Origin: Candidatus Bathyarchaeota archaeon
Lineage (GTDB): Archaea > Thermoproteota > Bathyarchaeia > 40CM-2-53-6
Direction: 5' to 3'
NCBI GenBank assembly: GCA_963833125.1
Contig: CAWHWX010000012.1
Span: 32,001 to 96,000, forward strand
DNA: 64,000 nucleotides
The notes below the pieces were generated by a model. That model saw nothing but the letters and a program-made list of their open reading frames with translations, made no database searches and was not told the DNA's origin. Below are positions 1 through 64,000 of the stretch, piece after piece; the stretch's first letter is position 1; each line of letters starts with the position of its first letter. The translations under genes were made by a program, and so were the position numbers.

Positions 1-371
1 CACAATTATCAGGAGAGAAATATGCCCTACCATTACTATGTAAGCCTAGTGTGCCCGATTGATTTTTACAAGAATGATAATCGACCGATTGAGCAGCTTC
101 CTTGTAATCGTGTCTTCCCACGCTTGAGGCGTATTCAAGGTGACTAACTGCCGGGAGGGAGTTTCTGTGGTTAGGATTTCGGATCTAGGGGGCGCTATTT
201 GAGCAGACTGGACCGTATTTTCATCCAGAAATTGGGTATCGTGTCTATTTTTACACTCCCCTGCAAACTTTCGACACGTCATTCGCACATATTGCTCCAT
301 TCTATTACATGGCGTTCCAGCGGTGGAGAAGAGTTTATTCCTGATGTTTCAATTGAACCCGTCGATAACCC

Positions 372-599
372 ATGTCATATATTGCGGTTCCGAGGCCTCC
401 GATAGCGGCCACCTGTTATGTACCCGCACCATGCGCTATACCACAACCACCCGAAGTCTACTATCAACCGCCGCCTCAAGCAGCGGCATACCAGCCACCC
501 CCACAAACCTACCTTTACCAGCCACCCCCGGTTGCATACAGTGTAGCGTCGCCTCCGCAGGTCTACTACTATCAACCGCCAATGGTCAAGGTCCAGTAA
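372..599 (+). CDS. Small Pro/Tyr/Gln-rich low-complexity protein (YQPP repeats)
   Basis: 75-aa ATG ORF with four YQPP(P) units, ending convergently just before tiaS; no family recognised. Confidence 0.5.
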   Translation: MSYIAVPRPPIAATCYVPAPCAIPQPPEVYYQPPPQAAAYQPPPQTYLYQPPPVAYSVASPPQVYYYQPPMVKVQ

Positions 600-638
600 G
601 AACTGGACGAAACCGCGGCACGGTTTAGTTACCTGAAG

Positions 639-1968
639 TCAGGGTCTGTGCCAGGTCCCTATTGGCGTCTCCTTTCTCCACCTCCTCTTTTCAAACCCGT
701 AACGAGTCAGGGGTTTTGTTAAATGCCTCTGCGCCTTCTTATCAGGAAGATATAGCCCAGGCCGAATGACTCTGGGTCTTCTAAGAAATTGTTTCGATTC
801 ATGTGAATAGCTCAACTTGCATCTTACACACCTGAAGCCCTGAGTTTGGCCTACAGATTTCATGTGTTTCCCGCAAAGGGGACATCGGGGATTCTCAACC
901 GCAATATCATTACCGAGCCGGCGGATGATGAGTTTCTCAAGGTTCACTGTGAGTGGATGTCTGACATCGTTCTTTTTGACTCCACCATAGACTGTGACCT
1001 GATCCCCGGGAACCAACCCCGCGACTACTTCCTTGAACTTCCCGGTTGGTTCGAAGGCTGCGCAGTGCACAATACTATTCTTGTGTTTGAGTTGGAAGAA
1101 GACGTGCCCTCCGGAGATTCGCGTGGGCCGTTCGAGTACCTCTACCACTTAGTATGACTGGTCGGTTCGGTTCTATGTGTTTGTTGAGTGCGCTGTTTGG
1201 AAAATGTGCGTCGGTGCCGTGATTCGTGCGGAATATCACCCATCGCTCGACGGGTTCTCGAATACGGATGAGCCTAAACGCTCTAACAACCGCCTCGGGG
1301 GTTTCCCCTCGTAAGCCTAGTAGTACAGGATCTGGTCCATGAGGTGTAACAAGAATCCTTCTATTACTGGAATCATAGTTGTTGAACGTTTCTGGCGTAG
1401 TCATCCGATCCATCCTCACTACCGAATCCCCATCAACAAGTCTTGGCTTGCCGCGGTTGTGAGGTTCTCTGTAAGCAATCAACTCGAAAGTATGGTCGCC
1501 GTTCAAGGTTTGTCCTAACGCTGATAGGGCGCCCACCAAACCGAGCGTATTACCATAACATACCGCTGAAGCCTTGGATTTCTTGATCGCCCGTACCGCC
1601 TTGTGCGACGAAACGATATCAGTCAAGGCTTCACGTGACAATTCTTTGATCGCAGGTGTAGGGTTGCCTCGGAGCAGTACAACCGCTGGGTCGGTACCTT
1701 CGTCCCCCAGCTGGCAATTTTCTTCCACTGTCCGAATTACCGTCTCCCGAACAAATTCGTAGGTGTCGTTTGGAACCTCGACTCTTAGAGCTACTGCTGC
1801 ATTTCCTCGGGTCTTGAATGGGATGTTAGGGTTTAGGCGTACGATGTTAGGATAGTCAGTGAACTGGATCCTTTGTTGAGAAAATCTGTCAACTAAGAGG
1901 GCTGCGATGTAGGTTGTGCAACCGCCTTTTGTGGAATCTGTGTCGTCGATTCCAATATGCAATTTCAC
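639..1968 (-). CDS. tiaS: tRNA(Ile2) agmatinylcytidine synthetase (frameshifted near 1140)
   Basis: N-term HIGIDDTDS..GGCTTY, RLNPNIPFKTRGN, PHGPDPVLLGLRG, FRTNHGTD; the second ORF has the OB fold (CAAFEPTG), a CPLC..CVRC zinc ribbon and RHLTKPL. Confidence 0.93.
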
Positions 1969-2027
1969 GAAGTATGACCCGGTGTATGTTCTAACGGGAA
2001 TGACCCGTTAGTTTAGGGGTTAAGAGT

Positions 2028-2267
2028 TTAGGCTCCTTCTACGACTATCATGGTCAGGGTCGATCGGACCTTGTCGAGCCTGCGGATTTTCCAGGTTACG
2101 ATTTCTTTGAGTTTGTCCATTGATTCGGCTTCGACCTTAGCCACAACATCATAGACGCCGTAGACGACGTACGATTCCTTTACGTTACTTAGTTTCCTTA
2201 GCTCTTTGAGAACCTCGTCTTCCGAACCGATTTCGGCGTTAATCAGCACAAAGGCGAGTGGCATCAC
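2028..2267 (-). CDS. Lrp/AsnC ligand-binding (RAM) domain protein
   Basis: AFVLIN..G.E..V...L....V.E...VYGVYDVVAKVE...IRRL..V.ST.TMIV pattern. Confidence 0.9.
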   Translation of the reverse strand: MMPLAFVLINAEIGSEDEVLKELRKLSNVKESYVVYGVYDVVAKVEAESMDKLKEIVTWKIRRLDKVRSTLTMIVVEGA

Positions 2268-2333
2268 GAAACCTCGTAGTGGATTCCTTGTGTACTGCTA
2301 AAAAGGGTTTCCTAAACTTCGAAAGCGGATGAG

Positions 2334-2552
2334 TCAACCGACGGTTAGGTCATCTTCTCCGCGGGTCCGCAATATCTTGGCGTTAGGTGAGTTCTCTTCC
2401 AGAATAGCAATATTTTCGATTGACCATGTTTTCGTGAGTCCACTCGACTGCAGGTGTTGGCGGATCTCATCTATGAGTTCGCTTGTCTCCGACGGATCGC
2501 CTTTCGTGGATTGAACCAGAGTAACTAATGCAATTTTGGCCGAGGTTGGCAC
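2334..2552 (-). CDS. Small hypothetical protein
   Basis: 72-aa ORF with GGAG upstream, co-oriented with the Lrp gene. Confidence 0.5.
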   Translation of the reverse strand: MPTSAKIALVTLVQSTKGDPSETSELIDEIRQHLQSSGLTKTWSIENIAILEENSPNAKILRTRGEDDLTVG

Positions 2553-2786
2553 TAGCTCCTAACGATTTTATTTCTTAGAATATACGTCTTTGCGAGTAAT
2601 CTAATCCGTGAATATGTCTTATGGCATGACAGAGCAGGGTCTCAAGCCAAAGTGAGCTGTAATCGAAGTCAATTCGAAGTGCTCATCGCAGGGCTTCTAA
2701 GAAATTGCAGCATTTAGTTACAATTCACGGCCATAGTGTCCCGCAACATTTACCAGAGTGGTTGATCCGAGGATCGAGAGTTCAAC

Positions 2787-4324
2787 TTGATACGTGATTC
2801 ACCAATGAGTTCAGTCGAAGCAAGTATCTTGGACAGAAACTCGGAATACCTCGGAGTTTCAACTCTTCAATTGATGGAGAATGCGGGACGTTCAGTAGCG
2901 GACGTGATCTCTGCTCGATTTGGGACCGCTAGTTCAGTCATCATTTACTGTGGGGTGGGAAGAAATGGTGGCGACGGAATGGTGGCCGCTAGACATTTGG
3001 CAGCAAGGAAATTCAAGTCACTTTGAGACTAGTAGGAGACGCCAGGACCATCACTGATCCTATCGTCCTTCAGAACTGGTTCGCTTTGAGGTCCATGTCT
3101 TCCTCGGTCAAGATTGAGGAGTGCCGAGATTCTTCATCGCTGTCAGAATCCGATTCTGATGTTTTGGTTGACGCCGTGCTCGGGACAGGCGTTAAGGGTA
3201 GACTTCGCCAACCAATCTTGAGGGCTGTCCAAGTAATCAACGCAAGCCGAGGTTTCAAGTTGGCAGTGGACGTTCCGACCGGAATAGATTCCGACACGGG
3301 GGAAGTATTGGCGAGGCTGTCCATGCCAACGTGACAGTGACGTTTCACTGCGATGAAAAGTGGCCTCAGGAAAGCGGCAAGTTTCTGCGGCGAGATTAAC
3401 GTAGCCGATATAGGTATTCCGCCTGAAGCCGGAATCTTCGCTGGTCCTGGAGATGTTGAAGCAGTTAGGGTCCGAAGACTCCCTGAAGCGCATAAAGGGC
3501 AGTTCGGCAGGCTTCTAGTCATTGGTGGTAGTGAAACATTTAGCGGGGCTCCATCTCTCGTTGCTCTCGGCATACCGCACTGGAACAGACCTCGTTTTCG
3601 TAGCAGCCCCCGAGAAGACAGCCCAAGTAGTCTCGCGCACTCTCACCAAACTTGATTTCCATTAAACTACCGGGCGAGTGCTTAGCCGTCGCCCACATAC
3701 CGTATCGCTTCGCGAGCACATCGATAAGGCTACTGCGATTGTAATGGGCCCTGGATTAGGAAAGAGTACCAAGACGATCTCCGCTGTTCGATCGATTGCT
3801 ACCAATAATACAGGAGTCAAGGAAACCGCTTCTGCTAGACGCCGACGCCTTGAGATGCCTACGGAGTTGTAAAGAGGAAATCATTCGACAGCTCAACCGT
3901 ACTCACTCCTCATGGAGGAGAGTTTCAAGCCATGTCAGGAAAAATGCCATCAAAAGATCTGAAGATCAAGGTCGAGTGAGGTGAAAGAGTTTGCTGCAAA
4001 GAGCGGAGCTGTAACTCTCATGAAGGGACTACGGACGTGATATCAGATGGGGAGCATGTAAGGTTGAATGATACTGGCAACCCGGGAATGACCGTCGGCG
4101 GCACCGGAGACGTTCTTTCGGGCATCGTAGCCGGACTCATGTCGCAAGGGGTTAACACATTTAGCGCCGCAGTCGCAGGAGCATTCATTAACGGTGCAGC
4201 AGGCGACTTGGCAGAAGAACGGTTCGGTTACCACCTAATAGCAACTGATCTTGTAGAATACATACCAAAAGTCATGAACGATCCAATGTGTCATAAGGAG
4301 ATCCACGAAAAACGACTGCGATAA
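2787..4324 (+). CDS. nnr: Bifunctional NAD(P)H-hydrate epimerase/dehydratase (several frameshifts)
   Basis: LMENAG, GRNGGDG, DAVLGTG, AVDVPTG, HKGQFGRLLVIGGS, GPGLG, LDADAL, GNPGMTVGGTGDVLSG motifs distributed over consecutive frames. Confidence 0.92.
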
Positions 4325-4328
4325 ACCA

Positions 4329-4870
4329 ATGCAGTTCGATCTGCGAAAAAAATGTTACTCGTCCCCACGATTATATGTGCTTCAACTACGCCAAGATGAC
4401 CCTAAGAAATGCACCGCCGCAAAACTAGTGAAGTTCAGACTTGCGAGGCCTCTCTACAGAGTTAGACAAGTACGACCTGAAACAGTCTAACGCTGAACCC
4501 GTTCGCCCAAATGTCCATGTTGAACAAGGATAGGGTTCAAGGCCTGAAACTACGGATTGGTCGCAATCGACTGCTCATGGGAGAGAATGCGAGACGACGT
4601 TCTCGGACCGGCTGCCGGGGCGAAACATCAGGCTTCCAACTTTGCTTGCCTCGAATCCTGTCAACTACGCAAAACCGAATAAGTTGTCATCACATAGAGG
4701 CCCTGGCAGCAAGCTTGTACATAATGGGTTTCCGAGAACAAGCCAGCAAATTACTCTCGCTCTTCAAATGGGGACCACATTTCCTCACACTAAACGCCCA
4801 ACCTCTCGAAGCATACTCCTCCGTAACAGATGAAGAACAACTGGTCAGAGTAGAGTCGGAATATTTCTGA
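4329..4870 (+). CDS. tsr3: 16S rRNA aminocarboxypropyltransferase Tsr3 (DUF367), frameshifted
   Basis: Manual translation from ATG 4329 gives QDDPKKCTAAKL; later frames give AIDCSW, LASNPVNYAKPNKLS, EALAASLYIMG, FKWGPHFLTLN. Confidence 0.88.
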
Positions 4871-4899
4871 ATTAGAGCCGAGCGGGTCTGGCTTAGTAT

Positions 4900-5154
4900 T
4901 TGAAGGTAATGAGTAAATACTCCACTATCCCTCGCTGGCTAGATTTCGTTATGGACAGAGCAATGGTCTTATCGGGATTATTCCTAGTTCTCGCGGGACT
5001 TACGGGGATAGTTTACGGTGCTGGAGTAAACCTTCAAGGAATGCTAGCTAGAGGTGCCACCGACTATTCCTTCATCACTGCCTACATAACCGAATGGACA
5101 CTCATCCTGTTTGCGGGACTTACCCTGACTATCGCGGGTATCAAAAGAAAATGA
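4900..5154 (+). CDS. Small two-TM membrane protein
   Basis: Two hydrophobic segments and a basic C-terminus. Confidence 0.55.
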   Translation: MKVMSKYSTIPRWLDFVMDRAMVLSGLFLVLAGLTGIVYGAGVNLQGMLARGATDYSFITAYITEWTLILFAGLTLTIAGIKRK

Positions 5155-5554
5155 ACGCCCATTGCCTCTAATCTGGAAGATTCCGCAAGAAATACGCAGT
5201 TTTCTTAGATAACAATGGTATTGGAATGCATTGTGTAATTCATTTCTATACTTGCAGGTTTTCTGCTACTAACCTCACGGATACACCAGAAAAACCGCAC
5301 ACGCGCGGGTGTGATAACTGACGAAAAACCGGGGTTGATCCTCGTTATCAACCCAAATTCGACGTTAGAATTATGAAGTTCGTGGTCGATGAAGTCACAA
5401 ATCCCGGACTTCTAACGAAGACCACCTACTGCTTGTTGTCAAAATCCGTGTTCGTATGTTAGAATGCAATAGCACAACGATAGCAATAGCCTCCTCGGGC
5501 GGTGTAACCGATTATATTCGGCTTTGCGAGGTCAACCTTCGAGTTTGATGTTTC

Positions 5555-5947
5555 ATGTTGACTTATGATTGGCGGAAGTTTCTTGTGGGGATTGCACTCG
5601 TTACTTTTACAATCACGATGGCAACTAACTTGGCTTATGGGCAAAATCCTCCTCCCACCATAAGCTACTCCCCTGCGACTCCCTTAGCAAATCAGCCCAT
5701 ACAATTCGATTACTCTGGCGGAGGTCCAACTAGTCTCGCTATCTATGCTGGACGTAACTGCCCAGGGATGGAAGGCAGCAGTTCTAGTTCTCCCATTGTA
5801 ACTCTAACTGTCCCAAAGGGAGGAACCGTAACTCTACTGGGAGGGTTGCCTGCGGGGTCGTATAGTGCGGGAACCATTTCGACAGTCTTCAACTACCGAG
5901 GATATGTTGTCTGCAACAATTTCTCAGTGATTAATTCCGGTGGCTGA
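5555..5947 (+). CDS. Secreted/surface protein with signal peptide, beta-rich
   Basis: N-terminal RK + hydrophobic stretch + AYG, followed by S/T/G-rich Ig-like sequence. Confidence 0.6.
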   Translation: MLTYDWRKFLVGIALVTFTITMATNLAYGQNPPPTISYSPATPLANQPIQFDYSGGGPTSLAIYAGRNCPGMEGSSSSSPIVTLTVPKGGTVTLLGGLPAGSYSAGTISTVFNYRGYVVCNNFSVINSGG

Positions 5948-5968
5948 GCTAGTCTTCAAGAACTGAAA

Positions 5969-6022
5969 CGGGTTGGCGTGTTGGCCGTAACCCACCTTCT
6001 GTTTTAGGCGACATTCATCTAA
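5969..6022. repeat. 54-bp direct repeat, displaced att copy (3' end of RNase P RNA gene)
   Basis: cgggttggcgtgttggccgtaacccaccttctgttttaggcgacattcatctaa, identical to 15427..15480. Confidence 0.97.
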
Positions 6023-6906
6023 ACAGCCCGAATAATCCTCTCGTAAGCACTACAGCTTATGGAAATCCTCTCAATCCACTTGAGCTTCTTGACGAATTCA
6101 GTAAATTCTGTAGAGTGGACTTGCAACTTGCAAAAGAGACTATTGAGCGTTACAAAGGAATAATGAGATGCTTCTCGAAATCGTTTCCAAATGATCTAAG
6201 GCAAGCGACAGACTGATGATCTTCGAAACTATATGCTTGAAAAGTACTCTCGATTCTCCACCCAACAGCAGAGCTAACATAATTTGTGGTTTTCGTTGCT
6301 TCTACAGAAGCTTTCTTGGTTCAACAATAACCGACAGTTTTCGTTATCCACGAGCACCCTTCACTCCTAAAGAAGCTCCAAGCACTGAAAACATGAGACT
6401 CTTCTATAGTGCTATCACAAAACCAGTACACAAACTCCTATTCCTTTTGCTTGCAACTAGCGGATTACGTGAGATGGAAATTCTATCTTTACGCTACGAA
6501 GACTTGGACATATCCAGAAGAGCAATCATTCCCAAGAATCATGAAGGTTCAACCAAGAAAGTCGTGGCGCTCTTTCTACTCTCCCGAATGCGATCAACTG
6601 CTAAAAGATCATGTAGCATCGAAAGAAACTTGGCAAGGAAATGAGCAACTCTTCAATCTGCTACCTCAAGGCCTTCGTCACGTCTTCGAGAAGGCGAGCA
6701 AACAGTGTGGATTCAAAATTAAGCCTAAAGATTTGCGAGATTGGTTCGCAGACAGGATGGGCAGTCTAGGCCTTCAAGACAGGTATGTGGACGCGTTTTA
6801 AGGTAGAGCCCCTAAGTCGATCCTAGCTAGACATTACTCTGACTTCAGAGTTGACAAGATGAAAATCGTCTACGAATCAGCCAACCTACGCCTATTTGAA
6901 AGATGA
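5971..6906 (+). pseudogene. Tyrosine integrase C-terminal part (intC), with frameshifts and an in-frame TAA
   Basis: Frame open from the att repeat: ...DEFSKFCRVDLQLAKETIERY; then LLATSGLREMEILSL, STKK, PKDLRDWFADRM, DAF*GRAPKSILARHYSDF (R-K-KxxR-Y catalytic set); no start codon of its own upstream of the core-binding region. Confidence 0.88.
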
Positions 6907-7279
6907 ACGCAATTGACCAATCTACGCTGGCTCAAATGGGCCACCGTCGAAGCATTTCCGAGACAAAGGATTACAGGTTCAGATGCGGTCGATAAAGCTG
7001 GGCAATGTTGCGATAGATGGTGAAGTACAAGGAAAAGGCTGGAAGATGGCCTTGGAGCTGAAGACTCTGCGGGACGATATTACACGCGGGATAGGACAAC
7101 TTGCTGAAGCATTAGCCTACGGGTACAATTGTGCGGCGATGGTTACGACCCAACGTAATGCAAAGGACATTGATTCTAAGGTCTTCGACAAGCTGGGCTT
7201 AATTCTACTAGGTGTGAATGCGAAAGGAGAAGTCAAACTATTTTATCCGACTTATGCGGTTGCGAGTTCGATGGAATAG
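6903..7279 (+). CDS. Small PD-(D/E)xK nuclease-fold protein (5' part frameshifted)
   Basis: IDGEV...ALELK...ITRGIGQLAEA motif; ATG at 6903 overlaps the integrase stop. Confidence 0.65.
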
Positions 7280-7533
7280 CTGTCATTTACCCTTCGTAAC
7301 TGGTCGTAATAAACAAAATTCGATGAGGTAACGTCAACTTGTCGGTTGCTGGATTTTACATTTTGGGTGTAAAGATTCGGTTGCTGGACTCCTACAACCG
7401 CTTGTCTCTGTAGACTCCTTCATACCTCTAGTTCTCATATACTTCGGTTATCACGGTTGGTGCTCGAAAGAAATCCGGTTTCCTTCAATGATGAAGGGGT
7501 TAGATTTGCTTTGAACTGTTAGCCCAACTGATC

Positions 7534-7932
7534 TTGCCAGCAATCAGTTCGTTGTTGGCAGTATTCATTGGGTTCTGGCTTGAGCACCGATCTGTAAAGC
7601 AAATGAATCAAGAACGTTCAAACACATACCTCAAAGGACTCACCAACGAAATTTCAGAAGCAATTGATCTATTGAAACCCAAGCCTCATCCGTTACAACT
7701 CTTGCCGGTTGATCTCTGGCAATCAGCCGTCAATTCTGGCGATGTTGCGCTTTTCCGTTATGAAGCAAGAGAGGACTTACGAAAAGCCTACTTCGCTATA
7801 ATGAAGTGCAACTATCAATTCACTAGAATAAAGGAATTGGAGAAAAATTCTGGATTGAAGCGGATACATCTGAAAAAGGGCAGCGGATTTCAGCGGCTTG
7901 GCGTGCAGAAACAGACCAAGCTGATTACATGA
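7534..7932 (+). CDS. Hypothetical protein with N-terminal TM anchor
   Basis: Hydrophobic N-terminus then a helical domain; probably extends further through a frameshift. Confidence 0.5.
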   Translation: MPAISSLLAVFIGFWLEHRSVKQMNQERSNTYLKGLTNEISEAIDLLKPKPHPLQLLPVDLWQSAVNSGDVALFRYEAREDLRKAYFAIMKCNYQFTRIKELEKNSGLKRIHLKKGSGFQRLGVQKQTKLIT

Positions 7933-8045
7933 CCGAAAGCACTCTCTCCTACCTACTGGGTCTTTCTAAGAAATCATGGTTCATTGAGGCAATCAGGTAC
8001 AAGCCCGACTAAGTTCGATTTATCAATATTTGCTATTTTTTCGTC

Positions 8046-8435
8046 CTATGGAGGTCCGAATTTGCTTCCTGCTTCGGAAATCAGCTGATTAAGAACGAAT
8101 ATCGTATTTTCGATAACGATTTCTACTGGCTTCTGCGGGTAACCTTGGAAATGAGCAACCACTAGAGCGCTTGGAACCGGAACTGGATTAACATGTGGGG
8201 GAACTGGTGGGAAAGTCGAGCTAGTGATGACGATTGTTCCTGACATATTAACTGCGTCGTGTAGACTCACCAGATAATGATAATCCACTGATGCTCGATG
8301 TGCTTCGATGTGTCGAACCTTCAAGAGTACTGATGCGTCCTTATTTCGCCCAATTGTTCGGCGCTTCTTTTGAGACCACGCCAAGAAATCTATGGCCTTT
8401 TCATTCTTCGTGGCTTTTGCTTTTGACTCAAACAT
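8046..8435 (-). CDS. Hypothetical protein (possibly partial)
   Basis: 129-aa ORF within the island, no recognised motif. Confidence 0.45.
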   Translation of the reverse strand: MFESKAKATKNEKAIDFLAWSQKKRRTIGRNKDASVLLKVRHIEAHRASVDYHYLVSLHDAVNMSGTIVITSSTFPPVPPHVNPVPVPSALVVAHFQGYPQKPVEIVIENTIFVLNQLISEAGSKFGPP

Positions 8436-8663
8436 TTCGCTATTTTCAGATAATCATTCGTACTTATGCCGTGGCGAATATTTTTTCGCATAATCGTACA
8501 GAAGATGCTCATTGGAACCGTATAGGGCTGAAACGCAAGCAGATGTGTAGTATCGGAACTCAGCTGATGTGGGAGAAACCGACTGTAGCTTGTTGAAGAA
8601 AGTTTTGGCTTCCTCCAATCTTCTTTCGCGCGCTCATGAAGTAATGCTTTGAGATTGGCTCAT

Positions 8664-9203
8664 TTAGGTATTTGCATCGGCTTTACCTGTAAAAGAATTT
8701 TGAATAGTGGCCTTGACCAGTGCTGGTGGAGTTACAACTTGTGTATGGTCTAGTCTGAGCCTCTGTTCTATCTCTTTTTTCTCGTTTATGAAGTGCCGTT
8801 TATCTAGGCTAACGAAAAATGCAATCTGATTCGCCGTGAGGTATTCGGCTATGTCTCTGTCCGATTCCTTCTGGGGAAAGTTCGGGAAGTTCGGTTTCTG
8901 GTCGAGCCGTGCTTCATCTAATCTTGCTTTTCCCAAGTCAGCAGGGGTTCGAGGCAACTTAGGAAGACGCAGTTCTTCAATGAGGCATAACGCATTTTGA
9001 GCTTTAGTCAGTCTGGACGGATCACTAAGGAGTTTGCGAAGTTCATCCTCGACTTGGAGAGAAGTTACAATTTCGATATTCCCAGTTCGATGAGACTCAA
9101 CTAGCGTCTTAACTGCTAACTCGATTTCTTTCTGGTCAGTTCTTTCAACCGAAGAGTCGTATAGCCCCATCCAAACCGAGGTATCAAAATATGCAGTAAT
9201 CAA
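8664..9203 (-). CDS. PIN-domain (VapC-like) nuclease
   Basis: YFDTSVW N-terminal motif, TSLQVEDEL, D.D.A, FVSLDKRHF acidic residues. Confidence 0.8.
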   Translation of the reverse strand: MITAYFDTSVWMGLYDSSVERTDQKEIELAVKTLVESHRTGNIEIVTSLQVEDELRKLLSDPSRLTKAQNALCLIEELRLPKLPRTPADLGKARLDEARLDQKPNFPNFPQKESDRDIAEYLTANQIAFFVSLDKRHFINEKKEIEQRLRLDHTQVVTPPALVKATIQNSFTGKADANT

Positions 9204-9204
9204 T

Positions 9205-9368
9205 TGATCGATCCTTCTTGGTGGCGTTTTGGATTAGGGTTAACCACTTATTTTCTCCTTCGACTTTGATTCCTGCCGCCTCCGCGGATGTTTTGCCGTC
9301 TAAGGCCATGTGTGATTTTTACGAAATTGTGGTAAATTCTCATTCCAGCCAAAATTGGCGTGTCAGCT
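9205..9368 (-). pseudogene. C-terminal remnant of an archaeal DDE (IS6/rve-like) transposase
   Basis: Manual translation: DTPILAGMRIYHNFVK / HMALDGKTSAEAAGIKVEGENKWLTLIQNA, matching the remembered Y-HN..RPH..L.GKTPAE..GI...W..LIQNA tail. Confidence 0.65.
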
Positions 9369-9411
9369 TCTCGACCGTTTGAATACATGCTGGTGCTTGT
9401 ACAAACCTTAG

Positions 9412-9936
9412 TTATCCTGAGCGTTTAACTCGGATATTTCTGGCAAGGTTTTCTCTACAGAATTTCACAGCTCTGTTGTCAAGCAACCGTCCAAAATCAG
9501 CGTAAAACACTTGGTCTATTCTTGAGCCATAACATTCCACCACTCTCACTGTTGGCATAACATGCCGTTTTTTGATTTCGCTCTCTATTGCGTTAGCTCG
9601 ATTACACCCGTCAACAATCAAACGTAAGTTCGCACTTATGTGAAAAGCAGAAAGCAATAACATGTTTCTATCGGATTTAAGTTTAGTCGGTTCTTCCTTC
9701 GCGTGTTTGCGTAACGAATAGTTCACGCTCCCGGCATCATCATAATTTAAGCCGCCCTTATACCAAGGTAAGAAACAATTCTTGCGGAAACGCGCCCAAT
9801 CTCTCTTATTCCGCATGAATCCTTCTCTAACTCTAATGTCATCGCTCCACAGATCGGGTCGCCATAAGACATCTATTTCGTTGCTGTGCTCTAGAAACTG
9901 TGCTGATTCTACCTCAGGCCAACCTGCCCATGACAT
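9412..9936 (-). CDS. Hypothetical protein with ParB/Srx-like motif
   Basis: LIVDGCNRANAI resembles the ParB/Srx DGxHR signature. Confidence 0.5.
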   Translation of the reverse strand: MSWAGWPEVESAQFLEHSNEIDVLWRPDLWSDDIRVREGFMRNKRDWARFRKNCFLPWYKGGLNYDDAGSVNYSLRKHAKEEPTKLKSDRNMLLLSAFHISANLRLIVDGCNRANAIESEIKKRHVMPTVRVVECYGSRIDQVFYADFGRLLDNRAVKFCRENLARNIRVKRSG

Positions 9937-10232
9937 GTGTTCAGCCAGCTGTTCTCAGGCTGTCCACTGCGCTTCACCTTGTAGCGGCGCACCTCCGCTC
10001 GCGTTAAGGAGTGGATTCATGGAAGATTGAACGGTCATCGCGGATAAAGCCCTACATATATTATGTAGGAAAAGGCTCAATAAAGGACCTTCATAAAGGC
10101 GATAAAGGAACGAAATCAAGAAACGAATTAATTACTATTCCCATAACGGAAGGAATCTAGCCAAGTCCATGCGTGCTACGGGTGCTCGCAGGGTTCATCG
10201 TGACATTTACCGCTGTACGGGTCCCATCTTGC

Positions 10233-10436
10233 TCAAAGTTTCTTATCTGCAATAATCCACTGGTTTTGTCTGCCCACTCTTTTCATTTTCACGAGGTTTT
10301 CCGCCATAAGCTTGTAGAGTTGTAGCTGCGCGGTGTTCCAAGATACTCCCAATTCTTTCGCTACCATCTCAGTGGTTACAGGCCAATCCTGCTTTCGCAG
10401 ATATTCTAGGGTTTTCTTGCTCAGTTCCTTAGCCAT
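10233..10436 (-). CDS. Winged-helix DNA-binding protein
   Basis: PVTTEMVAKELGVSWNTAQLQLYKL....V....VGR. Confidence 0.85.
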   Translation of the reverse strand: MAKELSKKTLEYLRKQDWPVTTEMVAKELGVSWNTAQLQLYKLMAENLVKMKRVGRQNQWIIADKKL

Positions 10437-10544
10437 CGAAACTCGAACTATGACACATCATATGATATAGTTTAATTCAGTGCCCCAAAGTAAAAGTATG
10501 ACGAATCATAAGTTTGACCATAGTTACTGCAGAAGACCAGCCTC

Positions 10545-10794
10545 ATGCCAAGTCATCGCGTGCACAGAGCGATTACAACTCGCAGTCTTAGGAAAGCCGC
10601 ATGACAAGGTGCATAAAGCGATTGATTATCCGTATAAGTTTCTAGGCCCAAAACACAGAATTTTGTTTCACGACCCCATCACAGCAGTCATCGTGGCAAG
10701 AACAGCGTCAAAAGAGAAAGGGGCAGGCCTAGCAGCGGTCTTGCATATTGCTACGGACTGGCTCTTTCTCTTTGCAGGAGTGCAAAACTCTTAG
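10545..10794 (+). CDS. Small His-rich putative metal-dependent hydrolase (frameshift near 5' end)
   Basis: MPSHRVH then HDKVH..ID.P...LG..HR.LFHD...HIATD: clustered His/Asp ligands. Confidence 0.55.
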
Positions 10795-25679: not shown

Positions 25680-25937
25680 TCAGCTAGAGCCGTCTTCTCT
25701 TTCGCTGCCTACTCGCTTGACCATGCCTTTGGCCGTCAAACTATAGGTGTGTGGCGCGATGAAATCTCTGTCGAGGAGGTAGCGGATCGCATCTTGAATC
25801 AGATCGTGGGAACCTTCGCCCTCAAACGCCTTGTACAGAGACGTAGCAGAAATCTCCGCCGCTCCTTTGCTCTTGGCGGTTTCCCGAAATAGATCCAAGA
25901 TTCTTGCAGCTAACTCCGTCACCGTTGCCAAATCCAC
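25680..25937 (-). CDS. Small winged-helix-like protein
   Basis: AIRYLLDRDFI....YSLT.KG C-terminal wHTH pattern. Confidence 0.6.
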   Translation of the reverse strand: MDLATVTELAARILDLFRETAKSKGAAEISATSLYKAFEGEGSHDLIQDAIRYLLDRDFIAPHTYSLTAKGMVKRVGSEREDGSS

Positions 25938-26106
25938 ACCTTACCGATAACGCCCTAGGCTATTGTTTAGGCAAGAGAAGCGTCTCAATAGTAAAGACTA
26001 TCGATAAAGCCTGGCTGTTCGCAGTAGCACAATCCAGCCGAAGGTCGGTGTTTAAGCCTCCTTCAGGAAGTACTTGACGTGGCCAAGACTAGAAGTTTCT
26101 AGGAGC

Positions 26107-26877
26107 CTAGTGTAAGCGACGGGATGCCCGCCGCGCTCTCAAGACAAATATGGAAATTAGGGCGGTCTCAACGAGGACGACGATTGCTGTTGCATAGACT
26201 CCTTGCGGATATACATAGGTGACAATTAGCCGTGGGTAGTAAGTATTGTTTGGAGTCTGGTGGATTGTGAAGAATTGGGTGGAGTAGAGTAGCGAAGCGT
26301 TCTCCTGAGTGTCCCTAACGACTACCCCATTATTTTGTACACCAGACTGCCAATCCTTGACCATCTCACTTAGATCCCAATTCATGTAAATCAATGGACC
26401 ATTCCATCCGCCTTGGCCAGGTGGGACAGCGGATTCGGCGTGATGGTAATCCGTCCAATTCGGCTGGTTTACCCAGTTAATTCCCTCATCCGTCCAAGGT
26501 GACGATAAGGCGTAGATTCCGTAAATTCTGCCCGTGGGATCACCCAACTGGGATTGATTACCCAGCTGGTCACTCAGCTGGGTTTGGGTTGTTGTCTTTT
26601 GCCAAAGTCGCAAGCTAAGGATGGCTGACGTGATCCACACTTGCTGTGGAATCGATGATAGATTGAATTCGAGCCACCCTCTCATATTGTGACCATTCCG
26701 CCACGATGTGATTTCGAAGTTATCCGACCCGCCATTATTGGCAGTGGGAACAACTTGCCATGAGTAGCTTTGTGAAATTGGGTATAGGGTTAGGGTATGG
26801 ATGGAAGTGATCCAGAAAATTCCGAACGTTCCGCCGTAAATCAAAACAATTAGAAAAATCGCAATTACTCTTCTCAT
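26107..26877 (-). CDS. Membrane-anchored DNRLRE-domain protein
   Basis: RGWLEFNLSSIP...ITSA.LSL, W.DEGINWVNQP, WDL..MV..W..G..NNG, YPRL.VTY; N- and C-terminal TM. Confidence 0.75.
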   Translation of the reverse strand: MRRVIAIFLIVLIYGGTFGIFWITSIHTLTLYPISQSYSWQVVPTANNGGSDNFEITSWRNGHNMRGWLEFNLSSIPQQVWITSAILSLRLWQKTTTQTQLSDQLGNQSQLGDPTGRIYGIYALSSPWTDEGINWVNQPNWTDYHHAESAVPPGQGGWNGPLIYMNWDLSEMVKDWQSGVQNNGVVVRDTQENASLLYSTQFFTIHQTPNNTYYPRLIVTYVYPQGVYATAIVVLVETALISIFVLRARRASRRLH

Positions 26878-27108
26878 TTCAATCACTTCCAGTGAGCCAG
26901 ACCGTAAACTCACCCGTAGTAATAGATAACCTTGGGCAAATATTTCAGACCCTATGAGGTTCGGATGATCTCTGAAGTCGCGCTTCTCAGCGCTTTGAAC
27001 ATCAAGATCTATGGATTGGGAAAATCGGCGCATTTATGCCCTTTTTCACAGAATCTCCAAAAAGTTCCAGAAGACGTGCCATAAGCTAAATGCTCTCCTT
27101 CTCCTAAT

Positions 27109-28254
27109 TTGTCGACAGAGGTAGTTCATTTGTCGGACGATGTAATCTCGCTTCTTGCCGACCTGGTGAGGATTCCGAGTGTATGTGGGGAGGAAGGCAG
27201 AGTCGCGGCGTTCATCGCTAATTGGCTTAAGGAAAATGGTCTACCGGCCGAGATGCTTGAAGTCAAACCCGGGAGATCCAACGTACTAAGTAGAGTAAGA
27301 GGTCCGAAGGACGGGCCCCGCTTGATGCTCAACGGTCACATGGATACCGTTGCGCCTGGCACAGGATGGAAACACAATCCATTCGGAGCGGAAATAGAAA
27401 ATGGCAGAATGTATGGCCGCGGAACAGTTGACATGAAGTCGGGCTTAGCCGCCATGCTCTCGGCATTAGTAGAATGCAAACAGGAAGCGTTGCCGATGAG
27501 AGGGGAAGTAATCTTAGCGGCCGTCGTGGATGAAGAAGCGTTCGATTTGGGCTCATACGCACTCGTTCAGAGGGGCATAATGAAGGGAGTGGATTTGGCG
27601 ATGATCTCCGAGGCCAGCGACCTCAATGTCGTAACCGCGCACCGCGGTAGAACCGTGCTGGAGGTAATCGTTCATGGTACGCCTGCTCACTCCATGTGGC
27701 CTCAACACGGCATAAGTGCCATAACGGGCGCCGCAAATCTCGTCAACTCCCTACCAGAACTCAGCAGCCCCACCCATCCAAGGATGGGACGCTCGACTGT
27801 CAATGTCTTGAAGATTGAGGGAGGGCAAGAGGAGGTTATGCTCGTCCCAGATCGCTGCAGAATTGTCATCGACAGATGCTTAGTTCCAGGTCACAACTCG
27901 AAAGATGCGCTTCAGGATCTCAATAATACGATCAAGAAATTAGGGATAAATGCCGAGGCGAGTTTTATTCACCGCGAAACTCCATTCTGCGAACCCTTTG
28001 AGATATCCGACGAAAACAAGTATGTGAAATTGGTTGTTGGGGCTGCGACCAAAGCTCTTGGAAACGTTCCTAGGATAGATTTCCATGAAGGCCCGTGTGA
28101 TTCGTGTATTCTGGTAAACCCAGGAAACGTTCCGACTTTGGAATTTGGACCGTCAGGTGGGAGGCTGCATGAATCCGACGAGTTCGTGGACCTCGAATCC
28201 GTAAGAAAGACCGCAAGGGTCTACAAGGAAATCATCAGAACGCTACTCGCATGA
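27109..28254 (+). CDS. M20 family metallopeptidase (ArgE/DapE-like)
   Basis: NGHMDTV, GRGTVDMKSG, VDEE, G.PAHS, FGP..G.LH..DE. Confidence 0.92.
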   Translation: MSTEVVHLSDDVISLLADLVRIPSVCGEEGRVAAFIANWLKENGLPAEMLEVKPGRSNVLSRVRGPKDGPRLMLNGHMDTVAPGTGWKHNPFGAEIENGRMYGRGTVDMKSGLAAMLSALVECKQEALPMRGEVILAAVVDEEAFDLGSYALVQRGIMKGVDLAMISEASDLNVVTAHRGRTVLEVIVHGTPAHSMWPQHGISAITGAANLVNSLPELSSPTHPRMGRSTVNVLKIEGGQEEVMLVPDRCRIVIDRCLVPGHNSKDALQDLNNTIKKLGINAEASFIHRETPFCEPFEISDENKYVKLVVGAATKALGNVPRIDFHEGPCDSCILVNPGNVPTLEFGPSGGRLHESDEFVDLESVRKTARVYKEIIRTLLA

Positions 28255-28291
28255 GTAGTCCCTTTGTAAATTCAGTTAAACGTGAGTGTAG

Positions 28292-29283
28292 CTAGTTTTC
28301 CAAGTCGAATCGTGTCCCGACTCCTAGACTTCGGGCTTTCTTAAACACGACCAACGCGACTGCAGCGTCTTGAATTCCTAGGCCAACTGACTTGAAAAGC
28401 GTTTTTTCCTCCTGTGATGTTCGTCCTGGTCTTCTTACCTGTTACTATCTCCCCGAGTTCTGCCCAAATGTTTTCGCGCCGAATTACCCCCTCTTTCATT
28501 GGAATGATAATGTCTCCTGCCTCCGCGAGGGCTGCGTCCAAGGAATCTACCACGATTTTGGAAGTTGAGATTGTCTCGTTGTCTACCTCTCGTGTTGAAG
28601 GAGTGAAAGCTCCAATTGCGTTGATATGCGTCCCGGGTTTTATGTCGCGGCCGTTGAAGACGGGGTTTGCAGAGGTCGTGGCTGTAACAATTATATCGGA
28701 TTCGCGAACCACTTCCTCAGGAGTGTTTGCAACCGAAACCTTAACGTCACCTTGGGCCGTCGTCTCCGTGATGAAGTCGTGTATTACTTCTTTTCTTGTA
28801 TCATATACTGACGCAGAGCTGATAGCTCTGACTTCCCTGACGGCTTGAAATTGTCTCCGGGCTTGAACTCCCGCGCCAAAAATGCCCAGACTATTTGCAT
28901 CGGTGCGGGCAAGATGCTTTGTTGCAACCCCCGAGACTGCGCCAGTTCTCATTGCCGTGATTTGGGACCCCTCCATTATTGCCTCAATGCGGCCGGTTTC
29001 TACATCGTTTAGCATTACTGCGGCCAGTACGTTTGGGATCCCGTGCCTGGTGGCGTTGTTTTGATAGACTGTAACAATTTTCGTTGCCAACGAGCCGGCT
29101 TGCGCGAGATATGCCGGCATTACTCCTAGCCAACCTTGCTTCTCAGGTATCGACAGACTCAGTCTTGTAGGCATCGTGGCGGTTCCAAGTGCGAACTCTC
29201 GGAACGCTTCCTCAACCGCCTCTAATGCTCTCGGCCATCGAAAGGAGCGCGCTTACTTGGCTCTTGGAGAGGAGGATAACCAT
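28292..29283 (-). CDS. Ornithine cyclodeaminase/alanine dehydrogenase (mu-crystallin) family, frameshifted
   Basis: MPAY, KIV.VY..N, ITAMRTGAVSGVA, IFGAGVQA, HINAIGA, FKSVGLGIQD. Confidence 0.9.
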
Positions 29284-29335
29284 CCTTGCATCACTCAGGT
29301 TGGTAGGCAGATTCGATTGGAGTGTTGCTGTTAAA

Positions 29336-30188
29336 TTACTCCATGAACCGTGAGGGACGTGGGTTCTTCCTCCTGCGTGAAAGGAGAAATACAGTCACTA
29401 GGATGACGACTGCTGCAGTCAAAGTGAAGATGAATGACTGTTGATCCCAGAACGGTTTTTGCGAGGGACAACTGTAGTTCGGTACTACGTTTTGAGGTAC
29501 GTTCACGGTTGGCTGTTGAATGCCGGGGTACCATTCCAAGTATGGAATCGGGGCCGGCAATGTTACGGCGTCGTTGGCTGAGAATGTGCAACCTTTTCCT
29601 AGAAGGTAAACGCCGTAGAGGTTGAGTGTTGATGGGTGCGAGCGTTCTCCGCCCGTATAAGCCTCCTGTGACGGGGACATGAGGTCTGTAAGGATTTGTG
29701 TGTGATCTAGACCTAATACATGTCCGAGCTCATGTTCCATCACTTGAATCAGATCATCGGGAGTTTGAAGCCTACTTAGGACTAACAATATTGTCTCATT
29801 CGAGATCATTCCAGACGTAGGTGTTTCAGTACTCCCCGACCAAATTTGTCCCGAGTCGGCGACGTAAACGATTGTAACTTGGGATATGGTATTGTTCTCG
29901 TTTCCTACAAGTGAGAATTCCGCATTGGTTTGATTTGGGAAGTAGGTGTGAATAAACCAAAGTTGTGCATTGTTCCAGTCATGTATTGCAGAGTTGATCG
30001 CTGCTGGCGCCCAGGCGGGTGAAGGTCGGAATGCTTACGAGTATTTCATGTGTGCCCCAACTCACGTCAAGCATCGGTTGCGAGTATGTTTGCGCCTGCA
30101 CGAGCGGTAACGTAGCAAAAATGAATAGGAGCAGTAGAGCCTGAACCTTCAACCGCTTCACTTCAGAAGCACAAAATGCTGTAATCAA
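29336..30188 (-). CDS. Matrixin-like zinc metalloprotease, membrane anchored, frameshifted
   Basis: HELGHVLGLDH plus Met-turn (DLM.P); signal peptide and C-terminal TM. Confidence 0.85.
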
Positions 30189-30324
30189 CGTGATTTATTT
30201 TTCTTGTACTCTTGAGTTCGGTCCGTTAGAAAATCGTATTCCAATGAAGGTCGTAGGCGACCACAAAGGTTTCGTGTCCAATCCCTTGACCCAAGGTGTA
30301 GTGGGGGATAATGCTCCTGGACGG

Positions 30325-31044
30325 TCATTCTGACCTTAAGCCAAGGTAGAGACGCGCTATTTCTTTGTGAGCCAGTAAATCCTTTGCAGGTCCTTCGAAG
30401 TTTTTGTTACCACTGACTAGCAAGTAGGCTTGGTCTCCTATTTCCAGAGCGCGTTTTGCATTTTGTTCGACAAGCAATACGGTCATGTTCATTGTGTCGG
30501 CTAGCGAAGATATTGTTGTTAGAACCTGTGTCGCAATTTTTGGCGCGAGGTTAGCGGTCGGTTCGTCAAACATCATGACCGTTGGTTTCCGGAGGAGCGC
30601 CATCGCCATCGCAAGCATCTGCCGTTCCCCTCCGCTTAGGTTTGTGGCTTTCGTGGACAGATACCTCTTCAGCTGGGGGAAGATCTCTAGAACCTCAACT
30701 TCGCGCCCTTCGGCTTGCTCGCGGTGGAGCGTGTAGGCCGCTAGTGTGATGTTCTCTTGGGTCGTTAGATTTGTGAAGACGTTTTCAGTTTGAGGGAGGT
30801 ACGCGACACCCATGCGTGCAATAACATGGGGATGAAGATTAGTCAACTCCTTCTCGCCGTCCATTTTGATGAGGCCTCCAAAGATTGTGGTTAGGCCAGA
30901 GATACTTTTGAGAAGTGTACTTTTTCCGGAACCGTTGGGGCCGACAATTACCGTCACTTCATTTGGCTTCGCTTGCATCGAAACGCCATTTAGCACTTGG
31001 AGTTTCCCATAGCCGGCGGATAGGTCCTTGACTTCGAGCATCAT
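30325..31044 (-). CDS. livF: Branched-chain amino acid ABC transporter ATPase
   Basis: GPNGSGKST, LSGGERQMLAMA, LLVEQNA. Confidence 0.92.
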   Translation of the reverse strand: MMLEVKDLSAGYGKLQVLNGVSMQAKPNEVTVIVGPNGSGKSTLLKSISGLTTIFGGLIKMDGEKELTNLHPHVIARMGVAYLPQTENVFTNLTTQENITLAAYTLHREQAEGREVEVLEIFPQLKRYLSTKATNLSGGERQMLAMAMALLRKPTVMMFDEPTANLAPKIATQVLTTISSLADTMNMTVLLVEQNAKRALEIGDQAYLLVSGNKNFEGPAKDLLAHKEIARLYLGLRSE

Positions 31045-31802
31045 TAATCTCCGAGATATGCCTCTACGACCTTCGCGTCACTGACAACTTCGTTAGGTGG
31101 GCCAGATGCTATTACTTTCCCAAGAGCCATTGCAGTCATGTGGTCGACATATTGCATCGCTATGTCCAGTCTATGTTCAACTATGAAGAAGGAGATGCCT
31201 GATTCGTCCCGGAGTTTGAGTATCTTGGAGAAGATCTCATGGGCTAATGTTGGGTTGACTCCCGAGACCGGCTCGTCGAGAAGCAAGAGCTTGGAGTCGC
31301 TCATGAGAGCCCGGCCCATCTCGAGCAGTTTCATCTGCCCTCCACTGAGGAGATAAGACGGTGTGTTGGCTTGTCCCATCAAGCCTAGGGTTTGTAGGAT
31401 TCTGCCCGCCTTTTCAACTGCTTCCTCCTCGTTTCGCACCCAAAACCCCCTGAATAGGGCTTTGTTGAAAGAATCGCCCGGATTTCCTTTCTCGGCTACA
31501 AGCAGGTTCTCAAGTGCCGTTAGTTTGGAGAACAGTGCTGGTATCTGAAAGGTTCTTGCGATTCCCATTCTGTATAGGGAGTGGGGAGTCATGCCAGTGA
31601 TGTCAGTGGAATTAAATTTCACGCTGCCTGTATCCGGTTTGTAGAATCCGGTTATGACATTGATGAGAGTCGTTTTTCCCGAACCGTTCGGCCCTATTAG
31701 AATGCTTACGGTTTTCTCGCCCACGCCTAATGTTACGCCATCTAGAGCTGCGAGTCGGCCGAATGATTTCCTTAGGTCAGTTACTTGAAGTATAGTCGAC
31801 AG
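31044..31802 (-). CDS. livG: Branched-chain amino acid ABC transporter ATPase
   Basis: GPNGSGKTT, GIARTFQ, LLLDEP; frame is open upstream to a CTG at 31802 (LQVTDLRKSFG). Confidence 0.9.
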   Translation of the reverse strand: MSTILQVTDLRKSFGRLAALDGVTLGVGEKTVSILIGPNGSGKTTLINVITGFYKPDTGSVKFNSTDITGMTPHSLYRMGIARTFQIPALFSKLTALENLLVAEKGNPGDSFNKALFRGFWVRNEEEAVEKAGRILQTLGLMGQANTPSYLLSGGQMKLLEMGRALMSDSKLLLLDEPVSGVNPTLAHEIFSKILKLRDESGISFFIVEHRLDIAMQYVDHMTAMALGKVIASGPPNEVVSDAKVVEAYLGD

Positions 31803-31849
31803 GATAGATCACAAAAAAGGAGGGTTAGCTGGATCTTGGTCCAGCTCGT

Positions 31850-33167
31850 TTATGGCGTCATTGTGTAGGATACTGCGTCGGCGGACAGCGCTCCAAGTGC
31901 CAACGTTTACCCATTGGTAGGACGTTGCATTGACACTTTGGATTTCCCAAACATCGTAGTCTGCTATCGCTCTATCGCCGTTTGCGTTAAGGTCCGGCCA
32001 GCCTGCTACGCCGTAGAAATTGTTCGCGACACCTGGCAAAGCGGCTTGCACGGCGGCTCCGTCATTTTTGCCAACCGCTAGAATGGTTAGTGCTGCAACC
32101 CAAGTGGCGTCGTATGCTGAGTATGCGTATGCATCAGGTTGTCCACCGTATTTGGCTACGTAGGCAGCCGTGAAAGCTGCGTACTTGGCTCCTCTTGTGG
32201 GTGCGTAGATTGTGCTTAGTGATTTGACCGCAGCGGCGGTACTGCCTGATGTCGAAGCGACCGTCCCGCTTTCAGCAGTTCCGTCCGTTCCGAACCACAC
32301 TGTCTTGGTCAATGCTGGGTAGCTTGATAGTTGCTGGTAGACTACTGACAATTCGTCGAATGAGACTGCGACGACTGCGACACTGCTTGCGCCGTATTTC
32401 GCGACTGCAGCGTTGTAGTCGCTCGTCATTGTGGTGAGTTGGGCTGAGAAGTCGTAGGTGCCAGATGAGATCGGGGTGTATTGTACGGTATCAACGATGG
32501 TTCCTCCAAGAGCTTGGTATTTGGTTTCAAAGGCGCCGCTGAGTCCGTCACCCCATGTATCATGGCGTGCGAGGACTATCGCGTCCTTGACTCCGTATGA
32601 CCAAACCACACGCGCCACTGCTGCGCTTTGCGCGAAATCGGTTGGGACCAGCCTGAAGAGGTAGTCGTTGGGGATTCCTAGATCCTCAGCTGTTGATGAT
32701 TGGCTGATGAGTACTAGGTGGTTGGTGTTGGCGTAAGATAGCACGTTTCTTGCTTCGGCGCTTGTCATTGGGCCAACATAGACTTGAATTCCTTGAGCGG
32801 CTAGGGTTTGGAGTTTCGACAAACATGTAGCTGGGTCTGTCGCTGTGTCTTCGTGGGTTACTGCAAACTGGACGCTAGAACCTGTCGTTGATAGCCATGA
32901 GTTTATGTCCGATATGGCCATGTCGATAGAGTTCTTACTGCGTTGGCCGTAGGCTGATAGGTCCCCGGTTAGTGCAACCAAGTCACCGATCGTAATTGTT
33001 CCCGATAGGCCTTGAGCCATTGTAGTAGATGCCGTCATGCTTGAACTGGACGTTGATGTTAGCCCCAATGATGGGGCTGCTGCGTACATTACAACCATGC
33101 CGACTAGTATGCCGACGATTAGAGTAGCAATTGCCATTTTCGAGGATGATTTCTTGCCTTCTGACAT
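31850..33167 (-). CDS. Branched-chain amino acid ABC substrate-binding protein (3' frameshift)
   Basis: N-terminal TM, IG..VALTGDL...G, DYLFRLVP.D, AYDATW; LivK/Peripla_BP_6-like. Confidence 0.9.
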
Positions 33168-33282
33168 AGAAATTCCTTAAACCTAATCCGGGCTTTGGAA
33201 AGATATTTAAGACTTCCCACAAAGAGGTACTGGGCCTCTTGAGGCTAAGCTGAGTGGAAAAATCTCTGGCCTGCAGCCGTTT

Positions 33283-34194
33283 ATGGCAGATGCGATAGTC
33301 TACGGTTGCCTATTTGCCCTGATGAGTATGGGCCTGACGCTAACCTACATGACTACCAAAGTCCCGAATTTCGCGCACGGATCTTTCGTTACGGTCGCCG
33401 TTTACCTCGCCTTCACACTTTATCATTTTGATAATCTTTCAGCCTACTACTCTATCCCATTCTCATTCCTACTCGTAGGAGCGACTGCGGCTGCAATGTA
33501 TCGACTAATTCTGAAACCGCTGTCAGCAAGAGGAGCGTCACTAGTTTCGTTAATGATTTCGACTCTAGCAGTGGACATAGCATTCATAGGAATCTTCGGC
33601 ATCTTCTCGGACACGCTTTCCAACGTGTACAAGGTCTTCAACAGCAAATTTTTCCTCCTAGCGGATACGGACTTCAGTATCTTCGGTTTGAGAGGATTGG
33701 TGGTGATAGCGCCGATTTTTGTTGTGTTGGTAACTGCGATTTTATGGCTATCTTTAACCAAGACTAAGTTCGGAATCGCGATGCGCGCCGCGGTTGAGAA
33801 TCCGAACCTTGCTGGCGTTCTCGGAATTAATATTGAACGGGTGTATCTTGTTTCTTGGTTTATCGCTGGCGGATTAGCAGGGATTGCAGGGTCCCTTATG
33901 GTACTGTGGCTTCCGGGAAACCCTCACGTCGGATCAGACTTCATCGTAGCGATTTTCGCATCTAGCATTCTCGGCGGGCTTTTGAGTGTTTATGGAGCTG
34001 TAATAGGAGGGCTGATGGTAGGGGGTTTGACGGTGCTTCTTACTGTCTATGGCAGTGAACTCTTGGGGTCGTGGGTTTCGGCTTGGGAGGTCGGAATGCC
34101 GATGCTGATCATGGTGGCCTCCCTTTTGGTAGTTCCTGAGGGCGTCACTGGTGTAAACTGGAAACGCATTCTTGCGGCTTTCCGGAAGCGGTGA
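33283..34194 (+). CDS. livH: Branched-chain amino acid ABC permease
   Basis: GLTLTY....NFAHG, TKFGIAMRA..EN..LA...GI. Confidence 0.92.
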   Translation: MADAIVYGCLFALMSMGLTLTYMTTKVPNFAHGSFVTVAVYLAFTLYHFDNLSAYYSIPFSFLLVGATAAAMYRLILKPLSARGASLVSLMISTLAVDIAFIGIFGIFSDTLSNVYKVFNSKFFLLADTDFSIFGLRGLVVIAPIFVVLVTAILWLSLTKTKFGIAMRAAVENPNLAGVLGINIERVYLVSWFIAGGLAGIAGSLMVLWLPGNPHVGSDFIVAIFASSILGGLLSVYGAVIGGLMVGGLTVLLTVYGSELLGSWVSAWEVGMPMLIMVASLLVVPEGVTGVNWKRILAAFRKR

Positions 34195-35306
34195 GTGAAA
34201 TGCAGCTCCCACAGATCTTTTTCCTTGGCATAAACGTCATACTCTTCGGCCTGGATTTGCTTGCGTTCTTCGCGCTCTATTTAGCGATCAGTTTGACCTT
34301 GAACTTAGAATTCGGTTATACGGGTATTGCGAATTTCGGTAAAGTATTGTTCATAGCGGCAGGTGCGGCGGTTGGGGGGTCTTTTGCAGGAAGATTTGCC
34401 GCATGGATCTTCAACGTAAGTACGCAGGGGGATTTCATCAGGTACAACGCGAATATTATTCCGCAAGTCAATACCGTCTTGTCCACGAGCCTGCCCGCCT
34501 CGATTGGGCTTCTACTTGTTTCTGTAGTCGTGGCGGGGGCAGTTGGTGCTTTGTTCGGATTCCTGTTCTCGTACCCAGCCATCAGGCTCAAGCAGGATTA
34601 CTTGGCGATGACGCTGCTGGCCATGGCTCAGTTCTTCCAGATCTTTCTTAACAATTATTACCCGCTAATCGGTGGGAGTTTAGGCTTGGAGCTCCCGGAT
34701 CCATATGTTTGTGCTGGCGGTCTTAGATATGTCGTTGCGACGGGAGTGCTGGTTGTATTCGCTGCGCTGGTCTACATCTATTGCGAAAGGATAGCGCATG
34801 CTCCGCTTGCGAGAACACTGAGGGCGGTGCGGGATAATGAGGCTGCTGCGGAAGCGTTGGGCAAAGACGATGTTGCCATTCGACGAAAGACTTTGATGGT
34901 CGCGTCCGCCATTAGCGCAATCGCAGGGTTGCTATACTCATTCTACACCGTAGACGTGCTTCCCGCAACTTTCGGTCGCGTTGTTTGGACTTTCTGGCCG
35001 TGGGTGATTGTAATCATGGGTGGGGCGGCGAATAATTTGGGCGTAGGGATCGGTGTCTTCGTCTTTTGGTTCATGATCAAGGCCATCGATTCAGGAAAAT
35101 TCATCTTCTCGCGCTACATTCCGTTTGACGTTACTTGGCTTGAGTATCTGCTGATAGGAGCAATTCTGATAGCCATTTTGATAATTCGTCCGGAGGGAAT
35201 TCTGCCAGAGAAGTCCACCCCGACTTTGTCTAAATCCAGGCTTCGAGCGATCTTAGCGAAGTATGGGAAAAAACCTGAAGATAGTCCAAAAGCCAGCTCC
35301 GCATGA
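34191..35306 (+). CDS. livM: Branched-chain amino acid ABC permease
   Basis: LNLEFGYTGIANFG, RLK.DYLA, LRAVRDNE.AA.ALG, RPEGI. Confidence 0.92.
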   Translation: MSEMQLPQIFFLGINVILFGLDLLAFFALYLAISLTLNLEFGYTGIANFGKVLFIAAGAAVGGSFAGRFAAWIFNVSTQGDFIRYNANIIPQVNTVLSTSLPASIGLLLVSVVVAGAVGALFGFLFSYPAIRLKQDYLAMTLLAMAQFFQIFLNNYYPLIGGSLGLELPDPYVCAGGLRYVVATGVLVVFAALVYIYCERIAHAPLARTLRAVRDNEAAAEALGKDDVAIRRKTLMVASAISAIAGLLYSFYTVDVLPATFGRVVWTFWPWVIVIMGGAANNLGVGIGVFVFWFMIKAIDSGKFIFSRYIPFDVTWLEYLLIGAILIAILIIRPEGILPEKSTPTLSKSRLRAILAKYGKKPEDSPKASSA

Positions 35307-35345
35307 CGAAATCTTAGGTTTCAGTTATGAACGGAGAGCATTCAG

Positions 35346-35657
35346 TTACTTCTTTCGCGGATTCCTGCGTTTCACAATTGAGTATGTCGCGAAACAAAGA
35401 AGCAAGGCTGCAAGCAGGAGCAGAACAGGCGCTAATGGCGAGCATGAACTAGGCGGCGAATTTAATGGGTAATCCATGCACTCTGAGAAAGGAAAGGGTT
35501 GCGACGGGCCTGATCCAAGTAACGCTATTAGCAAACCAAGTGAGACGGAGAGAACAATCGTGATCGTTACTCCAATGGCAAGTCGCAAATCTCTCACTTG
35601 ACAACTCAAGGTCCTCGGACAACTTATAACAGAATCGGGATCGCAGAGGCGGGCCAT
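35346..35657 (-). CDS. Small two-TM hypothetical protein
   Basis: Two hydrophobic helices, basic C-terminus. Confidence 0.45.
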   Translation of the reverse strand: MARLCDPDSVISCPRTLSCQVRDLRLAIGVTITIVLSVSLGLLIALLGSGPSQPFPFSECMDYPLNSPPSSCSPLAPVLLLLAALLLCFATYSIVKRRNPRKK

Positions 35658-35809
35658 TGTGAGGAAGCATAATGGGAGAGCAAGAGCAGGTTCGTAATTA
35701 TAACCCCACGCTCATGACTCATCCGGTAGAATCTGTAGTCGAGCGTCTTGTCGGTTATCGAACGGACTAGACTAGATGTTTGTCTTGGCGCATGCTAGGT
35801 GTGAATAAG

Positions 35810-35919
35810 TGGTGGGCCTGGCCGGATTCGAACCGGCGACCCCACGATCTCAAAGCTGCGCTTATCAGTCGTGTGCTCCAGCTGCACCCTAAGATTGGCC
35901 CATGCTGAGCTACAGGCCC
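35810..35919 (-). tRNA. tRNA-Ile(GAU) with two introns (D-loop ~18 nt, 37/38 ~14 nt), CCA encoded
   Basis: GGGCCTG acceptor stem, CACGA-CTGATA^..^A-TCGTG anticodon arm, GCCGG-TTCGAAT-CCGGC T arm. Confidence 0.9.
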
Positions 35920-36090
35920 TTCGATTCGCTCGTATTCTCGGTTTTGTTTAAGGATTTGTTAGGCGTCCGCATTAGCCTAGCCGGTTTGGCGGTTCATGTG
36001 TCGCATAGTATTTTCCATCTATAGAAACGATGCGGTATTATAATTAGCATTTACCCGATGCTCGGTACTAATTACTGGAGCTAGGAGAAC

Positions 36091-36646
36091 ATGCAGGAGA
36101 TTCGATTCCACGGCCGCGCCGGGCAAGGCATCCTAACCGCAAGCCGCTTGTTTGCGCAAGCCGCCATTACTGATGGCAAATACGCCCAGGCGTTTCCCGA
36201 CTTTGGTCCCGAGAGGTTAGGGTCGCCACTTGCAGCCTTTGCGCGCATCGACGACGAGACCATTGAGATCAGAAGCCAGGTCTACACACCGAATGCGGTC
36301 GCGGTGTTCGAAGAAAGCCTCCTAGAAACCATTCCCAGTCACCAAAGGAATGCCTGCCAAAGGGTTCTTCGTAGTGAACTCTCCTGACGGAAAACTCGCG
36401 GCGGTTAAGAAGATGGGCGAGGAAGCTGCGGTTGTTCCCTATGCGATTGATGCGTCAAAGATCGCGATTGACCTCATCGGGAAGCCCACAGTGAGTACTA
36501 TTATGCTCGGTGCCTTGGCTGGAGCCTCAGGTTTTGTCACGGTTGATTCGTTAGAATCAGTAGTTAAACAGCGTTTTCACGGACCGATGGGTGAGACAAA
36601 CGCAAGGATGGTACGATCAGGGTTCAAGGAGGTTCATGAGATTTGA
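36091..36646 (+). CDS. porC: 2-oxoacid:ferredoxin oxidoreductase gamma subunit (frameshifted)
   Basis: [29 protein letters not shown]. Confidence 0.88.
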
Positions 36647-36927
36647 ATACTGAAAGCAAGCCCGGTTGGCGGCAACTTGCACGCGGCGCCGTAATCGTTG
36701 AACCAGGGTCAGCCAAGCAATTTCACACTGGAGATTGGCGGACCAAGAAACCAATCCTACAAGAGTCGAAGTGCACCAACTGCCTATTCTGTTGGATCTG
36801 GTGCCCCGAACCCGCGATAATCCGCGAGCCTAAGGTAGTCTCCTTCGACTACGACCATTGCAAGGGATGCGGCATCTGCGCCGTGGAATGCCCTGTTCAT
36901 GCCATCACAATGATAGAGGAGCGATGA
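36643..36927 (+). CDS. porD: 2-oxoacid:ferredoxin oxidoreductase delta subunit
   Basis: [19 protein letters not shown] and [12 protein letters not shown]. Confidence 0.92.
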
Positions 36928-38121
36928 ACTCGTTGAGTATAACGAAAACCCAAATGGTTCCAATGAGTGGTTCTGAAGCGATAGCAAAAGCGGCGGTACA
37001 ATCGAACATTGATTTCATCTCCGCGTACCCAATAACACCACAAACAATAATCGTAGAGCGCCTAAGCGACTTGGTCGCCGAAGGGGAGACGAAAGCAAAG
37101 TTCGTGAACGTTGAATCCGAACACTCTGCGATGTCCGCGTGCGTAGGCGCAAGCCTAGCCGGCGGCCGTGCCTTTACCGCCACTTCAAGCCAAGGTCTCG
37201 CTCTGATGCATGAGGTTCTATACTTGGCCTCAGGGTTGAGGTGCCCAATCGTTATGGGTGTCGCTAACCGTGCACTTTCGGCACCGATCAACATACACGG
37301 CGATCACTCTGACATGATGGGTTCTAGAGACTCTGGTTGGATTCAGTTGTATGTAGAGAACGGCCAGGAAGCGTACGATTGGGTTCTTCAAGCCTATCGT
37401 ATTGCGGAAGACGAACCGCGTTTCCTTGCCATTTTCTGTCAACATGGACGGATACGTAATCACTCACTCCGTAGAACCAATCGCACTGATCGACCAAGAT
37501 GCCACGAGCAAGTTTCTGCCGCCAAGACAGGCGTTGCTAAAACTTGATGCCGAGAAACCCATCACGATTGGGACACTTACGCTTCCTGACTACTACACAG
37601 AATTCAAGCGACAACAAGAAGAAGCTATGCGAAACGTTCCATCAGCGTTCGCTGACGTGACGAAAGACTTCACACAAATGAGCGGCAGAAGCTACGATCG
37701 CTTTCTACCATACGAAATCGAAGACGCGAAAGTCGCTATCGTCTCGCTGGGAAGTGCAAGTGGCACAGTGAGATGGGTTGCGAGGAATCTGCGCAAGAAA
37801 GGCTTGCCCGTTGGAGCTTTGAAGATCGCACTCTACAGACCGTTCCCACACGAAGAAGTCGGGAGAATGTTGGAGGGGCTTGATGTTGTAATAGTACTTG
37901 AGCGAGCTATGAGCTTAGGCTCCCATTGCGGCCCCCTCGCGAGCGACATAGTCTGTTCACTATACAACCGTTCGGAACAACCGAAAGTTTTGGATGTGGT
38001 CGCGGGACTCGGAGGGCGCGACCTCTCACCTGATAGCATCGAGCAAATCTTTCGAACAGGGCTAGGAACATCTCCTGGCTCAACTGGGTTGGAGATGGAG
38101 TTTGTGGGGGTGCGTGAATAA
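36924..38121 (+). CDS. porA: 2-oxoacid:ferredoxin oxidoreductase alpha subunit (frameshifted)
   Basis: [43 protein letters not shown]. Confidence 0.92.
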
Positions 38122-39042
38122 ATGGTAACCCTCAAAGAATTACAGGTCGAAGAACTCTACGGCCCAGGCCACCGCATGTGCGCTGGCTGCGGCGGCGCCG
38201 TTACCGCGAGAATGACCATGAAAGCAATGAAACGCCCAACATACGTGGTAAACGCCACCGGTTGCTTGGAAGTTGCAACAACTATCTACCCGTTCACGGC
38301 ATGGAGTGTTCCCTGGGTGCATGGCCTGTTTGAGAACGCCCCAGCCATCGCTAGCGGGATGGAAACCTACCTCAAGTCGAAAAACGATGGTAATCTCCAA
38401 GCCGACATCATAATCTTCGGGGGAGACGGCGGAACCTTCGACATCGGCTTACAAGCACTTTCAGGCGCATTTGAGAGAAGACATGACTTCGTCTATGTCT
38501 GTTACGACAACGAAGCCTACATGAACACCGGAATTCAACGATCGAGCGCAACACCCGAAGGGGCGTGGACGACCACGACGCCGGTTAGTGTTGCGTCACC
38601 AGGTAAGATCGGGCCGAAAAAGGATCTAGTCGCCATTGCCCTAGCTCATCACGTCGATTACGTAGCCACTGCCTGCACATCTTACTGGAGTGATTTCATC
38701 ACCAAGGTTCGTAAAGCTGCTGAGGTTGAAGGTCCAGCTCTGATTCACGCGATCGCCCCGTGTCCGCTGGGATGGCGTTTTCCGACGGATCAGACAATTC
38801 AGATGGGACGACTTGCGGTGCAGAGCCGATACTTCCCGCTCTACGAAGTTGAGAAAGGAAAGTACAAGATGAGCATCAGCCCACACCAAGTACCGCTTGA
38901 AGACTTCCTACGTCAGCAAGGTCGTTTCAGCCACCTGTTCCAACCTCCGGGCGCTCAGGAGCTTATGGTCTTGAAAACACAGGTTGAACAGCGCTGGGCT
39001 GCATTACAAGAACTCTGCCAAGGAAGACATCCAACGTGGTAA
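38122..39042 (+). CDS. porB: 2-oxoacid:ferredoxin oxidoreductase beta subunit
   Basis: GH.MCAGCG, TGCLE, GGDGG..DIG, YDNEAYMNTGIQRS. Confidence 0.93.
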   Translation: MVTLKELQVEELYGPGHRMCAGCGGAVTARMTMKAMKRPTYVVNATGCLEVATTIYPFTAWSVPWVHGLFENAPAIASGMETYLKSKNDGNLQADIIIFGGDGGTFDIGLQALSGAFERRHDFVYVCYDNEAYMNTGIQRSSATPEGAWTTTTPVSVASPGKIGPKKDLVAIALAHHVDYVATACTSYWSDFITKVRKAAEVEGPALIHAIAPCPLGWRFPTDQTIQMGRLAVQSRYFPLYEVEKGKYKMSISPHQVPLEDFLRQQGRFSHLFQPPGAQELMVLKTQVEQRWAALQELCQGRHPTW

Positions 39043-39082
39043 CCTCACACGAATGACCTACTGAGATGGAGGTGAGAGATTC

Positions 39083-39214
39083 TTGGGTATGATCGGAAGA
39101 TGCGCCGAATGCCGCGATGCCTACGGAAACGACTGCGGAGTATGCACAGTATGCGGAGCCGCTCCTCACGAAGTATGTCTCCACTGCCCACCTAGTCTGA
39201 CACTCAGTGGCTAA
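39083..39214 (+). CDS. Cys-rich zinc-finger microprotein (43 aa)
   Basis: GGAGGTGA 7 nt before TTG; (M)GMIGRCAECRDAYGNDCGVCTVCGAAPHEVCLHCPPSLTLSG; below the ORF-track length cutoff. Confidence 0.7.
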   Translation: MGMIGRCAECRDAYGNDCGVCTVCGAAPHEVCLHCPPSLTLSG

Positions 39215-39300
39215 ATCAGTCTCCGGATGAGCCACTATCTTCAACGAGATTAGGGGATTAGATAAACGGTTTAAGTTAGTGTGGGTTTTGTGGCATTCCA

Positions 39301-39417
39301 GGGCCGGTAGTTCAGCCTGGTATGCCCGAATTTGCTTAGGGGCCAAAGAACGTCCGGTTCGCATCCACGCGAAGGAAAACCGGAAGGCCGCGGGTTCAAA
39401 TCCCGCCCGGTCCACCA
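39301..39417 (+). tRNA. tRNA-Ala(CGC) with two introns (21/22 ~24 nt, anticodon loop ~15 nt), CCA encoded
   Basis: GGGCCGG/CCGGTCC stem with G3:U70, TCCGG-TTCGCA..A-CCGGA, GCGGG-TTCAAAT-CCCGC. Confidence 0.88.
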
Positions 39418-39713
39418 ACAATCATTATCATTCATTCCACTCATTCTTCTTCCGACAAAGACTCATTTCAGATTATCAATGATAGGCGAATTCGAAATTC
39501 ATGAATCCGTCCCTCCTAGAGTTCTAGCTGAACCATCATAGAGACGAGCGGAATTGGGGAGTGAACGGCGACGGCGTTGACTACGATATATGCATCTAAA
39601 ACCGGTATACACAAAAGTCTCAATGGGCCGACGCAATTTTGGCTTGACTCTATGTTTTAGCTTCCGCAGTACTTTTCACAATCTACTTTCGGTGATTTTC
39701 ACGCACCTTTGTC

Positions 39714-40487
39714 ATGAATGATTTTCCTCTCCGGTGCGTCGTTTCAATCGAAAGGTGTGGGCGCTTGCAAAGGATGTTCCTCTTAGTACTTGTAGCGTTG
39801 ACTATTTTCGTCCCAGCCCCTAGCAGTATGGCGATCGCCCCTAAGGCACCATCTAGAGTTCTGATTCTCTCGTCCGTTGAGAGCCAATATCCGATGCAAT
39901 ATATACTCGACGTGAGGGCGGAGTTGAAACAGGCAGGCTATAACGTTACTTTCGTGAAGGGTGCGGCGATAACAATCAGTCTTCTCACGACTCAACTCGA
40001 TAAGTACGACATCGTAATTTGGCGAACCGACATGTACGTGCACGGCAACACAACTTACTGGTACCTCGGCGAGCCTGCTAACCAAACAACTCAGGAAGCA
40101 TATGCGGGAGCAATATCGCTCAGGACAATCGATGTTTCAAACGGAATGCTTGCCGTCAGTGCTGACTTCTTGAGCAGCAACTTCAGCCCAAACTCGCTCG
40201 CGAACGTCAAACTTGCAATTCTCATCTCTAGCATGTCAATAACAATCGCTCAGATATTCATCACGGCAGGAGTTAAGACAACCATTGACTTCTACCAACC
40301 CCTCAACACGCCCCTCAGCCTATTCGACTGGGTCACGAAATCACTCGTTGACTACATGACGACGGGAAGTAGCGTGAAGGATGCCATAGCAAAGACCATC
40401 TACAACTACGAATATGTGAGCTCACTCAGTGACACTTATTTGCCGCCAATTTCTTTCCTCGGCGATGGGAACCTACAAATCATCTGA
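39714..40487 (+). CDS. Secreted hypothetical protein
   Basis: Signal-peptide-like segment; alpha/beta domain ending in FLGDGN. Confidence 0.7.
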   Translation: MNDFPLRCVVSIERCGRLQRMFLLVLVALTIFVPAPSSMAIAPKAPSRVLILSSVESQYPMQYILDVRAELKQAGYNVTFVKGAAITISLLTTQLDKYDIVIWRTDMYVHGNTTYWYLGEPANQTTQEAYAGAISLRTIDVSNGMLAVSADFLSSNFSPNSLANVKLAILISSMSITIAQIFITAGVKTTIDFYQPLNTPLSLFDWVTKSLVDYMTTGSSVKDAIAKTIYNYEYVSSLSDTYLPPISFLGDGNLQII

Positions 40488-40616
40488 CCCAACACCCACT
40501 CGTCTGCAAGGTAAGTAAATACTCTCGAAGACCCACCGTTTCTTCGTCAGTAAGTCTTTTTAGCTATCGAACGAGCATCGCTGAACAAATCCGAAACACG
40601 CGGGTGCACACAAATT

Positions 40617-41648
40617 ATGGGCAATAGCCGTAGAGACCTGACTCCGAACCAAACAGCCAGGCCAGCCGTCGCGCTCGCGTTCGTGATCGTGGGGTCCATC
40701 CTGGCATGGGTCCTGAGGTCCCCCGATCTTTCAACTCTCCTTATCGCCGTGATTGGAAGATTCCCACAGTTGCTTGACCCAAGTCTTCACTTGGACGGTG
40801 TGGTTTTTCTACGAAGTCAAATCGAACTGCTGCAGAACTTCTCGACCCAGATTGTTGCGAAAAGTGATTGGGTTACAGGCGAGATGAGGCCGCGCCCGGT
40901 CGCGGTCGGAATCAAACTCAAGTTCTTCTTAGCGGTGGCGACGACCGACGTTTCAATAGTAATTCCGACATGGAATGAAGAAAAATACCTAACCAAATGT
41001 CTCGACTCATTAATCAATCAGTCTTGGCACGGCTCGTTCGAAATTATCGTAGTCGATGGAGGCAGCAACGATCAGACCGTGCAAATCGCTGAGAAATATG
41101 CTGACAAAGTGCTTATCGAACCAAAGCTCCGGGTGGGGGCAGCAAGGAACGCAGGCGCTAGAAATGCGGAGGGCGATATTCTCGCATTTATCGATGGTGA
41201 CACGATTGCTAACTCGCATTGGCTAGAAGCAATCACACGTGGGTTTCATGAGGAATCTATGGCAGTCGGACTTACAGGGCCTACTCTGCCATATGATGGT
41301 CAGCTTTATGATGTTATAACCTATCGATTGTGGACAATTTATCTTCAAAGAATTCTGCTCCACTTTGAGATGCCCCACGTGATTGGTTTCAATTGCGCCT
41401 ACAGGCGTGCGCCGTTCCTGCATGTCGGAGGCTTCGATGAGGAGAATGTAATGTCAGAGGACATTAAACTCGCTCATAAGATACGCCGGTACGGTAAGAT
41501 CAAGTTCGATCGGCACATGTCAGCCCTGACGTCTGCGAGAAGGTTCAGAAAATATGGCCGAACCTACATTGCTGGTCTATACATCATGAACGGTTTCTCA
41601 ACACTCCTGCTCAACAGGAGCCATTCCGATTATCCTCCCGTCCGCTGA
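40617..41648 (+). CDS. Glycosyltransferase family 2
   Basis: VSIVIPTWNEE, IIVVDGGS.D, ARNAGA, AFIDGD, GGFDE, ED; true start may be near 40935. Confidence 0.9.
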   Translation: MGNSRRDLTPNQTARPAVALAFVIVGSILAWVLRSPDLSTLLIAVIGRFPQLLDPSLHLDGVVFLRSQIELLQNFSTQIVAKSDWVTGEMRPRPVAVGIKLKFFLAVATTDVSIVIPTWNEEKYLTKCLDSLINQSWHGSFEIIVVDGGSNDQTVQIAEKYADKVLIEPKLRVGAARNAGARNAEGDILAFIDGDTIANSHWLEAITRGFHEESMAVGLTGPTLPYDGQLYDVITYRLWTIYLQRILLHFEMPHVIGFNCAYRRAPFLHVGGFDEENVMSEDIKLAHKIRRYGKIKFDRHMSALTSARRFRKYGRTYIAGLYIMNGFSTLLLNRSHSDYPPVR

Positions 41649-41877
41649 ATGTCAGTTAATCCTTAAGCCGCTCGAACTTACACGTTTACCGTCGCAGAAT
41701 CCCACCGGGAATGCTTAAAGCTCAATTTCAATCGCATTCAAATGGATTGTAATGCAATTTCATTTAGGCCACTATTTGTCGGTGCGCTCGTCCTCATTTG
41801 GGGGATCGTCACGATAGTGGGCCAGATAATCATTAGCCTGTGGATTCTTTCGCACGCAATCAGGAGAACGTAGGGGA

Positions 41878-43191
41878 TTGGGTTTGAAGGAATCGCAAAT
41901 TTCGCTCCCCGTCAACGAACTCCCCACTAAATGGTATAACATTGTGCCTGACCTCCCCGTGAAACTTCCGCCCCCCAAAGAACCTGGAGATGGTGAATCA
42001 CGCTTTGAAGCCTTGGGGCGGAGGCTGGTTGGAGAATGCTTGCGACAGGAATCCTCTGATTCACGTTGGATCGACATACCTGACGGTGTCCGAGAACTCT
42101 ACATTCAGGCTGGCAGGCCACGTCCACTCTACAGAGCCTATAGACTCGAAAAGAAACTAGGCCTCAGCAAGGTTCGGATTTACTACAAAAGAGAGGATCT
42201 GAGCCCGACTGGTTCACATAAAGTAAACACAGCGTTGCCTCAAGCATACTACGCTGCGAAAGAAGGTAAGAAGGTTCTCGTGACGGAGACAGGGGCCGGA
42301 CAGTGGGGAACCGCCCTAGCTTACGCAGCATGTCTAATGGGACTCTCGACGGTCGTCTTCTGGGTTCGAGCAGTACACGAGTGGAAAAGCGCGCGTCGAG
42401 CGCTGATGCAAATGTACGGCGCAAAAGTGTTCGCCTCACCAAGCGCCGAAACAACGTTTGGCAAGCGCCTGTTGAGAGAGAATCCCAAACATCCTGGATC
42501 ACTAGGTATCGCGGTATCAGAGGGGCTTGAGTACACGGACGGGTCACCCGAGAGAGTTTACTGCCTCGGCTCCGTCCTAAACCACGTCCTCATCCATCAA
42601 TCGATCATAGGACTTGAGGCGATCAAACAGTTCGACTATGTAGATGACTCACCAGATCTAATCGTCGGTTGCTTGGGAGGAGGATCAAACTTCGGCGGCA
42701 TTGCACTCCCATTCATGGGCGAAGTACTCGCTGGCAAGAGAACATGTGAATTCCTCGCGGCCCAATCCGAAGCCGCGCCCAACCTAATCCAAGGGAAATA
42801 CCAGTACGATTACGGCGACTCGGCAGGGCATACGCCCCTACTGATGATGTACACACTTGGTCATGAGGCGGAGATGAAGCCCATACGATCCGACGGCCTC
42901 CGGTATCACGCTGCCGCCCCCATCATAAGTGCGCTGAGGCACAGTGGACACATCAGGGCGGTAGCTTACCCCGCAGATGAGGTGGCTGTATTCGCTGCTG
43001 CTAAAATCTTCCTCGAGTCCGAAGGATGGCTAATCGCAGGGGAATCCGCCCACGGAGTTCGCGCCGCGATTGATGAAGCGAAAGCAGCCGAATCTAAGGG
43101 CGAAAAGAAATGCATACTCGTTAACATCAGCGGACATGGGTTCCTAGATATGGACGCATATCGCTCAGTCCTTAAACTGGATAGCCAATAG
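41878..43191 (+). CDS. trpB2: TrpB-like PLP enzyme (type 2 tryptophan synthase beta)
   Basis: SPTGSHKVNTA, TETGAGQWG, PGSLGIAVSE, GSVLNHV, GGGSNF, GLRYH. Confidence 0.93.
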   Translation: MGLKESQISLPVNELPTKWYNIVPDLPVKLPPPKEPGDGESRFEALGRRLVGECLRQESSDSRWIDIPDGVRELYIQAGRPRPLYRAYRLEKKLGLSKVRIYYKREDLSPTGSHKVNTALPQAYYAAKEGKKVLVTETGAGQWGTALAYAACLMGLSTVVFWVRAVHEWKSARRALMQMYGAKVFASPSAETTFGKRLLRENPKHPGSLGIAVSEGLEYTDGSPERVYCLGSVLNHVLIHQSIIGLEAIKQFDYVDDSPDLIVGCLGGGSNFGGIALPFMGEVLAGKRTCEFLAAQSEAAPNLIQGKYQYDYGDSAGHTPLLMMYTLGHEAEMKPIRSDGLRYHAAAPIISALRHSGHIRAVAYPADEVAVFAAAKIFLESEGWLIAGESAHGVRAAIDEAKAAESKGEKKCILVNISGHGFLDMDAYRSVLKLDSQ

Positions 43192-43213
43192 CAGAGCATC
43201 TAATCGTTGACGA

Positions 43214-44110
43214 TCAGAGACCGAGCAATTTCCTAGCATTTCCCGAAAGGATCATCGTTCTCACTTCAGGCTTGAGCGGCAGTGCCTCGAAGTCCTGAAG
43301 CCATCTGCTCGGGCTTAACATCGGGTAGTCTGTCCCAAACAGAAACTTGTGAGGAATCAATTTCGACATGTAAGTTACCAAGAGTGGCTGGAAGTATTTC
43401 GGAGACCAGCCTGAGAGATCGATGTACGTATTCTCTTTGTGCATTGCGATCGCGAGTTGCTCATCCTGCCATGGCCATCCAGGATGTGCCATTATGAGCT
43501 TCAATTCAGGGAAGTCTGCCGCCACATCATCCAAGAGCATAGGATCCGAAAAACGCAGCTTCAAACCTCCACCTCCGTCCAGCCCTGCACCCCAATAGGT
43601 CGAGCCTGTGTGGAACGTAATTGGTATCTTCAGTTCGACACATTTTGAGTATATCGGGTAATATTTGCGATCGTTCGGCTCAAATGCTTGGGCTTGAGGA
43701 TGCAGCTTCAACCCTCGGAGTTTCAGTTCCGTAACGGCGTGCTCAAGATCTTTTACGGCAGACTTCTTGTGCGGGTCCACCGAAGCGAACCCTATAATCT
43801 GATCCGGGTACTGTTCAGCGATCTTTGCCACGAATTCATTCGTGACTGGTGGTCTGTGGCTTGCTGTTTCGGCGTCCCATGCGAAGAGCACAAGCTTCTC
43901 AACTCCGCAATTTGAGTACTCTTCGAGCATCCCCTCAATCGTCTTTAGTTCTATATCGTGCCCAAATTTCTTTGCCGCGGCGGCGACTTGTGCGCCGCCC
44001 GATTCTATGAGAAATTCCTTAGTTGGAGGGTGCACGTGCATGTCGATGAATCCACCCCTATTGTGCTGCAGCGCGTACACCTTTGATTGAGTCTTGAATC
44101 GACTAAGCAA
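43214..44110 (-). CDS. Amidohydrolase family 2 protein
   Basis: IDMHVH, GLKLHP, FHTG, AHPGWPW, LFGTDYP. Confidence 0.9.
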   Translation of the reverse strand: MLSRFKTQSKVYALQHNRGGFIDMHVHPPTKEFLIESGGAQVAAAAKKFGHDIELKTIEGMLEEYSNCGVEKLVLFAWDAETASHRPPVTNEFVAKIAEQYPDQIIGFASVDPHKKSAVKDLEHAVTELKLRGLKLHPQAQAFEPNDRKYYPIYSKCVELKIPITFHTGSTYWGAGLDGGGGLKLRFSDPMLLDDVAADFPELKLIMAHPGWPWQDEQLAIAMHKENTYIDLSGWSPKYFQPLLVTYMSKLIPHKFLFGTDYPMLSPSRWLQDFEALPLKPEVRTMILSGNARKLLGL

Positions 44111-44136
44111 TCATAAAAACACACAATGTGAATCTG

Positions 44137-45352
44137 TTAGGACGTTTCGATCGCTACGGGTTTGTCAGTTACCTCGCTGATCTGGTCTTCAATAGATGTC
44201 TTGTGCTTGAGGACATTCTTTGTCAGCTGGTCCATTCGTCGACGCAATTCTGAGTTATGAGCGGTGAGGGTCTCTTTCTCGCGGTGAATACTCGCTAAGG
44301 ATTGGTCCAATTGCTCCATTCTATCAAAAAGTCCAGAAGCCTTCAGCTGGCGAAGTGTTTCCTGGATATTCGCTTGAATCGCCAAATATTCTTCACGCAT
44401 TTTGTCGACGACGCCAGCCTTGAATTGTTGTATCACCTCTTCTGCTCTATGGAGCCTTCGTTCCTCGATATCTAGATCTCCGCGCGCCAGTTCATCGCTT
44501 AGTTGGTCGAGCAGTCGAGTCAAGGCAAATGTTTGTCCGCCTGCGACCGTATCTATCGTGATTATCAATCAGGCTGCGCAGCGTCCCAATATCCACGGTT
44601 TTGTTCCGGTTTGATGCGGCCTCTCGTTCGAGTTTTGTGAGGGGCTTGATTACCGGCTGGAAGAACTGCTTTATCTCGTCTCCTTTAGCTTGTAGCGAGT
44701 TCTCATAGCCTTTCAATTCAAGATATGCTTCCTCAGAAGCAACGTTCTCCTTAGCTGCCTGTATTTCCTTCTCTTTGCCTTTCAATTCTTCAAGAGAGTT
44801 AGTCTGTTCGTTCTCCTCGGCTCTGAGTTTCCGGAGTTCACTGTGCATCTGTGGTAGGAGTTGCGCATCTTTTTGCAGCAGCTCGAATTTATTTCCTGGG
44901 GATTCATCAAGCGCTTTACCCAATGAGCGAACGGCTGATTCCATCCTCCCTAGGGCAACATTAAGTGCCGCCATTTCAACTCGTAGTCCACGGCGGAGTT
45001 TGGGAAGGTACTTGCGAACGGTCTTTATGATTTTATTAAGCGCCTCAACAGAGTCATCGTGAAACTTCTCTAAGTCTTGGTAGCTTGTCGAGGTTTGTTG
45101 TCGAGAAAGATTCTTGGATGTTTCCTGGATCGTTTGTGCCATACGGGTTCCGTAATCTGAGGCGGACTTATCCATCGTTCCCCATGCGTTCCGAACAGCC
45201 GCCTCTAACCTAGACGCTGCGCTTTCAAGGCTATTGCACGCCTCCTTCACAGCCCTGGTTCTTTCGGCAAACCGTTTCTCATGTTCATTCATTACTTTGC
45301 GTTCTAACGATTGACAGAAATTAGGCAGGTCATCGACGCCAATATCCGTCAA
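44137..45352 (-). CDS. Coiled-coil protein (frameshift near 44570)
   Basis: Heptad-rich helical sequence over two overlapping ORFs. Confidence 0.7.
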
Positions 45353-45354
45353 TC

Positions 45355-46272
45355 CTATCCCGCCACTCGATTGTCCGTGTTTCCCGAAGTCGACGAATCC
45401 TCTTTCTGAGCGTCCTGACTTTGGATCCTAAGTCGGTCTAGAGAGGCCTCTACTGCTTGGCGAATTTGTTCGCAGACGCTTCTTCTAATCTCCAATCCAT
45501 CGTCTACCGTACTTTCTTTCAATTTCGCCAACTGCTGCCTTAACTCCGCTTCTTGCACGCTGACCTGTTTTCGTTTTTCCTGATAGTTAGATCTCAAGCC
45601 GTCCAGTTGTAGTTTGAGTTTCTCTTCCTTACCATGTAGGGCGCTTTTTTTCGATTGAAGCGAATGCGAGCTACCTTCAATTTTGACTTTCGACCTGCCG
45701 AGGATCCTGTCGAGCACGGTAGGCTTCTTGCGGAGCAGCTTCAGCCTTTCTGCATCGAGGGCATCAATCTCGCCGCGAATCTTATCTATGGATCTCTCAT
45801 ACCCTCTTCTCGCTTCATGTGTCCGGTTCCTTTGCTCTCTTTCCAGATCAGAAATTTCAACATCATATATCGACAACTGCTTTTGTAAATCCGTGACTTG
45901 AGTAGAGAGGGCCATCTCTCCCTCGATTCTCTTTGTGAGTTCGTTTCGTATATTCGTCATCAGCGTTGTTATCGTGGCCTCGTATTGCTTGTCCGCTGCA
46001 TCAGGTATGGAATCCTTGAAGTCGGCCAAGACACTCTCTATATCCTTCAACCAACGCTGGAAATGCTCGTAGAACGGAGGTAGGGCGAAGCGTTGGTTTC
46101 CTAAATGATCGAGCGCGTTCGTTATTCTTGATGAGACATCATGAGGGTTTACCGGGATTACTTCTTGATAGGGGAATGCGTTTTCTGGTCTAGTTCTTTC
46201 TTCTTTGAGGGCGGGTTTCTTCGTCGATGCTCTACGAGAGCGCATGCCGCGAGTACGTGGTTCGTAGCTCAT
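45355..46272 (-). CDS. Coiled-coil protein
   Basis: LGNQRFALPPFYEHF.RW head followed by a long heptad repeat. Confidence 0.75.
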   Translation of the reverse strand: MSYEPRTRGMRSRRASTKKPALKEERTRPENAFPYQEVIPVNPHDVSSRITNALDHLGNQRFALPPFYEHFQRWLKDIESVLADFKDSIPDAADKQYEATITTLMTNIRNELTKRIEGEMALSTQVTDLQKQLSIYDVEISDLEREQRNRTHEARRGYERSIDKIRGEIDALDAERLKLLRKKPTVLDRILGRSKVKIEGSSHSLQSKKSALHGKEEKLKLQLDGLRSNYQEKRKQVSVQEAELRQQLAKLKESTVDDGLEIRRSVCEQIRQAVEASLDRLRIQSQDAQKEDSSTSGNTDNRVAG

Positions 46273-46323
46273 GGTTGGTCCGTTCGATTTTCTCTGTATA
46301 TATGTAAAGCGTGAGTCGGCGTT

Positions 46324-46873
46324 CTAGTGGCTCTCAGGGCTCCTTAGCCAATAGTGGCGTATCGTTAAACCTGCGACTATTCCGCCTGCGTGGGCCAGAA
46401 AACCGCCACCCGCGAAGACATTCAATCCGATGAATAAGATCATACCGACGAGTCCCTTCCAGCCTCCCGCTGCCGCAAGCAGTCCAAATATTGCCCCGGA
46501 GGCACCCACGCCTATCGCGTTGCCTCCAAGAAAGAGGAACGCAATATTCCCAGCCAGTCCACTTGCGAAATATGTAACTAACCATTTCTTTCTTGAGACT
46601 TGCTCCTCGAGAGAGGTTCCGAAGATTAGGAGAAACAGTACGTTTCCACCGAGGTGTGAAGGGTTCGCGTGAAGGAATAACGATGTGAACAGCATCCACA
46701 CTGCGCCTTGCCAAACAGCTGAATTTACTTGAGCAAGCGGGTAGAACACATCGTAATTAAGGGAAAGCAAGTTGCCGCCAACAATCCCCGTAATCAAATA
46801 AACAACAATCAGCGACGCCTGACATTAGCACTGACGGAGAATCTCTGATTCTAGAATTTCGCTGCTCCGCCAT
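46324..46873 (-). CDS. Rhomboid intramembrane serine protease (5' frameshift)
   Basis: LFTSLFLH...HL.GN, VGASGAIFG, AH.GG. Confidence 0.9.
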
Positions 46874-46924
46874 ACTCAAGCGTCCTCTTGGGTGAATTCG
46901 TTGCTTTTCAGCCCGATTTAATAA

Positions 46925-47825
46925 GTGACTCTCCCTCACCAGCAGCTTGTGACAGTCTCATCGACGCGAGCGTTTCAAATTGGCGAAAGAATTGCGAGAC
47001 TCTCAGTCCTAACCCTCCTGGCGATAGGCGTTGTAGAATTAATTGTTGGGTTTTGGACTCGCAGTCTGGGGTTGAAAGCTGATGGCGTCGATTCACTTTC
47101 TGATTCCGTTGTATCCCTAATTGTATGGGTTGGTTTGCACTATTCTAGGCGTAGGCCTGACGCACGTTTTCATTTCGGATACCATAAGGTGGAGAGCCTA
47201 TCCCGCGCTCGTCGTGTCGTTCGCAACGGTTGGGGTAGCGATGTATATTATGTATAATGCCTACCGTACCTTCCTGAACCCGAACACGATCGCATATCCA
47301 ACTCTGGCCCTCGCGACGTTGGCCGTGTGCGGTTCCATCTCTGCATACCGAGCTTTTCAAATGAGAGCCATAGCGAAAAAGTATGGGCTGCTCTCTCTCA
47401 GGACGGACGCAAACAATTCGATCAAGGATGCTACCGGAACCCTGGTGGTCTTCGTGAGCATAATCGGAGCTTCACTGGGGATTCATGTCCTCGACGCCGT
47501 CGGTGGTATGATCATCGCAATTTACATTCTCGGCGTCGCCTACGTCGCAATTCGAGAATCATCACTGATTTTGCTGGACGCCTGTGAAAGCCCGGAGCTC
47601 AGTGCGGTGTTGGCTGGGGCATTGAAAACCGTTGAAGGTATAGAGGAGGTTGGGAATATCAGGATGCGGCCGTCTGGCCCCTACATTACGGGGATCATAT
47701 CCGTCCTTGTTGACGGGCGAAGAACAATCGATGAGACAGAGCAACTACGTCGCAAGGTTTTGGAAGTAGTGTCAGCAATAGTTGATCCAGTGGGAGAAAT
47801 ATCGATCGTGTTCAGGCCAAAGTGA
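46925..47825 (+). CDS. Cation diffusion facilitator transporter (frameshifted)
   Basis: SLGL.ADGVDSLSD, PD.RFHFGYHKVE, L.TDA.NS.KD, C-terminal dimerisation domain. Confidence 0.88.
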
Positions 47826-47850
47826 GTAGAATAGGAGGTTTACTACGTGC

Positions 47851-48474
47851 TCATAGTCGGTCCACGTTGTCATACCAAGCAGTCAGTTTCTCGAACTTGT
47901 CAGGAAACTGGTTGCCTGAGTATGGAAGTGGTGTGACCGCTCCAAAAGCTGCGAAGTCTGCAAGGCTAGGTTTCTCGTCAATCAAGAATCTATGGTCCGT
48001 CAGCATTTCCTCAAGAATTTGAAAGTGGTTTTCCATCTGGATCTTCAGCTCGGGTCTCCTAGCTTGGAGCAGTTCTAACGAGCCACGTTTTGTTTCTTGG
48101 AGCTCGACGAAGACCCATCTTTCAACGTCATCTTTGAAGGTTTTCGGAAAATCAGGGACGGCGTACTGCCAAACAACATCCTCGAGGCGGTAGTGAGCCC
48201 AATTCTCGATCGCTTTCGCCTCGCCCCTTGTATGGTTCGGGTAAATGCTTGGCTCTGGAACCATTACCTCTAAGAAATCAGGAATTTCAGCGTAAGTTAT
48301 GATCTGATTACCGTCAACAAGGGCGGGGACATAATCTTGTCCGGTAGCTTTGAGTAATTCTCTTTTGTCGTGGGCTCCTACCGAGTTGATTTTGTACTTG
48401 ATCTTTTTGTAATCCATTATTTTTCGAGCTTTGACACACCAGTGACTCCAGGGTTCTTGGAATAGTGTGAGCAT
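47851..48474 (-). CDS. Glutathione S-transferase family protein
   Basis: SHWCVKAR, TGQ..VP.LVDG, FL..KPSLADFAAFG, L.AWY. Confidence 0.85.
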   Translation of the reverse strand: MLTLFQEPWSHWCVKARKIMDYKKIKYKINSVGAHDKRELLKATGQDYVPALVDGNQIITYAEIPDFLEVMVPEPSIYPNHTRGEAKAIENWAHYRLEDVVWQYAVPDFPKTFKDDVERWVFVELQETKRGSLELLQARRPELKIQMENHFQILEEMLTDHRFLIDEKPSLADFAAFGAVTPLPYSGNQFPDKFEKLTAWYDNVDRL

Positions 48475-49199
48475 AAGACGGCTATCCTTCGATCTTCTCG
48501 ACAAGCAAGCATCTTGCCGAGAGTGGTTAAGATGACTTTGGTCTTTCCTCTGGAATGTCTCGTGGCTCTCGCGAGGCCTAGGTCAATTAAGCCACGGGCG
48601 TCTTCCGATCCGTGGATGTGGTAGCTCAAAAGCGGTTTCCCGTAATTGGTCAGCTTGCTAAGTTCGTCTAGGCTGTCAACCTCTCCACCTGCCTTATCCA
48701 ACGCTCGGAGTATGCTCATCTTCACCTCCGATACCATTTCTGTATAGCTTAGCTTCATTGGTGGAAGCATCACGCATTCATCTCCTTTGCAGAAGAATGC
48801 CTTGAAGCCTAGGATGAATGAGGTGACGGCTGCCGCGATGCAAATCATCTTGTCTCCTCCGCTGACGTTCAGCAGAAAGTCTTCGTAATTGTCGCGGTTT
48901 TTCTCGACGATCTCTGAAAATACTTGCATGATATCCTTGTATGAGTGTTCGGGTCTAATCTTATCGTGTACCTCCACTTCTGTCTTGAGCGTTTCACTGA
49001 TAGTCGTAGCGAGGCGTTTAGCAACCTCTTTGTCACGCTCATAACACAAGAGAACTAGTTTGTTCGCAGGCGCGTTTCTCACTCCTGAAAGGACTCCATC
49101 AGAATCGTCACCTACAGTTGCAATCTGCAATGTCTTCCGGAACGTCTCCTCTCCGTCATCCTCGGATTTCTTGGTTTGTCGAGTAGTAGCAGTCGGCAT
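48417..49199 (-). CDS. CARF-like Rossmann domain + HTH regulator (Csa3/DUF6293-like)
   Basis: IATVG, KLVLL, LLNVSGGDK motif; C-terminal wHTH (SLDELSKLT..GKPLLSYHI...LT.LGK). Confidence 0.78.
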   Translation of the reverse strand: MPTATTRQTKKSEDDGEETFRKTLQIATVGDDSDGVLSGVRNAPANKLVLLCYERDKEVAKRLATTISETLKTEVEVHDKIRPEHSYKDIMQVFSEIVEKNRDNYEDFLLNVSGGDKMICIAAAVTSFILGFKAFFCKGDECVMLPPMKLSYTEMVSEVKMSILRALDKAGGEVDSLDELSKLTNYGKPLLSYHIHGSEDARGLIDLGLARATRHSRGKTKVILTTLGKMLACREDRRIAVLCSHYSKNPGVTGVSKLEK

Positions 49200-49371
49200 A
49201 ATGGACTCCCTAACCCTTCATTTACGAACCAGAATATGGCGACAAGTAAAGTCTGCCGGTCGAGAGAGTCACGGGTCAATCTGTCTCTCAGCTATCCGAA
49301 GACCGCGACGTACCGTGCCGCGTGAAAATGCTTCTTAACTGAGCCCGCCAGTATTCCACACAGGACGAACG

Positions 49372-50187
49372 TTGTCGCTTAGGATAGGCTGCAGTGGTTG
49401 GTCGTACGCGGATTGGGTGGGGCCGTTTTACCCCAAAGAGACTGAGGCGAATCAATACCTAAGTCTCTATTCAAGAGTATTCGACTGCGTGGAGATAGAT
49501 TCCACATTCTACCGCGCCCCGACACCCAGCATGGTCCAGCAATGGTACACCAACACTCCGAACGGATTCATATTCGCACCCAAACTCCCAAAACGAATAA
49601 CGCATGACCAGCATTTGGAGGACGTTTCATCCTACCTATCACATTTCACAAGAACACTGGAACAGCTTCAAGAAAAACTAGGGCCATTTATCATACAACT
49701 TCCACCTTCATTCAAACTTTCCAAACATGAAAAGGCCCTAACGAACTTCATAGCAGAACTCAATCCGAAATCGAGGTATGCGATAGAGTTTCGACACAAG
49801 TCGTGGTTTAACCCGGACACGCAGAAGCTACTTGAGAATAACAATATCTGCCAAGTCTGGTCCGTTAACCAATACCTCACAACTCCTCCAACCGTCACCT
49901 CTGACATAGTTTACCTTCGTCTCGTTGGAGACCGGGCTTTGACAGAGTTCAAAGAGAAGCAAAGGGATCAGACCGAAATAATGCAAACGTGGAAGAAAGC
50001 CCTAGATGAGGTAGGCGACTCGGTGAAGGATCGCTTCATTTTCTTCAACAACCACTTCGCCGGTTTCGGTCCAGCCTCCGTTAACGAATTCAGGCGCTTG
50101 ATGGGATTGGTGGAGTTGGACTGGTCGAGCCTGACGGGCGGCTCTAAGACGCAGAGGACACTCTTCGACTTCGCAAACGGAGGCTAA
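49372..50187 (+). CDS. DUF72 (YecE-like) protein
   Basis: IGCSGWSY.DW.G.FYP, VEIDSTFY, K.P..ITH, QLPPSF, EFRH.SW, FFNNH. Confidence 0.92.
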   Translation: MSLRIGCSGWSYADWVGPFYPKETEANQYLSLYSRVFDCVEIDSTFYRAPTPSMVQQWYTNTPNGFIFAPKLPKRITHDQHLEDVSSYLSHFTRTLEQLQEKLGPFIIQLPPSFKLSKHEKALTNFIAELNPKSRYAIEFRHKSWFNPDTQKLLENNNICQVWSVNQYLTTPPTVTSDIVYLRLVGDRALTEFKEKQRDQTEIMQTWKKALDEVGDSVKDRFIFFNNHFAGFGPASVNEFRRLMGLVELDWSSLTGGSKTQRTLFDFANGG

Positions 50188-50198
50188 CAGCGCTGGCG

Positions 50199-51305
50199 TT
50201 GACACGTGTCATTTTCCACGTTGACCTAGACGCATTCTACGCCTCTGTCGAACAGAGAGAGAATCCCGCGCTACGCGACGTTCCTCTTATCATTGGTGCA
50301 GATCCGAAGAAGGGAAAGGGGAGAGGTGTGGTTGTTGCGTGCTCTTATGAGGCGAGAAAACGAGGGCTCCACTCTGGGCAGCCAATCTCGAGCGCATATC
50401 GGCTCTGTCCCGAGGGCGTGTATGTTCGACCAAATCTCGCGTTATACGGTCAAGTCTCTGCTGATGTCATGGATCGAATCAGGAAATATGCTGACAGGTT
50501 TGAGCAAGTAAGTATAGACGAGGCGTTCCTAGATGTTTCCAAGCGATCCCAAACCTCCGGCGGACCAATTGCTCTGGCGAAACAAATCAAGACTGAACTC
50601 AGCGAAAAAGAACGACTAACCTGTTCTATCGGAATAGCTCCAAACAAGTCCGCCGCCAAAATCGCCTCAGATTACCAGAAACCAGACGGACTTACGAACA
50701 TTGAGCCCGAACGAGTAAAGGAATTCCTCGCACCGCTTGCGGTCTCAAAGATTTCAGGAATAGGAAAGAAGACCGAGGCACGACTCAACGAGCTTGGAAT
50801 CAAAACAATCGGTGACCTAGCCAAATATTCGCCGCGGTCCCTCTACAAGCAGTTCGGGAAGTCAGCAGTCTGGCTCTGGGCGATAGCGAACGCCGAAGAG
50901 CGTGTCGAAGTCCAAGAGAATTACGAGATGAAGTCGATTGGTGGAGAACATACCTTCGAGGTCGATACGAACGATTGGTTGACCGTGAATGAGCAATTGG
51001 TTAACCTGGTCGATTATGTTCACAAGCGTTTGATCGAAGCGAACATGACTTTTCGCACGGTGGGATTGAAGATACGTTTCACGGGGTTTGAAACATATAC
51101 ACGAGAGAAGACTTTGCGATTCTCAACCGCCGACAAACAGTCAATCCTAAGCACAATTCAAGAACTTCTTGAAGAATTCAGAGGCCGCCCCAAGAAGGTA
51201 CGACTGGTTGGAGTAAGACTAACTGGTCTCACCGAAACGCCAGCGAAATCTACAACGAAAGCAACGTTAGATACATTCGTGTCCCCAGGCGCTAGGAAGC
51301 TGTGA
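50199..51305 (+). CDS. dinB: DNA polymerase IV (Y family)
   Basis: HVDLDAFYASVE, CSYEAR, SIDEAFLD, AKIASD..KPDG. Confidence 0.95.
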   Translation: MTRVIFHVDLDAFYASVEQRENPALRDVPLIIGADPKKGKGRGVVVACSYEARKRGLHSGQPISSAYRLCPEGVYVRPNLALYGQVSADVMDRIRKYADRFEQVSIDEAFLDVSKRSQTSGGPIALAKQIKTELSEKERLTCSIGIAPNKSAAKIASDYQKPDGLTNIEPERVKEFLAPLAVSKISGIGKKTEARLNELGIKTIGDLAKYSPRSLYKQFGKSAVWLWAIANAEERVEVQENYEMKSIGGEHTFEVDTNDWLTVNEQLVNLVDYVHKRLIEANMTFRTVGLKIRFTGFETYTREKTLRFSTADKQSILSTIQELLEEFRGRPKKVRLVGVRLTGLTETPAKSTTKATLDTFVSPGARKL

Positions 51306-52197
51306 CGAGTTCCGGCACCAATCCAATCATGATTGACCTTAGAGCTGCAATTTCTTCGGTGTTCATTTGGCGTAATGGCGGCCTAACATTCCCTGATTTC
51401 AGCCCTCGCATCTTCAAGACCTCTAGGAGAGGGGTAAGAGGAGGACTGCTCATGGCGGCGCGCAGGGAGTGAATCTTCTTTTGCAGTCTTCCTCCCTTCG
51501 TAAGGTCGCTCGCCTTGTAGGCCTCATACATCTCCACAAAGAGTTCCGGAAATGGATTGGCGGTTGCCGAGACGCCAGCGTTCACCCCCGCACATAGTGC
51601 TGAGAATAGGTAAGAGTCGGTTCCATTTATCACAGAGAACCCTTGCGGCGCGGCTCCCAAATAGTCCAGCAACTGTACGAAGTCACGGCTACTGTCCTTG
51701 ATTCCCACGATATTTGGAATACGACTAAGTTGAACAAGCAGCTTAGCGTCGACATTATTTCCAGTGTTGCTAGGAATATTATACACTAAGACTGGCAGCT
51801 TCGTTGACGCAGCCAGACGCTTGTAATGTTCTATGGTTGCATCATTTCCAGGATGATAATAGAATGGCGTCAAGGAGGCTATGGCGTCGGCCCCACAGTT
51901 CTCTGCATGTCTCGCCAAATCAATGCTCACGGTAGGATCGGCTGCGCCTACCTGAACAATAACGGGGACTCTGCGCTGCGCCTCCTTCACCACAATCTCC
52001 GCAACCCGCTTCCTTTCCTCCGTTTCCATCGCCGGTCCCATACCGGTCGTACCGAGCGGGAACAAGCCGTTAACGCCACTCTTGATTTGGAATTGGACGA
52101 GCTGGCGAATAGCCTCCTCATCGACTTGACCATTATTCGAAAAAGGCGTAACTAAGGCGGTAATGATTCCGTGTAATCGCAAATCTCTCTGCATCAT
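51292..52197 (-). CDS. DapA/NanA-family class I aldolase
   Basis: GI.TALVTPF, GTTG, PFYY, YNIP, GIKDSS. Confidence 0.9.
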   Translation of the reverse strand: MMQRDLRLHGIITALVTPFSNNGQVDEEAIRQLVQFQIKSGVNGLFPLGTTGMGPAMETEERKRVAEIVVKEAQRRVPVIVQVGAADPTVSIDLARHAENCGADAIASLTPFYYHPGNDATIEHYKRLAASTKLPVLVYNIPSNTGNNVDAKLLVQLSRIPNIVGIKDSSRDFVQLLDYLGAAPQGFSVINGTDSYLFSALCAGVNAGVSATANPFPELFVEMYEAYKASDLTKGGRLQKKIHSLRAAMSSPPLTPLLEVLKMRGLKSGNVRPPLRQMNTEEIAALRSIMIGLVPELVTAS

Positions 52198-52333
52198 GAG
52201 TCTCTTGCACCGAGGATGGGAAGTTCAGGCCTAGCTCATGAGTACAGTCATATAATCCCATACGCAGCCTAGTCGGTTTTCCCAAATCGACGAGTATCCG
52301 CGTGTGCGGAATCGTCGACTTTTTTTGGTGAGA

Positions 52334-52921
52334 CTAGGACTTTCGCCGTTCTAAGAAACGGGTGAGGCGAGTGGCCATTTTTAGGGCGATTCTCCCTGGA
52401 AGAGTCACCAGGTAACGCCCACGGTCTCCCTCCTGAATTACAAGCCCAGCCTCTTGAAGTATTTTCAAGTGGTTCGAGATCGTGCTTGGAGAAATGTCCT
52501 TGAGAACAGATTCGATCTCGCTTGCGTATCTCCCACCGTAAAGTAGTTCGTTTAGAATCCGCAGTCGATGTTCGCTAGCCATCGCACTCATCAATGTTGC
52601 AGCGCGGTCGGCTTCTGCTGGGGTGATCGCTCTTGCCTGTACTCTCGCTATGTGACGGTCGAACCAAGCCCCGGTTGGATCGACGAAGACTGATTTTTCA
52701 ATCTCAGAGGAAATGCCAGACGTAACGCTCTCGACAACGTCGTTCACATATTCTGATAATGATTGAGCAAAGTTTCGTTTGGGCGATTCATTGCCTCGCA
52801 TGTTCTGCGGCGGTATGGCATTTGAGATTCGTTGAACTTCTTCACGGAGTTTGGCAACTTCTTCCTCTAGTTGGTCGATGTTTGATGAAGGGTTCGATTT
52901 ATCCACCATGTTAATCATCAT
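52334..52921 (-). CDS. ArsR-family HTH regulator with N-terminal coiled coil
   Basis: RLRIL..L...., ISPSTISNHLKIL.EAGLV. Confidence 0.85.
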   Translation of the reverse strand: MMINMVDKSNPSSNIDQLEEEVAKLREEVQRISNAIPPQNMRGNESPKRNFAQSLSEYVNDVVESVTSGISSEIEKSVFVDPTGAWFDRHIARVQARAITPAEADRAATLMSAMASEHRLRILNELLYGGRYASEIESVLKDISPSTISNHLKILQEAGLVIQEGDRGRYLVTLPGRIALKMATRLTRFLERRKS

Positions 52922-53078
52922 CGAATTGAATTAGTGTAACATCGAATTAGATTCGAGAATAATAAAGCTTTCGTGGAATAATCCGCCAAGTCGTTCTTTT
53001 AGTTTAGAGATTGGAAAAACGGGGGGACTCCAGTCCTAATCCGCTTATATCGGGTGCTCTCGCGATGGGGACTAACCC

Positions 53079-53921
53079 ATGCAGGAGATCGCTACGGGCG
53101 CAATTTCTTCTCTCCACGCCAGCGGCGAGCATGTTCCTAAGGATGTCCTCGCGTTAGAATACAACCCGGAGAAGAAGCTCGCACACTTTGTGGTCACACT
53201 GAGGAATGTGCCGGGAGCGCTTGAGTTCTCGGCCGCGATTGCCACGAAGCATAAAGTAAACATCCTGTCGGGGTTCCATCACGCTCCATCTGCTTCCAGC
53301 CAGGCATTCTGGAGCTTCTTCGCGGACTTTACCGACGCGGGAATCGGCCCAAACGAACTCGCAAAGGAGCTCGAGTTTCTTCCATCGACTGTGGAAGTTC
53401 GCTTCAAAGTTCCACGAAAAGGTCTGTTGATCGATTCGTTCCATTTTCCACTTCGGTGGGGTGGACAGCGTGCAATCATATTGCGGACGGAATCCATCGC
53501 ATCAATCTTCTCTCGAATCATGGGCGTATTTGGTGACGGAGCAGCGGCGAGGGTCGTGATGTATGAAATGGGGGAGGCAGCGGGCAGGGCGATTATGAAA
53601 GATCTTCTCGCTCAACTTGGAGGAGATATCGTAAGGGATGAACTTCGTTCAATAGTTGGGTTATACTCATCGAACGGATGGGGCATATTCGACCTGGTTT
53701 CAATGGACCTGGATCAAAAGAAGGCTGAATTTCGGGTTCGCGACAACTTTGAGTGTGTACATTACAAGGAATCCGTTCTCCCGAGAAGTAATTTCCTTCG
53801 AGGTCACATTGCTGGTTGGTTCTCGGAACTAGTCGGCAGCCGCGTAGAAGTGGTAGAGCAGTACTGTGAGGCGAAATCGGATCCATTCTGCTATTTTGTG
53901 GTTCGGCCCACAACCCTGTGA
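53079..53921 (+). CDS. ACT + V4R domain protein
   Basis: L.NVPGAL ACT motif; GWG, NFEC, F.RG..AG, E..C.A..DP.C V4R motif. Confidence 0.85.
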   Translation: MQEIATGAISSLHASGEHVPKDVLALEYNPEKKLAHFVVTLRNVPGALEFSAAIATKHKVNILSGFHHAPSASSQAFWSFFADFTDAGIGPNELAKELEFLPSTVEVRFKVPRKGLLIDSFHFPLRWGGQRAIILRTESIASIFSRIMGVFGDGAAARVVMYEMGEAAGRAIMKDLLAQLGGDIVRDELRSIVGLYSSNGWGIFDLVSMDLDQKKAEFRVRDNFECVHYKESVLPRSNFLRGHIAGWFSELVGSRVEVVEQYCEAKSDPFCYFVVRPTTL

Positions 53922-53983
53922 TCAATGTTTGCTTACTCTACGATAGATTGAAAGTGGGGAAAGACAGCTACAACGCCTTGGTA

Positions 53984-54329
53984 ATGGAAAACGGAACTAA
54001 AATCTGCTGATTTCAATGGCGAATTTCTGAGGAATAAAGATACACTTGCGGTGCTTTTCCTCGCGTCGTGGTGTCCGTTCTGCACTCGATTCTACCCGTT
54101 ATTTCAAACCACCGCGGAGAAGAATAGCATTGCTTGGGCCACTGTGGATATTAGCGAGGACGAGAATCCACTTTGGGAGATATTCAGCATCGGGGTCGTC
54201 CCAACCATTATCATCTTCAAAGAGGGTAAGGCAGTGTTTAGAAGGGACGGGAGTCTCGGGCGAGGCCTTTCTCAGAAGGCGATTGACGAGAGTATAACTC
54301 AGATGAAGTTACTATCGACGACAAGCTAA
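53984..54329 (+). CDS. Thioredoxin family protein (5' frameshift)
   Basis: F.ASWCPFC, I.VVPT.I.FK.G. Confidence 0.85.
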
Positions 54330-54346
54330 GCCGCCTGCGTGGATCA

Positions 54347-54646
54347 TTATTCGTAGACGAGTTCTCGTTCCAGAGGCCTACCTTTCCGATACTTCCATAT
54401 CTCTACCCTTCCGCGATAGGCCTTGCCCCAAAGCTTCAAGGTTCTTCGTTCTGCTTCCGTTGCCCTTCCTTTCCCGCTCTTCACCTGAACCATAAGAATT
54501 CTTCCCGCCCGACCTGCGAAGATATCTACGGGACCATGTGAGGCTGCGCTACGACTGCAAAACCATCCTTCCTCCCGTAGTTTCCTTAAAACTTGGTATT
54601 CGCGGCTACGACCTCGTGTGTACGGCGTCGAGACCATTCTTTCCAC
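54347..54646 (-). CDS. Hjc-like PD-(D/E)xK nuclease
   Basis: G.SRE..V...LREEG....RSAAS.GP.DI.A.......QVK. Confidence 0.8.
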   Translation of the reverse strand: MERMVSTPYTRGRSREYQVLRKLREEGWFCSRSAASHGPVDIFAGRAGRILMVQVKSGKGRATEAERRTLKLWGKAYRGRVEIWKYRKGRPLERELVYE

Positions 54647-54902
54647 TCCATCCTCCTAACCCCAAATTAGTTCCCCTTTCTCTCTTAATCACGTCGAGTG
54701 CCTCTTGATCGTTAACTTAGACTCGTGCCCAGCTAGCTTAGGGTGGCGGGACATGACTTGATTCATAATAGACGTACGGGTTGATCCAATTTTCATTGAA
54801 CCAGTCTAAAACGAATCCTCTTTCAGCAATTAACCAACACCATAGAGTGTTGTAAAATACTTAAGCTTCGAAATCCGACACGTCGAATCGAGACGGCTGA
54901 CT

Positions 54903-56558
54903 TTGGGGTCTTCAGGGCGATTGCTAGCGATTATTGCCTTATCCATCATGTTCGCCGCTCTCCATGTATCCTACGCATTTGCTGACAACAGCTACACAGT
55001 TACTATCACAGTTCAGGGTTTACCGTCTTCCCTTTCAACGAAAGTCTACGTTGATGGGAGTTATAATGGAACACTGAGCGGTGGGAGCTCAGACACGTTA
55101 ACGCTTTCAATAAATGACAACCCGCATGCCATCTTGGTTGATTCTTATGTGCAAGGGACCGGAAATGGGACACGATATTACGAGAATGATACAGTGTGGG
55201 GTATCAGCTCACCAGGCAGCCATATGTTCACTTACGTCGCTCAATATTTTCTGTCCGTGGAAACCGCCTTTAGCTCAGCTACAGGCCAATCGTGGTACAA
55301 CGCAGGTTCGACTGCTCAGGCCGTGCTTAACGATCAACAAATTGTCGAGGGGCAAGGAACGCGAAACATATTCACAGGTTGGTCTGGCGACGCGACAGGG
55401 ACGCAATTGACTTCGAATGCAATAATTATGGACGGACCAAAGGTCGCAACCGCGAATTGGAAAACCCAGTTTTACTTAACCATTGAATCTAACCCAGCGA
55501 ACGTCACTAGCTTGACAGGTTCTGGGTGGTATGATTCGGGCGTAGACGCTAACTTTTCTGCTGTTATGGTAGCGTCTGGGACATCGAATACGCGCTTGGA
55601 GTTCGATCATTGGAGCGGTGAATACACAGGGCAGCAACCTTCGGGGATGGTGTTGATGGATCGTCCAAAAATTGTCAGTGCCAATTATCTTGTTCAATAC
55701 CTTCTGACCGTTATGTACTCCTCACCGAGCGTTTCATCCTCATACAACGAGACTCACGCAGGTTGGTACGCTGCGAATTCTAGCGTGCAACTCGGGCCCG
55801 CACCATCAATTATCAATTTGAGTACCGTGGAGCGGTTGCGATTTATCGGTTGGTCTGACAACGGTTCTGTATCGAAGAATCTATCGTACTCTGTTTTGGT
55901 AGTTGGGCCACTAAACGTAACTCTCTCCTACACGACGCAATACTATGTTGACGTACGCTCTACATACGGAACGGCTTCCGGTTCGGGTTGGTACGATCGA
56001 GGGACAACCGCAACGATTACCTCCCCAACTACTTCAGGCACCTGGCCCGTTTCGTATGCGCTGACCGGGTGGAGCGTTGACCCGCCCACCGGAACTCTGA
56101 ACAGTACAGAGAATTCGTGGATGTTAACCGTCAATGGGCCATACGTAGTACAGGCAGAATGGGGAGTAGATTACGTCCCACTGATCCTGCTCTTTGGCGG
56201 GAGCGCCGTCGCGTTTGCTGCTGTGGGAGTTACTGCGGTGGTAGTTCACAGGAGGAGTAAAGTTACCGGCAGATCTACTGCTCCTCGCCCGCAAAAAACC
56301 GGCCAGGCTATGTTAGGGTCGCTGGTAGTTTGCAACAGTTGCGGTAACAATGTGCCGAAGGGCGCGGAGTTCTGCGAGAAATGCGGAGCCCCGATCGCGC
56401 CACTCATCGAACCTTCAACGGAGAATAAGGTATACGACTACATCGTAAAACACGAGGGTATAATTTCCTTGAGCGAAGCATCAGCAGATCTTGCGATACC
56501 TGTTGAGCAGCTAAAGGAAATAACTGAGCGTTTGAAGAGAGAGGGCCGTTTAAGTTAG
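54903..56558 (+). CDS. Single-pass membrane protein: extracellular beta repeats, TM, zinc ribbon, C-terminal wHTH (PCI-like)
   Basis: Signal peptide; four QY(F/Y)L.V..GSGWY..G / F.GWS repeats; TM; CNSCG..FCEKCG; VYDYI.KH.G.IS.SEA..DL.I. Confidence 0.8.
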   Translation: MGSSGRLLAIIALSIMFAALHVSYAFADNSYTVTITVQGLPSSLSTKVYVDGSYNGTLSGGSSDTLTLSINDNPHAILVDSYVQGTGNGTRYYENDTVWGISSPGSHMFTYVAQYFLSVETAFSSATGQSWYNAGSTAQAVLNDQQIVEGQGTRNIFTGWSGDATGTQLTSNAIIMDGPKVATANWKTQFYLTIESNPANVTSLTGSGWYDSGVDANFSAVMVASGTSNTRLEFDHWSGEYTGQQPSGMVLMDRPKIVSANYLVQYLLTVMYSSPSVSSSYNETHAGWYAANSSVQLGPAPSIINLSTVERLRFIGWSDNGSVSKNLSYSVLVVGPLNVTLSYTTQYYVDVRSTYGTASGSGWYDRGTTATITSPTTSGTWPVSYALTGWSVDPPTGTLNSTENSWMLTVNGPYVVQAEWGVDYVPLILLFGGSAVAFAAVGVTAVVVHRRSKVTGRSTAPRPQKTGQAMLGSLVVCNSCGNNVPKGAEFCEKCGAPIAPLIEPSTENKVYDYIVKHEGIISLSEASADLAIPVEQLKEITERLKREGRLS

Positions 56559-56995
56559 AAGAACGGATTCATGCCGTGTTCTGGTTGCTGGTACGTCGCC
56601 GGGTACTGTTGGTATTGGTACGGTTGGTACTGCTGTTGGTACTGCTGGGACTGCGCACTGAACTTCGGAGCTAGGCTCCAATAGCATTCCATGCAGAAGC
56701 TTAGAACTCCGTATTGCTTGTTGCAACCTGCACAAATCGACCTGCCGCACCGCGAACAAACAAATGCAGATGGTAGGTCATGGTGGTAGTAGCAGCTGCC
56801 CGGAGTTTGGATCTGTCTGGGAGTGTACATTGGAGGGGCTCGTGGGGTTGGAACGGTCTGGCCAGTTAATGGGGATTTCACTTCAACTTTGACTGGGGGA
56901 AATCTTGAAAGTGCAGTGCCGCAACTGAAACAGAATCGTGCGTCCTCGGCGTTTGGTCTGCCGCATGATTGACAGGGAATCATATTCCGAACCAC
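56555..56995 (-). CDS. Zinc ribbon + B-box-like zinc finger protein with Q/Y-rich tail
   Basis: CQSCG..N..DA.FC.SCG; C-x2-H-x8-C-x2-C-x4-C-x2-C-x9-C-x2-C; PPMY. Confidence 0.8.
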   Translation of the reverse strand: MVRNMIPCQSCGRPNAEDARFCFSCGTALSRFPPVKVEVKSPLTGQTVPTPRAPPMYTPRQIQTPGSCYYHHDLPSAFVCSRCGRSICAGCNKQYGVLSFCMECYWSLAPKFSAQSQQYQQQYQPYQYQQYPATYQQPEHGMNPFF

Positions 56996-57142
56996 TAAGC
57001 AAGTGTTTGTAGGCCGTTCTTAACGATTGCCCATTGAGAGAAGGCACGTGGATGGTTCGATTTCCCCATAGAAGCATGGAGTTAGGAAGGTTAGGTGGGA
57101 GGGAGTGTGTGAGAAACTGACATGAATATTTCAAAATCGATG

Positions 57143-58393
57143 TTAAGTCAATCGAAGTATTGATTCATGGAGTTCTTGGTTCTTGCCCTCAGCCAAGACT
57201 CTCAGGTAATCCCCCCGCTTGCCAGCCCTACGAAGTGGTGATTTACCCTCTATTTTCCGTGTCCCCTCCGAGTTTTCGGCGAAAATCGTGAGCTCTCCAT
57301 CCCCAAGGTTAGACGCTTTACGAATTGATTCTTCTACCGTGGCCTTAGCAGCACGTGGGCTATCTAGCGGTAGGTCGTTTCGCGGGACGACGATCCTTCC
57401 CGTTCCGTCCTTCCCGCAAACAATGCATCGCACGCTTCGTTTGAGATCCATGGTGCTGTAGCGGTTGTTCTTGAGATCGACGAACAGGATTGATCTGAGC
57501 GGTTGACCAGTTGTTTCAGGCCACTTCGTGGTTGTCTTGTATGCCTCTAAACCGAGGATTACTTTGACCGCTTCTTGTGCGAGGATAGACGAGACTAGGG
57601 AAATTGATGTCGCAAAGGAAGGAACGGTTTCTTGTTCCAGGGGTCCCTCGCATGGGTTGCGGAGGCCGGCGATGCTCGAATACTGGTTCGCGGGAAACAT
57701 GCAAACTGGGCAAGCGTCATCGGGTGGTAGGTAGGAGTGAACCCTTCCGTTCAATCCAATAATTCCCGCGTCGATCAGAGGAATTGAGTATTTTCGGCAG
57801 GTTTGAGTAAGGAAGATTCGTGAGACGACATTGTCTAAACCGCAAACGATCACTTGGGAGTCCAGGTAAAGTTTCAATGGCATACGTTCGAGATCGCCGC
57901 GGTAAGCGGTCGTTGTTACGAATGGATACTTCAGATGAAGGTTCTTAGCCAAAAATTCGGCCTTGTTCCTGCCTAAGTCTTTAGGTTGGAAGAAGATCAT
58001 TCGGCTTACGTTTGAGAGTTCGATACGGTCGCGGTCAACAATTACGATTCTCCCGACTCCCAGCATGGCGAGGTTTTTAGCAGCCTCGTTACCTATAGCC
58101 CCCGCGCCCGCCAAAAGCACCGTTGCGCTTCGAATCTTCTTCTGTCCTTCGGCGCCCCAGACAAGTAGTTGCCGAGCCCAGAGATAGTCTAGGATGATTG
58201 GGTCCTTTTCGGTTTTGAGTTTGGCAACGGTTGATGTTTCTGCCAGTCGCTTACCGTGGAACAGGCATTTTGTAAGGTCAGATTCTATGCCTAGTTTTCT
58301 ACAGGCTAATTGTTTGAATTCCCTGATCGTTCTTGTAGGGGGTAGATCAATCTCAATTTCCTTATACCGCGGGATAGACGCACGAAGTTTCAT
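57143..58393 (-). CDS. Ubiquitin-activating E1-like enzyme (ThiF family) with N-terminal ubiquitin-like domain
   Basis: GAGAIG, D.DRIELSN..R, CGLDN..SR, CPVC/CIVC zinc pair, putative catalytic RNPC; N-terminal beta-grasp pattern (TIREFKQ....LGI......LFHGKRL). Confidence 0.9.
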   Translation of the reverse strand: MKLRASIPRYKEIEIDLPPTRTIREFKQLACRKLGIESDLTKCLFHGKRLAETSTVAKLKTEKDPIILDYLWARQLLVWGAEGQKKIRSATVLLAGAGAIGNEAAKNLAMLGVGRIVIVDRDRIELSNVSRMIFFQPKDLGRNKAEFLAKNLHLKYPFVTTTAYRGDLERMPLKLYLDSQVIVCGLDNVVSRIFLTQTCRKYSIPLIDAGIIGLNGRVHSYLPPDDACPVCMFPANQYSSIAGLRNPCEGPLEQETVPSFATSISLVSSILAQEAVKVILGLEAYKTTTKWPETTGQPLRSILFVDLKNNRYSTMDLKRSVRCIVCGKDGTGRIVVPRNDLPLDSPRAAKATVEESIRKASNLGDGELTIFAENSEGTRKIEGKSPLRRAGKRGDYLRVLAEGKNQELHESILRLT

Positions 58394-58986
58394 TATCGCG
58401 GCGTCCGATTGCCCTTACCGGGGATGGTGAACGTCACTAAATCACCAGGTTGAGAGAGTACCGTTGGGGCTCTCGGGATAGGGACTATGTTGAAGTGAAC
58501 GGTATCGTCCGATTCCTCTTTCGCTTTGTGCCTAGTCATTCTCGGAAACCCATGTGATCGGCAAACGTCGGCAGCTTTCAAGGCGCGGGGGTTATCGAAA
58601 ACACTTTGTGGGTTCGGGTCCGTTAGGAGGTAGTGTAGTGAATTGACGACCGAAATTAGTTTGAGCCGTGGGTCCCATTTTTCTCCGAGGACAGATACGC
58701 AAACTGCGTTTGGTATGTTCGGGACAATATTCGGGTGAGAGATATCGGTGAGCCAAGTCGCCACGGGAGGCTTCAATGGATATTCGGGTGGCAGGTCGAG
58801 TTTGAATCGATTCCAGTTCACGTACTCGGTGAAGGGCCAGACTCCTTTCTCGGCAAGTCGTCTCACCTCTCCTTTCTCGCACCGGATTAGGCCCTCGAAT
58901 TGGGTAGGGGGGTCATTTAGCGCTGTGATTGTCGGGAATTGGTGGTTGAGGAGGCTCTTCTCCTTGTAAAGCAGGGTAGCGTCCAA
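58393..58986 (-). CDS. Ubiquitin-conjugating enzyme E2
   Basis: F.L.LP.EYP.KPP...W.T.I.HPNI......VC.SVL...W.P...L..V..SL..LL.DPNP. Confidence 0.93.
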   Translation of the reverse strand: MDATLLYKEKSLLNHQFPTITALNDPPTQFEGLIRCEKGEVRRLAEKGVWPFTEYVNWNRFKLDLPPEYPLKPPVATWLTDISHPNIVPNIPNAVCVSVLGEKWDPRLKLISVVNSLHYLLTDPNPQSVFDNPRALKAADVCRSHGFPRMTRHKAKEESDDTVHFNIVPIPRAPTVLSQPGDLVTFTIPGKGNRTPR

Positions 58987-58998
58987 GCGGTTTCAGCC

Positions 58999-59241
58999 CT
59001 ACCCGCCAATTATGTTGTATGGCATGAGGGCGAGTTGCGCATTTTCTGGAATGCCGGATCTCGCTACGGTAGTGCCTTCGTCTAATATTGCGCCTCCGTA
59101 CATGAGAGCGACCGTTGTTGGGTCAACCCCAAATGACGTACACACCTGCTGCTTAATCTCTGCAACCGTGTGGTCAGGGATTACGTCGATCTCTGCCAGA
59201 CCTGTCTGAGGGCCTATGGGGGCTTGAATGAATAATTTCAT
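58999..59241 (-). CDS. Ubiquitin-like modifier ending in GG
   Basis: 80 aa: IDV.P..TVAEIK..., LMYGG.IL.E..TV...GI...A.L.L, C-terminal IIGG-stop. Confidence 0.9.
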   Translation of the reverse strand: MKLFIQAPIGPQTGLAEIDVIPDHTVAEIKQQVCTSFGVDPTTVALMYGGAILDEGTTVARSGIPENAQLALMPYNIIGG

Positions 59242-59296
59242 CTTCTATCGTTCACCTCCACTCATGCTGCCTTGTCTCTCCATATAGGAGCCTAAA

Positions 59297-60835
59297 CTAC
59301 CTTACTGTAAGCTCGACAGTTAGGGCGTGTACGAGCCCGCCTCCAACTGCCTCTATCGTGATAGGGTAGGTCCCTCCCTTTGTAAAGGCTGGTATTGTTA
59401 TTTGGATTGTTATTGTAGTCGTTCCGGGGCCTCCAGGTAGAACAGTCGGGTTGCTTGTCAAGGTATACTTTGCTCCTTGAGGGAGGTTCAGCAAGGTTAT
59501 GTTCACAGGGTCTACGAACCCTTTTTGGAGAGTTAACCTAAGATTAAGTGTCGCCTTTGAACCGGTCTGTACTGTGACACTGGTTGGCGAGATTTGCAGT
59601 GAGAAATCGGCTACCGTTATGTTAAGTACTGTTTGTCTGGTTACATACGGTGATTGAGAGGGTAGGTAGTCGGCAATCAGAGCTATTGGATAGGTGCCGT
59701 TAGGGGTAGTCGAGTCTGCGGTCACATTCAAGCTCACGGTTGTTCCTGTAGGAGCAGGGTTTGTCGAGAATGTGATCGTTAAGCCGCTGGGGTTTCCGTT
59801 GGCCGAGAGCTGGACTTGTTGTGCGAACTCATTGATTGACACTATCTGGATCTTTGTGACTGCATACCTCGTTCTGTACACTGTGAGCGAGCTGGTTTGT
59901 GGTAGGATGTTGAAATCCGCAATGACGATGTGGTATGTGTTCGTGTTGACTTGCTTGCCTGTAGAATCTGATGCTCTGATGTAGTAGGTGATGTTTCCGG
60001 TCACCTGATTACTTGGGATGACGTAGCTGAATTCTCCGGTCCCAATCGAATTCATGGGGACTTGTGTGGTTGGGCCCTCGGTTGCTGGGCCATAAACCAA
60101 GGTTACGTTATGCGCAGGACCAGTTGTGTTGGCAGTAATCGTAATTGGTGTTCCAATGGTCCCTACCGAGACGGGGTTATGAATGATGGCTACCGACGAT
60201 TGCGGGGATGTCTTGTAACTATAGATTAGGCCTCCAAATACTGCCAGCAACACAACCAGAACAACCAAGACCATGGCCAGCGCTGCACGCTTTGTCAGGA
60301 CTTGTCGTGCAGGTGGTCGTCGTCTGACTTCTACAGTCGGCGTGGGCGCTACAACCGTAGCTGTCGTTTGACGCGGTGGGGTGGCGTCCTTTGGATCAGA
60401 GTAAACTATTATGTTCGCTTCGGGGATCCGAATGGCTTTGTCAGTTCCTGGGATCACCCTGAAGTATCCGACTTCTCCGTTTCTTGAATCAACCACCAAG
60501 CCTGTAATCAATGCTGAGAATTGCTGTAACTTTTTTTGAGTTGAAATGTCCGTCTCGGAAAAGAATAATCCATCCCTAGTGTGTGAGTGGTACCATCCTA
60601 CGATGTTGCCTTTGAGGCGTCCAGAAACGAGTTGATCGGCTATGATTGCTATGGAGCCGGGCGGTAGTGTGGCGCGATGAGGTTCGGATGAGAATTCATG
60701 AGTGGTTGAGTCTTCGATGATTATTGTGTCGTCTTGGAGTTTGCCGAGTAGTAGCCCAATAATCTCGGTTTCGGTGTCCCGTGCAGCTTGGACAATCCTG
60801 TCCTTGACAGGTTTCGAGATGCTGACGTAGGACAT
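59297..60835 (-). CDS. JAB/MPN+ (JAMM) metalloprotease fused to TM and extracellular Ig-like domains
   Basis: EIIGLLLG...GWYHSH-x7-S-x2-D; TM at about aa 185-207; two DF.L..SP.S.TV..G..A..GTYPI beta-sandwich repeats. Confidence 0.9.
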   Translation of the reverse strand: MSYVSISKPVKDRIVQAARDTETEIIGLLLGKLQDDTIIIEDSTTHEFSSEPHRATLPPGSIAIIADQLVSGRLKGNIVGWYHSHTRDGLFFSETDISTQKKLQQFSALITGLVVDSRNGEVGYFRVIPGTDKAIRIPEANIIVYSDPKDATPPRQTTATVVAPTPTVEVRRRPPARQVLTKRAALAMVLVVLVVLLAVFGGLIYSYKTSPQSSVAIIHNPVSVGTIGTPITITANTTGPAHNVTLVYGPATEGPTTQVPMNSIGTGEFSYVIPSNQVTGNITYYIRASDSTGKQVNTNTYHIVIADFNILPQTSSLTVYRTRYAVTKIQIVSINEFAQQVQLSANGNPSGLTITFSTNPAPTGTTVSLNVTADSTTPNGTYPIALIADYLPSQSPYVTRQTVLNITVADFSLQISPTSVTVQTGSKATLNLRLTLQKGFVDPVNITLLNLPQGAKYTLTSNPTVLPGGPGTTTITIQITIPAFTKGGTYPITIEAVGGGLVHALTVELTVR

Positions 60836-61187
60836 GAGTTTGTTTCCCTTTACTTTCTTATCTTATAGCTTGATTGGATGGCCTAATCTTTCGACATAGG
60901 ATGATATGGATTACGCGGTTTCCTGGCGTCCATCTGGGCATTGTATAGAGTGAAGCACAAGATGGGGAGCTGCAGTCTAGCGTTGTGAAGCATGGTTCAA
61001 AGCGAACAGATGTTATTGGGCCCGGGTTAATGGAACAACAGAATCATGGATTAGGGACAGCTTGTGGATGTTTGAAACTATCCAGCAGTTCTAACAATCT
61101 TTTCGGACTGAAGCTCACTAGTCAGCTTTAGGGCTCGCTGGTCCCCACTGGAGACTGAGCGTCCCGGAAGTTTACAGGGAAGAAGTG

Positions 61188-61205
61188 AAAGATAAGAAAA
61201 AAAAA
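61188..61205 (-). terminator. Oligo-T terminator candidate
   Basis: T9 tract on the minus strand about 20 nt after the 61226 stop. Confidence 0.5.
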
Positions 61206-61225
61206 TTTGGGGGTGCCCTACGCTT

Positions 61226-62068
61226 CTATCGTCCAAGCATGCCGAGTATTCCGCCCAGCACACCTAAGACGAAGCCGGCCACAAAGCCTCCACCGATTAT
61301 GAGGCTTAGCACTGCCATCGGGAAGACGACGATGCTTCCGATTGTTCCGTAGCCAAGCAGCATCAGTATTGACCCGATTACCAGTATTAGCCCTATGATT
61401 ACGCCGATTGCGAATGATAGGCTAGCAGGGCCGAGTGCTGGCAACCAGAAGAATACTCCGACCCACATCGCGTAGAACCCAGGCGCAAGCAAAGCTGCTG
61501 CGTTGAGGATTACAAGTATCCCAGCGATTACTGAGAGAATGAATCCCCATAGTGATCTGGGTGACGAGGGGGCGTACATTGGCGGTGGTGGATACACTGG
61601 GTAGGCAGCTGCTGGTGGAGCCATCGGTGGTGGACCGAATGCTGGTCCAGCCATAGGTGGAGCCATCATAGGTGGCGCTGCCATAGGCGGTTGGCTATAG
61701 GATTGAGCCATTGGCTGTTGGGGCGGGCTATAGGCGGCTTGTGCTGGTTGTTGTGCTACCATTGGAACGACTCCTGCGTAACATTGCGGGCACAGGACGA
61801 GATCCATGTATGCTTTTGAGTCATCGCAACAAATCGACCTTCCACAGCGGTTGCAGACGTATACTGCTGGGAGGTTGGGGTGATAATAGCATTGTCCTGG
61901 TGCGGGCACACGAATAGGTCCGCCTTGGCTGACTGGTGTTACTACGCGGACGGATGGGACTGGTTTGAGTGAGGGGACCGCGCTGCCTGCGAGAGATGCT
62001 CCACAGCTTGAACAGAATGATGCGTCATCACGATTGTTGTAGCCGCATGATGGGCATTTCTTGACCAT
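61226..62068 (-). CDS. Zinc ribbon + B-box-like + Pro-rich linker + multi-TM membrane protein
   Basis: CPSCG..N..DA.FC.SCG; CYYH-x8-CNRC-x4-C-x2-D-x9-CPQC; PPPPMY; C-terminal hydrophobic helices ending GGGF..GF.LG.LGGILG. Confidence 0.82.
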   Translation of the reverse strand: MVKKCPSCGYNNRDDASFCSSCGASLAGSAVPSLKPVPSVRVVTPVSQGGPIRVPAPGQCYYHPNLPAVYVCNRCGRSICCDDSKAYMDLVLCPQCYAGVVPMVAQQPAQAAYSPPQQPMAQSYSQPPMAAPPMMAPPMAGPAFGPPPMAPPAAAYPVYPPPPMYAPSSPRSLWGFILSVIAGILVILNAAALLAPGFYAMWVGVFFWLPALGPASLSFAIGVIIGLILVIGSILMLLGYGTIGSIVVFPMAVLSLIIGGGFVAGFVLGVLGGILGMLGR

Positions 62069-62553
62069 TTTTCTAATTTTCCTCCTTTAGTTAATTGACT
62101 CTGACGCACGGAGGGCCTATAAATGCACTTAAGCGTTTGGTCACGTATTGTCACATTGGTGAATGGTGAAAGTCAGATTATACCATTTTTTAACGCAAAA
62201 AGTTAGTGCACGCAACGTGACAGCCCTACCCCAAACCTCCGGCGTTTGCTTGACCTGTCATAATCTCATTTTACCAATTGGCTTGAATCTGCAGTTCCAG
62301 CGCCCTGATTTACGGCTCACGCATTGTCGAATCACCAATCAGGCTCGGTGTGTCGTGTAGGATTGTGCAACCATGCCGTTCAAGATCGCTTGCCCGTATT
62401 TGGAGGTAAGCTAAGGAAATCGGTCGCACGGTTAGCGTTTAGCCCTAGCTCATCTTCAACTTTCTATCTTGAAGTTTTGATTCCTCCAACGCATTGAGCA
62501 TCCAGATGCCAAGGTTAATTAGCAAACATTCCAACGCCTCCAGACCGACAAAA

Positions 62554-62662
62554 GCCCCGGTGGCTCAGCCTGGTAGAATCACCTAATGCCACAAGCGCCG
62601 CCTTGGTAACGCACAAGACGATTAGGCGAAGGTCGCGGGTTCAATTCCCGCCCGGGGCTCCA
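62554..62662 (+). tRNA. tRNA-Thr(GGU) with two introns (D-arm ~17 nt, anticodon arm ~15 nt), CCA encoded
   Basis: GCCCCGG/CCGGGGC stem, CGCC-TTGGTA..A-GGCG, GCGGG-TTCAATT-CCCGC. Confidence 0.85.
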
Positions 62663-62757
62663 AAACCCATTGACTCGTTAAACTGAATTCGATACTTTTA
62701 GACTCTGTTCGATTCAACTGAAATTGGGGGAATTTGGGTGAAGTCGTTCTGTGCCGA

Positions 62758-63267
62758 CTAGTGGCATTGAAGAGAATTTCTCATGGAGTCCATGATCCTA
62801 TCGTATCTGCCACCGCTTCCGCTTGGCGTCATAGTGTACAGCACGTAATATCTGTTTGATTTGGGGCAGTGAACGTGTAAGGAATATGCTTCCCTCGGAA
62901 TGCTCTTGCTTCCAGTTAGGCCAGCTGATCTTTCGTCGAACTTAACCTTGTTCACGGAAACTTTGTGATTGTGTAGGGATAATGTGTCACGGGATACTCG
63001 CTCGAAGTTCTTCACATTCTTGCCCTTCTTCATGGCGTCAAGGCTGAAATCTGCGTGTTCTTCGGTAGTTGGGAATCGTTTAGAGACCTTCTCCAAATCT
63101 CCCCAAGAGAGGTATATTCTAACCCGGTCCACTTTGTCGGGGAGATGGAACACGACGTCGCCTGATTCGCGCCGCCCTTTCGAGTTGAATTCGACCCGGC
63201 TCTCTTCAGGGTAGTCTAACGAGAAGCCGTAGATGCTGAAATTTTCGAAGGAATCTGTCACAGCCAA
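62758..63267 (-). CDS. Hypothetical protein (possible PsbP/Mog1-like fold)
   Basis: F..YGFSLDYP..., C....RYYVLY, ..I..S..C pattern. Confidence 0.6.
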   Translation of the reverse strand: MAVTDSFENFSIYGFSLDYPEESRVEFNSKGRRESGDVVFHLPDKVDRVRIYLSWGDLEKVSKRFPTTEEHADFSLDAMKKGKNVKNFERVSRDTLSLHNHKVSVNKVKFDERSAGLTGSKSIPREAYSLHVHCPKSNRYYVLYTMTPSGSGGRYDRIMDSMRNSLQCH

Positions 63268-63606
63268 TCTCGAAGAGAAACGAATTCGTTAGACTTAACT
63301 CTGTTGCACATTCATTTTCGATTAAAAATATTACAAAAGAATGGATATTATTGGATCCCCACAGCGAACCCAGGGGGCTAGGACGCCTATACCCTCAATG
63401 CGCCGTCTTTGCGTGGGTTTCCAGTTCTTCCTTGGTCTTGAAGAATTGCTTGCAGGCTGGACAAACATATGTTCCTTGCGACATCAATCTCACCGAGAAA
63501 TAATGAACGATTCTCCAATATATGACTTAGCTCTTACAGCTCAGTTTATTCATCTCATTAGCCGAAGTAAACGATTCGCATAGACGTAACAAGACGTAAA
63601 AGAACG

Positions 63607-64000
63607 TGGGCAATCAGCACCACCCAGCCAGGCCGCACGGGGAATTTGGTTTCTTGGAAGGATCATTCGCCGAATCAATTAGGCTCGCTACACGGTTCCG
63701 CGAACTCAATGACGAGCAGCTGAGTATCCTAGAACGTGTTGATGAAGCATGTCAGGAACTTTACTTACCAGAATTCGAGCATTACATCGCACACAAGTAT
63801 AATGCCGAACTCCCCAAGATTCTGAAGAAATACAACCTAATGGGTTTGACCGTATCGCCCGATTGGGGCGGCGCAGGCGCAGACCCGCTTACTTGGGCCT
63901 TGGCTCTAGAACGTTATGGACAGTTGGGACTCGGCGTAGTCACGTTCGTCGACGTCCACTCCCTACTTGCCTCACTTGCAATCCAACAGTGGGGAAGCGA
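63607..64000 (+). CDS. Acyl-CoA dehydrogenase, N-terminal part (frameshifted, truncated by window end)
   Basis: LNDEQL.I.E.V, LMGL.VSPDWGG.G.D.L..AL.LE..G, ..VH..LA...I..WGS; start uncertain. Confidence 0.75.

Follow-up and report, generated by a model that had tools for sequence, protein, structure and literature searches.

The window analysed here is a 64,000-nucleotide stretch of a Bathyarchaeia metagenome-assembled genome that is 87.8% complete. One group of its genes raises the question of whether these archaea possess a eukaryote-type ubiquitylation pathway, and which protein in it takes the part of the small RING ligase encoded in other archaeal ubiquitin operons. We put the probability at about 0.55 that the locus is a working eukaryote-type ubiquitylation cassette in a Bathyarchaeia-specific form, with B-box proteins replacing the RING.

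Composition and conservation of the cassette

Six co-oriented open reading frames had been claimed for the locus, and all six are present on the minus strand. Together with a convergent gene and a short sequence element, they are as follows.

61226-62068, minus strand: ZnR-B-box-4TM protein, 280 aa (Pfam Zn_Ribbon_1, weak zf-B_box, hydrophobic C-terminal half)
61195-61209, minus strand: T-rich run just 3' of the ZnR-B-box-4TM stop codon (sequence)
59297-60835, minus strand: membrane-anchored Rpn11-like JAMM protease (JAMM-TM-3xIg), 512 aa (Pfam JAB, motif, AF2, Foldseek)
58999-59241, minus strand: ubiquitin homologue (Ub), 80 aa (Pfam ubiquitin, GG end)
58393-58986, minus strand: E2 with UBC fold, 197 aa (UQ_con, HPN and Cys96)
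57143-58393, minus strand: Ubl-fused E1, 416 aa (ThiF and N-terminal ubiquitin domain)
56555-56995, minus strand: soluble ZnR-B-box protein, 146 aa (zinc ribbon and B-box-like eight-ligand motif)
54903-56558, plus strand: convergent membrane protein with wHTH-like tail, 551 aa (sequence features, synteny)

From the ZnR-B-box-4TM gene through the soluble ZnR-B-box gene, the intergenic gaps measure 390, 55, 12, -1 and 147 bases, the E2 and E1 genes sharing one base; the end of the convergent gene overlaps that of the soluble ZnR-B-box gene by four bases. Using the E2, we retrieved 29 related loci that have the same block. Ub is encoded in all 29, the JAMM-TM protein in 28, E1 in 27 (the other two are cut by contig ends), the upstream ZnR-B-box-TM protein in 26 (L016 and L009 are without it) and the wHTH-tail membrane protein in 25. 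The soluble ZnR-B-box gene is present in 21 of the 25 loci that reach past E1, the loci without it being L021, L025, L027 and L028. Because the same order recurs in related loci, the arrangement is not due to chance. A reciprocal search with the ZnR-B-box profile returned 64 loci, 47 of which have Ub, E2 and E1 within 6 kb; in a sample of the class, each of the 54 genomes with UQ_con above the cut-off also matched the ZnR-B-box-TM profile. Even L087 and L101, the variants that have diverged furthest, retain the B-box gene. The convergent membrane protein, with its zinc ribbon and wHTH-like tail, is also part of the gene set.

The domain identities and catalytic motifs of the conjugation enzymes are established along with the gene order. 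Ub (Pfam ubiquitin, 2.2e-9) is encoded in mature form, with GG as its C-terminus, and contains only two lysines, K2 and K30; GG is terminal in 22 of 30 homologues and is followed by 1-5 residues in the other 8. In the E2 (UQ_con, 3e-16), H84, P85, N86 and Cys96 are invariant in all 25 aligned homologues, and the C-terminal tail is conserved, with FNIVPVP and DIVRFxI motifs. The nearest solved relatives of this protein are eukaryotic E2s (about 1e-12). It matches the Pfam model over positions 48-122 of 140 only, whereas Caldiarchaeum-type E2s match the same model over positions 2-139. The E1 (ThiF, 9.4e-50) consists of a ubiquitin-like domain at about residues 1-70 (1.1e-6; 28.8 bits, cut-off 25.4), a ThiF/UBA1-like adenylation domain at 72-330 that holds a Cys4 zinc site, and a C-terminal region at 335-416. 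Residues G96, G98, D120, D122, R131, K144, D187 and D208, as well as the Cys4 site, are common to all four Caldiarchaeum-type E1s compared. Cys248, invariant in 23 of 23 Bathyarchaeia-type E1s, is the candidate catalytic cysteine. The nearest solved relative of the E1 is human UBA1 (1.6e-33), followed by ThiF (1.2e-21).

Two other roles for such an E1 have to be weighed. The locus might serve antiviral defence of the bacterial ubiquitin-like kind (Bil, CBASS Cap2/Cap3, 6E/6A-MBL). Indeed, the E1 gives partial matches to the PADLOC models E1-E2 (Cap2-like, best 3.2e-19) and BilD (2.4e-8) and matches NCBIfam 6A-MBL cap2_3 at 1.4e-10, and the surface domains of the cassette evolve fast. However, the PADLOC matches are confined to the E1 adenylation domain, with the JAMM protein reaching only 0.004 and the E2, Ub and both B-box proteins giving none; the cap2_3 score is 40.3 bits against a cut-off of 320; and the locus lies in conserved synteny of a housekeeping kind, with neighbours that by eye resemble a Holliday-junction resolvase, a thioredoxin and an ArsR-type regulator recurring across many genomes. 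The cassette is present in 12 of the 13 genomes sampled from the genus, and Ub is 79-99% identical across the 29 loci. We consider a defence function very unlikely. A sulfur-carrier or SAMP/Urm1-type system, in which the E1 and a beta-grasp protein would act in thiolation or E2-independent sampylation, has in our judgement scarcely any likelihood. It would suit the ThiF/MoeB adenylation fold and Cys4 zinc site of the E1, but not the presence of a strongly conserved UBC-fold E2 with HPN and Cys, nor the fact that UBA1 rather than ThiF is the best solved relative of the E1. The NCBIfam scores for ThiF, MoeB and SAMP-E1 lie far under their cut-offs (UbaA, 87.7 bits against 450), that for desampylase is 23.2 bits against 130, and a Pfam search found no rhodanese domain.

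The anchored protease and its convergent neighbour

The JAMM-TM-Ig protein (Pfam JAB, 3.6e-11) has an intact JAMM motif, H-x-H-x7-S-x2-D, at residue 83. Its AF2 model (pLDDT 84) comprises a JAB fold at residues 1-145, a disordered linker, a transmembrane helix at 182-209 and three beta-sandwich domains at 216-512. Foldseek with this model matched Ig tandems and CSN5/Rpn11, the JAMM domain aligning with Rpn11 5u4p_B at TM 0.78, and the best PDB sequence match is the Caldiarchaeum Rpn11-like protein 6fjv (1.2e-11). Six Arg/Lys residues stand just before the transmembrane helix and one just after it, so that the N-terminus is read as inside; the JAB domain is thus predicted to be cytoplasmic and the three Ig-like domains extracellular.

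Among the 28 loci with the gene, the JAMM motif is intact in 23, and in the other 5 the TM-Ig gene has lost its JAMM domain. In five loci (L012, L015-L018) the Ig ectodomain has been exchanged for a six-helix membrane module, and in L101 the JAMM protein is soluble and the ectodomain absent. Tethering of the protease is therefore dispensable, as the lost JAMM domains and the soluble protein of L101 indicate. The original prediction of a membrane orientation holds in that three conserved components are membrane proteins with zinc or JAMM modules on the predicted cytoplasmic side, but anchoring of the JAMM protein is not universal. It had also set this protease against the soluble Rpn11-like enzyme of known operons; that contrast needs qualifying, in that a second, soluble Rpn11-like JAMM paralogue is encoded elsewhere in the host genome.

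The convergent protein begins with a signal-like N-terminus and an InlB B-repeat ectodomain, followed by a transmembrane helix, a cytoplasmic zinc ribbon and the wHTH-like C-terminal tail. Across its family the tail is conserved and the ectodomain is not, and in L087 the tail exists as a free-standing protein of 110 aa.

The cassette could also relay an extracellular signal, as the original prediction suggested. In this reading the two ectodomains, Ig-like in the JAMM protein and built of InlB repeats in its neighbour, would sense the outside and switch ubiquitylation or deubiquitylation inside, possibly with the wHTH-like tail released or controlled as a membrane-tethered regulator. The one-pass topology, joining folded ectodomains to cytoplasmic catalytic or zinc modules, is receptor-like; among closer relatives, sequence change is faster in the ectodomains than in the JAB domain (for example, in L005-L014, identity is 38-58% in the Ig region vs 58-77% in the JAB domain); and the retention and separate occurrence of the tail would fit a regulator. 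Nevertheless, the ectodomain is swapped in five loci and absent from L101, so that it is the anchor, not a particular sensor, that is kept. Moreover, Pfam recognised no ligand-binding family in the Ig region and, at E<=0.1, no HTH family in the tail. We consider such a relay improbable.

A zinc protein at the position of the small RING ligase

Sources on the ubiquitin operon of Caldiarchaeum subterraneum are Nunoura 2011 (PMC3082918), Hennell James 2017 (PMC5654768) and Fuchs 2018 (PMC6043591). In this Candidatus species (Aigarchaeota/Caldarchaeales) the operon comprises ub-e2-e1-srfp, with rpn11 set apart. Compared with four loci of this type (L043-L046), the Bathyarchaeia cassette has the same order of Ub, E2 and E1, an adjoining Rpn11-like JAMM gene and, immediately past E1, a small zinc-finger gene; both types also share the adenylation residues and the zinc site of the E1. 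Identity between corresponding parts is only 27-39% (E2, 34%; Ub, 27-33%; JAMM, 36%; E1, 34-39% over the adenylation domain). There are further differences. Where the Caldiarchaeum type has a RING-H2 protein, Bathyarchaeia have the ZnR-B-box protein and a second, membrane-anchored copy; the Caldiarchaeum-type JAMM is soluble and divergently transcribed, whereas that of Bathyarchaeia is co-directional, membrane-tethered and equipped with Ig-like ectodomains; and the Bathyarchaeia E1 has an N-terminal Ubl that the four compared E1s are without (alignments with them begin at residue 72) and a short crossover loop where they have an insertion of about 55 residues. Asgard archaea, by the descriptions in PMC5654768 and PMC10936438, likewise cluster eukaryote-like Ub, E1 and E2 genes, but with a RING-type E3 and ESCRT links as Asgard features. 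Saw et al. 2015 (PMC4571567) noted ubiquitin modifier genes in single-cell genomes of MCG/Bathyarchaeota, which belong to the phylum-level group of the present host; the relevant passages describe no architecture and mention neither a B-box nor a membrane-anchored JAMM nor a Ubl-E1 fusion.

That a RING-H2 protein went undetected is established for the genomes searched. Neither zf-RING_2 nor an srfp protein query gave a match in the host genome (87.8% complete), and zf-RING_2 gave none in five further E2-bearing Bathyarchaeia genomes (96-100% complete); as a positive control, the same RING model found 2 matches per genome in 4 of 4 Caldiarchaeum-type genomes. The parts list and the absence of this RING bear out the claim of a eukaryote-like cassette unlike the Caldiarchaeum and Asgard types. 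The accompanying claim that there is no RING E3 stands for RING-H2 in the host and all five further genomes, but is partly a matter of wording, because the B-box is itself RING-like and the soluble copy occupies the place of the small RING (srfp) gene of Caldiarchaeum-type operons, directly after E1. We also considered the B-box as a diverged srfp. In hhalign the B-box family and srfp matched with a probability of 20% and in the zinc ribbon only; because the B-box region gave no match, we rejected this derivation.

The two zinc proteins that bracket the cassette carry a probable B-box, the B-box being a RING-like cross-brace zinc domain; the assignment is based on eight invariant zinc ligands, zf-B_box matches and a cross-brace-like fold. 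In the ZnR-B-box-4TM protein (Zn_Ribbon_1, 2.2e-8), an N-terminal zinc ribbon, C-x2-C-x3-N-x6-C-x2-C, is joined by a conserved linker, KPVPSVRVVTP, to a B-box-like domain, C-x2-H-x8-C-x2-C-x4-C-x2-D-x9-C-x2-C, after which come a Pro-rich spacer, four hydrophobic helices and a Gly-rich GGGFVAGFVLGVLGGILGMLGR segment. In the soluble family, ligands C68, H71, C80, C83, C88, C91, C101 and C104 are invariant in all 19 members. Most copies of the membrane paralogue have Asp as the sixth ligand, L020 and L032 having Cys instead; Asp is able to serve as a B-box ligand. All 19 soluble-family and all 21 membrane-family members match zf-B_box at E<=0.1 (best 6.1e-7 and 4.2e-5, respectively), with the window copies scoring 16.2 (soluble) and 13.5 bits (membrane), both below the PF00643 cut-off of 24.1. 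The AF2 model of the soluble protein has a pLDDT of about 90 within the B-box domain, residues 58-112 of which gave weak fold matches to FYVE, Slp, RIM, piggyBac cross-brace and PHD domains (Z 3.6-4.4). The 50 fold matches listed for the ZnR-B-box model include no B-box chain, and Foldseek with the B-box model returned nothing at E<=1e-3.

In L035 and L038, B-box paralogues are also encoded away from the operon, and more distant relatives are found in non-ubiquitin contexts, fused to DnaJ, DUF4097, wHTH or kinase modules. Prokaryotic B-boxes were reportedly described by Burroughs, Iyer and Aravind 2011 as binuclear RING-like treble-clef domains, often on membrane-associated proteins. In animals, MID1 B-box1 and TRIM16 exemplify a B-box that promotes ubiquitin transfer from an E2 without a RING. 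The homology of the Bathyarchaeia proteins to these is only at the level of domain class, as they have neither the coiled coil nor the TRIM architecture. Prokaryotic B-boxes have been tied to membrane-protein folding, stability and proteolysis, and eukaryotic ones alone to ubiquitin, in the summary given in PMC4506424; in Bathyarchaeia, by contrast, the B-box is a constant part of an operon for E1, E2 and Ub. The soluble ZnR-B-box protein, in the srfp position, is the candidate E3 or adaptor.

An E3 may not be needed at all, however. If ubiquitin went straight from the E2 to its target, both ZnR-B-box proteins and the zinc-ribbon tail protein could be ubiquitin receptors, scaffolds or substrates. 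The E1/E2 pair of Caldiarchaeum indeed auto-ubiquitylates its E2, according to the account in PMC5654768. All three proteins bear the same kind of zinc ribbon, spaced as in RanBP2/NZF fingers. When modelled, residues 1-32 align with the NZF fingers of Npl4 (Z 3.1) and TAB2 (Z 3.0) and with the MDM2 ZnF (Z 3.7), and 5 of 19 and 6 of 21 members weakly match Pfam Zn_ribbon_RanBP. These Z scores are low, though, and NZF fingers contact ubiquitin through a Thr-Phe dipeptide where these ribbons have Gly-Arg or Gly-Tyr. The B-box, with its eight ligands, is the most conserved portion of the ZnR-B-box proteins, which would be unexpected for a mere substrate, and the soluble copy takes the srfp position. 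We regard transfer without an E3 as unlikely, though deserving serious consideration.

A proposed ubiquitin cycle at the membrane

For a cassette with B-box proteins in place of the RING, we infer the following enzymatic steps. The E1 would adenylate the C-terminal Gly of the ready-made Ub-GG, load Ub onto Cys248 and hand it to Cys96 of the E2. The soluble and four-helix membrane ZnR-B-box proteins, standing in for the small RING ligase of Caldiarchaeum and Asgard operons, would serve as E3-like adaptors, guiding E2~Ub to its targets. The Rpn11-like JAMM, held at the cytoplasmic face of the membrane, would take the tag off there and might also trim the short C-terminal Ub extensions found in some relatives. 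Conjugation and deconjugation would thereby be concentrated at the inner membrane face. Judging from this layout, cytoplasmic tails of membrane proteins are the likely targets, and the syntenic zinc-ribbon/wHTH-tail protein is one candidate.

A more far-reaching version is doubtful: that the ZnR-B-box proteins are true E3s in a membrane-centred Ub cycle, which marks the tails of envelope proteins, the membrane-tethered wHTH regulator among them, for turnover or processing, and in which the anchored, surface-exposed Rpn11 reverses the mark. If it were true, ubiquitin transfer driven by a B-box, which a few TRIM-type proteins of animals are known to perform, would be older than the eukaryotes, and the cassette would represent, in a prokaryote, an equivalent of ubiquitin-dependent quality control of membrane proteins and of the regulated release of membrane-bound transcription factors.

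As to expression, the T-rich run may mark the transcript end of the ZnR-B-box-4TM gene. It is a weak hint, by which that gene would be a transcription unit apart from JAMM-Ub-E2-E1. RNA-library contigs of three runs stop at 61209/61210, and those of relatives span Ub, the Ub-E2 junction and both B-box genes; these are assembled contigs from one study, at 90-99% identity, in which DNA carry-over is possible.

Gene content, conservation and possible expression of the operon

Six open reading frames (ORFs) on the minus strand occupy positions 56555-62068, with intergenic gaps of 390, 55, 12, -1 and 147 bases. A plus-strand gene converges on them and overlaps the end of the soluble zinc ribbon-B-box (ZnR-B-box) gene by 4 bases. 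The layout of the six ORFs and their Pfam/NCBIfam domain matches bear out the gene set of the original prediction, a co-oriented ubiquitin (Ub) operon with a membrane-anchored JAMM protease between two zinc-finger proteins, and that description is therefore correct.

Genes of the ubiquitin operon and the convergent gene, with domain matches
61226-62068, minus strand: ZnR-B-box-TM, 280 aa; N-terminal zinc ribbon (2.2e-8), weak B-box match, hydrophobic C-terminal half (Pfam/NCBIfam)
59297-60835, minus strand: JAMM-TM, 512 aa; JAB/MPN domain (3.6e-11; Pfam/NCBIfam)
58999-59241, minus strand: Ub, 80 aa; ubiquitin family (2.2e-9), C-terminal Gly-Gly (Pfam/NCBIfam)
58393-58986, minus strand: E2, 197 aa; UQ_con (3e-16; Pfam/NCBIfam)
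57143-58393, minus strand: E1, 416 aa; ThiF family (9.4e-50); residues 1-70 a ubiquitin-family domain (Ubl; 1.1e-6, above cut-off)
56555-56995, minus strand: soluble ZnR-B-box protein, 146 aa; zinc ribbon and weak B-box match (Pfam/NCBIfam)
54903-56558, plus strand: convergent membrane protein; signal-like N-terminus, InlB B-repeats (8.7e-10), TM segment, zinc ribbon, C-terminal tail; predicted cytoplasmic part at residues ~455-551

Synteny was scored by tblastn with the window proteins in 29 homologous loci (L-numbers) fetched via the E2; here as in the genome surveys the counts carry no statistic, because related genomes are not independent. Ub was found in all 29 loci (79-99% identity) and E1 in 27, with L029 and L032 stopping short of it. 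The JAMM-TM gene was present in 28, with no copy upstream of Ub in L009, and the upstream ZnR-B-box-TM gene in 26 (none in L005, L009 or L016). Among the 25 loci reaching past E1, 21 carry the soluble ZnR-B-box gene, which is absent from L021, L025, L027 and L028; the convergent tail protein was found in 25 of the 29. Contigs with close E2 relatives are nearly all titled as Bathyarchaeia or Bathyarchaeota MAGs, and the reverse search, with a profile of the soluble B-box protein, returned 66 loci, again nearly all from Bathyarchaeia. Ub, E2 and E1 lie within 6 kb in 47 of the 64 new loci, and many of the remaining 17 are cut by a nearby contig end. Loci L005, L007 and L011 from the E2 search and L056 from the B-box search bear bacterial MAG names (Nitrospiraceae, Acidiferrales, Acidoferrum, Methylomirabilota); these contigs hold the same archaeal block, and mis-binning in the public records probably explains their labels.

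In an even sample of the class, UQ_con matched 55 of 301 genomes, 54 of them above cut-off; within the window's genus it matched 12 of 13. A ZnR-B-box-TM profile matched every one of the 54 genomes and 78 of the 301 altogether, the 24 extra matches being mostly weak or to the four-helix module only. Phylum-wide, 68 of 401 sampled genomes had UQ_con; among them are members of four families outside the class, whose matches are full-length (~1e-30).

Ub, E2, the Ubl-bearing E1 and a ZnR-B-box protein are kept in all the variants of the B-box type described here. On a contig titled Thermoprotei (L087:9028-9903, minus strand), Ub and E2 form a single 291-aa ORF in which the E2 begins straight after Gly-Gly; this cluster also has a membrane-anchored JAMM protein and a B-box protein with a single TM helix, and a separate 110-aa protein (L087:10950-11282) consists of the wHTH-like tail domain. 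A divergent cluster of the B-box type (L101:226-3819), on a contig that is titled Methanomassiliicoccales and may be mis-binned, encodes a JAMM that is soluble (246 aa), a Ub extended by 10 residues, a 101-aa ZnR-B-box protein and a 400-aa E2 whose C-terminal half is repetitive.

Metatranscriptome contigs of 90-99% identity occur in four runs of one study labelled as a peat metagenome. All four runs have cover of the ZnR-B-box-TM gene and of Ub, and run X1 also of the Ub-E2 junction (58860-59103) and part of the soluble B-box gene; contigs from three runs end at 61209/61210, before the T-run that follows the ZnR-B-box-TM stop codon. The convergent gene and the greater part of both E1 and the JAMM gene lie outside this cover, which is uninformative on their expression. 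Coming from relatives, and with DNA carry-over possible, the contigs give no more than a hint that the operon is expressed. A sigma-70 promoter and terminator scan, a model not applicable to an archaeon, found fewer sites than in shuffles.

The predicted conjugation enzymes and membrane-bound protease

Judged from their sequences, the enzymes look functional and eukaryote-like. In the E2, residues H84, P85, N86 and C96 are invariant in all 25 aligned homologues, and the best solved relatives are eukaryotic E2s (~1e-12). The protein matches the core of the Pfam model only, positions 48-122 of 140, compared with positions 2-139 for Caldiarchaeum-type E2s; its conserved C-terminal tail contains two beta-strand-like motifs. 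Human UBA1 is the best solved relative of the E1 (1.6e-33), followed by ThiF (1.2e-21), and the adenylation residues and Cys4 zinc site are common to four Caldiarchaeum-type E1s. All 23 aligned Bathyarchaeia-type E1s conserve Cys248, which lies in an RNPC motif in the crossover loop, and we infer that it is the catalytic cysteine. Ub has two lysines only: K30 is found in 30 of 30 homologues, and residue 2 is Lys or Arg. The C-terminus is GG in 22 of the 30 and carries 1-5 extra residues in the other 8; the copy in the window has IIGG as its last four residues.

The operon protease has an intact JAMM motif, HSHTRDGLFFSETD. Among solved structures it is closest to the Caldiarchaeum Rpn11-like protein 6fjv (1.2e-11), with CSN5 and Rpn11 next. 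An AF2 model of JAMM-TM (pLDDT 84) comprises a JAB fold at residues 1-145, a disordered linker, a TM helix at 182-209 and three beta-sandwich domains, and Foldseek matched it to Ig tandems and to CSN5/Rpn11. Flanking the helix are six basic residues on the N-terminal side and one on the C-terminal side, a distribution from which the protease is predicted to lie inside, in the cytoplasm, and the Ig domains outside. The TM-Ig part of the gene is swapped for a six-helix module in L012 and L015-L018, and a TM-Ig gene without the JAMM motif occurs in L019, L022, L029, L030 and L031. The original prediction had proposed that the system acts on membrane proteins or relays an extracellular signal. We lean modestly towards a membrane-centred function; relay of an extracellular signal we regard as unlikely.

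Another contig of the host genome, C16, encodes a soluble 145-aa Rpn11-like JAMM (L042:1384-1821, minus strand) with 41% identity to the operon JAB domain; its best solved relative is 6fjv too (5.8e-11). Of the host's two Rpn11-like proteases, one is thus membrane-bound and the other soluble.

Zinc-finger proteins in the position of the RING ligase

Four control regions (L043-L046), taken from genomes of the UQ_con-bearing families outside the class, show the published Caldiarchaeum arrangement of a divergent soluble Rpn11 (202-266 aa), Ub (78-88 aa), E2 and E1 (388-399 aa). A RING-H2 gene of 75-80 aa directly follows E1 in three of them, and the fourth has RING genes elsewhere. Their proteins are 27-39% identical to the window proteins. 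Unlike the window E1, these four Caldiarchaeum-type E1s have no N-terminal Ubl, since the alignments begin at window E1 residue 72, and relative to it they carry an insertion of ~55 residues in the crossover region.

The zf-RING_2 model and a protein query with srfp, the small RING-H2 finger protein (E3) of the Caldiarchaeum-type operon, found nothing in the host genome (3.07 Mb in 39 contigs, 87.8% complete) and two genes in each of the four controls; zf-RING_2 also found none in five further E2-bearing Bathyarchaeia genomes (96-100% complete). Prok-RING_1 gave sub-threshold matches only in five genomes, and none in the host. With all controls positive, the lack of RING-H2 matches in the host and the five further genomes supports, as regards RING-H2, the original prediction that the system has no RING E3. 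Given this absence and the gene position, the small zinc-finger slot after E1 is thus filled by the ZnR-B-box gene. The B-box could have been a diverged srfp RING; when the B-box family was compared with three Caldiarchaeum-type srfp RINGs by hhalign, the zinc ribbon alone aligned, at a probability of 20%, and this profile-profile comparison showed no link between the two zinc-finger families. At the sequence level, the change from RING to ZnR-B-box looks like replacement rather than divergence.

In the soluble family, the zinc ribbon residues C8, C11, C22 and C25 and the B-box residues C68, H71, C80, C83, C88, C91, C101 and C104 are invariant in 19 of 19 members; the membrane paralogue mostly has Asp as its sixth ligand, with Cys in two copies. 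Pfam zf-B_box scored 16.2 bits on the soluble and 13.5 bits on the membrane copy of the window, below the cut-off of 24.1, and at E<=0.1 it matched all 19 soluble (best 6.1e-7) and all 21 membrane family members (best 4.2e-5). Prok-RING_1 matched 18 of the 21 membrane paralogues (best 1.3e-3); these matches are given no weight here. Both zinc domains of the soluble protein are modelled by AF2 with pLDDT ~90. Residues 58-112 of the model align weakly (Z 3.6-4.4) to FYVE, Slp/RIM, piggyBac cross-brace and PHD domains, which agrees with a cross-brace domain without proving it; residues 1-32 align to RanBP2/NZF/MDM2 fingers (Z ~3-3.7). Foldseek with the B-box model against the PDB returned nothing at E<=1e-3. 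A complex prediction of E2 1-155 with soluble B-box 28-112, run without controls, scored 0.00 and speaks neither for nor against binding.

A B-box-only profile matched 381 cluster representatives at E<=1e-3, and 57 at E<=1e-10, among 1.84 billion proteins. Ten long matches, hand-picked from 150 listed, carry DnaJ, FGE-sulfatase, DUF4097, wHTH or WD40-kinase modules. Pfam zf-B_box matches four of them at E<=1e-3; by this mix of modules and matches, the domain therefore belongs to a scattered prokaryotic B-box assemblage. A passage of PMC4506424 summarising Burroughs et al. 2011 ties prokaryotic B-boxes to the folding and proteolytic breakdown of membrane proteins rather than to ubiquitin. Protein P0031 (983 aa) combines WD40 propellers, an InlB B-repeat, a close relative of the operon's B-box (4.4e-15) and a Ser/Thr kinase domain, and shows this B-box type in a further membrane-signalling setting.

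Proposed system, significance and related loci

The best-supported explanation of the operon is a working E1-E2 ubiquitin cascade in which the ZnR-B-box proteins would serve as E3-like adaptors and the Rpn11-like protease would act at the inner face of the membrane. We put the probability that a true conjugation system exists at about 0.9; for an E3 role of the B-box the odds are even. Readings of the operon as a defence system or as a sulfur-carrier system fit poorly and were set aside.

Archaeal ubiquitin operons are the best models for the origin of the eukaryotic ubiquitin system, and to our knowledge the only one reconstituted so far is that of Caldiarchaeum, which is RING-based and fully soluble. 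The operon described here belongs to a second, widespread archaeal lineage, in which B-box proteins take the RING's place, E1 is fused to a Ubl domain, and both the deubiquitylase and one of the candidate ligases are membrane-anchored. Should the B-box proteins prove to be ligases, RING and B-box E3 functions would have separated before eukaryotes arose; should the system target membrane proteins, there would also be an archaeal precedent for ubiquitin control of the cell envelope. The parts are small and lie in one cluster, and a soluble core (Ub, E2, E1, the 146-aa B-box protein and JAB 1-150) is amenable to in vitro work.

Ubiquitin genes in Bathyarchaeota are already known, and passages of PMC4571567 have recorded ubiquitin-system genes of MCG/Bathyarchaeota in print since 2015. 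The full-text literature searched holds no description of the B-box/membrane architecture; the supplementary survey of PMC5654768 ('Cluster III') may include such clusters.

The host genome has two further B-box paralogues outside the operon. On contig C18 (L035:1056-1665, minus strand), an ORF with a B-box but no zinc ribbon overlaps, in a different frame, one that encodes four helices similar to the membrane paralogue's tail, and may be a frameshifted or split copy; contig C16 encodes a 114-aa ZnR and B-box-like protein (L038:1261-1605, minus strand). An 809-aa protein on contig C34 (L112:678-3107, plus strand) has operon modules in a different order: signal peptide, large ectodomain containing Ig-like repeats, TM helix, cytoplasmic zinc ribbon, Pro-rich spacer and four-helix Gly-rich module, the last being that of the ZnR-B-box-TM protein. 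Similar proteins of ~800 aa occur in related genomes.

Elsewhere in the window lie a complete archaeal 16S-23S rRNA operon (20720-25498, plus strand; SSU 20720-22269, LSU 22445-25498), which accounts for the rise in GC to 0.54-0.56 at 20-26 kb, and an archaeal RNase P RNA (15434-15729, minus strand). At 44137-46797 on the minus strand, three consecutive charged, coiled-coil-like ORFs (143, 286 and 305 aa) are followed by a 157-aa polytopic membrane ORF.

Follow-up and report, generated by a model that had tools for sequence, protein, structure and literature searches.

The window, the whole 64,000-nucleotide stretch of Bathyarchaeota DNA that was analysed, carries a ubiquitin gene cluster on its minus strand. 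In order, the cluster encodes a membrane protein with a Zn-ribbon and a B-box-like finger, a JAMM-TM-Ig fusion, a ubiquitin ending in Gly-Gly (GG), an E2, an E1 with an N-terminal ubiquitin-like domain (UBL-E1), and a second Zn-ribbon/B-box-like protein. The ubiquitin (80 aa, 58999..59241; Pfam ubiquitin, 2.2e-09) ends in NIIGG followed by a stop codon and is 82 to 99% identical among the related loci that hold one. The E2 (197 aa, 58393..58986; Pfam UQ_con, 3e-16) has a UBC fold with the HPN...C motif, and its best PDB matches are eukaryotic E2s (UBC), at about 1e-12. The E1 (416 aa, 57143..58393; Pfam ThiF, 9.4e-50) has its ubiquitin-like domain at residues 10 to 67 (Pfam ubiquitin, 1.1e-06) and best matches eukaryotic UBA1 in the PDB, at 1.6e-33. 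Only one free ubiquitin gene and one E2 were found in the genome.

Directly upstream of ubiquitin and in the same orientation lies the gene of central interest (59297..60835, minus strand), a single uninterrupted open reading frame of 512 aa plus a stop that joins a JAMM domain, a linker, a TM helix, and three Ig-like domains. The AlphaFold2 (AF2) model of the whole protein has a pLDDT of 85.5. Residues 1 to 145 (60401..60835) form a JAMM/MPN+ catalytic domain of the Rpn11-like type, identified by Pfam, PDB sequence match, and Foldseek and predicted to be cytoplasmic. Pfam JAB (PF01398) matches at residues 4 to 106 with an E value of 3.6e-11 and 43.3 bits (cut-off, 22.5), Prok-JAB (PF14464) also matches (1.1e-09), and the model has the MPN fold at a pLDDT of 86 to 92 over residues 1 to 150. 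An earlier note, made by a reader of the sequence, had pointed to an intact E...HSH-x7-S-x2-D motif at the N terminus. It is indeed there: a regex search places the zinc/catalytic motif H83-S-H85-x7-S93-x2-D96 at 60548..60589 (residues 83 to 96), the general base E24 lies upstream of it, and none of E24, H83, H85, S93, and D96 varies across an alignment of 45 homologues. Across that alignment (n = 45) the domain has a mean pairwise identity of 0.69, and its dN/dS in close pairs is 0.02 to 0.38.

The catalytic domain is followed by a basic juxtamembrane linker (residues 146 to 183, 60287..60400; 21% K+R) of about 35 aa. It is predicted to be disordered, with a pLDDT of about 40 and values below 50 at residues 156 to 180, and within it T165, P166, E169, and R171 are near-invariant in the homologue alignment. 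Directly before the TM helix comes RRRPPARQVLTKR, and there are six K/R in the preceding 20 residues and none in the following 20. The single TM helix (residues ~184 to 208, 60212..60286), read as an N-in/C-out signal anchor from hydropathy, the AF2 model, and flank charges, is the only hydrophobic peak of the protein (Kyte-Doolittle, 3.16; every other 19-aa window, at most 1.6). AF2 extends the helix over residues 182 to 209. It is the least conserved segment in the alignment of 45 homologues (0.36). The basic stretch ahead of a single TM segment that the earlier note described is thus present as claimed, and so are its roughly 300 residues of T/S-rich beta-sandwich repeats: the ectodomain (residues 209 to 512, 59300..60211) is 25% S+T and consists of three Ig-like beta-sandwich domains by AF2, Foldseek, and sequons. 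These domains lie at residues ~215 to 312, 316 to 409, and 411 to 511, with pLDDT mostly above 90, and Foldseek likens them to three-Ig arrays such as titin I67-I69 (2rik; E = 1.9e-11). The dN/dS of the ectodomain in 11 close pairs is 0.08 to 0.28. Neither Pfam nor the ESM Atlas (all scores at most 0.80) gave a recognisable ligand-binding family for it.

On which side of the membrane does the JAMM domain lie? The topology call was made from the positive-inside rule and sequon bias. Over 45 homologues, the N-flank of the TM helix holds a mean of 4.8 K+R and the C-flank 0.2; N-glycosylation sequons average 0.4 on the cytoplasmic side and 5.0 on the outer side. In the protein itself there are seven NxS/T sequons in the ectodomain and none in the JAMM domain. 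Because of this charge bias and the sequons, the prediction is a JAMM domain in the cytoplasm and three Ig-like domains facing outward, with one TM helix between them, as the earlier reader had supposed.

Is the fusion real? At least 98% of the protein is covered by 112 of the 120 best homologues listed in the database search, and the same fused reading frame occurs in more than 100 independent database clusters from several sources and as 26 complete copies in a 301-genome sample of the class. The fusion thus rests on independent assemblies, not on reads. A contig derived from a DNA library covers 59282-60280, which takes in the ectodomain and some of the TM helix, and no bridging piece over the JAMM-TM junction is found among the listed read-derived contigs that match the window; the proposed confirmation from homologues and reads therefore succeeded for the former and not for the latter. 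Contigs from two RNA libraries match ubiquitin (58860-59301) and, from the same two libraries, the 280-aa gene described below (61209-62063), each with at least 90% likeness, although an RNA-library contig is not proof of transcription. The body of the JAMM-TM-Ig gene has no such contig, a gap that proves nothing. None of the sequencing runs matched half or more of the sampled words. Could the gene nevertheless be a chimeric assembly, or a pseudo-JAMM that serves only as a ubiquitin-binding domain? The lack of a listed piece across the junction would fit an artefact, as would the 4 of 31 fused genes in relatives that a stop, a frameshift, or masked bases interrupt. Given the recurrence of the fused frame, the invariance of all the catalytic residues, and the low dN/dS of the JAMM domain, the chance of either is close to negligible.

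The nearest relative of known structure is CsRpn11 of Candidatus Caldiarchaeum subterraneum. It is the best match in both sequence (6fjv_A, E = 1.2e-11, followed by CSN5 and Rpn11) and fold (6fnn_A; target-normalised TM-score of 0.83, rmsd of 2.3, 29% identity), ahead of CSN5 (9eg8_E, rmsd of 2.8) and Rpn11 (5u4p_B, target-normalised TM-score of 0.79), and it has the same catalytic motif (PDB 6FJV/6FNN; PMC6043591 and PMC5654768). The NCBIfam desampylase model scores the query at only 23 bits, where its cut-off is 130. According to PMC6043591, CsRpn11 cleaves ubiquitin precursors and conjugates. Like the present gene, it is encoded beside a Ub-E2-E1 cluster, and its genome also has a second, standalone JAMM (CsJAMM). 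Here the standalone JAMM, of 145 aa (locus L002, 1384..1821, minus strand), falls across a branch from the operon JAMMs with an SH-aLRT of 94 in a quick, midpoint-rooted tree. The differences are considerable. CsRpn11 is a soluble protein of 202 aa, divergently transcribed from its operon (a layout seen on a locus whose JAMM resembles the PDB chain in a by-eye comparison), whereas the present gene, at 512 aa with a TM helix and ectodomain, is far from the small soluble size of about 200 aa of that type and lies upstream of ubiquitin in the same orientation. Where CsRpn11 has C-terminal helices, the present protein has the linker, the TM helix, and the three Ig-like domains. Ubiquitin, E1, and E2 are common to the two operons. 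In Caldiarchaeum a small RING finger serves as the E3, and Pfam recognised no RING domain among the proteins of the present operon. Finally, CsUb is made as a precursor of 87 aa and has to be trimmed, whereas the ubiquitin here already ends in GG. The earlier note had taken this last point to mean that no trimming is required, which holds in this genome and not in general: 26 of 53 related ubiquitin genes carry 1 to 9 residues after the GG.

The remaining genes of the cluster encode accessory zinc-finger proteins. The 280-aa protein (61226..62068; Zn_Ribbon_1, 2.2e-08) has a Zn-ribbon, a Cys/His-rich B-box-like finger, a Pro-rich linker, and three or four TM helices. Residues C4, C7, C18, C21, C59, H62, C71, C79, C92, and C95 are invariant in 32 sequences, and C74 is near-invariant. 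Its match adjoins the slot upstream of ubiquitin in 16 of 18 related contig loci and in 46 of 54 E2-positive genomes. Soluble and of 146 aa, its paralogue (56555..56995; Pfam DZR, 7.3e-07) has the Zn-ribbon and B-box-like finger alone and is kept after E1 in related loci. For both proteins the Pfam zf-B_box match is below the cut-off (0.082 and 0.012, respectively). On these sequence features the larger protein is a candidate membrane E3-like or adaptor protein. Its profile finds only the Zn-ribbon among PDB sequences (ArnA, 5a8i, E = 1.2e-3). A Foldseek search of its predicted fold (pLDDT, 71.5) against the PDB returned nothing at an E value of 0.001 or less and only weak LIM/Rim2 zinc-finger rows (E of about 2 to 5), and the B-box or RING-like fold is for this reason unconfirmed. 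No RING family is among the Pfam matches of the operon proteins; a genome-wide search with the zf-RING_2 profile had no match, but its positive control had none either, so that it carries no information. A complex prediction for the E2 (residues 1 to 160) with the cytoplasmic part of the 280-aa protein (residues 1 to 105) scored 0.00 against a mark of 0.32, which is no verdict. Convergent with the cluster, on the plus strand, is a gene for a 551-aa protein (54903..56558; Flg_new_2, 8.7e-10; Zn_Ribbon_1, 3.2e-06) with a signal peptide, an InlB-B-repeat ectodomain, a TM segment, a cytoplasmic Zn-ribbon, and a tail of about 55 aa. Its hydrophobic peaks are at residues 7 and 425, and what still matches it in distant families is limited to the Zn-ribbon and tail. 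An ESCRT-type membrane pathway was considered as the client of the cluster and is unsupported, since in this 87.8%-complete genome Snf7 matches below its cut-off (E = 4.5e-4) and Vps4_C is not found.

How constant is this arrangement? The same gene order recurs in related loci and, in the 301-genome sample, across nine families of one order, with an Hjc-like and a thioredoxin-like ORF as constant neighbours. The cluster is present in nearly all sampled members of several families, for example in 12 of 13, 7 of 8, 3 of 3, 4 of 4, and 4 of 4 sampled members of groups g1, g4, f2, f3, and f6, respectively. The slot upstream of ubiquitin could be read in 50 of the 54 E2-positive genomes, and its content varies. 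It holds JAMM-TM-3xIg in 31 (4 of them interrupted, the other 27 either intact or truncated by nothing but the end of a contig), JAMM-DUF998 in 3 (Pfam DUF998, E = 1e-19 to 1e-24), where a polytopic module replaces the 3xIg, a JAMM with nothing but a C-terminal TM anchor in 1, and adjacent but separate genes for a JAMM (156 aa) and a ZnR-TM-3xIg protein in 1. Ten operons have TM-3xIg without a JAMM, and in four the slot is empty. In other words, 15 of the 50 operons that could be read (3 + 1 + 1 + 10) have the ectodomain swapped, absent, or split from the JAMM, and in 4 more the slot has nothing. One relative (G063) has a Zn-ribbon ahead of the JAMM within the same ORF. More broadly, 51 of 77 cluster representatives that match the JAMM domain at an E value of 1e-10 or less have a TM-like segment, and the outer parts of such TM-bearing relatives include PKD, Big_7, CarboxypepD_reg, and DUF998. 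The survey of 50 operons thus identifies membrane tethering and a TM-3xIg partner as the conserved themes; dedicated coupling of a sensor to the enzyme is not conserved. And, since the JAMM is absent from the slot in 14 of 50, the system can do without a tethered eraser.

The reading we prefer, with confidence slightly better than even, is that the protein is an eraser anchored in the membrane and serving an archaeal ubiquitin cycle centred there, with TM-3xIg as an envelope scaffold or partner instead of a dedicated sensor. An Rpn11-like JAMM isopeptidase would sit on the cytoplasmic side of a single-pass protein, with three Ig-like domains outside, and would act as the eraser of the eukaryote-like cascade of Ub-GG, E2, and UBL-E1. 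That cascade may be centred on the membrane in this order of Bathyarchaeia, served by the polytopic Zn-ribbon/B-box-like protein, its soluble paralogue, and a putative type-I surface protein whose Zn-ribbon is cytoplasmic. The tether would most likely restrict deubiquitination to conjugates made on the membrane's inner face, and it could also serve ubiquitin recycling there. As the ubiquitin here needs no trimming, the reading that comes naturally is a deconjugase kept at the membrane. TM-3xIg would count as a separate component of the cluster, onto which the JAMM has been fused. What the sequences themselves show is how the protein is built, the signals of its topology, an intact active site, its conservation and synteny, and the swapping of modules; catalytic activity on the cluster's own ubiquitin, a membrane location of the substrates, and the role of the ectodomain are what we infer.

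What, then, do the Ig-like domains do? The purifying selection on them and their retention without a JAMM show that they have a sequence-specific role, which could be ligand binding. The earlier note had gone further and proposed a receptor. Its fusion, predicted cytoplasmic JAMM, and intact motif all stand, and the kinship to CsRpn11 fits them; control of activity by an outside ligand is not supported. On that model the Ig array would bind an external ligand or cell-surface partner, and clustering or dimerisation would switch or reposition the cytoplasmic JAMM. The predicted layout is receptor-like (extracellular domain, single TM, cytoplasmic effector), with an N-in JAMM, one TM, and three Ig-like domains; ectodomains differ between lineages (PKD, Big_7, 3xIg) as in receptor or adhesin families, and the ectodomain is constrained, as are linker residues T165, P166, E169, and R171. 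The 551-aa neighbour likewise joins a variable ectodomain to a conserved cytoplasmic tail, and receptor-type protein tyrosine phosphatases, in which an eraser is coupled to Ig/FN3 ectodomain arrays, may offer an analogous logic. We nevertheless judge this model unlikely. The linker is predicted to be disordered and conservation is lowest in the TM helix, so conformational coupling is improbable and only clustering could transmit a signal; the outer module is exchanged for the polytopic DUF998 in three operons and missing in one, TM-3xIg persists without a JAMM in 10 and as a separate gene in another, and neither Pfam nor the ESM Atlas pointed to a ligand-binding family for the ectodomain. It is similarly doubtful that the surface array, clustered by a ligand or envelope partner, positions or activates the JAMM and forms, with the membrane-embedded zinc-finger E3-like protein and the Zn-ribbon surface protein, a transmembrane ubiquitin module, which if true would mean ubiquitin-based outside-in signalling in an archaeon outside the Asgard group.

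The 10 operons with TM-3xIg but no JAMM invite another thought, namely, that TM-3xIg is itself the client of the cluster, as substrate or adaptor. Its tail would be modified or recruit the machinery, and a fused JAMM would act in cis, editing it and its neighbours or protecting them from ubiquitin-dependent turnover. Those JAMM-less forms have Pro/Tyr/Arg-rich cytoplasmic tails, the genome with separate genes has a Zn-ribbon on the TM-3xIg tail like that of the other accessory proteins, and G063 has one ahead of its JAMM. Yet the tails of the JAMM-less forms hold just zero to two lysines (counted by eye), and the empty slot in four operons together with other anchors for the JAMM (DUF998 or a bare TM) in four more means that TM-3xIg is not essential to the cascade; we regard the client model as improbable. 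Much less probable still is an antiviral conjugation system of the Bil or CBASS Cap2-Cap3 kind with a surface-exposed virus-sensing module. The operon content (Ubl, E1, E2, JAB peptidase) is that of Bil systems, the exposed ectodomains are variable, and the E1 adenylation domain matches the PADLOC E1-E2 and BilD models (3.2e-19 and 2.4e-08). However, this match is confined to a generic adenylation domain, PADLOC gives none for ubiquitin or E2 and only an E value of 0.004 for the JAMM, and the nearest matches of E1 and E2 are eukaryotic UBA1 and UBC. Constant neighbours and near-universal presence in several families also make for a vertical pattern, unlike that of patchy defence islands.

Among archaea, eukaryote-like E1/E2/E3 ubiquitin operons have been characterised in Caldiarchaeum, and there are reports of them from the Asgard group, with all parts described as soluble. 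This order differs in three respects: (i) a membrane eraser with an extracellular Ig array, (ii) a membrane-embedded candidate ligase partner, and (iii) no recognisable RING finger. If the activities prove true, there would be membrane-dedicated ubiquitin cycles in archaea without a recognisable ESCRT partner, as well as a simple, reconstitutable model of membrane-restricted deubiquitination, and the fused, split, swapped, and lost forms would provide a natural experiment on the contribution of the ectodomain.

Parts of this plan can be found in other known systems. Eukaryotic JAMM deubiquitinases are soluble subunits or are peripherally recruited, and we know of none with its own TM helix and ectodomain. 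USP30 and USP19 are eukaryotic DUBs anchored in the membrane by their own TM segment. Their catalytic fold (USP cysteine protease), like that of the receptor phosphatases (PTP), differs from JAMM, and the likeness is one of architecture by analogy only, with no homology. HvJAMM1 and PfJAMM1 are small soluble enzymes of E1-only SAMPylation; in these SAMP/JAMM systems, as for the standalone 145-aa JAMM, the modifier on which the JAMM acts is likewise a beta-grasp protein ending in GG. Bil and CBASS Cap2-Cap3 systems have a Ubl, E1, E2, and JAB peptidase in common with the cluster, which differs from them in its membrane-anchored DUB and conserved vertical synteny. Eukaryotic Rpn11, CSN5, and AMSH have the MPN+ fold and motif in common with the present protein, and AMSH acts at a membrane, the endosome (PMC2172215). 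An M67 isopeptidase is listed among Bathyarchaeota peptidases in PMC9534799. In the literature searched, no Bathyarchaeia ubiquitin operon or TM-anchored archaeal JAMM is described, though the supplement of PMC5654768 (gene-cluster classes I-III) may include such clusters; within that literature, the JAMM-TM-Ig cluster is a new form of the Caldiarchaeum-type system. Among four ubiquitin loci from other classes of the phylum, three have JAMMs of 202 to 211 aa without a TM segment, and one has a JAMM with a C-terminal hydrophobic helix.

The gene at 59297..60835(-) encodes 512 aa in one uninterrupted frame and joins a JAMM domain, an Rpn11-like metalloprotease domain, to one transmembrane (TM) helix and three immunoglobulin (Ig)-like domains. 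Its genome is 3.07 Mb in 39 contigs and 87.8% complete, and the window forms part of contig CAWHWX010000012.1. An earlier note had read from the sequence an intact JAMM motif at the N terminus, a basic stretch before a single TM helix, and a T/S-rich beta-sandwich ectodomain of ~300 aa, and all of these are borne out. Pfam places JAB (PF01398) at aa 4-106 (E = 3.6e-11, above the cut-off), with Prok-JAB also matched, and aa 83-96 hold the H-S-H-x7-S-x2-D motif. RRRPPARQVLTKR precedes the only strongly hydrophobic stretch (aa ~184-208), with six K/R in the 20 residues before this stretch and none in the next 20. Ser+Thr make up 25% of the C-terminal 304 aa, where seven N-x-S/T sequons occur; the JAMM domain has no sequon. 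In the AlphaFold2 model, for which 45 homologues were aligned (mean pLDDT 85.5), a domain of MPN-type alpha/beta fold spans aa 1-145 and is followed by a segment of low confidence (aa 156-180, pLDDT <50), a helix (aa 182-209), and three all-beta domains (~215-312, 316-409, and 411-511, mostly pLDDT >90). By Foldseek, the C-terminal part matches three-Ig arrays (titin I67-I69, E = 1.9e-11), and the N-terminal part matches CSN5, Rpn11, and CsRpn11, the Rpn11-like deubiquitinase of Caldiarchaeum subterraneum (6fnn_A, target-normalised TM-score 0.83, rmsd 2.3, 29% identity). Among solved structures, CsRpn11 also ranks first by sequence (6fjv_A, E = 1.2e-11).

On which side of the membrane does each part lie? 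In the 45 homologues, K+R number 4.8 on average (minimum 3) in the 20 residues that lead into the helix and 0.2 (maximum 2) in the 20 that follow it; sequons average 0.4 N-terminal to the helix and 5.0 (minimum 2) C-terminal to it. Taken with the positive-inside rule and the extracellular site of archaeal N-glycosylation, these biases predict a cytoplasmic JAMM domain and an Ig array outside, the orientation proposed in the earlier note. The modelled chain begins directly with the first JAMM strand, so the protein should have no N-terminal signal peptide.

A search of 5.8 billion clustered proteins returned 444 matches at E<=1e-3. Among the best 120 of these, 112 align over at least 98% of the query, with lengths of 501-534 aa and identities of 44-100%; their sources are NCBI, JGI, ENA, and Logan assemblies. 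A full-length relative is encoded in 12 of 18 loci from a one-genome-per-species scan, and in a 301-genome sample of the class such relatives occur in several families of one order, down to 29% identity. The earlier note had looked to homologues and reads for confirmation of the fusion. The homologues supply it: because many independent assemblies carry the same fused ORF, the fusion is real. Among reads and contigs, no single one crossing the JAMM-TM junction was found. E24, H83, H85, S93, and D96 are invariant in all 45 aligned homologues. The segments diverge at unequal rates: mean pairwise identity is 0.69 in the JAMM domain and 0.47-0.50 in each Ig domain, against 0.38 in the linker and 0.36 in the TM helix. 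In 11 close pairs, dN/dS (JAMM, 0.02-0.38; ectodomain, 0.08-0.28) indicates purifying selection on all parts of the protein. Database annotation of the family goes no further than "proteasome lid subunit RPN8/RPN11" or "Mov34/MPN/PAD-1 family protein."

The cluster begins with a gene for a 280-aa protein (61226..62068, -) in which a Zn-ribbon at the N terminus is followed by a finger rich in Cys/His, a Pro-rich linker, and 3-4 TM helices. JAMM-TM-Ig is second, immediately upstream of the one free Ub gene in the genome (-), which encodes 80 aa ending ...NIIGG-stop. Next come the sole E2 (58393..58986, -; Pfam UQ_con, 3e-16) and then a UBA1-like E1 with an N-terminal ubiquitin-like domain (57143..58393, -; Pfam ThiF, 9.4e-50), and a 146-aa soluble paralogue of the Zn-ribbon/finger protein (56555..56995, -) comes last. 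The nearest match of E1 is eukaryotic UBA1 (1.6e-33) and that of E2 is eukaryotic UBCs (~1e-12); the E1 ubiquitin-like domain (aa 10-67, E = 1.1e-06) is the only other Pfam ubiquitin match in the genome, and a second, standalone JAMM of 145 aa lies elsewhere. A convergent gene (54903..56558, +) encodes a protein of 551 aa, in which a signal peptide and an ectodomain of InlB-B repeats are followed by a TM helix and, on the cytoplasmic side, a Zn-ribbon and a tail of ~55 aa. The gene order is repeated in related genomes, often reaching Hjc-like 99-aa and thioredoxin-like ORFs, and Ub is 82-99% identical in those related loci that encode it. Two of the 18 loci (L005 and L010) carry the same full archaeal-type cluster and are filed as bacterial MAGs (Acidiferrales and Methylomirabilota); these labels are probably binning errors.

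What stands directly upstream of Ub in other genomes? E2 scored above the cut-off in 54 of the 301 sampled Bathyarchaeia genomes, 53 of them within the window's own order and one (G013) in another part of the class. The E2 neighbourhoods of all 54, the window included, were classed from local blastp matches, the structure of the ORFs, and TM helices called by a Kyte-Doolittle criterion, which is a crude predictor. JAMM-TM-3xIg is intact in 27 genomes (class A; one is cut by a contig end only) and broken by a stop, frameshift, or masked bases in 4 (A*). In 3, the JAMM is fused to a polytopic DUF998 (class B; PF06197, E = 1e-19 to 1e-24); one genome has a 212-aa JAMM with a C-terminal TM anchor only (C), and one a soluble 156-aa JAMM followed by a separate Zn-ribbon-TM-3xIg gene (D). 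Ten have a short Pro/Tyr/Arg-rich tail plus TM-3xIg without JAMM (E). The position is empty in 4 and unreadable at a contig end in 4. Four class E genomes of one family, f4, were searched (G091, G095, G230, and G022; loci L025, L027, L029, and L031), and each encodes elsewhere a TM-less protein of 298-336 aa in which a basic N terminus and a long stretch predicted as coiled coil precede a C-terminal JAMM whose motif is intact; comparable frames of ~300-336 aa occur in further f4 genomes. Among the relatives, the forms make up a natural series: fused, split, swapped, and lost. Since TM-3xIg is kept without JAMM in 10 operons, stands separately beside it in 1, and is under purifying selection, it appears to be a component in its own right onto which the JAMM has been fused. 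By the Rosetta-stone argument, fusion to an otherwise independent component suggests that the two are physically associated.

With the JAMM domain alone as the query, HMMER against the whole protein library matched 323 cluster representatives with E<=1e-3, of which 77 reached E<=1e-10. Among these 77, a single TM-like segment with >45 aa after it occurs in 42, a TM segment with a short tail in 7, and a polytopic arrangement in 2; the remaining 26 lack a TM segment, and the 18 of these that are <=200 aa could be standalone JAMMs or fragments. Among the outer parts are four PKD domains, Ig-like domains of the Big_7/Big_13/Kre9 kinds, CarboxypepD_reg, and DUF998. A quick maximum-likelihood tree was built from 157 JAMM domains over 149 columns, with SH-aLRT as the only support measure and a midpoint root. 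One of its two sides (78 rows, support 94) unites all class A, B, C, and D operon JAMMs with 34 TM-bearing and 13 TM-less representatives; on the other are the coiled-coil JAMMs, the standalone JAMM of 145 aa, and rows of the eukaryote-like CSN5 type. The DUF998 forms fall within A forms of the same genus, which suggests that the outer module was replaced. In other classes of the phylum, four Ub loci were inspected, and three of them have genes for soluble Rpn11-like proteins (202-211 aa), one resembling the CsRpn11 chain when compared by eye. The fourth (L093 5845-6645, -; genome G414) has a 266-aa Rpn11-like JAMM beside Ub-E2-E1 whose hydrophobic C-terminal helix, peaking at aa 240, is possibly a tail anchor.

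The protein belongs to the JAMM/MPN+ family, in the Rpn11-like branch of archaeal Ub operons, and with all catalytic residues present its JAMM domain is a predicted Rpn11-type isopeptidase. Passages of PMC6043591 and PMC5654768 describe CsRpn11 as cutting both Ub precursors and Ub conjugates and as specific for its own Ub. The earlier note held that Ub needs no trimming. This is so in the genome at hand, and deconjugation is therefore the predicted remaining role of its JAMM; it is not general, for only 27 of 53 related Ub genes end in GG-stop and the other 26 carry 1-9 residues after GG, so that at the family level precursor processing is likely as well. What distinguishes the enzyme is membrane retention, whatever the anchor. 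Each accessory protein of the cluster either is a membrane protein with a cytoplasmic Zn-ribbon or is a soluble paralogue of one. With the JAMM held at the membrane among such partners, we lean, on balance, toward a cluster that runs a ubiquitin cycle at the inner membrane face: E1, E2, and Ub would work there, and the anchored JAMM, as a tethered eraser, would remove Ub.

The earlier note had instead proposed a one-component receptor. Receptor tyrosine phosphatases have an analogous layout, that of a receptor-type eraser, and an ectodomain that is constrained yet varies between lineages is compatible with ligand or partner binding. An obligatory conformational sensor-effector unit fits poorly with a linker predicted to be disordered, a TM helix that is the least conserved segment, an outer module that is polytopic DUF998 or absent in relatives, and a TM-3xIg that is kept without the enzyme. 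Control of the JAMM by the Ig ectodomain, through clustering, is a possible but unlikely reading. It is also unlikely that TM-3xIg is a client or adaptor of the ubiquitin system. A Bil-like antiviral system is quite improbable, because PADLOC models match the generic E1 core only and the cluster is vertically inherited with fixed neighbours. An artefact or a dead enzyme is essentially excluded.

Returning to the tethered-eraser reading, how does the system compare with known ones? CsRpn11-type enzymes are small and soluble, unlike this protein, and Caldiarchaeum-type cascades are defined by a small RING finger, whereas Pfam recognised none in the proteins of this cluster. The architecture is real, conserved, and unexpected. 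The literature searched describes neither a Bathyarchaeia ubiquitin operon nor a TM-anchored archaeal JAMM, though supplements of PMC5654768 may list such clusters. The fingers of the 280-aa and 146-aa proteins match zf-B_box below threshold only (E = 0.082 and 0.012), profile-to-PDB and fold searches did not confirm a B-box or RING fold, and their Cys/His ligands are invariant or near-invariant in 32 sequences.

Four Zn-ribbons of the clusters (62000-62068, 56930-56995, and ~55470-55540; L033 3921-3990) share the spacing C-x2-C-G-x2-N-x6-C-x2-C-G, which resembles that of ubiquitin-binding NZF fingers. They match Zn_ribbon_RanBP weakly (Pfam E = 0.02) and, by profile, the ArnA Zn-ribbon 5a8i (E = 1.2e-3). 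Between Zn-ribbon and finger, aa 31-57 of the 280-aa protein are predicted to be disordered (pLDDT ~38-40) and include many invariant residues (K34, P35, P37, V39, V41, V42, P44, R52, P56, and G57); they look like a putative conserved short linear binding motif. The gap between this gene and the JAMM gene (60836-61225) is 390 nt, compared with ~266-318 nt in the two closest relatives (L068 and L069) and ~50-60 nt in most other loci. Partial copies of the 280-aa protein lie elsewhere in the genome (C34:66496-66897, C18:156156-156720, and C16:499489-499776; L084-L086 and L089): its TM domain within an 830-aa frame, a copy of the finger and TM part that contains an in-frame TGA, and a small ORF with Zn-ribbon and finger.

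Beyond its UBC core, E2 is extended at the C terminus (aa ~160-197), and in this extension F165, P171, and F186 are invariant and N166 and P169 near-invariant. The ubiquitin-like domain of E1 is N-terminal here and C-terminal in the Caldiarchaeum-type clusters presented in passages of PMC5654768. In distant families, only the Zn-ribbon and tail of the 551-aa neighbour still match and the ~540-aa ectodomain differs, which points to a second variable-ectodomain protein linked to the cluster. The 99-aa ORF at 54347-54646(-), with a weakly Hjc-resolvase-like N terminus (NCBIfam E = 9.7e-06, below the cut-off), is a conserved neighbour in most related loci with the flank present. Finally, the window has a GC-rich stretch because the complete 16S (20720-22269, +) and 23S (22445-25498, +) genes of an archaeal rRNA operon and an archaeal RNase P RNA (15434-15729, -) lie there.
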